Positions 1 to 32,000 of a DNA stretch of 32,000 bases are shown in pieces. Where the stretch lies: positions 808 to 32,807 of the forward strand of contig CAYJVY010000008.1 in NCBI GenBank assembly GCA_964373795.1. Direction: 5' to 3'. The notes under the pieces are model-generated. The model had not been told where the DNA came from and searched no databases. It saw nothing but the letters and a program-made list of their open reading frames with translations. The DNA comes from an uncultured archaeon. GTDB taxonomy: Archaea; Iainarchaeota; Iainarchaeia; Iainarchaeales; DATDZZ01. Position 1 is the stretch's first letter. Every line of letters starts with the position of its first letter. The translations under genes were made by a program, and so were the position numbers.

Positions 1-49
1 ATAAATTTGTATTATTTAATGAAGTGAAAAAATTATTGAAGTGGTTTAA

Positions 50-640
50 ATGCCAACAGAAGAAAACGCAATTGTATTGGATTACCTTGCAAAAGGAAAA
101 AGTTCTAGTTATAAATCAGAGCCAATTGCACAAGTTATTGGAGTTAATCACTTCACTTTATTAGAAGTAGTTCCAAAACAGCCATTAAAAATCATGGACA
201 CTGTTTATGTTGGAAAAGAAACAAGAGAAGAAATTGATTACATTAAAAAAAGAATTCAATTCAAAGAATTAACTTCAACTGCTCAAAACGAATTAGAAAA
301 AGTAATAAACAAAATTGTTTTAGACAACACTCAAAGATTTTTAGGATTCTATAACAATTCTACTTCAATTACAATTAAGCTTCATCAACTTGAATTACTT
401 CCAGGTTTAGGAAAAAAACATATGCAAGACATTTTAAAAGAACGAGAAAAAAAACCTTTTGAGTCATTTGAAGACATCGCCAAAAGAGTTTATTTAATGC
501 CTGACCCTGTTCAAGCAATAGTTAAGAGAGTTATTGAAGAAATTGAAGGAATTGACATTAAATATTACATTTTTGCTAGGCAACCAGTGCAAGATCGAGG
601 ATTTTTTCATCATAGAAGACCTTTTCAAAGATATTCTTAA
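50..640 (+). CDS. DUF655-family archaeal protein (putative RNA-binding, helix-hairpin-helix region LPGLGKK)
   Basis: 196-aa ORF with an ATG start. The sequence style (AIVLDYL..., LLPGLGKKHMQDILKER) and its position directly upstream of ksgA match the conserved archaeal DUF655-KsgA pair. Confidence 0.65.
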   Translation: MPTEENAIVLDYLAKGKSSSYKSEPIAQVIGVNHFTLLEVVPKQPLKIMDTVYVGKETREEIDYIKKRIQFKELTSTAQNELEKVINKIVLDNTQRFLGFYNNSTSITIKLHQLELLPGLGKKHMQDILKEREKKPFESFEDIAKRVYLMPDPVQAIVKRVIEEIEGIDIKYYIFARQPVQDRGFFHHRRPFQRYS

Positions 641-689
641 GCATGCGAACTTCAATTAAGTTATAAATTTGTTTGCTTTTTCTTATATT

Positions 690-1505
690 ATGAATTTATT
701 TCAAGAACTAAATTTTGACATGGTTAAATACTCTTTTTCTCCTAAAAAAAAATTAGGTCAACATTTTTTAATTGATGAAAAAGTTCTTCAAAAAATTGTT
801 TTAACTGCAAATTTAAGTTCTAAAGACATTGTTTTAGAGATTGGTTCTGGAAGTGGAATTCTTTCAAAAGAATTAATTAAGACTGTTGAAAAAGTAATTG
901 GAGTAGAACTTGATTCAAGTTTAGTTAAACTACTTTCAGAAAAATTTAAAGAATTTAAAAATTTTAAATTAATTGAAGGAGATTTTCTTTCAATTCCTTT
1001 GCCAAAATTTAATAAAATTGTTTCTTGTCCACCTTATGGAATTAGTTCGGATATAATGAATAAATTATTTTCAATTGAATTTGATTTGGCTGTATTTGTT
1101 TTTCAAAAAGAGTTTGCAGAAAAACTTGTTTCAGAGCCTGGTTTTCCTGATTATACTGCTTTAAGCGTTTTAAGTCAATTTTATTTCTTTCCGACTCTTA
1201 TTCAAGAAGTTGATAGAAATGCTTTTTTTCCAAAACCAAAAGAACGCTCCACAATAATTAAACTTATTCCACAGAAAAGATTTGGTGAAACAAAAAATAA
1301 TGATTTATTTAATAAATTTATTAAAACGATTTTTAGATTTAAAAACAAGAATCTTTCAAATGGATTAAAGCAAGCATTAAGAGAATTAAAGGAATTTAAA
1401 AAAGAAAAAATTCAAAAATTCATTGAATCAAATGAATTGAGTGCTCAAAAAATCCAATTAATTGAGGTTTATGAATTTGTTGAAATTTTTAATGAATTAT
1501 TTTAA
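690..1505 (+). CDS. rsmA: 16S/18S rRNA (adenine-N6,N6)-dimethyltransferase KsgA/RsmA/Dim1
   Basis: LGQHFLID motif and SAM-binding motif EIGSGSGILS. I prefer the in-frame ATG at 690 over the TTG at 669 given in the ORF track. Confidence 0.9.
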   Translation: MNLFQELNFDMVKYSFSPKKKLGQHFLIDEKVLQKIVLTANLSSKDIVLEIGSGSGILSKELIKTVEKVIGVELDSSLVKLLSEKFKEFKNFKLIEGDFLSIPLPKFNKIVSCPPYGISSDIMNKLFSIEFDLAVFVFQKEFAEKLVSEPGFPDYTALSVLSQFYFFPTLIQEVDRNAFFPKPKERSTIIKLIPQKRFGETKNNDLFNKFIKTIFRFKNKNLSNGLKQALRELKEFKKEKIQKFIESNELSAQKIQLIEVYEFVEIFNELF

Positions 1506-1506
1506 T

Positions 1507-1758
1507 TTATTTCCGCTTTTTTTTCTTTGCAACAGTTTTTGATGATTTCGAATTTGCTCTTGATTCTTCTTCTAATAAATTTAATCTTTCTTCTAATAAA
1601 TCTAGTTTCTGATATAATGCTTTCATTAAAGTAAGATTTCTATCAAGTAGTTCTACTATTACTTTTTCATCTGCTTCATTTGCAAATCCTTTTACAAGCA
1701 TTTCCTGAATTTTTGCATGCAATGACTCAATTCTTTCTTTTACACTTAAAGGATCCAT
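1507..1758 (-). CDS. hypothetical small coiled-coil protein with Lys-rich tail
   Basis: 83-aa ORF with heptad-like L/E-rich sequence and a KKKKRK C-terminus. A strong SD (GAGGTGAT) lies upstream of the ATG. No family recognised. Confidence 0.5.
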   Translation of the reverse strand: MDPLSVKERIESLHAKIQEMLVKGFANEADEKVIVELLDRNLTLMKALYQKLDLLEERLNLLEEESRANSKSSKTVAKKKKRK

Positions 1759-1785
1759 TAAATCACCTCTATAAAGTTAAGCATA

Positions 1786-2796
1786 TTATTGTTTTTTCTT
1801 GTTAATTAATTTATCGCTTTTTTCTTGAATTAATTGAATAATTTTTGAAGGAGTTAACTCAAAACTGTGAAATGAATAGATTCCTAAAATGAAAACTGTA
1901 ATATAGTCAATTAAATGAATTAAAATTGCTAAAGTAATTCCTTGTATTGCATTTAATCCAATTAAAGTAAAATAAAATGCAAAAGCTGCTTCAAAGGTTC
2001 CAATAAATCCGGGAGCAGAAGGAATTAGAGTTACAAACATTACTAAAACCAGGAGTAAACCAATTTGAATGAAGGAAATATTTATCCCTAAATTTACTGC
2101 AATAAAATAAAAATTAATCCAAACAAGAATCCAGCTAATTAATCCGCTTATAAAAATAATTAATTGATTTTTTAAACCAGTTCTAAATGCCTTTCCTCCT
2201 GAAAAAAAATCTTCCAAGAAATTTTCTCTATTTTTTAGAAAAGAAATTTTTTGCACTAAAGGTTTAAGTATATTGACAAATTTGTGAGAGGAAAAAAACA
2301 ATAAAAAAATTATAACAAATAATGTAATTGGAAATAAAATTATTGCTTGAATTTGAAAAGAAATAGTTGGATATAAAATTAATAGAAAACCAAATAAAAT
2401 AATCAAAATAATCATTTCAACTAATCTATCAACTAACACGCTTGAAAAAGCAATTGTTTTACTTATTTTTTGTTTTTTACTTAAAACATATGTTCTAACA
2501 AATTCTCCTAAACGTGCAGGTAAAAAGTTGTTTGAAAAGAAACCAATACACATAATCTTAATTGAATCTTTTAACTTAATTTCTGTGAAAGGTTTTAGTA
2601 AAAATTTCCATCTTAGTCCGCGGAAAATAAAAGTGGAAAAAGAAATAGTTAAAGAAATTATGAATGCCTGAACTCCAAATTGAAGAATTTGTTTTAAAAC
2701 TTCTTTTAAATCAATTAAATAAATAATTAATACAATAAAGATAATGCTAATTAAATAGGAAAAAATTACTTTTTTATCTAATTTCAATTTATTCAC
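1786..2796 (-). CDS. polytopic membrane protein, UPF0104 / lysyl-phosphatidylglycerol-synthase-TM (flippase-like) type
   Basis: About 8 hydrophobic segments and an ARLGEFVRTYVL-type motif typical of this family. GTG start 7 nt after the deoA stop. Confidence 0.55.
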   Translation of the reverse strand: MNKLKLDKKVIFSYLISIIFIVLIIYLIDLKEVLKQILQFGVQAFIISLTISFSTFIFRGLRWKFLLKPFTEIKLKDSIKIMCIGFFSNNFLPARLGEFVRTYVLSKKQKISKTIAFSSVLVDRLVEMIILIILFGFLLILYPTISFQIQAIILFPITLFVIIFLLFFSSHKFVNILKPLVQKISFLKNRENFLEDFFSGGKAFRTGLKNQLIIFISGLISWILVWINFYFIAVNLGINISFIQIGLLLVLVMFVTLIPSAPGFIGTFEAAFAFYFTLIGLNAIQGITLAILIHLIDYITVFILGIYSFHSFELTPSKIIQLIQEKSDKLINKKKQ

Positions 2797-2803
2797 TTCA
2801 AAA

Positions 2804-4339
2804 CTATGAATATTTTTCTAAAATGATTTGCTGGAACTCGAATGGTAAATTGTTTTTTGAATATGTTTCAGCTAAAAATAGTTTTCTTGAATTTTCTCCA
2901 TAAATTTCGAATAATGGTTGGTCTTTTTTTACTTTTTGTCCTTCTTCTACTAATAATAGTACTCCTGCTTTTTGATCGTGGGGGGCTCCAGCAATTCTAG
3001 CAATTGCTCCAAGTTCTTTTACTTTAATTCTACTAATTTCTCCTTCTTCAGTTGATTTAATTATTTTTTTAGATTTTGATAATTTTATTTCTTTGCTTGA
3101 AAAAATCTTTCCTCCTTGGGCTTTAATTATTTCCTTCATTTTTTTCAATGCTTGGCCATTTTTTAAAATTTTTTTTGCCAACTCTGTTCCTTTTCCTTTT
3201 TCTGTTTTTCCAACTAATTCAAATAATGCTCCCGCAAGCTCGCAACTTTTTTGAGCTAAATTATCAAATATTTTTCCTTCAAGTATTTCCATTACATGTT
3301 TTGCTTCTAATACCGGGCCAAAAGCTTTTCCGCTTGGCTCTGTGCCATTAGTAATTAATGCTTCAACCTTTATTCCAAGTTTTTTTCCAACTTTAATAAA
3401 TTTTTCAGCCATTTCTCTTGCTTTTTCTTTTGATTTAATTTTAACGTCAGGGCCTACTGGTAAATCAATTACAACGTATTTTGATCCAACTGAAGCTTTT
3501 TTTGCTAGCACTGATGCAACTACTTGTCCATCTGGATCAAGTGAAAGAGGATATTCTACTTTAATTATTTTGTCGTCAGCTGGAGCCAAATCAACTGCTC
3601 CTCCCCAACAAATTACTGCTCCAACCTTTTTTGTTATTTTTTTTATTTGTTCAAAGCTTAAATTAACGTTTGTTAGTACTTCCATTGCATCAGCTGTTCC
3701 GGAACAAGAAGTAATGCTTCTAGAAGAAGTTTTAGGAATCATAAATCCTTGAGAGGAAATTATTGGAACTACAATCATTGTTGCTCTTCCATTTATTCCT
3801 CCAACGCTGTGCTTGTCTAAAACTTTTCCTTTTCCAAAATTAATTTTTTTGCCATTTTCAATTAATGCCTTAGTCATTGCAGTTGTTTCATCTAAATCAA
3901 ATCCATAAATATAAACAGCAGTCATGAAAGAAGCTAATTCTATTTCACTAATCCTGTTTTCATTAACGTCTTTCACGATTTCTTGTAACTCTTGTTCTGA
4001 AAGTTTTTGATTATTTAATTTCTTTTTAATGTAATTAATGCTTTTAGGTTTTTCAACTGCTTGAACTTTAACTTGCTGTTTATTCAAGCAATTCAATAAA
4101 TTGTTAACATCTTTAAGTAATCCAATTTCATTTTCTTTAACCATTGAATTAGTTACATCAGCTAAAGCCGTAATTCTTTTACCTGACTTGCTATTTAAAA
4201 CCTCTACTCTATCTAATGGCAGTATCCCTAATTGTTTTGCGTCAAGTTCATTCAAGATTACAATCAATTTTCCTGTTTCAATATCAAAACATTTAACACT
4301 CATTTCTTGAACATACTTTGCTTTTTCATTTACAATCAT
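2804..4339 (-). CDS. deoA: AMP phosphorylase (archaeal thymidine-phosphorylase family, with N-terminal extension)
   Basis: 511 aa with LDKHSVGG and TSSRSITS.SGTADAMEVL motifs of pyrimidine-nucleoside phosphorylase family 2. The extra N-terminal domain matches archaeal AMPpase. AGGTGA SD precedes the ATG. Confidence 0.8.
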   Translation of the reverse strand: MIVNEKAKYVQEMSVKCFDIETGKLIVILNELDAKQLGILPLDRVEVLNSKSGKRITALADVTNSMVKENEIGLLKDVNNLLNCLNKQQVKVQAVEKPKSINYIKKKLNNQKLSEQELQEIVKDVNENRISEIELASFMTAVYIYGFDLDETTAMTKALIENGKKINFGKGKVLDKHSVGGINGRATMIVVPIISSQGFMIPKTSSRSITSCSGTADAMEVLTNVNLSFEQIKKITKKVGAVICWGGAVDLAPADDKIIKVEYPLSLDPDGQVVASVLAKKASVGSKYVVIDLPVGPDVKIKSKEKAREMAEKFIKVGKKLGIKVEALITNGTEPSGKAFGPVLEAKHVMEILEGKIFDNLAQKSCELAGALFELVGKTEKGKGTELAKKILKNGQALKKMKEIIKAQGGKIFSSKEIKLSKSKKIIKSTEEGEISRIKVKELGAIARIAGAPHDQKAGVLLLVEEGQKVKKDQPLFEIYGENSRKLFLAETYSKNNLPFEFQQIILEKYS

Positions 4340-4371
4340 TAATTCACCTTAACTACAAAAAATGGTTAAAA

Positions 4372-5361
4372 TCATTTAAATACATTTCTTTTGAAACCAA
4401 TCTCTTCATTTAATTTTTTTAAAGCCTTAACGCTAGCCAAGGAAAAATTTTTTGGCGGAATAGTAAAATCTGTTTCAAAAGCATAATTTAATGCACTTGA
4501 AGAATTAATTCTAACAATTCTTAAATCATATCCAACTTTTTTCAACACATTTACTACTTCTTTAGCTGACCCTCCCTGCGAGCCAACGCCCGGAATTAAC
4601 AAAGGCACTTCTTGCTTGGATTCAACAAAAAATTTAGCAATTTTTTCCAATTCATGTAAAGAAGTCGCTCCTACAACTGCTCCCACACTTCCTTGAGCAT
4701 TTTTTCCCCATTCAACAATTTTCTCTGAAACAAGTAAAAACAATTCTTTTCCATTCACTTTCAAGTTCTGAAAATCTTTTGCTCCAGAATTAGAGGTGCG
4801 ATTTAATACATAAACTCCAAACCTTTTATGTCGTTCGCAAAAATCAATAAAAGGTTTAACTGAATCCTCTCCCATAAAAGGATTAACAGTTAAAGCATCT
4901 GCTTTCCAAAAAGAAAAAGCTTCCATTACATATGCTTCAGATGTTTTTCCTATGTCTCCTCTTTTTCCATCAAAAATAATTGGAGCATTAATTTTTCTGC
5001 ATTTTTCAATTACTTTTTCTAAAGCCTTTAATCCCTCAAATCCATGTTTAGCATAAAAAGCATAATTTGGTTTAAACGCAGAAGGTAAAACCTTTTCTGA
5101 AATGCATGCATCAATAATTGAAGAATAAAAATTAATTATTTTTCCTCCCATTTCACGATCAATTTCCTGTAATCTTCTCAATAAATCGGCAGGAGGCAAA
5201 CTCAAATCAATTCCTTCACTTGGTTGAGGAAGATGTTTTTCGCGTACTTCAAGAAAATCTCCTTTTGCAGCTTCAATTCTATGCATTTCTGGATCTAAAC
5301 CCATGCAAGCAATTGAATTGGTTTCTTCAGAGCTTTTTTTTAAAAATTCGTTGAAATTCAT
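4372..5361 (-). CDS. pyrF: orotidine-5'-phosphate decarboxylase, long (type 2) form
   Basis: MGLDPE, FDGKRGDIGKTSEAY and PGVGSQGG motifs. 329 aa. Confidence 0.85.
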   Translation of the reverse strand: MNFNEFLKKSSEETNSIACMGLDPEMHRIEAAKGDFLEVREKHLPQPSEGIDLSLPPADLLRRLQEIDREMGGKIINFYSSIIDACISEKVLPSAFKPNYAFYAKHGFEGLKALEKVIEKCRKINAPIIFDGKRGDIGKTSEAYVMEAFSFWKADALTVNPFMGEDSVKPFIDFCERHKRFGVYVLNRTSNSGAKDFQNLKVNGKELFLLVSEKIVEWGKNAQGSVGAVVGATSLHELEKIAKFFVESKQEVPLLIPGVGSQGGSAKEVVNVLKKVGYDLRIVRINSSSALNYAFETDFTIPPKNFSLASVKALKKLNEEIGFKRNVFK

Positions 5362-5453
5362 TTAATGTTCCTCGATTTTTGTACTAATTCAATTGAATTA
5401 CTTTTAATAATATATTTTTTAATTAATTAAATGAGTTCTGTTTTGTGATTTAA

Positions 5454-6551
5454 ATGAATTTAATTCTTTTTTTAATTATTTCACTTGTAATTGGGTTTGC
5501 GTTTACTTTTTGGTTAATGCCTTTGTACATGAAATTTGTTTTCAGAGTAGGAGTAACAGGAATTGATCAACAAAAAAAAGGCAAACCATTACTTCCAACT
5601 TCTGGAGGAGTACCTGTTTTTCTTGGATTGTTTGCAAGCATTTTGGTTTTTATTTTGCTTTCAACTTTTTCAAGTGAAAATCCTTTTAGTTTTGAAGTAA
5701 TTAAAAGAAATATGCTTTTGCTTGGAGGATTGCTTTCAATTGCTATTTTTACTTCAGTTGGTTTCTTTGATGATGTTTATGTTCAAAGATATGAAAAATT
5801 AATGCGTTCTGATACAAAGGAAAGAAGAATTGGTTTAAGGCAATGGCAAAAGCCTTTGCTTACCTTGCTTGGAGGAGTTCCATTAATTGTTTTAATGGCT
5901 GGAACAAGCGTAATGGATTTCCCTGTTTTAGGCAGAATTGATATTGGATTAATTTATCCATTAATTTTAATTCCTTTAGCAGTTGTAACCGTTTCAAATG
6001 CAACAAACATGTTAGCTGGCTTGAATGGCTTGGAAGCAGGTTTAATGATTATTGCTTCCTTCACTTTAGGACTTTTTTCTTTATCAATTGGAAGAATTGA
6101 AGGCCCTGTAATTGCTTTTTCTTTAACTGCAACACTGCTTGCATTTTTTGTATTCAATAAATATCCTTCTAAAATCTTGCCAGGAGATTCTTTAACTTAT
6201 TTTGCTGGAGGAGCATTTGTTACAGCAGTAATTCTTGGAAACGTTGAAAAACTTGGAATACTTATTTTTATTCCATGGATTTTAGAAGCTTTTTTAAAAT
6301 TGAGGGCAAGATTTAAGGCTCGCTCGTTTGGAGACTTGCAAAAAGACGGAACACTTAAAGCTCCTTATGAAAAAATTTTTTCTTTAACTCATATTGTAAT
6401 GAAGTTACCTGAATGGCTTGGAAGAAAAAGATTTACTGAAAGACAAGCAGTAATAGTTTTATTGCTTTTTGAAATACTTGTATGCATTATTGCTTTGCTT
6501 ATCTATAACAGGGTTTTAATTGACGCCGTATTTTTTAAGATACTTATTTAA
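5454..6551 (+). CDS. glycosyltransferase family 4 (MraY/WecA/AglH-like sugar-phosphate:polyprenyl-phosphate transferase)
   Basis: Multi-TM protein with GFFDDV, NATNMLAGLNGLEAG and PGDSLTYFAGG motifs. GTGAT SD. Confidence 0.8.
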   Translation: MNLILFLIISLVIGFAFTFWLMPLYMKFVFRVGVTGIDQQKKGKPLLPTSGGVPVFLGLFASILVFILLSTFSSENPFSFEVIKRNMLLLGGLLSIAIFTSVGFFDDVYVQRYEKLMRSDTKERRIGLRQWQKPLLTLLGGVPLIVLMAGTSVMDFPVLGRIDIGLIYPLILIPLAVVTVSNATNMLAGLNGLEAGLMIIASFTLGLFSLSIGRIEGPVIAFSLTATLLAFFVFNKYPSKILPGDSLTYFAGGAFVTAVILGNVEKLGILIFIPWILEAFLKLRARFKARSFGDLQKDGTLKAPYEKIFSLTHIVMKLPEWLGRKRFTERQAVIVLLLFEILVCIIALLIYNRVLIDAVFFKILI

Positions 6552-7223
6552 TTCTTTTTTGTTTTCCTCTGAAACAAATATTTTTTCATTAAATTTTTTG
6601 CCAACTAAAAAATTTATTGCCTCAGTTATTTTCAAAATAGAGTAAACAGGAACTCCAGTTTTTTTAGTGAAAAACTTTAAAGCATTTTCTCCTTCCAAGG
6701 TTTTTTGTTCTCTGTCAACTGCAACAATTAATGCAGTTAAATTAATTTCCAAATTGTTTTCTTTTGCAAAGGATTGAATTTTTTCAATTGCTTCAAACTT
6801 TGTTGCAGCAGAGGTTATTACATCATCAACCATTAATACATTGCATTTATTGAAAAACTTTGCTCCAACAAACCATTCACTTGACTTTGAAGCTTCGCCA
6901 TGCGTTTTAGCTTCTTTCCTGTCATAATTAAATCCAACTTTTAATTTATGTTCTTTGAATAAAGCAATTGCAGTTGCTTGAGCTATAGCGCTTCCCTTGT
7001 ATGAGGGCCCAAAAATAATATCTAAATTTTTATGCAAGCCATTTGAAACAATTGTTTCTGCATAGAATTTTCCTAACTCATAAGTTGTTTCTCCGTCATT
7101 AAACATTCCAATGTTTACAAAATAAGGAGTAGGCCTGCCGTCCTTTAAAGTTAATCCTTGTTTAAAAAATAAAGCATTTGTTTTAATTAAAAAATTCGCA
7201 AACTCTTCTTTATATTTTTCCAT
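6516..7223 (-). CDS. pyrE: orotate phosphoribosyltransferase
   Basis: PRPP-binding motif VLMVDDVITSAATK, plus GPSYKGSAIA. The 3' end overlaps the convergent GT4 gene by 36 nt. Confidence 0.85.
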   Translation of the reverse strand: MEKYKEEFANFLIKTNALFFKQGLTLKDGRPTPYFVNIGMFNDGETTYELGKFYAETIVSNGLHKNLDIIFGPSYKGSAIAQATAIALFKEHKLKVGFNYDRKEAKTHGEASKSSEWFVGAKFFNKCNVLMVDDVITSAATKFEAIEKIQSFAKENNLEINLTALIVAVDREQKTLEGENALKFFTKKTGVPVYSILKITEAINFLVGKKFNEKIFVSEENKKELNKYLKKYGVN

Positions 7224-7301
7224 TTCAAATCAAATAACTTTTAAACCGCAAAACTTAAATTAGAATATGGGTTTCTGGTTTAACAATTAAATTCAGACTA
7301 T

Positions 7302-7306
7302 AAAAA
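7302..7306 (-). terminator. oligo-T tract immediately 3' of the 5S rRNA
   Basis: The minus strand reads ...GCTAATC AC TTTTT ATAG. Archaeal RNA polymerase terminates at oligo-T runs. Confidence 0.35.
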
Positions 7307-7308
7307 GT

Positions 7309-7426
7309 GATTAGCAGCGTTTAGGATGCTCCAAGCAAAAACTCAGTGCAAACCTTTTCGCAGACAGGCTTAACTTCTGGGTTCGAGATGAGACCAGGTG
7401 TTTCACTGTCGCTTTGACCGCTAATC
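7309..7426 (-). rRNA. rrf: 5S ribosomal RNA
   Basis: The reverse complement reads GATTAGCGGTCAAAGCGACAGTGAAACACCTGGTCTCATCTCGAACCCAGAAGTTAAGCC...GCTGCTAATC. It contains the universal 5S core (GAAACACC..GGTC.CAT..CGAACCC.GAAGTTAAGC). The termini pair (GATTAGC/GCTAATC), the length is about 118 nt, and the local GC is well above the surroundings. Confidence 0.85.
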
Positions 7427-7450
7427 AATAATATTTATGAATGCTTGGCT

Positions 7451-8761
7451 TTAAAAAACTTCTTTTCCTTTGAATTCAGTGAAAAACTTGCCTTCATCGA
7501 ATACAAGGTTTCCGTTAACAATTGTTTTTTCTACTTTACCTTTTAATTTTCTTCCATTAAATGGACTCCACTTGCATTTAGTGAATAGTTCTTCATTTTT
7601 TACAATCCATTCTTTTTCTGGATTGAAAACAAATAAATCTGCGTCAAATCCTTTTTTTATTTCTCCTTTTTTTGCAATGTTAAATATTTTTGCAGGATTT
7701 TTTGAACTCATTTCAATTACTTTTTTCAGGCTTTCAGGTTTGTTTTCAAAAAAATTGTAAAGCAAGGAAAACATTGTTTCAAGTCCTGGGACTCCTGAAG
7801 GAGCTTCAAAGTATGGCTTGTTTTTTTCTTCAATTGTGTGAGGGGCGTGATCTGTTGCAATTACATCAACCAAGTTTTTTTCAATTCCTGAAATCAAAGC
7901 TTTTTGGTCTGCAAGGCCTCGCAAAGGTGGATTCATTTTACCAAAATTGCCAAGTTTTTCTGCGTCAAAGGAATTTAAAAACAAGTGATGAGGGCAAACC
8001 TCGCAAGAAATATTTAGTTTTTCTTTTTTTGCTTTTTCAATTTCTTTTAATGCTTCTTCAGTTGAAACATGACAGAAATGAATTCTTGTCTTAACTTGTT
8101 TAATTAATTCAATTACTTTTTTCACTGCTTTTAATTCACATTCATCTGCTCTAATCATTGAATGGTATTTTACATTATTAAATGTCGGGCCTGAAAAAGC
8201 CTTGCTTAAGCGTTGAATTAATTCTTCGTCTTCTGCGTGAATGCATGCAAGAAAGTTTTTTTTCTTTGCAGCCTCTAAAACCTTTTTAATTTCTTCTTGT
8301 TTTTCAACCAATAAATTTCCAGTGCTAGATCCTATAAAAATTTTTATTCCGCAAACATTTTTTGCCTTTAAAATTTCTTCAATATTTTCATTGCTTGCGC
8401 CTAAATAAAAACCATAATTAACTAAAGCATTTTTTTTCACTAAATTTCTTTTTTCATTTAATGCTTGCATTGAAGTTATTGAAGGGGAATTGTTTGGCAT
8501 GTCTAAAACAGTTGTTACTCCTCCAGCTAAAGCAGCTTGTGATCCTGTAAGCCAGTCTTCCTTGAATTCTTGCCCTGGAGTTCTGAAGTGTACATGTACA
8601 TCAATTAATCCAGGCAAAATTAATTTTCCAGAGCAATCAATGCTTTTTCCTTTAGGCTTTGAAGAAGTTAAATTCTTGATTTTTCCATTTGCAATTACAA
8701 TGTTTTTTTTCACGAATTTTCCATTCAAGAAAACCATTCCATTAATTAATGCTAAATTCAT
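7451..8761 (-). CDS. pyrC: dihydroorotase
   Basis: DVHVHFRTPG metal-binding motif, ATDHAPH, 436 aa. The ATG directly abuts the stop of the upstream ORF (TAAATG). Confidence 0.9.
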   Translation of the reverse strand: MNLALINGMVFLNGKFVKKNIVIANGKIKNLTSSKPKGKSIDCSGKLILPGLIDVHVHFRTPGQEFKEDWLTGSQAALAGGVTTVLDMPNNSPSITSMQALNEKRNLVKKNALVNYGFYLGASNENIEEILKAKNVCGIKIFIGSSTGNLLVEKQEEIKKVLEAAKKKNFLACIHAEDEELIQRLSKAFSGPTFNNVKYHSMIRADECELKAVKKVIELIKQVKTRIHFCHVSTEEALKEIEKAKKEKLNISCEVCPHHLFLNSFDAEKLGNFGKMNPPLRGLADQKALISGIEKNLVDVIATDHAPHTIEEKNKPYFEAPSGVPGLETMFSLLYNFFENKPESLKKVIEMSSKNPAKIFNIAKKGEIKKGFDADLFVFNPEKEWIVKNEELFTKCKWSPFNGRKLKGKVEKTIVNGNLVFDEGKFFTEFKGKEVF

Positions 8762-9271
8762 TTATCTCCCTCTTATTTCTCTATGCCTTTTAATTGCTTC
8801 TGGATTTAATTCAATGGTTCCACGTTTATCTATTCTTTCATGCCAACTTGTTTTACCTTGAGAAAACCATTTTCTTGGATTTTGATTTATTTTTGCAATA
8901 AGGGCTTGAATTACTTTGGTTGCCGCAAAAGCAATAGCTCTTTCCATTCCAATTTTTTTCATTTCATGAATTAATGCAAAAAACAATTTAGTTGCAATTT
9001 TTCTTCTTCTATTTTTTGGGTCAACATATACTCTATTATATAAAATGTCATTTCTGTCCCTTCTTATACCAAATGAAAGAAACCCTAAAGGTTTTCCACT
9101 ACTGTCTATTGCGACAATGAAATTATAGTCTCCCCCTTTCCCAGCTTCTGTAATGCTTCTTCTAAGTTCTTGTTTTGACATTCCGTAATTTATATTTGCT
9201 AGAACAAAGTCTGCGCATCTCAAGTAAACTGGATCTAATTCATTTAATTCACTTAACAATTCAAATCTCAT
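8762..9271 (-). CDS. GNAT-like acetyltransferase-fold protein (tentative, motif A degenerate)
   Basis: 169 aa. The segment VYVDPKNRRRKIATKLFFALIHEMKKIGMERA resembles GNAT motif A, but the usual R-x-x-G-x-A reads RRRKIA. It is tightly packed between pyrK and pyrC. Confidence 0.4.
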   Translation of the reverse strand: MRFELLSELNELDPVYLRCADFVLANINYGMSKQELRRSITEAGKGGDYNFIVAIDSSGKPLGFLSFGIRRDRNDILYNRVYVDPKNRRRKIATKLFFALIHEMKKIGMERAIAFAATKVIQALIAKINQNPRKWFSQGKTSWHERIDKRGTIELNPEAIKRHREIRGR

Positions 9272-9276
9272 TTAAT

Positions 9277-10149
9277 TCACTTCAATAAATCTTCACCTAA
9301 ATCTTTAAAGGAAACATATTCTTTTAATGAAACTTTTTTTCCTGCTTTAGTGCGAGAGGTTTCACCAAATTCATTCATTTTTTTAAGTTGTTTGCCTGAA
9401 AAAACCGGGCCATCAGTGCAAACCCTGAATTCATTGCAACAACAAGCTGCACAAATTCCTATTCCGCATTTCATGAATCTTTCAAGGCTTCCAAAATATT
9501 TTGCTTTAATTTCTTCAGCTAACTGCAAGGCTTTTTTCATCATTATTTCCGGGCCACAAGAATAAATTACATTAAATTTTTCTCCTGAAGAAATTAATTC
9601 TTTTAATTTATCTGTAGTAAAGCCTTGAAAACCATGAGAGCCATCATCAGTGCAAGGAAAAACTTTTCCACATTCAGCAAATCTTTTCTCTGATAAAACT
9701 CCTTGCTTTGTTCGCGCGCCAAGAATTGAAGTAACTTGAATTTTTTGTTTTGCAAGTGCTTCAGCTAATTCAGTTAAAGCAGGAATTCCTAATCCTCCTC
9801 CAACAATGCATGCCTTTTTCCATTGCTTTTTAATTGGAAAATTTGTTCCGTATGGGCCGCGAATTCCAATTAAGTCTCCTGGTTTTACTTGAATTAGTTT
9901 TTGAGTGTAAAAACCTTTTGCTTGCAAAGTAATTCCAACTTGTTTTCCTTTTCCACTGAAATCTAAAGTAAAAGGTTTTTCATCTATTCCAGGCAACCAA
10001 ATCATTGCAAACTGTCCAGGCTTTGCATTCATTTCAGTTTCTAAAAAAATTGTTTTAGTATTCAATTCATGATCTAAAACTTTTGATACTTTAACTATTT
10101 TTGGCTTGGAAAAAACTTTTGAAACTTGGTTTAAAACCATGGATTGCAT
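9277..10149 (-). CDS. pyrK: dihydroorotate dehydrogenase (class 1B) electron-transfer subunit
   Basis: FAD/NAD-binding ferredoxin-reductase-like sequence and a C-terminal 2Fe-2S cysteine cluster (CGIGICAACCC...C). AGGTGA SD. Confidence 0.85.
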   Translation of the reverse strand: MQSMVLNQVSKVFSKPKIVKVSKVLDHELNTKTIFLETEMNAKPGQFAMIWLPGIDEKPFTLDFSGKGKQVGITLQAKGFYTQKLIQVKPGDLIGIRGPYGTNFPIKKQWKKACIVGGGLGIPALTELAEALAKQKIQVTSILGARTKQGVLSEKRFAECGKVFPCTDDGSHGFQGFTTDKLKELISSGEKFNVIYSCGPEIMMKKALQLAEEIKAKYFGSLERFMKCGIGICAACCCNEFRVCTDGPVFSGKQLKKMNEFGETSRTKAGKKVSLKEYVSFKDLGEDLLK

Positions 10150-10153
10150 TTTT

Positions 10154-10582
10154 TCACCTTGCTCTTGTTTTGCCCCAAGTTTTTCTTTTAAGCTCGTCTA
10201 ATAATTCGTTTTTTCCTTGAACAGTTATTCCAGCTTTTTCAGCTGTTTTTCTTATAGGCCAATTAATTGCTCGCAAAACTTTGTGTGAAGCATCAAATGA
10301 AGTTGAATGTAAAACTATTCTTGATTTCACGCCAATTCTTTTACACCATAATGCAAACCTAAATCCTCCAACTGCATCGTGAAGCCTTAAACTGTTTCCT
10401 CTGATATCATAATCGGCAACAATTAACTCAAAATTATGGCCTTGTTTTTGCATTGCTAAAACTTTTTCTTTAGCTTTTTTTACTGTTAAAGCTGTTTCAA
10501 CTTTAAATCCTTTTTCTTCTAATTCTTTTTTGATTAATACTGTGTTATCTACTGAGTCATCTAAAACTAATGCTGTTTTCAT
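10154..10582 (-). CDS. stand-alone CheY-like receiver domain protein (putative)
   Basis: 142 aa. It has ALVLDDS (acidic pair at residues 8-9), ELIVADYDI with Asp at residue 57, and IVLHSTS (Ser/Thr position) followed by a Lys at 101. It overlaps the pyrD stop by 4 nt. Its own TGA stop lies inside the SD of pyrK. Confidence 0.5.
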   Translation of the reverse strand: MKTALVLDDSVDNTVLIKKELEEKGFKVETALTVKKAKEKVLAMQKQGHNFELIVADYDIRGNSLRLHDAVGGFRFALWCKRIGVKSRIVLHSTSFDASHKVLRAINWPIRKTAEKAGITVQGKNELLDELKRKTWGKTRAR

Positions 10583-11511
10583 TTAATCACAATTTTTTCA
10601 TGAGCTTTTCCTTTTAATTCTTTTAAACTTGAATAACCATTTTCTTTAAGCCAGTTTTCTGCTTCTTCGCAGACTTGTTTGAAAACATTTAATCCTTTGA
10701 AATAAATTGCTGTTCCAATTCCCATTAAGCTTGCGCCTGCAAGAGAATATTCTATTAAGTCTTCTCCAGTCATTATTCCTCCAGTGCCAATAATTGGAAT
10801 TTCCACTGCTTCAAAAACTTGGTATACACATCTAACTGCAATTGGTTTTAATGCAGGGCCACTTAATCCTCCGACCTTGTTTTTCAGAATCGGCATTTTA
10901 GTTGTTAAATCAATGCTCATTCCTTGAGCAGTATTAATTGCAGTAATCGAATTTGCTCCTGCGTCCTCAACTGCCTTTGCAATTTGTGCAATGCTTGCAA
11001 CATTTGGTGAAAGCTTTATTGAAACAGGAATTCTTCCAACAGAATTTTTAATTATTTCAGTTACTTTTCCAGCTGTTTCAGGAGAAGCAGCATAAGGTAA
11101 GCCAGCTTCTTTGTCTACATTTGGACAAGAAATATCTGCTTCAATTAAAGGAGGATTTAATTCAGCAATAAGAGAAGCAATTTCTTCAAACTCTTCCATT
11201 GATTTTGCAAAAATGCTTAGAAAAACAGGTGAAGAAGAATTTTTTAAAGCAAACTGTAAGTCTTTTTTTGCTTCATCAAATCCTGGATTGCTTAAACCAA
11301 TTGCATTCAATAATCCACCTTGCACTTCAACAATTGTTGGATTTCTATGGCCTTTTCTTTCATGTAATGAAACACTTTTAGATGTTACTGCTCCTGCGCC
11401 TTTTCTTCCAGCTTCACATAAAATTTCTCCTGTTACTCCACAAATTCCTGAAGCTAAAACAGTTGGATTTTGCAATTCCATTCCTAAAAAATTTGTATTC
11501 AATGAATTCAT
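10579..11511 (-). CDS. pyrD: dihydroorotate dehydrogenase class 1B catalytic subunit
   Basis: 310 aa with NPxGLSNPG-type, ISCPN and GTGGI motifs of class 1 DHODH. It neighbours a pyrK-type partner. Confidence 0.9.
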   Translation of the reverse strand: MNSLNTNFLGMELQNPTVLASGICGVTGEILCEAGRKGAGAVTSKSVSLHERKGHRNPTIVEVQGGLLNAIGLSNPGFDEAKKDLQFALKNSSSPVFLSIFAKSMEEFEEIASLIAELNPPLIEADISCPNVDKEAGLPYAASPETAGKVTEIIKNSVGRIPVSIKLSPNVASIAQIAKAVEDAGANSITAINTAQGMSIDLTTKMPILKNKVGGLSGPALKPIAVRCVYQVFEAVEIPIIGTGGIMTGEDLIEYSLAGASLMGIGTAIYFKGLNVFKQVCEEAENWLKENGYSSLKELKGKAHEKIVIK

Positions 11512-11518
11512 TTAAATC

Positions 11519-12409
11519 CTAAATTAATAGTTTTCCAAATCTAATTGAAGCATAAAGTCTTACTAATTTTATTACAAAAACATATGTTGTTGCAATAAGA
11601 AAAATAAGTAAAGTGTGTAAAAAAGTTTTGTTTTCCAAAAAAGTAATTCCTCTAGGAGAAGAAACATTTAGTTTTCCTCCTGAATGCCAAGTTCCAGTAA
11701 CTGTTTGAAAATCATTTAAAGGATTCACTATAAAGCCAAACTTGATGTGCAAAAATTCTTTCACTAAAGGATTTACTGGATGTTTTTTGAATAAAAGCAC
11801 GTCATTTTGATGATAGTTAATTCTCTTCCAAGCATATTTTAAAATCTTTAAAATGCCTTGAGGCTTTACTTCTTCGTGATCGTGAAAATATTTTGCGTTC
11901 ACGACTTTTAATTTATATCCTGCTTCCATTATTTTTAGAGTTAAATCAGAGTCTTCCCTGTAATAAAAATAGTCTTCATCATATCCTCCTCCAACCTTTT
12001 TTAAAGCTTTTTTGAGAAAACCAGTTGAAGTACCTCCATAAGGAGGATAAGCAGTTACAACTCCGACTTGTGGGTCTTCAAATCCTTTCACCATTTCTTT
12101 TAACCAATTTTTTTCAGGCAAGCAATCATGATCCATATTAATAATTATTTCATGTTTTGCAATTTTAATGCCTGCATTTCTTGCCTTGCATACTCCTTGG
12201 TTTTTAGAAAAATTAATTATTGAAATTTTTTTGTTTGAAGAAAAATTTTCTTGCAACATTTTTTTAGTTAAATCAGTTGAACCATCGTTTACTATAATTA
12301 TTTCAAAACCAGCAGGATAATCTTGCTTCAGCATTTCCTTTACTACTTTTTTCAAAGTATTAACATTATTTAAAGTAGGAATTACAATGCTTGCATTAGG
12401 ATAATTCAT
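11519..12409 (-). CDS. glycosyltransferase family 2 with C-terminal TM segment
   Basis: SIVIPTLNN...IIIVNDGSTD and DHD (DxD-like) motifs. I prefer the start at the internal ATG (12409), which forms an ATGA overlap with the pyrI stop. Confidence 0.8.
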   Translation of the reverse strand: MNYPNASIVIPTLNNVNTLKKVVKEMLKQDYPAGFEIIIVNDGSTDLTKKMLQENFSSNKKISIINFSKNQGVCKARNAGIKIAKHEIIINMDHDCLPEKNWLKEMVKGFEDPQVGVVTAYPPYGGTSTGFLKKALKKVGGGYDEDYFYYREDSDLTLKIMEAGYKLKVVNAKYFHDHEEVKPQGILKILKYAWKRINYHQNDVLLFKKHPVNPLVKEFLHIKFGFIVNPLNDFQTVTGTWHSGGKLNVSSPRGITFLENKTFLHTLLIFLIATTYVFVIKLVRLYASIRFGKLLI

Positions 12410-12857
12410 TTCAATCCTGTAACAATTTGTTGTTCGCTCATTGTTTTCTCGCAATAAAAGCAATGAGCTTGTAAAGGCAAAGCGTTAATGAAAAACTTGG
12501 TTGGAATTTTGTCGTGATTTGAAATACAATTAGGGTTAATGCATTTAATTAAATCGAAAACCTTTTTCGGCAAATTAATTGATTCTTTTTTAATTACTTT
12601 TTTGTTTCGAATAATGTTTACAGTTGAACCTTTTCCAATTAAACCAATTTTATTAATTTCTTCTTCACTTAACTCATGATTGCCTATAAAAATTAAGTCT
12701 TTTTTTCTCATTAAAGTGCTTGGTACATTCATTGCAACCCCAATACTTGCATCAGAGTTTATGCCTAAAATTTTAATTATTTGAAGAGCTTTTCCTGCAG
12801 GAATATGATCAATTGCGGTTCCATTATCTATTTCGTTTAAAATAATTTTGCTTTCCA

Positions 12858-12858
<1 letters not shown>
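12406..12858 (-). CDS. pyrI: aspartate carbamoyltransferase regulatory subunit
   Basis: 150 aa with the C-terminal Zn domain CINPNCISNH...CFYCE. GAGGAGG SD. Its ATG overlaps the pyrB stop (TAATG). Confidence 0.9.
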
Positions 12859-13895
<1,037 letters not shown>

Positions 13896-13906
13896 TTATT
13901 AAGGGT

Positions 13907-14704
13907 TTAAATCAATTCTTTTGCTTTAACTGTTTGAATTTGTTTTTCAAGTGCATCACTTATGTCTTTTTTTACTTGTTCAAACTCTGCGTAGTTACCC
14001 ATTATAAGGGGCATTAAGTCTTTTTTCCAGTCTTTTCTTTTTTCTTCAATTTTTTTCAAAAATATGTTTTTTTCAAAAACTGTTTTATGTTTTCTGAACT
14101 TTTTTCCAAGTAAGCTGAAATCTATTTGAATGTTTTTGAATTTCAACAAAAACCATAAATCATAAACATCCCTTGCTTTTTTCCTGCTGTAAATTGCCAA
14201 GATTTTTTCCAAGATGATTTCGTGTAAATCTATTGCAAAAACATGAAATGCTGGAATATCTGGGTAATTTGAGTATAGGAGCATTCTTTTTGGTTCGAGT
14301 AAAACTTTTTCCCGCAAACTTATATCTAGTCTAATAAAACACAAACTTTTTGGATTGCCATCAAAAAAAGGGCCTAAAAATTCTAGTCCAATACTTAATT
14401 GGTTTTGGTATTTGTCAATGGATTTGATTTTGGCTTTGATGCCTGTTTGTCTGAACAAAAAAACCAGTTTTTCCAAACGCTTTTCAAAATTAATGTTTTT
14501 TGAAAAAGAGAAATCCAAATCCTCACTAAAGCGGTTCAAACTATGCAGTTTATACAAACAAGTTCCGCCTTTAAAAACCAATTCTTTGCCGACAACAGAG
14601 TAAATAAAGTAAAGAAGCAAATTTTGCAAGTAATCCTTTTCAATTTGTGTTTCGTTTAATCTTTTCAGTCCAGCTAAAGCTCTTAATTCTTCTTTACCAA
14701 TCAA
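13907..14704 (-). CDS. AbiEii/AbiGii-family nucleotidyltransferase toxin (type IV TA)
   Basis: LVFKGGTCLYKLH...RFSEDLDFS signature of DUF1814/AbiEii. The TTG start directly follows the antitoxin stop, with an AGGTGA SD 5 nt upstream. Confidence 0.8.
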   Translation of the reverse strand: MIGKEELRALAGLKRLNETQIEKDYLQNLLLYFIYSVVGKELVFKGGTCLYKLHSLNRFSEDLDFSFSKNINFEKRLEKLVFLFRQTGIKAKIKSIDKYQNQLSIGLEFLGPFFDGNPKSLCFIRLDISLREKVLLEPKRMLLYSNYPDIPAFHVFAIDLHEIILEKILAIYSRKKARDVYDLWFLLKFKNIQIDFSLLGKKFRKHKTVFEKNIFLKKIEEKRKDWKKDLMPLIMGNYAEFEQVKKDISDALEKQIQTVKAKELI

Positions 14705-15301
14705 TTAATTCACCTTTTCCAAGAACTTTTTTGCTTTTTTCCGCCATGGTTTTCTAATTATTTTCATTAAGTATTTTGAAATAAGCTTTATCTCAAGTTC
14801 ATCTCTATTTTTGGAAATTATTTCCAGTAACTCTGATTCTGAAACAAGGTTGAAAGCAAAAGAGTCAGCTATGGCTTTTTCTTTGCTTGCCACAAAAATT
14901 TCCATTCCTTTGTAATGTACTTTGTTAAACCCAAATAGGTTTTCTGTTTTGCTTTTAATAAAACGAATTTTTGCGTTTGCGAATTCTATTTCTTTTTTCT
15001 TTTTGGATCTTGTTGTAAAAACATCAATTGTTGAGGGCAGTTGTTCAGTTAAATTGTGATATTGTAGAGCTGACCATCCTGAAATATAGCTAGGCCAAAG
15101 AATCCTGGAAGCAACAAGCAAAGCATCCTTATAAACAGTGTATTTGTCTCTCTCAATTCGGAAAATCAATTTGGCATTGCTTAGCCTGTACAATAACAAG
15201 TTAACATAGTTTTTCTTTTTTTCCAAAATATCCAAAACTATTTTGGAGGTAAAAACTGCATACTTCTGCAGTTCATTCAATACGTATATTCGATTAACCA
15301 T
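14705..15301 (-). CDS. AbiEi-like winged-helix antitoxin/transcriptional regulator
   Basis: 198 aa with an N-terminal wHTH-like segment (FTSKIVLDIL...LLLYRLSNAKLIFRIERDKYTVY). It sits directly upstream of AbiEii and is coupled to it. Confidence 0.65.
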   Translation of the reverse strand: MVNRIYVLNELQKYAVFTSKIVLDILEKKKNYVNLLLYRLSNAKLIFRIERDKYTVYKDALLVASRILWPSYISGWSALQYHNLTEQLPSTIDVFTTRSKKKKEIEFANAKIRFIKSKTENLFGFNKVHYKGMEIFVASKEKAIADSFAFNLVSESELLEIISKNRDELEIKLISKYLMKIIRKPWRKKAKKFLEKVN

Positions 15302-15313
15302 AATTATTATTTA

Positions 15314-15379
15314 TGATAAGTAAGGTTTAATAAACTATTCATTCAACTTTAATTATCAATTTTGATAAGGAAGGTTAAT
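15314..15379. promoter_or_regulatory. pair of direct repeats upstream of abiEi (candidate operator/promoter)
   Basis: TGATAAGTAAGGTTTAAT (15314-15331) and TGATAAGGAAGGTTAAT (15363-15379), 49 bp apart, just upstream of the AbiEi ATG at 15301. Confidence 0.3.
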
Positions 15380-15555
15380 TTAATGTTTTTAGTAGTGGAA
15401 AGCTAATGGCAAAATTTTAGCCTATTTTTAATTTAAGCAAAGGCCCACCTAATAATATACAATGCAATAAGAGAGGGCAAAAAGCAATTAAACTTGCAAT
15501 AAAAGAATTGATTAATGAAAATTTTTTTGCTTTCGAAGCTATCTACTTAACTGTT

Positions 15556-16509
15556 TTATTTCAATAAGTAATTCAAATCCAGTTCACGTAAAGAGTAATT
15601 TTTTAGGTTCATTTCTTTAACCATTAATTGAGTGAATTTTTTTGGAGAATGAATTCCTTTTTCTGTTACAATGCTTTTCAAGTAGTGTGAAGGAGTTAAA
15701 TCAAATGCTGGGTTTGAAATTGAAAGCTTTGAAGGTTTTTCAAGCCAAACCTCTTTCCAAGAACGTTCTTCGATTACTGTTTTTTTGCCGTAAAATGTTT
15801 GAGCATCGAATTTTTCTGAAGAGGTTGCAACAAAATGAGGTATGTTAAATTGTTTTGCTAGAAAAGAAATTTGTTGAGTGCCAATTTTGTTAATTAATTC
15901 TCCTTTAACAGTTATTGCATCTGCTCCTGAAAAAAAATAATTTATTTTTGGAAGTATTTGGAAAACATTTGAGTCAACAATTTGAGTTACAGGAATTCCG
16001 TGGCTTGAAAGTTCTTTGGCTGTAATTCTTCCTTGAAATAGAGGCCTGGTTTCAGTGCAGTAAACTCTTTCAATTTTTCCTGAATCAAATGCTTTGCAGA
16101 AAATGTTTGAAACATTTTTCGAATGACAATGAGTTAAAAGAATTGAATTTTTTTTAATTATTTTTGCTCCGTTTAAAGCAATTTGTTTTGCTGCATTTTT
16201 TCTTTTCTCTAAGTATTCTGTGCAAAATTTTTGTAAATCTTTTTTTAATTCGTTTAAGGATTGAAATTCTTTTTTTGTCTGCCAATAAATTTGTCTTAAA
16301 GCTGATTGCATTCCAGGCTCGGTTGGGCGGGAAAAAAATAATGCTTTTAAGTGTTGTTTTAATTCTTGTTTAAATCCTGTAAAAGTTGTTTGATTTGAGT
16401 TTTGAATGGATTGTTGAATTGCTTGAACTGCTTGGTTGCGGATATTGGAAGCGCCTTGAATTTTTAATTCTTTAATTTTTTGAACTGTTTCTTGAATTAT
16501 TTTATTCAT
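15556..16509 (-). CDS. eIF-2B alpha/beta/delta-family isomerase, most likely ribose-1,5-bisphosphate isomerase
   Basis: About 317 aa with LTHCHS (catalytic Cys region) and GADAIT...GELINKIGT motifs. The size fits the e2b2 group rather than the longer MtnA. AMP phosphorylase is present in the same window. ATG at 16509 preferred over the TTG at 16518. Confidence 0.7.
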   Translation of the reverse strand: MNKIIQETVQKIKELKIQGASNIRNQAVQAIQQSIQNSNQTTFTGFKQELKQHLKALFFSRPTEPGMQSALRQIYWQTKKEFQSLNELKKDLQKFCTEYLEKRKNAAKQIALNGAKIIKKNSILLTHCHSKNVSNIFCKAFDSGKIERVYCTETRPLFQGRITAKELSSHGIPVTQIVDSNVFQILPKINYFFSGADAITVKGELINKIGTQQISFLAKQFNIPHFVATSSEKFDAQTFYGKKTVIEERSWKEVWLEKPSKLSISNPAFDLTPSHYLKSIVTEKGIHSPKKFTQLMVKEMNLKNYSLRELDLNYLLK

Positions 16510-16618
16510 GGAAATCAATTCAATTTCAACAAATCGTTTAAAAATGTTTTCAATTCAATTATTATTAGATTAAAGTAATATATTATTGTTTTTATTAACT
16601 TTTTTAGGTGATAGGGGT

Positions 16619-17737
16619 ATGCAAATTAAGTCAATTGTTTCAAGGGCAATGAAAGAAGCTAAAACTCCTTCATTAAAGCCAAGAAAAGAATCAAAAGATG
16701 ATTCTGATTTAGTTGCTTTGCTTGAAGCAAGCCAAGCAACTATTAAAGTAATTGGAGTTGGAGGAGGTGGCTGTAATACTCTTCAAAGAATGGCTGAAGT
16801 AGGAATTGCTGGAGCAGAAACTTATGCAGTTAATACTGATGCACAAGACTTATTGAAAATTGAAGCTGATAGAAAAATTTTAATTGGAAGAGAATTAACT
16901 AGAGGCCTTGGATCTGGATCTGATCCTTCAATTGGAGAAGCAGCTGCACATGAATCTGAAAAAGATTTAGCTACTGTTTTAAAGGGAACTGATTTAGTGT
17001 TCATTACTTGTGGAATGGGTGGAGGAACTGGAACTGGAGCTGCTCCAATGGTAGCGCAAATTGCTAAGGATTTAAAGTGTTTAACTATTGCAGTTGTAAC
17101 AATTCCTTTCACTGTTGAAGGAAAGAAAAGAATGGATAATGCTTTAAATGGTTTAGCAAAACTTCAAAAAACTGCTGACACAATTATTGTGATTCCAAAT
17201 GATAAAATTCTTGAAATAGCTCCTGACTTGCCTTTAAATGCTGCATTCAAAGTAGCAGATGAAGTGTTAACTAATGCAGTTAAAGGAATAACTGAATTAA
17301 TTACAAAGCCAGGATTAATTAATTTAGATTTCGCGGATTTGAAAACAATTCTAGGAAAAGGTGGAGCTGCAATGATTGGTTTAGGGGAGAGTCAAACAGA
17401 AAAAGCTTCTGATGCAAGAGCTTTAGAAGCAGTTGAAAATGCTTTAACTTCTCCTTTACTGGATGTAGATATTAGTAATGCTAATAGAGCTTTAATTAAT
17501 GTAATTGGTGGAACTGATATGACTTTAAGGGAAGCAGAATTAATTGTTGAAGCAGTTTCATCTAAAATTAATTCTTCTGCTCACATTATTTGGGGTGCAA
17601 TGATTAACGATGAATTGCCTAGAAATCAAATTCAAGCAATGGTTGTAATTGCTGGCGGAACAATGCCTTACGGAGACTATGAAAGTCATAAAACAAGTGA
17701 AGGAGCATTTGATTTAGGAATTGAATTCACTGGTTAA
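16619..17737 (+). CDS. ftsZ: cell division GTPase FtsZ
   Basis: GVGGGGCNT and GMGGGTGTGAAP tubulin signature. I prefer the ATG at 16619, which is preceded by GGTGAT. Confidence 0.95.
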   Translation: MQIKSIVSRAMKEAKTPSLKPRKESKDDSDLVALLEASQATIKVIGVGGGGCNTLQRMAEVGIAGAETYAVNTDAQDLLKIEADRKILIGRELTRGLGSGSDPSIGEAAAHESEKDLATVLKGTDLVFITCGMGGGTGTGAAPMVAQIAKDLKCLTIAVVTIPFTVEGKKRMDNALNGLAKLQKTADTIIVIPNDKILEIAPDLPLNAAFKVADEVLTNAVKGITELITKPGLINLDFADLKTILGKGGAAMIGLGESQTEKASDARALEAVENALTSPLLDVDISNANRALINVIGGTDMTLREAELIVEAVSSKINSSAHIIWGAMINDELPRNQIQAMVVIAGGTMPYGDYESHKTSEGAFDLGIEFTG

Positions 17738-17778
17738 TTTTCTTTTCCTTTTTTTTTAATTTTTTTTAGTGATTTAAA

Positions 17779-17964
17779 ATGAATATAGCTGAAAAAGTTT
17801 CAGATTTTGTTGAAGGCTCGAAAAGAGTATTGCTTGTCTCTAAAAAGCCTTCAAGAAAAGAATTCATGGCAATGCTTACTGTTACTGGAATTGGAATTCT
17901 TGTAATTGCAGCAATTGCTTATGTAATTCATTTGTTTTTTCAATTAACTGGGATAGGGTTTTAA
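17779..17964 (+). CDS. secE: protein translocase subunit SecE / Sec61-gamma
   Basis: 61 aa with a single C-terminal TM (GIGILVIAAIAYVIHLFF). It holds the conserved position upstream of spt5-L11. Confidence 0.75.
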   Translation: MNIAEKVSDFVEGSKRVLLVSKKPSRKEFMAMLTVTGIGILVIAAIAYVIHLFFQLTGIGF

Positions 17965-18060
17965 ATTTATCTCTGGAGAAATGTATTAAACTAGTTTTAA
18001 ACTAATTGAACTGTTTATTAATTAATTCATGGTTTAAGTGAATGGTTTTAAGTGAATGAA

Positions 18061-18504
18061 ATGATTTTTACTGTTAGAACAACTGTTGGACAAGAATCCT
18101 TAGTTGTAGATATTCTTGGAAACAGAATTAAAAAAGAGGAATTAAATGTTTACTCAATTGCAGTTATTCCTGGATTGAAAGGATATATTTTAATTGAAGC
18201 AGATAATGAAGTAACAGTTAGAAGAGCTATTACTGGAACTCCTCATATTAAAGGAAGAGGAGTTGTTGGAACAGGAGAAGTAAAAATAGAGGAATTAACT
18301 TCTTTGCTTGAATCAAAGCCTTTAATGAAAACCTTGAAAGAAGGATTAAAGGTTGAAATAATTCAAGGCCCATTTAAAGGAGAGAAAGCAAAAATTATTC
18401 GCGTGAACGACTCAAAAGAAGAAGTGCAAGTAGAATTATTGGAAGCAGCAGTAAAAATTCCTGTAACCTTAAAAGCTGAACACATTGTAGTAAAAAATGA
18501 GTGA
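18061..18504 (+). CDS. spt5: transcription elongation factor Spt5 (NusG)
   Basis: The N-terminus [12 protein letters not shown] is typical of archaeal Spt5. NGN domain plus KOW motif ([13 protein letters not shown]). Confidence 0.9.
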
Positions 18505-18509
18505 AATTT

Positions 18510-19112
18510 ATGCCTGACATTGATTTATTAGTTGAAGGAGGAAAAGCAAATGCAGGCCCTCCTCTTGGACCAAGTCTTGCTCCTTTAGGAGTAAACATTG
18601 GACAAATAGTTAGCAAAATAAATGAAAAAACAAAAGAATTTAATGGAATGAAGGTTCCAGTTAAAGTAAAAGTTGACGTTAAAACAAAAGCCTTTGAAAT
18701 AGAAGTTGGAAGCCCTCCGACAAGTGCTTTAATTAAAAAAGAATTAAAAATTGAAAAAGGATCTGGCACTCCAAAAACAGGAATAGTTGGAAATCTTTCA
18801 TTAGATCAAGTTAAAAAAATTGCTGAAGGAAAACTAGAAAACCTTTCCTCAACTGATTTACAAAAAGCAATGCATGAAGTAATTGGAACAGCTAATTCAA
18901 TGGGAGTAACAATTGAAGGCAAACGAGGAAAAATTTGGATGGCTGAATCAAGAGGAGAAAAAATCGAAGAAGACTTTGAAGAAGTAGTTGAAAAGCCAAA
19001 ACCAAAAGAAACAGCTGTGGAAAAAACAGAAGAAAAAGTAAAGGAAACAGGAAAAGAAAAACCTTCAAAAGAATCCTCAAAAGAAAAATCAGGAAAAGAA
19101 AAGAAAAAATAA
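18510..19112 (+). CDS. rpl11: 50S ribosomal protein L11 (uL11) with Lys/Glu-rich C-terminal extension
   Basis: [22 protein letters not shown] motif. The last ~50 aa are low-complexity ([40 protein letters not shown]). Confidence 0.9.
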
Positions 19113-19114
19113 AA

Positions 19115-19369
19115 CTAATTTTTAATTTTTGTTACATCAAAGAGCTCTAAAATAATTTTTTTCAATTCTTTTTCATTTACTTTAAGTTTTTTAGAAAAAT
19201 AGTTCAAATGCTTTAACAGTTCTTGTTTAATGAATTCAGGTGAAAATAGTTTAAGTTCATTATTAATTAAAAGCATTTTTCTTGTTGTGGAATCTTTTAA
19301 TAAAGCTGCAATAATAATGTTTGCATCTATTACTATAATTTGTTTTTTCAAAAGATCACAGCCATTCAA
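19115..19369 (-). CDS. PIN-domain toxin, N-terminal half only (probably truncated VapC-like)
   Basis: 84 aa. IIVIDANIIIAAL carries the first PIN acidic residue. The ORF ends 2 nt from the convergent L11 stop, before the C-terminal acidic residues expected in a ~130-aa PIN domain. Confidence 0.45.
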   Translation of the reverse strand: MNGCDLLKKQIIVIDANIIIAALLKDSTTRKMLLINNELKLFSPEFIKQELLKHLNYFSKKLKVNEKELKKIILELFDVTKIKN

Positions 19370-19608
19370 ACATTTAATCCATGTTTTTTAGCTATTTCTT
19401 TATTTATTCTTCTACCTAGTTCTATGGCGTCTTCTTCTGTTAATTCGCTATTTTTTGTTAATTCATCAAATTTTTTTAATACTCTTAATCTTTTTACACG
19501 CTCTTCTAAAAAACGTCGCGTTTCTTCCGACCAATTAACCTCTCTAAACTGCTTTAATTCATTTTTCAATTTTGTTGGAACAGATAAAGTTAAGGTAACT
19601 TTATTCAT
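19366..19608 (-). CDS. putative VapB-like antitoxin
   Basis: 80-aa charged ORF overlapping the PIN ORF by 4 nt. A palindromic sequence lies just upstream of it. No strong family call. Confidence 0.45.
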   Translation of the reverse strand: MNKVTLTLSVPTKLKNELKQFREVNWSEETRRFLEERVKRLRVLKKFDELTKNSELTEEDAIELGRRINKEIAKKHGLNV

Positions 19609-19631
19609 ATAAAACCTCCTTAAACGCTATA

Positions 19632-19656
19632 TACACTACTATTAGTGTAAACACTA
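19632..19656. promoter_or_regulatory. palindromic candidate operator of the vapBC-like pair
   Basis: TACACTA-CTAT-TAGTGTA is a perfect 7-bp inverted repeat (19632-19649), followed by a third half-site ACACTA (19651-19656) and a TTTATATA box. It lies 24-48 bp upstream of the antitoxin ATG. Confidence 0.35.
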
Positions 19657-19691
19657 TTTATATATTTTTCTAAAAACATTGCACAAAATAT

Positions 19692-19712
19692 TCAGACTTT
19701 TTAGGCACCAGG
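19692..19712. repeat. 21-bp perfect direct repeat, copy 1 (TCAGACTTTTTAGGCACCAGG)
   Basis: Identical to 19740-19760. Copy 1 runs into the hairpin AGGCA-CCAGGAAA-TGCCT followed by T7. Confidence 0.7.
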
Positions 19713-19739
19713 AAATGCCTTTTTTTAGAGGTAAAATAG

Positions 19740-19760
19740 TCAGACTTTTTAGGCACCAGG
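19740..19760. repeat. 21-bp perfect direct repeat, copy 2
   Basis: Identical to 19692-19712. It lies 10 nt from the glmU-like stop codon. Confidence 0.7.
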
Positions 19761-19770
19761 TATTTGAAAT

Positions 19771-20973
19771 TTACTTATCCTCTTTCACTATTTCTCCAGG
19801 CAAAGTAGTTGTTCTCGGAGAAAGTTTTACTCCTGGATAAAAAGAGGAATTAATTCCTATTTTGCAGTTGTCTCCAAAAATTGCTCCAAGTTTTTTTCTT
19901 CCAGAATCAATTTTCTCTCCTTTCAAAATTGATTTAACGTTCGCATGATCGTGCCTTAAGTTTGCAGTAATTGTTCCAGCGCCTAAATTACAGTTTTCTC
20001 CAATCACTGAGTCTCCTACATAGCTTAAATGAGGAATCTTTGTTCCATTTTCAATAACAGAATTTTTTACTTCAACTGCTTGTCCGATCTTGCAACCATT
20101 CATTATTGATGTGTTTCCTCTAATAAAACAATTTGGGCCAATTTCACAGTTCTCTCCAATGAAAACATTGCCTTCAATATAAGTTCCGCTTTTCAGTGTA
20201 CTGCCTTTTCCTAAACTAATTTTTCCTTTAATATGCACTCCTTCCTCAATAATTCCTTCAATTTTGTTTTCCTTTAAACTTCCAACAAAAAACTCGTTTG
20301 CCTTAAGTAAATCCCATGGATATGCAATTGGGAACCAGTAATCTAAAACTTTTTCCACGAAAACCTTTTCTTTTTCTGTAACTAAAAATTTTAAGTAATC
20401 AACTAATTCAAATTCTTTTCTTTCCGAAAGCTGTAATTTGTGTTTGAAAATTTTTTTGTTTAAAACATACAAGCCAGTGCCAACTAACTTGCTTTTCGGG
20501 TTTAAAGGTTTTTCCACGAAACCTTTCAACAAATTTTTCTCAGCTTCGATTACGCCGAATTTTTCTGCGTCCTGCCTTTCTGCAGCAAGAACACAAAACT
20601 CTTTTTTCACGCAGTTTTTCAAATCTTTTGCTGAATAAAAGTCATCTCCATTCATTACAATAAATTTGTCCTTCAATTTTTTTTCGCAGAGATGTAAAGC
20701 TTGTCCAGTGCCTTGAGGATTATTTTGTTCAATAAAAGAAATTTTTAATTTCAGCTTCTCTGCAACTTTTTTTGTATGTTCAATTAATTGTGCTTTCTCG
20801 AATCCAACTACAAGAATTATTTCTTCCAGTTCTTTTCCAGTTGCTTGCTTGATTTGCTCCAAATTGTGTTCAAGAATTGTTTTTCCTGCAACTTTCAGTA
20901 AAGGTTTTGGCTTGTTTACAGTTAAAGGCCAGGTTCTAGTGCTTTTTCCTGCGCATAATAAAACAAATTGCAT
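19771..20973 (-). CDS. bifunctional sugar-1-phosphate nucleotidyltransferase / left-handed beta-helix acetyltransferase (archaeal GlmU-like)
   Basis: N-terminal LCAGKSTRTWPLT.NKPKPLL motif and C-terminal hexapeptide repeats (IGENCEIGPNCFIRGNTSI...). It sits in an operon with glmS and glmM. Confidence 0.8.
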   Translation of the reverse strand: MQFVLLCAGKSTRTWPLTVNKPKPLLKVAGKTILEHNLEQIKQATGKELEEIILVVGFEKAQLIEHTKKVAEKLKLKISFIEQNNPQGTGQALHLCEKKLKDKFIVMNGDDFYSAKDLKNCVKKEFCVLAAERQDAEKFGVIEAEKNLLKGFVEKPLNPKSKLVGTGLYVLNKKIFKHKLQLSERKEFELVDYLKFLVTEKEKVFVEKVLDYWFPIAYPWDLLKANEFFVGSLKENKIEGIIEEGVHIKGKISLGKGSTLKSGTYIEGNVFIGENCEIGPNCFIRGNTSIMNGCKIGQAVEVKNSVIENGTKIPHLSYVGDSVIGENCNLGAGTITANLRHDHANVKSILKGEKIDSGRKKLGAIFGDNCKIGINSSFYPGVKLSPRTTTLPGEIVKEDK

Positions 20974-20976
20974 TTT

Positions 20977-21741
20977 TCATTCCCCAATTTTTTTTAAATA
21001 TTTAATTATTTGTTCGTGAATTAATCCATTGCTTGCAATTAAGTCTCTTGAAGTTGTTTGCCATTCTTTTCCTTGCCAGTTAGTTACTTTTCCTCCGGCT
21101 TCTCTTACAAGTATGGTTCCAGCAGCAATATCGTATAACTCGTAGTCTCCTCCGAATCTTGCATCCATTCTTCCAATAGCAACATTAGCTAAATCTAATG
21201 CCGAACTTCTAGTTATTTTAATTCGCCTAGATATTTGAATTATTTCAATGTTTTTTTCTAGGTCTCTTCGCCTTGATGACAAACCTATAGTGGATTCATC
21301 TAATATTTTGTATTTTGAAACATGGATTGGTTTTTCATTGAGATATGCTCCTTTTCCTTTTTCTGCATAGAAAAGTTCTTTTCTGCAAGGATCTAAAGTC
21401 ACTCCCACAATGACTTCTGAATTTTTAATTAAAGCAATTGTAATGCAAAAATATGCAAACCCTCTTTCAAAGTTTCCAGTGCCATCTAGTGGGTCAATAG
21501 TCCATAAGTAATCTGAATTTTTTGTCTGTTTTCCAAATTCTTCTCCGTAAAAAGAGTGCTCTGGAAATTCAGCTGAAATTATTTCAATTATTTTTTTCTC
21601 TGCTTCTTTGTCTGCTTGTGTTACTGTAGAGCCATCTGCTTTTTTTTCTGAAACAAATTCTTTATCAAAATACCTCATTGCAATTTTTCCAGCCGCTTTT
21701 ACAGCCTTTATTGCAATTTTCAATTCTTTTGATTTATTCAT
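20977..21741 (-). CDS. inositol monophosphatase family protein (IMPase/FBPase-like)
   Basis: EE.G and WTIDPLDGTGNF motifs. 254 aa. Confidence 0.85.
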   Translation of the reverse strand: MNKSKELKIAIKAVKAAGKIAMRYFDKEFVSEKKADGSTVTQADKEAEKKIIEIISAEFPEHSFYGEEFGKQTKNSDYLWTIDPLDGTGNFERGFAYFCITIALIKNSEVIVGVTLDPCRKELFYAEKGKGAYLNEKPIHVSKYKILDESTIGLSSRRRDLEKNIEIIQISRRIKITRSSALDLANVAIGRMDARFGGDYELYDIAAGTILVREAGGKVTNWQGKEWQTTSRDLIASNGLIHEQIIKYLKKIGE

Positions 21742-22361
21742 TTTAAGCCTCTTCTTCTTTGATTTATCCTTGATTGAGATTTATTTCTTTTTCTAATTCT
21801 TCTTTCTTTTTTTTGTTTTAATGCAATTCCATATGATGTTCCTTTTGTCAGAGTAAGACCTTCATCAATATTTATTCTTCTTCTATCAATTTTTAGTTTA
21901 AACCGTAAATGGTTTTCCACATCGTATACACAGTCTTCTTTGTATTCCCCAAATAAATTAAATCTTGTTTCACTTGAAGCATTTAATCCTTTTCTTTTCA
22001 ATTCTTCTACTATTGAATTTACTTGCCCAACCACTCCAATTTGATTCATTGGAATAACAACTATTCTTTCTTGTAATTCTTTTTCAGCAAATCCAACTAG
22101 TTTTAATAATTCTGGTAATTTACTTAATCCATCTATGGAAGTTGGAAGCAAGATAACTAGAACGCTTTTTTCTCTTCCTTTTACTTTTTGAATTTGTTTG
22201 CCCCAATGCATTTTAAGTGCTTGAACGCCTTGAAAAAATCTTTTTCTATGTGCTTTGTTAGTGAACAAATCTTTTTCCAAGTTTGGACGCAGTGTGCTTT
22301 GCAGTCGAACGTAATACTCATACAATGGGTGAATTAATACATTTATTTCTTCTACATCCAT
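21738..22361 (-). CDS. uncharacterised paralogue family, copy 1 (NVLIHPLY ... FGEYKEDCV ... basic tail)
   Basis: 207 aa, alignable with the three ORFs upstream of it. The stop overlaps the IMPase ATG by 4 nt. The C-terminus reads KQKKERRIRKRNKSQSRINQRRRGLK. Confidence 0.6.
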   Translation of the reverse strand: MDVEEINVLIHPLYEYYVRLQSTLRPNLEKDLFTNKAHRKRFFQGVQALKMHWGKQIQKVKGREKSVLVILLPTSIDGLSKLPELLKLVGFAEKELQERIVVIPMNQIGVVGQVNSIVEELKRKGLNASSETRFNLFGEYKEDCVYDVENHLRFKLKIDRRRINIDEGLTLTKGTSYGIALKQKKERRIRKRNKSQSRINQRRRGLK

Positions 22362-22367
22362 TTTTTT

Positions 22368-22964
22368 TCACACTCTTCTAGGAGTATTTCTTTTTCCAGG
22401 CCTTATTTTTGGAGAATCTCTTTTTTTTCTATTAGTGTGTGAAGGTCTTTTGTATCCAGTATATCCTTTTCCACGTCTTTTAGAACTTTCTGGAAAGCTT
22501 AGCTGTTTTTCTATTTCTATTTCTTCCTTTTCCAGTGTTCTTAATGCGCCGCAAACAAGTGGAACACAGTATTCTTTGTGTTCTCCGAATACCTTAAACC
22601 TTGTTTCGTTTGAGACTTCAAATTTTTTTGATAATTCATGAAATGCTTTAAACATTTGTTGTTCAGCTGTGAGTCCTGGAAAACCAAAAACTATAACTAA
22701 TTTGTCTCCTAATTCTTTTCTTGCAAAATCAATTAATTTTTTTAATTCTCTTTCTGCATTATTAGTTGGTTGGGAATCTGAAAGCAATGGATGTAAGATT
22801 ATGAATGCAGAATTAGGAGTTCTTGTAACTTCGCGCATTCTTTGCATCCAACGTCCTGTAAGAATTTTTACTCCTTGAAGCTGTCTTCCAAATTCTTGTG
22901 GGTCTTGCACTCCAAGTAATTCATCCAATGGATGAACTAATACATTTACTTCTCTGAGTTGCAT
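22368..22964 (-). CDS. uncharacterised paralogue family, copy 2
   Basis: MQLREVNVLVHPL, NSAFIIL, FARKEL, ETRFKVFGEHKEYCV, IEIEKQL, GYTGYKRP and a basic tail. The start at 22964 is chosen for congruence with the other copies. The ORF-track start is 22973. Confidence 0.6.
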   Translation of the reverse strand: MQLREVNVLVHPLDELLGVQDPQEFGRQLQGVKILTGRWMQRMREVTRTPNSAFIILHPLLSDSQPTNNAERELKKLIDFARKELGDKLVIVFGFPGLTAEQQMFKAFHELSKKFEVSNETRFKVFGEHKEYCVPLVCGALRTLEKEEIEIEKQLSFPESSKRRGKGYTGYKRPSHTNRKKRDSPKIRPGKRNTPRRV

Positions 22965-22982
22965 AAAAATCATTAATTAATT

Positions 22983-23597
22983 TCAAATTCTTGTTCTTGG
23001 TTTGTTTTTTCTTCCTGAACGAAGCTTTGTTTTGCCGACAATTTTTCTTCTTGTTCTTGGTTTGTAATATTCTTCATAGTTTGCTCTTTCAGATGCATGA
23101 CTTAGAGGACTCTTTATTTCGATTCTTTTACGATCTATATGTAGATTATATTTTGGTGCAAAGAGACGCAAATGTTCTGACACTGATGTAACACATCTAT
23201 GTTCATGTTCACCAAAAAGAACAAAACGTGTATTTGGTCCAATATTCACTCTATACTCTTGCATCATTGTGAGCATTAGTTGTGTCTGCTCCCATATTGA
23301 TTCCCTAGGCGGCACAACTATTAGTCTACTTACTAATTCCCTTTTTGCAAACGCGATTAGTTTTTCAACATCTTTTGGATCATCTTTTTTTATGCGTGGG
23401 GTAAAAATTACAAGAACACTATTTGGATTGCCTTTTATTTGTAAAATTTTTTTTCCCCAATAGAATTTCAAAAACTTTGCTCCATGCAAACCTTTTGTTA
23501 CGCGATCCACTTTCTTTCTTCTAGCTTTGGGTATACGGTGTAATTCTAAATAGTCATACAATGGATGAACTAAAACATTCAATTCTTCAACTTCCAT
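22983..23597 (-). CDS. uncharacterised paralogue family, copy 3
   Basis: MEVEELNVLVHPLY, WGKKI, NSVLVIF, FAKREL, NTRFVLFGEHEHRCV, RKRIEIK and a basic tail. The start may instead be 23603. Confidence 0.6.
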   Translation of the reverse strand: MEVEELNVLVHPLYDYLELHRIPKARRKKVDRVTKGLHGAKFLKFYWGKKILQIKGNPNSVLVIFTPRIKKDDPKDVEKLIAFAKRELVSRLIVVPPRESIWEQTQLMLTMMQEYRVNIGPNTRFVLFGEHEHRCVTSVSEHLRLFAPKYNLHIDRKRIEIKSPLSHASERANYEEYYKPRTRRKIVGKTKLRSGRKNKPRTRI

Positions 23598-23946
23598 TTT
23601 CAAAACCTTCTCGGAGTGTTTCTTCTTCCTGATCTAGTTTTAGGTTTTCCAAACTCTTTTCTTCTTTCAACTGGTTTTTTTTGTATCTAGTGTAGCCTGT
23701 TTTCCTTTTTGTATCGTAAAGGGAAAGACCGAGTCTTTTGTCAATTTCGACTCTTTTCATTCCTAGTTCCATATCTGGGTTTGTTGCAACTTCTTTAATT
23801 CTCCGCCCCCAAAGACTTCTAAGAATTTTTGAGGTATTGAATTCTCTGTCAGAACTTTCATGAACCTCCTCAAATAATGCATAGAATGGATGTCTTAGTA
23901 AGTCATACAGCAGATGAACTAAAACATTGACTTGTGTTAACTCCAT
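23587..23946 (-). CDS. uncharacterised paralogue family, copy 4: internally deleted, possibly decaying
   Basis: 119 aa. It keeps the N-terminal module (VNVLVHLLYD, WGRRIKEVATNPD) and the C-terminal module (KRVEIDKRL, TGYTRYKK). It lacks the ~90-aa central part that holds the FGEH..CV motif. The tail is acidic, and the ORF overlaps the copy 3 start. Confidence 0.45.
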   Translation of the reverse strand: MELTQVNVLVHLLYDLLRHPFYALFEEVHESSDREFNTSKILRSLWGRRIKEVATNPDMELGMKRVEIDKRLGLSLYDTKRKTGYTRYKKNQLKEEKSLENLKLDQEEETLREGFENGS

Positions 23947-23952
23947 AAATAA

Positions 23953-25308
23953 TCAAATACCAATTTCTTTCTTAATTTCTTCTGCGATTTTGTTTGCATA
24001 TTCTTCTATTTGTTTTTGGTTTTCTCCTTCAATCATTATTCTTGCAAGATTTTCTGTTCCACTGTAACGAATAAGTGTTCTTCCATTGCCTGAAAGCTTT
24101 TCCTCGACTTCTTGAATTGCTTTTTTCACTGAAGGCATTTCATTGAATTCAATTTTTTCTTTCACGCACACGTTCACTAGAACTTGTGGAAATGATTTCA
24201 TTATTGTTGCAAGCTTTGATAGTTTTTCTTTTTTTTCTTTCATTATTTTCAATAACTGTAAAGCAGTAATTATTCCATCTCCTGTAGTTGAATACTTGGA
24301 AAAAATTATGTGCCCTGATTGTTCTCCTCCTAAAACTATTTTTCTTTTACGCATTTCATCTATTACGTATTTGTCTCCAACAGCTGTTTTGAATATTTTT
24401 ACTCCGAGTTTTTGCATTGCTTTATCAAATCCTAAATTAGTCATTACTGTTACTACAACTGAGTTTTCATCTAACCTGTTTTTTTCCATTAAATTATTTA
24501 CACAAATAGCCATTATGTGGTCTCCGTCCACAAAGTTTCCTTTTTCATCTGAAACAATTACTCTATCTGCATCTCCGTCTAAAGCAATTCCTAAATCTGC
24601 TTTTTCTTCTAAAACTTTTTTCTGCATTTCTTGTGGATGCGTTGCTCCGCAATTCAAGTTAATGTTTTGTCCATCTGGTTTGCTGTTCATTACAATTACT
24701 TTTGCTCCTAGTTCTGAAAAAATTTTTGGAGCTACATCGTATGCTGCTCCGTTAGCGCAATCTAAGACTATTTTCATTCCTTCTAATGACTCTGATTTAA
24801 TTGAGGATTTTGCAAACTCTATATACCTGCCTTTTGCATCGTCTATTCTATATGCTTTTCCAATTTTTGTTGCAGGAGCATAAACTGATTTCATTTTTTC
24901 TTCTAAAACTAGTTTTTCTATTTGTTCTTCAACTTTTTCATCTAATTTAAATCCATCCTCATTGAAGATTTTTATTCCATTGTCTTGAGAAGGATTATGT
25001 GAAGCAGAGATAACAATTCCTGCTTCTGCATTCAATGACTTAGTTAAATGAGCTATTGCAGGAGTAGGCATTGGTCCTACAAGTAAAACGTTTGCTCCCA
25101 TTGAAACAATTCCACTCGTAAGCGCGGATTCAATCATATAACCACTTAAACGAGTGTCTTTTCCTATAACAATTTTTGGAGTTCCATTTCCTGAATGTTC
25201 TTTAAAATAATTTGCTGCTGCTTTTCCAATCAAAAGTGCAAGCTCTGGAACCATTGGATAAACATTTGCAGTAGCCCTAATTCCATCTGTTCCAAACAAT
25301 TTGCCCAT
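23953..25308 (-). CDS. glmM: phosphoglucosamine mutase (phosphohexomutase superfamily)
   Basis: GIVISASHNPSQDNGIK active-site Ser loop, LDGDADR metal loop and GEQSGH sugar loop. ATG at 25308 with a GGTGA SD. Confidence 0.9.
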   Translation of the reverse strand: MGKLFGTDGIRATANVYPMVPELALLIGKAAANYFKEHSGNGTPKIVIGKDTRLSGYMIESALTSGIVSMGANVLLVGPMPTPAIAHLTKSLNAEAGIVISASHNPSQDNGIKIFNEDGFKLDEKVEEQIEKLVLEEKMKSVYAPATKIGKAYRIDDAKGRYIEFAKSSIKSESLEGMKIVLDCANGAAYDVAPKIFSELGAKVIVMNSKPDGQNINLNCGATHPQEMQKKVLEEKADLGIALDGDADRVIVSDEKGNFVDGDHIMAICVNNLMEKNRLDENSVVVTVMTNLGFDKAMQKLGVKIFKTAVGDKYVIDEMRKRKIVLGGEQSGHIIFSKYSTTGDGIITALQLLKIMKEKKEKLSKLATIMKSFPQVLVNVCVKEKIEFNEMPSVKKAIQEVEEKLSGNGRTLIRYSGTENLARIMIEGENQKQIEEYANKIAEEIKKEIGI

Positions 25309-25313
25309 TTTTT

Positions 25314-25961
25314 TCACCAACTCAAAATTTGATCAATATTAATTTCTTTCAAAGAATTCACAATTAAGTTTGCTTCTTTCAAATCCTCTTCTGTAGTGTA
25401 ATTACTCTTTAATGCAATGCATTTCATTCCAGCTCTTCTAGCAGCTTTGACTCCATTAAATGTGTCTTCGATTACTACACAGTTTTTTGGTTTTTCATTT
25501 AAATCCTTTGCTGTTTTCAGAAAAATGTCTGGAGCTGGTTTGGAATTTGCAACATTTTCTGCGGAGTTTGTTATTTCAAAATATTTTGCAATATTTAATT
25601 TATTTAAAATTATTTTAATTTCTTTAACTGAAGAAGAAGTCGCTAAACCAATTTTTGTATTTCTTTTTTTGAAAGCTTTAACTAACTCAATTGCTCCATC
25701 AATTGGTTTCAATTCTTTTTTCAGCATTTCAAAATAGTTTTCCCTTCTCTCAGCTATTAATTTTTCAATGCTTGGAGGTAAATTATATTTTTCTTTTAAA
25801 TGTGTCCAAACTTCTTTTGCTCCTCTTCCCATGCCATAAATATAATCTTCTTCATCTAATTTTGCATTGAACCTTTTTAACACAATATTATCTGCTTTGT
25901 CATGTACTTTTTCTGTATCAACTATTACTCCGTCCATGTCAAAAATAATTGCTTTAATCAT
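25314..25961 (-). CDS. HAD-superfamily hydrolase, subfamily IA (beta-phosphoglucomutase/phosphatase-like)
   Basis: IIFDMDGVIVDTE motif I, ATSS motif II and a K...EDTFNG motif III/IV. I prefer the internal ATG at 25961 because it avoids overlap with glmS. Confidence 0.8.
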   Translation of the reverse strand: MIKAIIFDMDGVIVDTEKVHDKADNIVLKRFNAKLDEEDYIYGMGRGAKEVWTHLKEKYNLPPSIEKLIAERRENYFEMLKKELKPIDGAIELVKAFKKRNTKIGLATSSSVKEIKIILNKLNIAKYFEITNSAENVANSKPAPDIFLKTAKDLNEKPKNCVVIEDTFNGVKAARRAGMKCIALKSNYTTEEDLKEANLIVNSLKEINIDQILSW

Positions 25962-25977
25962 TTGTTTTTCACCAATG

Positions 25978-27741
25978 TCATTTAACTGTAACACTTTTTG
26001 CAAGGTTGCGTGGGTAATCTGGATTGATGCCTTTTCTAATGCTTACAAAATATGCAAGTAATTGAATTGGAATTAAATTCATTAATGGAAAGAATTTTTC
26101 TGTTGCAGGGACTTGAATGAATTCTCCAATTCCAGGATTTTCAGATCCAATGCAAATTACTTTTGCTCCGCGAGATTTCACTGTATTTGCATTGCTTAAA
26201 GTGTCATTTTTTGTTTCATCTTCTGAAAGCAATACAATGCAAGGAATTCCTTCCTCAATTAGCGCTAGAGGCCCATGCTTTATTTCTCCTCCAGGAAAAC
26301 CAATTACTGGAAGATAGCAAACTTCTTGCAATTTAATTGCAGCTTCAAGCGCAATAGGGTAATTCATTCCTCTACCCAAAACAAACAATTTTTCCTTGGA
26401 TTTAATTTTTTCCGCCAGGGTTTGAATTTGTTCAATGAAAGAATTGTTTGAAAGCAATTTACTTAAATCGTTTAAAGCTTTTTCTAATTCTTTGCTGTTT
26501 TTTTCAAAAGAGTTTGAAAGCAAAAACGCAAGCACGTAAGCAATAATTATTTGTCCAGTAGTTGATTTAGTTGAAGCAACTGCTTTTTCAATTCCTGCAC
26601 AAACAGGAATTACTATATTCGATTTGCGATGCATTGAAGTGTTTTCAGCGTTAATTATTGAAACAATTTTTGCCCCGCGTGATTTTGCAATTTCTATTGC
26701 TTCAAGAGTATCAGCTGTTTCTCCTGATTGAGAAACAGCAATTACAATTGTTTTTTCATTAACGAATTTTGCAAAGTTTTCGAATTCAGATGAAACGCAT
26801 GCAATGCATTCCTTTCCTCCAAATCTTGAAAAAATATATTGAGCAAGTAAAGCAACTTTGTGTGCAGTGCCTGCTCCAATAATGAAAACTTTTTCTGCTT
26901 TTTTAATTATTTCAGCTGCTTTAAGTGCTTCTTGTTTGCTTTCTTTAAAAGCTTGAAAAACAGAAAACTTTTGATCCATTATTTCTTTTAACATTAAATG
27001 TTCAAACACGTTTTCTTCACTTTTATTGTTTCTGTTTATTTCTTCAATTCTTTTTTTTACTTTAACTTCTTTTTTTGAATTTAAGTCAATAATTTTGATT
27101 TTGGAATTCATTGAAGTCATTTCATTGTCCTCTAAATAAATTGCTTTTCTCACTTTAAGTGGAAATGCTTGAATATCTGATGCTATAAAGAATTGTTTTT
27201 TATTTATTCCTATAATCAATGGTGAACCATTTTTTACTCCAATGATTTCATTAAAATCTTCATGCATTGCAACGAAAGCATATCTTCCTTCAAGTTTTTT
27301 TACAGCTTCAAAAACTGCTTCTTCAAAGTTTTTTTTCTGGCAAAAAAATTCAATTAATTGAGGAATGACCTCTGAATCTGTTTCAGTTTCAAAAATTATT
27401 CCTTTTCCTTGCAAGAAACTCTTTATTTCTTGAAAGTTTTCAATTATTCCATTATGCACTACAGAAATTTTTTTATTTAAAGAAAAAATTGGATGAGTGT
27501 TTTCCAAGCAAACCTTTCCATGTGTTGCCCACCTAGTATGCCCAATTGCTTCAAGGCTTGGAATTTTTTTTTCAAGCAAAGCTGAACTAATTTTTCCAAC
27601 TTTTTTCACTGTTTCTAAGGAATTGTGTTTTTTGAAGGCAATTCCCCAAGAATCGTATCCTCTATATTCAAGTTTTTTTAATCCTTCAAAAACTAGTTGA
27701 ACTGCTTGAGTAGAGTTAATTGCTCCAATTATTCCACACAT
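25978..27741 (-). CDS. glmS: glutamine--fructose-6-phosphate aminotransferase (isomerising)
   Basis: MCGIIG N-terminal nucleophile Cys, two SIS domains and a C-terminal NLAKSVTVK. The start is set at 27741 so that Cys is residue 2. Confidence 0.95.
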   Translation of the reverse strand: MCGIIGAINSTQAVQLVFEGLKKLEYRGYDSWGIAFKKHNSLETVKKVGKISSALLEKKIPSLEAIGHTRWATHGKVCLENTHPIFSLNKKISVVHNGIIENFQEIKSFLQGKGIIFETETDSEVIPQLIEFFCQKKNFEEAVFEAVKKLEGRYAFVAMHEDFNEIIGVKNGSPLIIGINKKQFFIASDIQAFPLKVRKAIYLEDNEMTSMNSKIKIIDLNSKKEVKVKKRIEEINRNNKSEENVFEHLMLKEIMDQKFSVFQAFKESKQEALKAAEIIKKAEKVFIIGAGTAHKVALLAQYIFSRFGGKECIACVSSEFENFAKFVNEKTIVIAVSQSGETADTLEAIEIAKSRGAKIVSIINAENTSMHRKSNIVIPVCAGIEKAVASTKSTTGQIIIAYVLAFLLSNSFEKNSKELEKALNDLSKLLSNNSFIEQIQTLAEKIKSKEKLFVLGRGMNYPIALEAAIKLQEVCYLPVIGFPGGEIKHGPLALIEEGIPCIVLLSEDETKNDTLSNANTVKSRGAKVICIGSENPGIGEFIQVPATEKFFPLMNLIPIQLLAYFVSIRKGINPDYPRNLAKSVTVK

Positions 27742-27797
27742 GATAAAAAAGTACTGCAAGGCAGATATTTAAAGACTTATAAATAAAACTTCAATCC

Positions 27798-27817
27798 GTT
27801 ATAAATTTCTTTATAAC
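27798..27817. promoter_or_regulatory. palindrome in the divergent glmS / wHTH-regulator intergenic region
   Basis: GTTATAAA-TTTC-TTTATAAC is a perfect 8-bp inverted repeat. The AT-rich context lowers its significance. Confidence 0.25.
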
Positions 27818-27899
27818 TATTCAAACTTATATTTAAAAGAATTTCCTTTTAACAATATGTTTATATTATAAGATTTTTTTTACTAGTATAAAGTTTTGT

Positions 27900-28874
27900 T
27901 TGTATTCAGTGATTGTTTTGATTGGTGAATTAGTTTTTGACTCTAAGGGAAAGAGAATTGTTTTACAGTCTGATGTTCGTGAATCTGTAAAGGGTTTGAA
28001 GCCTTTGCTTAACGAGAATTGTTGGCAGATTTTGCGTCTTTTGGCTGTAAAGTCTTTGTATCCTGCTCAGATTGCTAAAGAACTTGACTTGCATGAGCAA
28101 AGAGTTTATTATTTTGTCAAACTTTTACGTAAAGCTGGATTAATTGAGGTTGAAAAGAGTGTGGAATTGAATGGTGCTTTGGCTAAATATTTTAAACCAA
28201 GTTTTGAAGCAATTTCTTTTGTTCTAGGCTCTGGAAATGCAAGGACTGCTAGAGTTGTTTCTTTGCAGCAGAAAAAAATGTCTTCAGATGTAGCTGAATT
28301 TTTTTCTCCGTTTATTTTAAATGGTAAACTGAATGCAAAAATTGTTGTAGGCAATCCTGATCCTCATGGAGAATTTAAGGCCCGCGCTAGAGATAATTAC
28401 TTAGCTGCTGATTTAACTGCTTTTCTTTCTTCTCTTTGCTCTGAAGTTAATTTGCCTTTAGTTTTTTTGGATACAAGTATTTCTTCAATTGAGCAGGAGA
28501 ATTCTAACTTGATTTTAATTGGAGGAATTGTTACTAACAAGCTTTCTCTTCAAATAAATCATTTGCTGCCAATAAAATTTGTTTCTCATGGAGGGCATTG
28601 GATTATTAGTTCAACTCTTTCTGGCAAGGATTTTGCTGAAGATTTTGTTGGCATAGTGCAAAAAATTCCTCATCCAAAGTTTAAGGATAAAAGCATTTTA
28701 GTTATTGCAGGTAATCGCGCACAAGGAACTAAGGCAGCTATTCTTTCTCTTGCAAAAAGCCTTCACTCTATTATCAAGCCTAATGCTTTTAATAAAAACT
28801 TTTTTGCTCATGTAGTTGAAGGCCTTGACTTGGATGCAGATGGAGAAATAGATGAAGTGGAATTAAAAGAGTAG
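27900..28874 (+). CDS. ArsR/TrmB-like winged-helix regulator fused to an uncharacterised ~220-aa C-terminal alpha/beta domain
   Basis: CWQILRLLAVKSLYPAQIAKELDLHEQRVYYFVKLLRKAGLIEVE is a clear wHTH. There is no in-frame ATG near the 5' end, so the start must be TTG 27900, GTG 27909 or TTG 27918. Confidence 0.65.
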   Translation: MYSVIVLIGELVFDSKGKRIVLQSDVRESVKGLKPLLNENCWQILRLLAVKSLYPAQIAKELDLHEQRVYYFVKLLRKAGLIEVEKSVELNGALAKYFKPSFEAISFVLGSGNARTARVVSLQQKKMSSDVAEFFSPFILNGKLNAKIVVGNPDPHGEFKARARDNYLAADLTAFLSSLCSEVNLPLVFLDTSISSIEQENSNLILIGGIVTNKLSLQINHLLPIKFVSHGGHWIISSTLSGKDFAEDFVGIVQKIPHPKFKDKSILVIAGNRAQGTKAAILSLAKSLHSIIKPNAFNKNFFAHVVEGLDLDADGEIDEVELKE

Positions 28875-28939
28875 ACTTTTATACTCTTTTAAACAAAATT
28901 TCATTAGAAGCTATAAGAATTTTTAATACTCTTGAAGCT

Positions 28940-29137
28940 TTGTTGAATAAAAAATTAGCTGATAATCTTGTTAGACAAAACATTGAAGACTTGTTTAAAT
29001 TATTTCCTTCTGCAAAAAAACAGTATTTAGCGCGCGTAAGGAATTCTGGAAAACCTTCATTGAGAACAAGGGTTAAAGAGTTTCCTGGAAAAGCTTTTAA
29101 TTTTTTAAAATCAAGGCTTTCCCTTAGAAGACCCTGA
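28940..29137 (+). CDS. hypothetical small basic ORF (weak)
   Basis: 65 aa with a TTG start, no SD and no recognisable motif. Confidence 0.2.
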   Translation: MLNKKLADNLVRQNIEDLFKLFPSAKKQYLARVRNSGKPSLRTRVKEFPGKAFNFLKSRLSLRRP

Positions 29138-29182
29138 TTTTTTTAAAACATTTAGGTTAAGCTAGGCGAAAATAAAAAAATA

Positions 29183-29201
29183 AAGGAAGTTTTTCTTCCT
29201 T
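29183..29201. terminator. hairpin AAGGAAG-TTTTT-CTTCCTT at the 3' end of the lipoprotein gene
   Basis: 7-bp stem flanked by A/T runs on both sides. It overlaps the stop codon at 29200-29202 and sits between convergent genes. Confidence 0.35.
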
Positions 29202-29553
29202 ATCCTAAAGCAATTTCTACATTTGTTGTTTGTCCTTCAGATATATTGAATTCATTTGAATTAACCTTGTTTGTTGTATTAGCATCGTATGCTACTGCAT
29301 AGTAAGTATCCGGATCTACTTCAAAAGTTGTTTCTCCAGAAGCATCTGTGAATTGATTAAATGTTTGTTGATTTGAAGTAACGCTAATAAGGTTGACTTC
29401 TACTCCTTCTAAAGGATTTCCTGAACTCGCATCTAGCACTTTTACAGTCGCTTCTCCTGTTCCAGGGCTGAGTACAGGAGGGCCAACACACCCTGCAACT
29501 AAAACTGCTATGATTAATATTCCTATTAATATTTTGAAATTCATTTTTTTCAC
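29200..29553 (-). CDS. small secreted lipoprotein with carboxypeptidase-regulatory-like (prealbumin-fold) domain
   Basis: Signal peptide ending in the lipobox-like LVAGC. VKVLDASSGNPLEGVEVNL...TDASGETTFEV..DTYY is typical of the CarboxypepD_reg fold. Confidence 0.65.
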   Translation of the reverse strand: MKKMNFKILIGILIIAVLVAGCVGPPVLSPGTGEATVKVLDASSGNPLEGVEVNLISVTSNQQTFNQFTDASGETTFEVDPDTYYAVAYDANTTNKVNSNEFNISEGQTTNVEIALG

Positions 29554-29693
29554 CTTCTATATTTTAATTACCATAAAATACATGAATTAGTATTATTTAA
29601 ATCTTTTATATTTGTTAGTTAAAACCTTCTGGTTTTTAAATTTATCTCATAATATTTAATTGATATTAATTTTACTTTTTGGAGGTAAGTTTA

Positions 29694-29819
29694 ATGCAAT
29701 TAGAAATGTTAAGATATAAATTCCAAGACGATGACGATTCAGATGAAGGGGACTGGGATGACTCTGATGAAGATGATGATGATTCAGACGACTCAGATGA
29801 AGGAGAACAAGACGAGTAA
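29694..29819 (+). CDS. 41-aa hyper-acidic micro-protein (MQLEMLRYKFQDDDDSDEGDWDDSDEDDDDSDDSDEGEQDE)
   Basis: Not in the ORF track because it is under 60 aa. ATG is preceded by GGAGGT at 7-nt spacing. 26 of the 31 C-terminal residues are Asp/Glu. Confidence 0.45.
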   Translation: MQLEMLRYKFQDDDDSDEGDWDDSDEDDDDSDDSDEGEQDE

Positions 29820-29992
29820 CTTTAATGCCTTTCCTATTTTTTTCATTTAAATTGCTAGGTTAAATCTATTTCTATTTTTTTATTCTTTTAATGATTTATT
29901 TTTACACTTCCTTTGTTTAATTTCTTGCAAACTTTCTTGCAGACGAGGAAAACTTATTTAAATCTTTCTTAGACTTAATTAATTATAATATT

Positions 29993-30079
29993 GGTAAAAA
30001 ACTTTTTTTACCGTTATCACCACTTTAACGATTTTTCGTTGCAAATTTCGTGAGCGATTTTTTGTCAACGAGTTTTCGT
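29993..30079 (+). promoter_or_regulatory. structured leader/promoter region upstream of the L1-P0-P1 operon
   Basis: Perfect hairpin GGTAAAAAA-CT-TTTTTTACC (29993-30012). Two ACGA-N4-TCGT palindromes at 30028-30039 and 30068-30079, with a degenerate copy at 30053-30065. Confidence 0.3.
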
Positions 30080-30118
30080 AAACCTTTTTTCTAAAAAGTT
30101 TTGTGGGAGGACTATAAA

Positions 30119-30790
30119 TTGAATAAGAATCAAGTATTGGATGCCCTTAAATTAATGCGTGAAAAATCTAAGGAACGGAAATTTAAGCAGTCAGTTGATT
30201 TGACTATTACTTTTCGTGGATTGGATTTTAAGAAACCTGATAGCGCTATTTCATTGGAACTGAATTTGCCTAACCCTGTTTCAGCTAGGAAAGGAGCTGC
30301 AAAAGCTTTGTTGTTTGTAAGGGATTCAGGTTTTGCTTTACAGGCAAAGGATTTGGTTGCAAGAATTATTAATGAAAACGAAATTCATGCCCTTAAAAAG
30401 AAAGATGCCGAGCAATTGGCTTCAGAGTTTGATGTTTTATTAGCTGAGGGGCCTGTAATGCTTACTGTTGCAAAGTATTTAGGACAAATTTTGGCTCCGA
30501 AAGGAAAAATGCCTCGCCCTGTTCAGACAAGCATTCCTCAATTAGAGTCAATGCTTAAAACCGGGCATTCTTTGACAAAGGTTTCAAACAAGAAGGGAAA
30601 AAATATTCCAATGATTCATGTAAAGGTTGGAACTCAAGAATCAAGTGATAATGAATTGGCTGAAAATGTTTTAACAGTGTATAATGCTGTTGAAGAAAAG
30701 CTTCCGGGGAAAAAGCAAAACGTTAGATCAATTTATTTAAAGTTTACAATGGGGCCACCGGTTAAGATTGGAGCAGGTGAAGCAAAATGA
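30119..30790 (+). CDS. rpl1: 50S ribosomal protein L1 (uL1)
   Basis: KFKQSVDLTITFRGLD and MPRP motifs. The likely start is TTG 30119, with the SD GGGAGG at 30105-30110. The ORF-track start at 30101 is also TTG but lies inside the SD region. Confidence 0.9.
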   Translation: MNKNQVLDALKLMREKSKERKFKQSVDLTITFRGLDFKKPDSAISLELNLPNPVSARKGAAKALLFVRDSGFALQAKDLVARIINENEIHALKKKDAEQLASEFDVLLAEGPVMLTVAKYLGQILAPKGKMPRPVQTSIPQLESMLKTGHSLTKVSNKKGKNIPMIHVKVGTQESSDNELAENVLTVYNAVEEKLPGKKQNVRSIYLKFTMGPPVKIGAGEAK

Positions 30791-31632
30791 CTAGACATGT
30801 TCGTGAATGGAAGGAAAAAGAATTTCAAACCATTAAGTCATTGGTTTCAGAATACCCTGTAATTGGAGTAGCTGATTTATCTTTGTTTCCTGCTTCGTTG
30901 TTTCAAAGTTTGAGAAAAAAATTGCATGGAAAAGCAGTTGTAAAGGTTTCAAAGACTAGAGTAATTAAAAAAGCTTTGCAGGAAACTGCTTTAAAGAATT
31001 CAAAGTTAGTTGACAATGTAAAGGGTTCTTGTGGATTGATTTTTACTAAAATGAATCCATTTGAATTATATTCTTTTATTAAAAAGAATAAAGGAGCTAG
31101 TGCTGCAAAGCCTGGAATGATTGCTCCTGAAGATATTCTTGTAACATCTCAGGATACTGGTATTCCGCCTGGCCCTGCTTTAACTGATTTAAAGAATGCT
31201 GGTTTAAAGGTTAGGCCTGGAGGGGCCTCAATTGTAATAACTGAAGATGCGGTTGTAACAAAAAAAGGGCAAACAGTGACTCCAGCAGTTGCATCTGCTT
31301 TGCTTAAATTAAATATTAAGCCAATCAAGATTGGATTAAATTTAACTGTTGCATTTGAAGAAAATCAATTGTTTTCAAAAAATGTTTTAGATATTGATGA
31401 AGAACAAGTCTTTAACAACTTTAAAACAGCTTACAGTAATGCATTTAATTTAGCGACAAGTATTGTTTTCATTTCAAAGGAAACTCTTCCATTGCTTATT
31501 GCAAAAGCATTTAATGAATCAAGAAATTTGGCTTTTGAAGCAAAAATTTTAACCAAAGAAACAACTGGTTTATTATTAGCCAAGGCTAGTGCTCAAGCAC
31601 TTGCATTACAGTCATTAATTAGTGAAAAATGA
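30787..31632 (+). CDS. rpl10: 50S ribosomal stalk protein L10 / P0 (uL10), short form
   Basis: The N-terminal region (WKEKEF..IKSLVSEYPVIGVADL...LRKKLHGKAVVKVSKTRVIKKAL) is typical of archaeal P0. ATGA overlap with L1. 281 aa with no acidic C-terminal tail. Confidence 0.9.
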   Translation: MTRHVREWKEKEFQTIKSLVSEYPVIGVADLSLFPASLFQSLRKKLHGKAVVKVSKTRVIKKALQETALKNSKLVDNVKGSCGLIFTKMNPFELYSFIKKNKGASAAKPGMIAPEDILVTSQDTGIPPGPALTDLKNAGLKVRPGGASIVITEDAVVTKKGQTVTPAVASALLKLNIKPIKIGLNLTVAFEENQLFSKNVLDIDEEQVFNNFKTAYSNAFNLATSIVFISKETLPLLIAKAFNESRNLAFEAKILTKETTGLLLAKASAQALALQSLISEK

Positions 31633-31658
31633 ATGAATTTTTATTGGAGGTATGAAAA

Positions 31659-31964
31659 ATGCAATATGTCTATAGCGCAATGTTGTTGCATTCCGCTGGA
31701 AAGCAGGTAACAGAGGATGCAGTAGTACATGTTTTAAAAGCAGCTGGAGTTGAAGTGGATTCAGCTAAAGTTAAAGCATTAGTTGCTTCATTAAAAGATG
31801 TAAACATTGATGAAGCAGTAAAAGCAGCAGCTTTTGCTCCTGTAGCAGCTCCTGCAGCAGCTGGACACGCAGCAACTGAACACAAGAAAGAAGAAAAGAA
31901 AGAAGAAGACAAAGGAAAATCAGAAGAAGCAGCAGCAGAAGGACTTGGAGCTTTATTCGGATAA
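31659..31964 (+). CDS. rpl12: 50S ribosomal stalk protein L12 / P1
   Basis: [16 protein letters not shown]-terminus, an Ala/Pro hinge, a [10 protein letters not shown] acidic-basic region and the conserved GLGALFG C-terminus. GGAGGT SD. Confidence 0.9.
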
Positions 31965-31990
31965 AAAATCCGAATACTTTCTTTTTTATT
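31954..31990 (+). terminator. hairpin plus T-tract terminator after rpl12
   Basis: TATTCGGAT-AAAAA-ATCCGAATA is a 9-bp perfect stem overlapping the stop codon. It is followed by CTTTCTTTTTTATTT. Confidence 0.5.
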
Positions 31991-32000
31991 TAATTACTCA

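Follow-up and report, generated by a model that had tools for sequence, protein, structure and literature searches.

A tandem array of an unnamed, DPANN-centred protein family with a predicted Rossmann-like fold inside an archaeal amino-sugar operon

Gene order at the locus

The window analysed here is the whole 32,000-nucleotide stretch taken from contig CAYJVY010000008.1 of an uncultured iainarchaeal genome. An earlier note on this DNA had placed four consecutive minus-strand open reading frames between glmM and an IMPase-family gene, and the ORF coordinates confirmed this position, with gaps of no more than 9 nt. All genes of this cluster lie on the minus strand. The cluster begins with glmS (25978-27759; TIGR01135, 587 bits) and a HAD-IA/beta-PGM-family hydrolase (25314-26003), its first two genes covering 25314-27759, and continues with the phosphoglucosamine mutase gene glmM (23953-25320; TIGR01455, 617 bits) directly upstream of the array. 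On the other side of the array are an IMPase/FBPase-family phosphatase (20977-21741), which scored below every equivalog cut-off, and an archaeal bifunctional GlmU-type sugar-1-phosphate nucleotidylyltransferase/acetyltransferase (19771-20973; TIGR03992, 463 bits). The earlier note had correctly named the flanking genes as GlmS, HAD, GlmM, IMPase-family and GlmU.

The array itself consists of copy 4 (c4; 23587-23946, 119 aa in frame 0), copy 3 (c3; 22983-23597, 204 aa), copy 2 (c2; 22368-22973, 201 aa) and copy 1 (c1; 21738-22361, 207 aa). Six nucleotides separate glmM from c4; c4 and c3 overlap by 11 nt in frame 0, or are 2 nt apart if the -1 frame of c4 is read; the c3-c2 and c2-c1 gaps are 9 and 6 nt, and the stop codon of c1 overlaps the IMPase-family gene by 4 nt (ATGA). 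Because the gaps are at most 9 nt and all the genes lie on one strand, a single transcript is implied. The longest c3 frame opens at a TTG (22983-23603), but translation almost certainly begins at the ATG at 23597 (MEVEEL...), the start that public assemblies also use. The start of c2 is probably Met4 at 22964, which is family-typical.

Three intact paralogues and one remnant

We compared the four copies pairwise, and the paralogy proposed earlier was found to lie far above chance. BLASTP between full copies gave E values of 1e-16 (c1-c2), 1e-31 (c1-c3) and 2e-24 (c2-c3), the match of c4 to c3 (5e-8) was confined to the N-terminal 60 aa, and HMM E values ranged from 1e-8 to 1e-40. Paralogues within the array share just 30-35% identity. 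In a neighbour-joining tree of 154 family members, c1-c3 were one another's nearest relatives, indicating duplication in situ. The sequences indicate a locally generated tandem expansion, in which three genes are intact and a fourth has decayed to a remnant.

The intact copies carry NVLIHPLY, WGKQI, RIVVI and LFGEYKEDCV (c1), NVLVHPLD and VFGEHKEYCV (c2), and NVLVHPLY, WGKKI and LFGEHEHRCV (c3). All the motif blocks listed in the earlier note were present in the alignment, with one departure: c2 has WMQRM in place of WG[KR]xI. Besides this change from WG to WM, c2 has Lys for a conserved Arg, and H, P, G, E and C are kept in all of c1-c3. At the nucleotide level the N-terminal block is indeed conserved, as reported, with 20-24 of 27 nt identical between copies; 18-20 of 27 are already expected from the conserved amino acids and the codon bias of the genome, so that a DNA-level element is unnecessary to explain it.

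In copy 4 the N-terminal ~58 aa are retained, with HL in place of HP, and an internal deletion of ~95 aa of the core has removed G-x-R and FGE..C. After the deletion come a short stretch homologous to c3 from residue 154 onwards and a new acidic tail. At a run of eight A residues (A8; 23675-23682) the frame leaves the ancestral one, and a -1 shift is needed to regain it. Read in the -1 frame, the 3' end of c4 (23600-23683) encodes QKKPVERRKEFGKPKTRSGRRNTPRRF*, a basic tail that is 51% identical to the c2 tail over 35 aa (E 6e-8 and 3e-7) and whose stop codon (23600-23602) lies 2 nt ahead of the c3 ATG. The alignment and the tail comparison thus bear out the loss of the core and the decay of this copy; judged from its sequence, c4 is a remnant in which a frameshift in the A8 run hides the ancestral basic tail.

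We also considered that c4 is no pseudogene and that, at A_AAA_AAC, programmed -1 frameshifting or slippage during transcription yields a mini-protein made of the N-terminal helices and the basic tail. The restored tail ending right before the c3 start is consistent with this idea, as are the fit of the A8 run to the slippery pattern X_XXY_YYZ and the identical 119-aa frame-0 product called on three contigs. However, no stimulatory RNA structure was found downstream (MFE -7.7 kcal/mol, z-score +0.8), the core domain is gone, the invariant Pro is replaced, and A-runs are frequent in this genome of 31% GC, which makes an expressed mini-protein very improbable.

Extent and conserved residues of the family

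DPANN archaea have tiny genomes with a large share of unannotated genes. The earlier note recognised no family for these proteins, and sequence and profile searches were likewise empty: no copy matched Pfam, NCBIfam, PHROGs, PADLOC or PDB sequences, a Pfam search of 36 family members gave no match at E ≤ 1-10, the family profile matched no PDB sequence at E ≤ 10, and the family was not found on IMG/VR viral contigs. An exhaustive HMMER search recovered at least 203 clusters (50% identity) at E ≤ 1e-3, all about 180-280 aa long; 54 clusters were recovered at E ≤ 1e-10, and every match spanned the full length. The named carriers were Ca. Iainarchaeum, other archaeal MAGs and one Paceibacterota MAG. 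These sequence matches show that the family is real; it is unnamed and has its centre in DPANN archaea, possibly with one CPR bacterium among its carriers. With this many clusters across DPANN archaea, the description of the family as lineage-specific in a narrow sense is not supported.

We defined the family by the signature [LIV]-V-H-P ... [WY] ... G-x-R ... [FY]-G-E-[YW]-x3-C-V over about 160 aa. Its positions are conserved at 89-99% in 161 members (H 94%, P 95%, W/Y 98%, R 93%, G 99%, E 89%, C 99% and V 89%). All of these residues (H, P, W, R/K, G, E, C, V) are found in c1-c3; c4 departs from the signature, with HL for HP and the core deleted. Of the residues that had been put forward as catalytic or metal ligands, three are conserved family-wide (the strand-1 His, Glu and Cys), whereas the His/Tyr after the Glu varies in identity.

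The intact proteins combine a compact Rossmann-like α/β domain of ~160 aa with a poorly ordered, Arg/Lys-rich tail of 30-45 aa. The last 30 residues of c1 have a net charge of +13, and a net charge of at least +4 over the last 30 residues was found in 142 of the 161 members, with a median pI of 10.1. The tail carries a semi-conserved LG[ST][FM]x[EQ][DN][LI]R...RR[KR] motif. Since the whole proteome is basic (pI around 9 in most window proteins) and 19 family members have no basic tail, the tail may be dispensable.

Tandem arrays were also observed at two other loci, L016 and L020, and in two arrays one copy is without the His and/or Cys, namely c4 in the window and the first gene of the three-copy array at L020. 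Mean column identity across the family is very low, at 22%. Together with the divergence of same-array paralogues, the arrays with degenerate copies and the distribution centred on DPANN symbionts, this would suit a fast-evolving host-interaction, conflict or effector family of episymbiotic archaea, in which an arms race drives duplication, divergence and decay and the Arg-rich tail serves delivery or targeting. Such a role is nevertheless improbable: neither a signal peptide nor a secretion-system context was noted, the searches of PADLOC defence models, PHROGs and viral contigs returned nothing, and the strongly conserved active-site-like residues are typical of a housekeeping enzyme.

Predicted fold and comparison with known enzymes

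The AlphaFold2 model of c3 had a pLDDT of 89.5 and a pTM of 0.83, bearing out the suggested Rossmann-like α/β fold. In it, β1 spans residues 2-10, a further strand spans 118-130 and a helix covers 132-150. The near-invariant residues are the His-Pro at the C-terminus of strand 1, the Gly-Glu ending the post-crossover strand and the Cys-Val starting the next helix; H11 and E130 lie at C-termini of model strands and C135 at the helix N-terminus. In the model, these residues occupy the usual active-site positions of Rossmann-like enzymes, and the topology suggests that His, Glu and Cys cluster.

A Foldseek search of the PDB returned as its top match 3eef_A, an isochorismatase-like amidase (probability 1.00, E 5e-3, TM 0.44/0.51, rmsd 7.0 Å), which was the only isochorismatase-family member in the top 50. 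All matches had E values above 1e-3 and TM ≤ 0.51, and those below the top were generic Rossmann-like folds, including FNR, HAD, HUP-class enzymes and G6PD. We then compared the family with isochorismatase-like hydrolases (PF00857), to which the earlier note had seen a loose resemblance. No significant sequence or profile match to PF00857 was obtained with Pfam, PDB sequences or hhalign. Against isochorismatase-like profiles hhalign gave E 0.35 and 0.028 at a probability of 0.2-1.8%; its isochorismatase P of 0.028 was better than those of the controls DsrE/TusBCD, RpiB, HAD and IMPase (P 0.2-0.4). Below significance, Cys was aligned to Cys with the YcaC, PncA and RutB profiles, and L..L..RGF...FGEYxxxCV was aligned with L..L...G...G..T..CV at equal G-to-C spacing.

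The resemblance is weak: it lies in the low-scoring fold match and the Cys register, whereas the rest of the catalytic triad is absent and the hhalign probability is low. With 3eef (N-carbamoylsarcosine amidase), PncA, RutB and YcaC the family has in common a predicted three-layer α/β/α Rossmann-like domain of similar size, a conserved polar residue right after hydrophobic strand 1, and a helix(L..L...G)-strand-G-x5-C-V-helix segment with identical Gly-to-Cys spacing. G129-x5-C135-V136 matches the PF00857 nucleophile motif G-x-x-[TS]-x-x-C-V in spacing and secondary-structure position, and C135 is a candidate catalytic Cys. In contrast, the catalytic Asp of isochorismatases after strand 1 is absent, its place being taken by His (94%) and then Pro (95%); no Lys is conserved among 161 members to match the catalytic Lys, and the conserved Arg stands at the beginning of strand 3 rather than the end. 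The family further differs from PF00857 in the conserved Glu after Gly, a long helical insert between strands 1 and 2, the lack of the last strand(s) and the added basic C-terminal tail.

HAD phosphatases were compared as well. They share the Rossmann-like fold, a helical insert directly after strand 1 (like the C1 cap) and a G-[DE] motif ending the post-crossover strand, and several of them gave weak Foldseek matches (the Lem4 HAD domain, phage dNMP phosphatases and EYA2). The family has HP for DxD and no motif II Ser/Thr or motif III Lys, matched no Pfam HAD model and gave an hhalign P of 0.38 against the HAD protein of the window, and membership in the HAD superfamily was rejected.

Gene neighbourhoods and proposed function

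The earlier note had proposed functional coupling to the amino-sugar genes. We examined the neighbourhoods of family genes elsewhere, and glmS, glmM or glmU lay beside them in 0 of 16 other distinct loci, which does not support this proposal. No consistent functional theme emerged at those loci; the neighbours included AsnC-type regulators, topoisomerase I, NIF3, a P-type ATPase, a cytidylate-kinase-like gene, FKBP and α/β-hydrolases. Co-transcription with glmS-HAD-glmM and IMPase-glmU is due only to the position of the array inside the operon, and the association is no property of the family; a tempting assignment of the family to UDP-GlcNAc synthesis is thereby corrected.

The operon position would be functional if the genes encoded an enzyme accessory to amino-sugar or nucleotide-sugar metabolism, such as a deacetylase, isomerase or amidase for GlcN/GlcNAc derivatives. 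The tight embedding of the array, which leaves no intergenic space towards glmM on one side and the IMPase/glmU genes on the other, agrees with this. Two further loci lie in sugar-nucleotide or glycosyltransferase settings, L003 with GT4/GT2 and an epimerase and L018 with UDP-glucose dehydrogenases and a PMT_2 glycosyltransferase; however, DPANN and CPR genomes are rich in glycosylation genes, which makes chance adjacency likely. The HP after hydrophobic strand 1 faintly recalls the LmbE/PIG-L GlcNAc deacetylases, which also have a Rossmann-like fold and would suit the GlcNAc-related operon here. Their zinc motif is HPDD...HxxH, whereas the family shares H-P alone, followed by [FL]-[YF], with no Asp-Asp and no distal HxxH; it gave no Pfam PF02585 match, and the sole LmbE fold match ranked 39 in a viral fold search (E 0.24). 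LmbE/PIG-L was rejected on these grounds, and given the varied neighbours an amino-sugar role is a long shot.

As a whole, the observations are best explained, with a probability of roughly 40%, by a local tandem array of an unnamed DPANN family whose members would be thiol enzymes with a polyanion-binding tail and whose link to the sugar operon is incidental. The protein may act as a thiol-dependent hydrolase, amidase or group-transfer enzyme using a Cys-His(-Glu) centre, in a layout that matches the nucleophile region of the isochorismatase-like cysteine hydrolases except that His takes the place of Asp, and the basic tail may tether it to a polyanion, for example RNA or DNA. We hold the idea of a tethered Cys-His-Glu thiol enzyme with low confidence.

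The single invariant Cys, taken with His and Glu, is as compatible with metal or persulfide chemistry as with catalysis. The residues could thus form a Zn or Fe site or a Cys persulfide/redox switch in a non-hydrolytic nucleic-acid or ribosome factor or sulfur carrier that binds through its tail and forms hetero-oligomers with inactive subunits. The strongly basic tails with their semi-conserved motif and the two arrays with a His- and/or Cys-less copy agree with this, and at one locus a PP-loop ATPase of the tRNA-thiolation/TilS type lies 25 nt downstream. That neighbour occurs at one locus only, however, and one chain has no second conserved Cys/His for the usual tetrahedral metal site. Against E. 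coli TusB/C/D hhalign gave P 0.33 over 11 columns, and the DsrE/TusD sulfur carriers were rejected. We regard a non-hydrolytic role as rather unlikely.

The thiol-enzyme reading has a more ambitious form, which we consider unlikely: a new DPANN enzyme family, perhaps shared with CPR bacteria, with Cys-His-Glu on an isochorismatase-like scaffold, an Arg-rich tail, RNA, DNA or nucleotide-linked substrates, and hetero-oligomers containing dead subunits. If this is true, ultra-small symbionts would possess a new reaction or regulatory module of their own. On its own, the family is another unannotated, DUF-like family with a common fold, useful and unsurprising to specialists. Families retained across reduced DPANN genomes are likely to matter for the symbiotic lifestyle, and this one is now testable through its signature, confident fold model, candidate active site (His, Glu, Cys), defined taxonomic range and recurrent tandem arrays that include degenerate copies.

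Surveys of DPANN protein families, in the portions available to us, catalogue lineage-specific hypothetical families (PMC8204110, PMC9258230). Such families resemble the present one in being conserved, unannotated and mainly restricted to DPANN genomes; unlike them, the present family, which is unmapped to the survey identifiers, has its definition in an explicit set of motifs, a fold model and the way it forms tandem arrays.

Four co-oriented paralogues within the UDP-GlcNAc operon

Three intact copies and one decayed copy from one gene family lie co-oriented inside the UDP-GlcNAc operon. The four minus-strand ORFs, c4 to c1 in order of transcription, occupy the interval from glmM to an IMPase-family gene. 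In the ORF listing they are c4 (23587-23946, 119 aa), c3 (22983-23603, 206 aa as listed), c2 (22368-22973, 201 aa) and c1 (21738-22361, 207 aa). Judged from sequence, the most likely start of c3 is the ATG at 23597 (MEVEEL...), as in the 204-aa product of the gene call in public assemblies (P0005). The intergenic gaps measured 6, 9 and 6 nt, and c1 overlaps the start of the IMPase-family gene by 4 nt. Together with glmU downstream and the genes for GlmS and a HAD hydrolase upstream, these genes form a tight cluster of nine on one strand, which we infer to be co-transcribed. NCBIfam models matched GlmS (TIGR01135, 587 bits), GlmM (TIGR01455, 617 bits) and archaeal GlmU (TIGR03992, 463 bits), while the HAD-IA hydrolase and the IMPase-family protein scored under the equivalog cut-offs. 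For GlmM (23953-25320, minus strand), the general model TIGR01455 passed its cut-off, whereas the archaeal model TIGR03990 failed (361 bits); because the first score is far above the second, the sequence hints at a non-archaeal-type origin of this glmM.

The earlier note had proposed that the four ORFs are paralogues, and formal alignment agreed. BLASTP gave E values of 1e-16 (c1-c2), 1e-31 (c1-c3) and 2e-24 (c2-c3), with 30-35% pairwise identity over nearly the full length, and c4 matched c3 at E 5e-8 over its first 60 residues only. All of the motif blocks described in that note were found in the alignment, except that c2 alone has WM in place of WG. The nucleotide conservation that it reported for the N-terminal block was also present (20-24 of 27 positions identical), but it only slightly exceeds the 18-20 expected from the conserved residues and the codon bias of the genome. 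Gene conversion or a DNA element was considered as its source and rejected, since codon bias mostly accounts for it. In a neighbour-joining tree of 154 family members, c1, c2 and c3 formed their own clade, which indicates that the array arose in situ; its copies have nonetheless diverged to the identities given here. A fast-evolving family engaged in host interaction is a reading of such proteins that we consider improbable.

Decay of copy 4

c4 retains residues 1-58, where the otherwise invariant His-Pro has become His-Leu. About 95 residues of the core are gone, and the sequence resumes at the equivalent of c3 residue 154. A run of eight A (23675-23682, minus strand) marks the boundary between the annotated frame, which continues into a new acidic tail, and the -1 frame, in which the ancestral Arg/Lys tail (23600-23683, minus strand) reads KKPVERRKEFGKPKTRSGRRNTPRRF up to a stop 2 nt ahead of the c3 ATG. 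This hidden tail aligned with that of c2 (51% identity over 35 aa, E 6e-8) and with that of c3 (E 3e-7). Programmed frameshifting was examined through the RNA 3' of the A8 run and set aside, as no unusual structure was found there (z = +0.8). We interpret c4 as an old copy in decay rather than a gene that uses programmed frameshifting, in line with the loss of core, acidic tail and decay first suggested for it.

An unnamed family, mostly in DPANN archaea

Besides the proteins of the window itself, a word-indexed homologue search found a single relative (P0004), and a later run gave 15 matches. An exhaustive HMMER search was needed to reveal the family: a five-sequence profile run against 1.84 billion cluster representatives recovered 203 proteins at E <= 1e-3 and 54 at E <= 1e-10, almost all of 180-280 aa and most covering the greater part of the profile. 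The family is therefore real and not an orphan. No credible match in Pfam, NCBIfam, PHROGs or PADLOC was obtained for c1-c4 or for 36 members scanned singly, and a DUF2102 match in one of the 36 (E 0.025) was treated as chance. Two profile searches of PDB sequences gave nothing meaningful, the family profile having no match at E <= 10. The initial impression of an unrecognised family was thus borne out, and public sources label its proteins "hypothetical protein" or leave them unnamed.

We then considered the distribution of this unnamed family, which is mostly DPANN. A scan of GTDB species representatives with a 13-sequence sub-alignment, whose pattern limited the result to five loci, found three Ca. 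Iainarchaeum MAGs, one unclassified archaeal MAG and one Ca. Paceibacterota (CPR) MAG, the last with a homologue lacking the basic tail. Iainarchaeota are placed in Nanobdellati (DPANN). The window (G+C 31%) is itself archaeal, since it carries genes for ribosomal proteins L11 and L1-L10-P1, and archaeal markers also lie near family genes elsewhere (Cdc6 and RFC at locus L020; proteasome and aCPSF1 at locus L027). A metagenome scan gave two loci, apparently repeats of L014 and L015, and zero members were found in the IMG/VR viral contigs scanned. Archaeal proteome surveys describe numerous hypothetical protein families in DPANN that are conserved and lineage-specific (PMC8204110, PMC9258230). 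The c1-c3 family is best seen as one of these, to which a signature, a fold and an active site open to testing can now be attached.

Gene neighbourhoods and recurring arrays

The position of the array had suggested a functional coupling to amino-sugar genes. Across 17 distinct loci, the window included, glmS, glmM or glmU adjoined a family gene in the window alone, so the UDP-GlcNAc context is local and no property of the family. The proposed coupling was not upheld, and a genuine amino-sugar enzyme, which the operon would favour, is made less likely by this survey. The only immediate neighbour common to two separate family clades was an HTH_24/AsnC-type regulator, whose gene directly precedes the family gene in the same orientation at 4 of the 17 loci (L001, 1103-1843; L019, 1553-2206; L015, 5455-5937; L016, 5455-5928). 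In L015 and L016, both from Iainarchaeum, topoisomerase I lies 3' of the family gene. The remaining loci had NIF3 and a P-type ATPase, a cytidylate-kinase-like gene and FKBP, a PP-loop ATPase, α/β-hydrolases, glycosyltransferases and radical-SAM genes, or UDP-sugar dehydrogenases.

Tandem copies recurred. L016 (Ca. Iainarchaeum sp. STA_60) has two between the AsnC-type regulator and the topoisomerase I gene (5974-7172, plus strand), and L020 (archaeal MAG GCA_053535375.1, contig JAIYJI010000003.1) has three (5322-7216, plus strand). In the first L020 copy Tyr replaces the invariant His and the invariant Cys is missing, a parallel to c4, the degenerate first copy in the window. At L018, the Ca. 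Paceibacterota MAG locus, a UDP-glucose/GDP-mannose dehydrogenase that a LAGLIDADG-containing intein splits (2738-5476, plus strand) lies immediately upstream of the tail-less family homologue.

Conserved residues, predicted fold and proposed function

Conservation was calculated from an alignment of 161 members and is given by c3 residue number. The strongest positions were G129 and C135 (99% each), W or Y at 47 (98%), P12 (95%), H11 (94%) and R91 (93%), followed by V10, E130 and V136 (89% each), F or Y at 128 (85%), L9 (84%), P58 and G89 (75% each) and S166 (70%). H, P, G, E and C are all kept in c1-c3. The family has a median pI of 10.1, and 142 of 161 members carry a net charge of at least +4 over the last 30 residues (+11 to +13 in c1-c3); the other 19 lack the basic tail. 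Many tails contain a loose motif, LG[ST][FM]x[EQ][DN][LI]R, with an RR[KR]-rich stretch after it. Most proteins predicted from the major ORFs of the window have a pI around 9-10, so in this organism high pI alone is weak evidence for nucleic-acid binding.

An AlphaFold2 model built with 36 sequences (pLDDT 89.5, pTM 0.83) superseded a five-sequence model (pLDDT 69) that had given generic Foldseek matches. It comprises β1 (2-10), helices (14-55), β (60-65), α (76-91), β (92-95), α (101-114), β (118-130), α (132-150) and a short β (159-161) before a low-confidence tail, and the domain is accordingly predicted to be Rossmann-like α/β, as had been guessed from the hydrophobic pattern. The model places His-Pro at the C-terminal end of β1, Gly-Glu at the end of strand 118-130 and Cys-Val at the N-terminus of the following helix, so that the conserved His/Glu/Cys constellation would sit at the canonical active-site edge.

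We compared the family with isochorismatases, a resemblance raised earlier as speculation. Foldseek found no PDB match below E 1e-3; the top match was the N-carbamoylsarcosine amidase 3eef_A (E 5e-3, probability 1.00, TM 0.44/0.51), an isochorismatase-like cysteine hydrolase, and generic Rossmann-like folds ranked after it. A fold search of a viral structure library gave nothing informative. An isochorismatase profile was made from four E. coli proteins, YcaC, the N-terminal domain of EntB, RutB and PncA; a further homologue search meant to deepen it yielded near-identical EntB/RutB sequences and nothing more. Against this profile, hhalign paired the family's L..L..RGF...FGEYxxxCV with L..L...G...G..T..CV, so that the two Cys coincide and the distance from Gly to Cys is equal. 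The scores were weak (E 0.35 with the 36-sequence profile; P 0.028, probability 1.8% with 161 sequences). The Cys register recurred with PncA alone and RutB alone, and the controls DsrE/TusBCD, RpiB and the window's HAD and IMPase-family proteins scored worse (P 0.2-0.4, no signal). In contrast to isochorismatases, the family lacks the triad Asp and Lys, with His-Pro at the Asp position. Membership of PF00857 is not supported; the family probably represents a known enzyme architecture in a highly derived form.

A mode of action like that of a cysteine hydrolase, on a scaffold of the isochorismatase kind, is a plausible reading of the protein. In such thiol-based catalysis Cys would be the nucleophile, His the base and Glu the residue orienting His, and the basic tail may serve as a polyanion anchor. 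The same residues and tail could instead belong to an RNA-associated, non-hydrolytic factor with a metal, persulfide or redox site, which we regard as a less probable but serious alternative. The family merits testing at the bench, but the outcome would not upset expectations.

Other features of the window

A small RHH_12 and PIN_2 pair (19115-19608, minus strand), flanked by the glmU-type gene and the gene for ribosomal protein L11, looks like a toxin-antitoxin module. The sole rRNA gene in the window is a stand-alone 5S rRNA gene (7309-7425, minus strand; Rfam RF00001, 73.7 bits).
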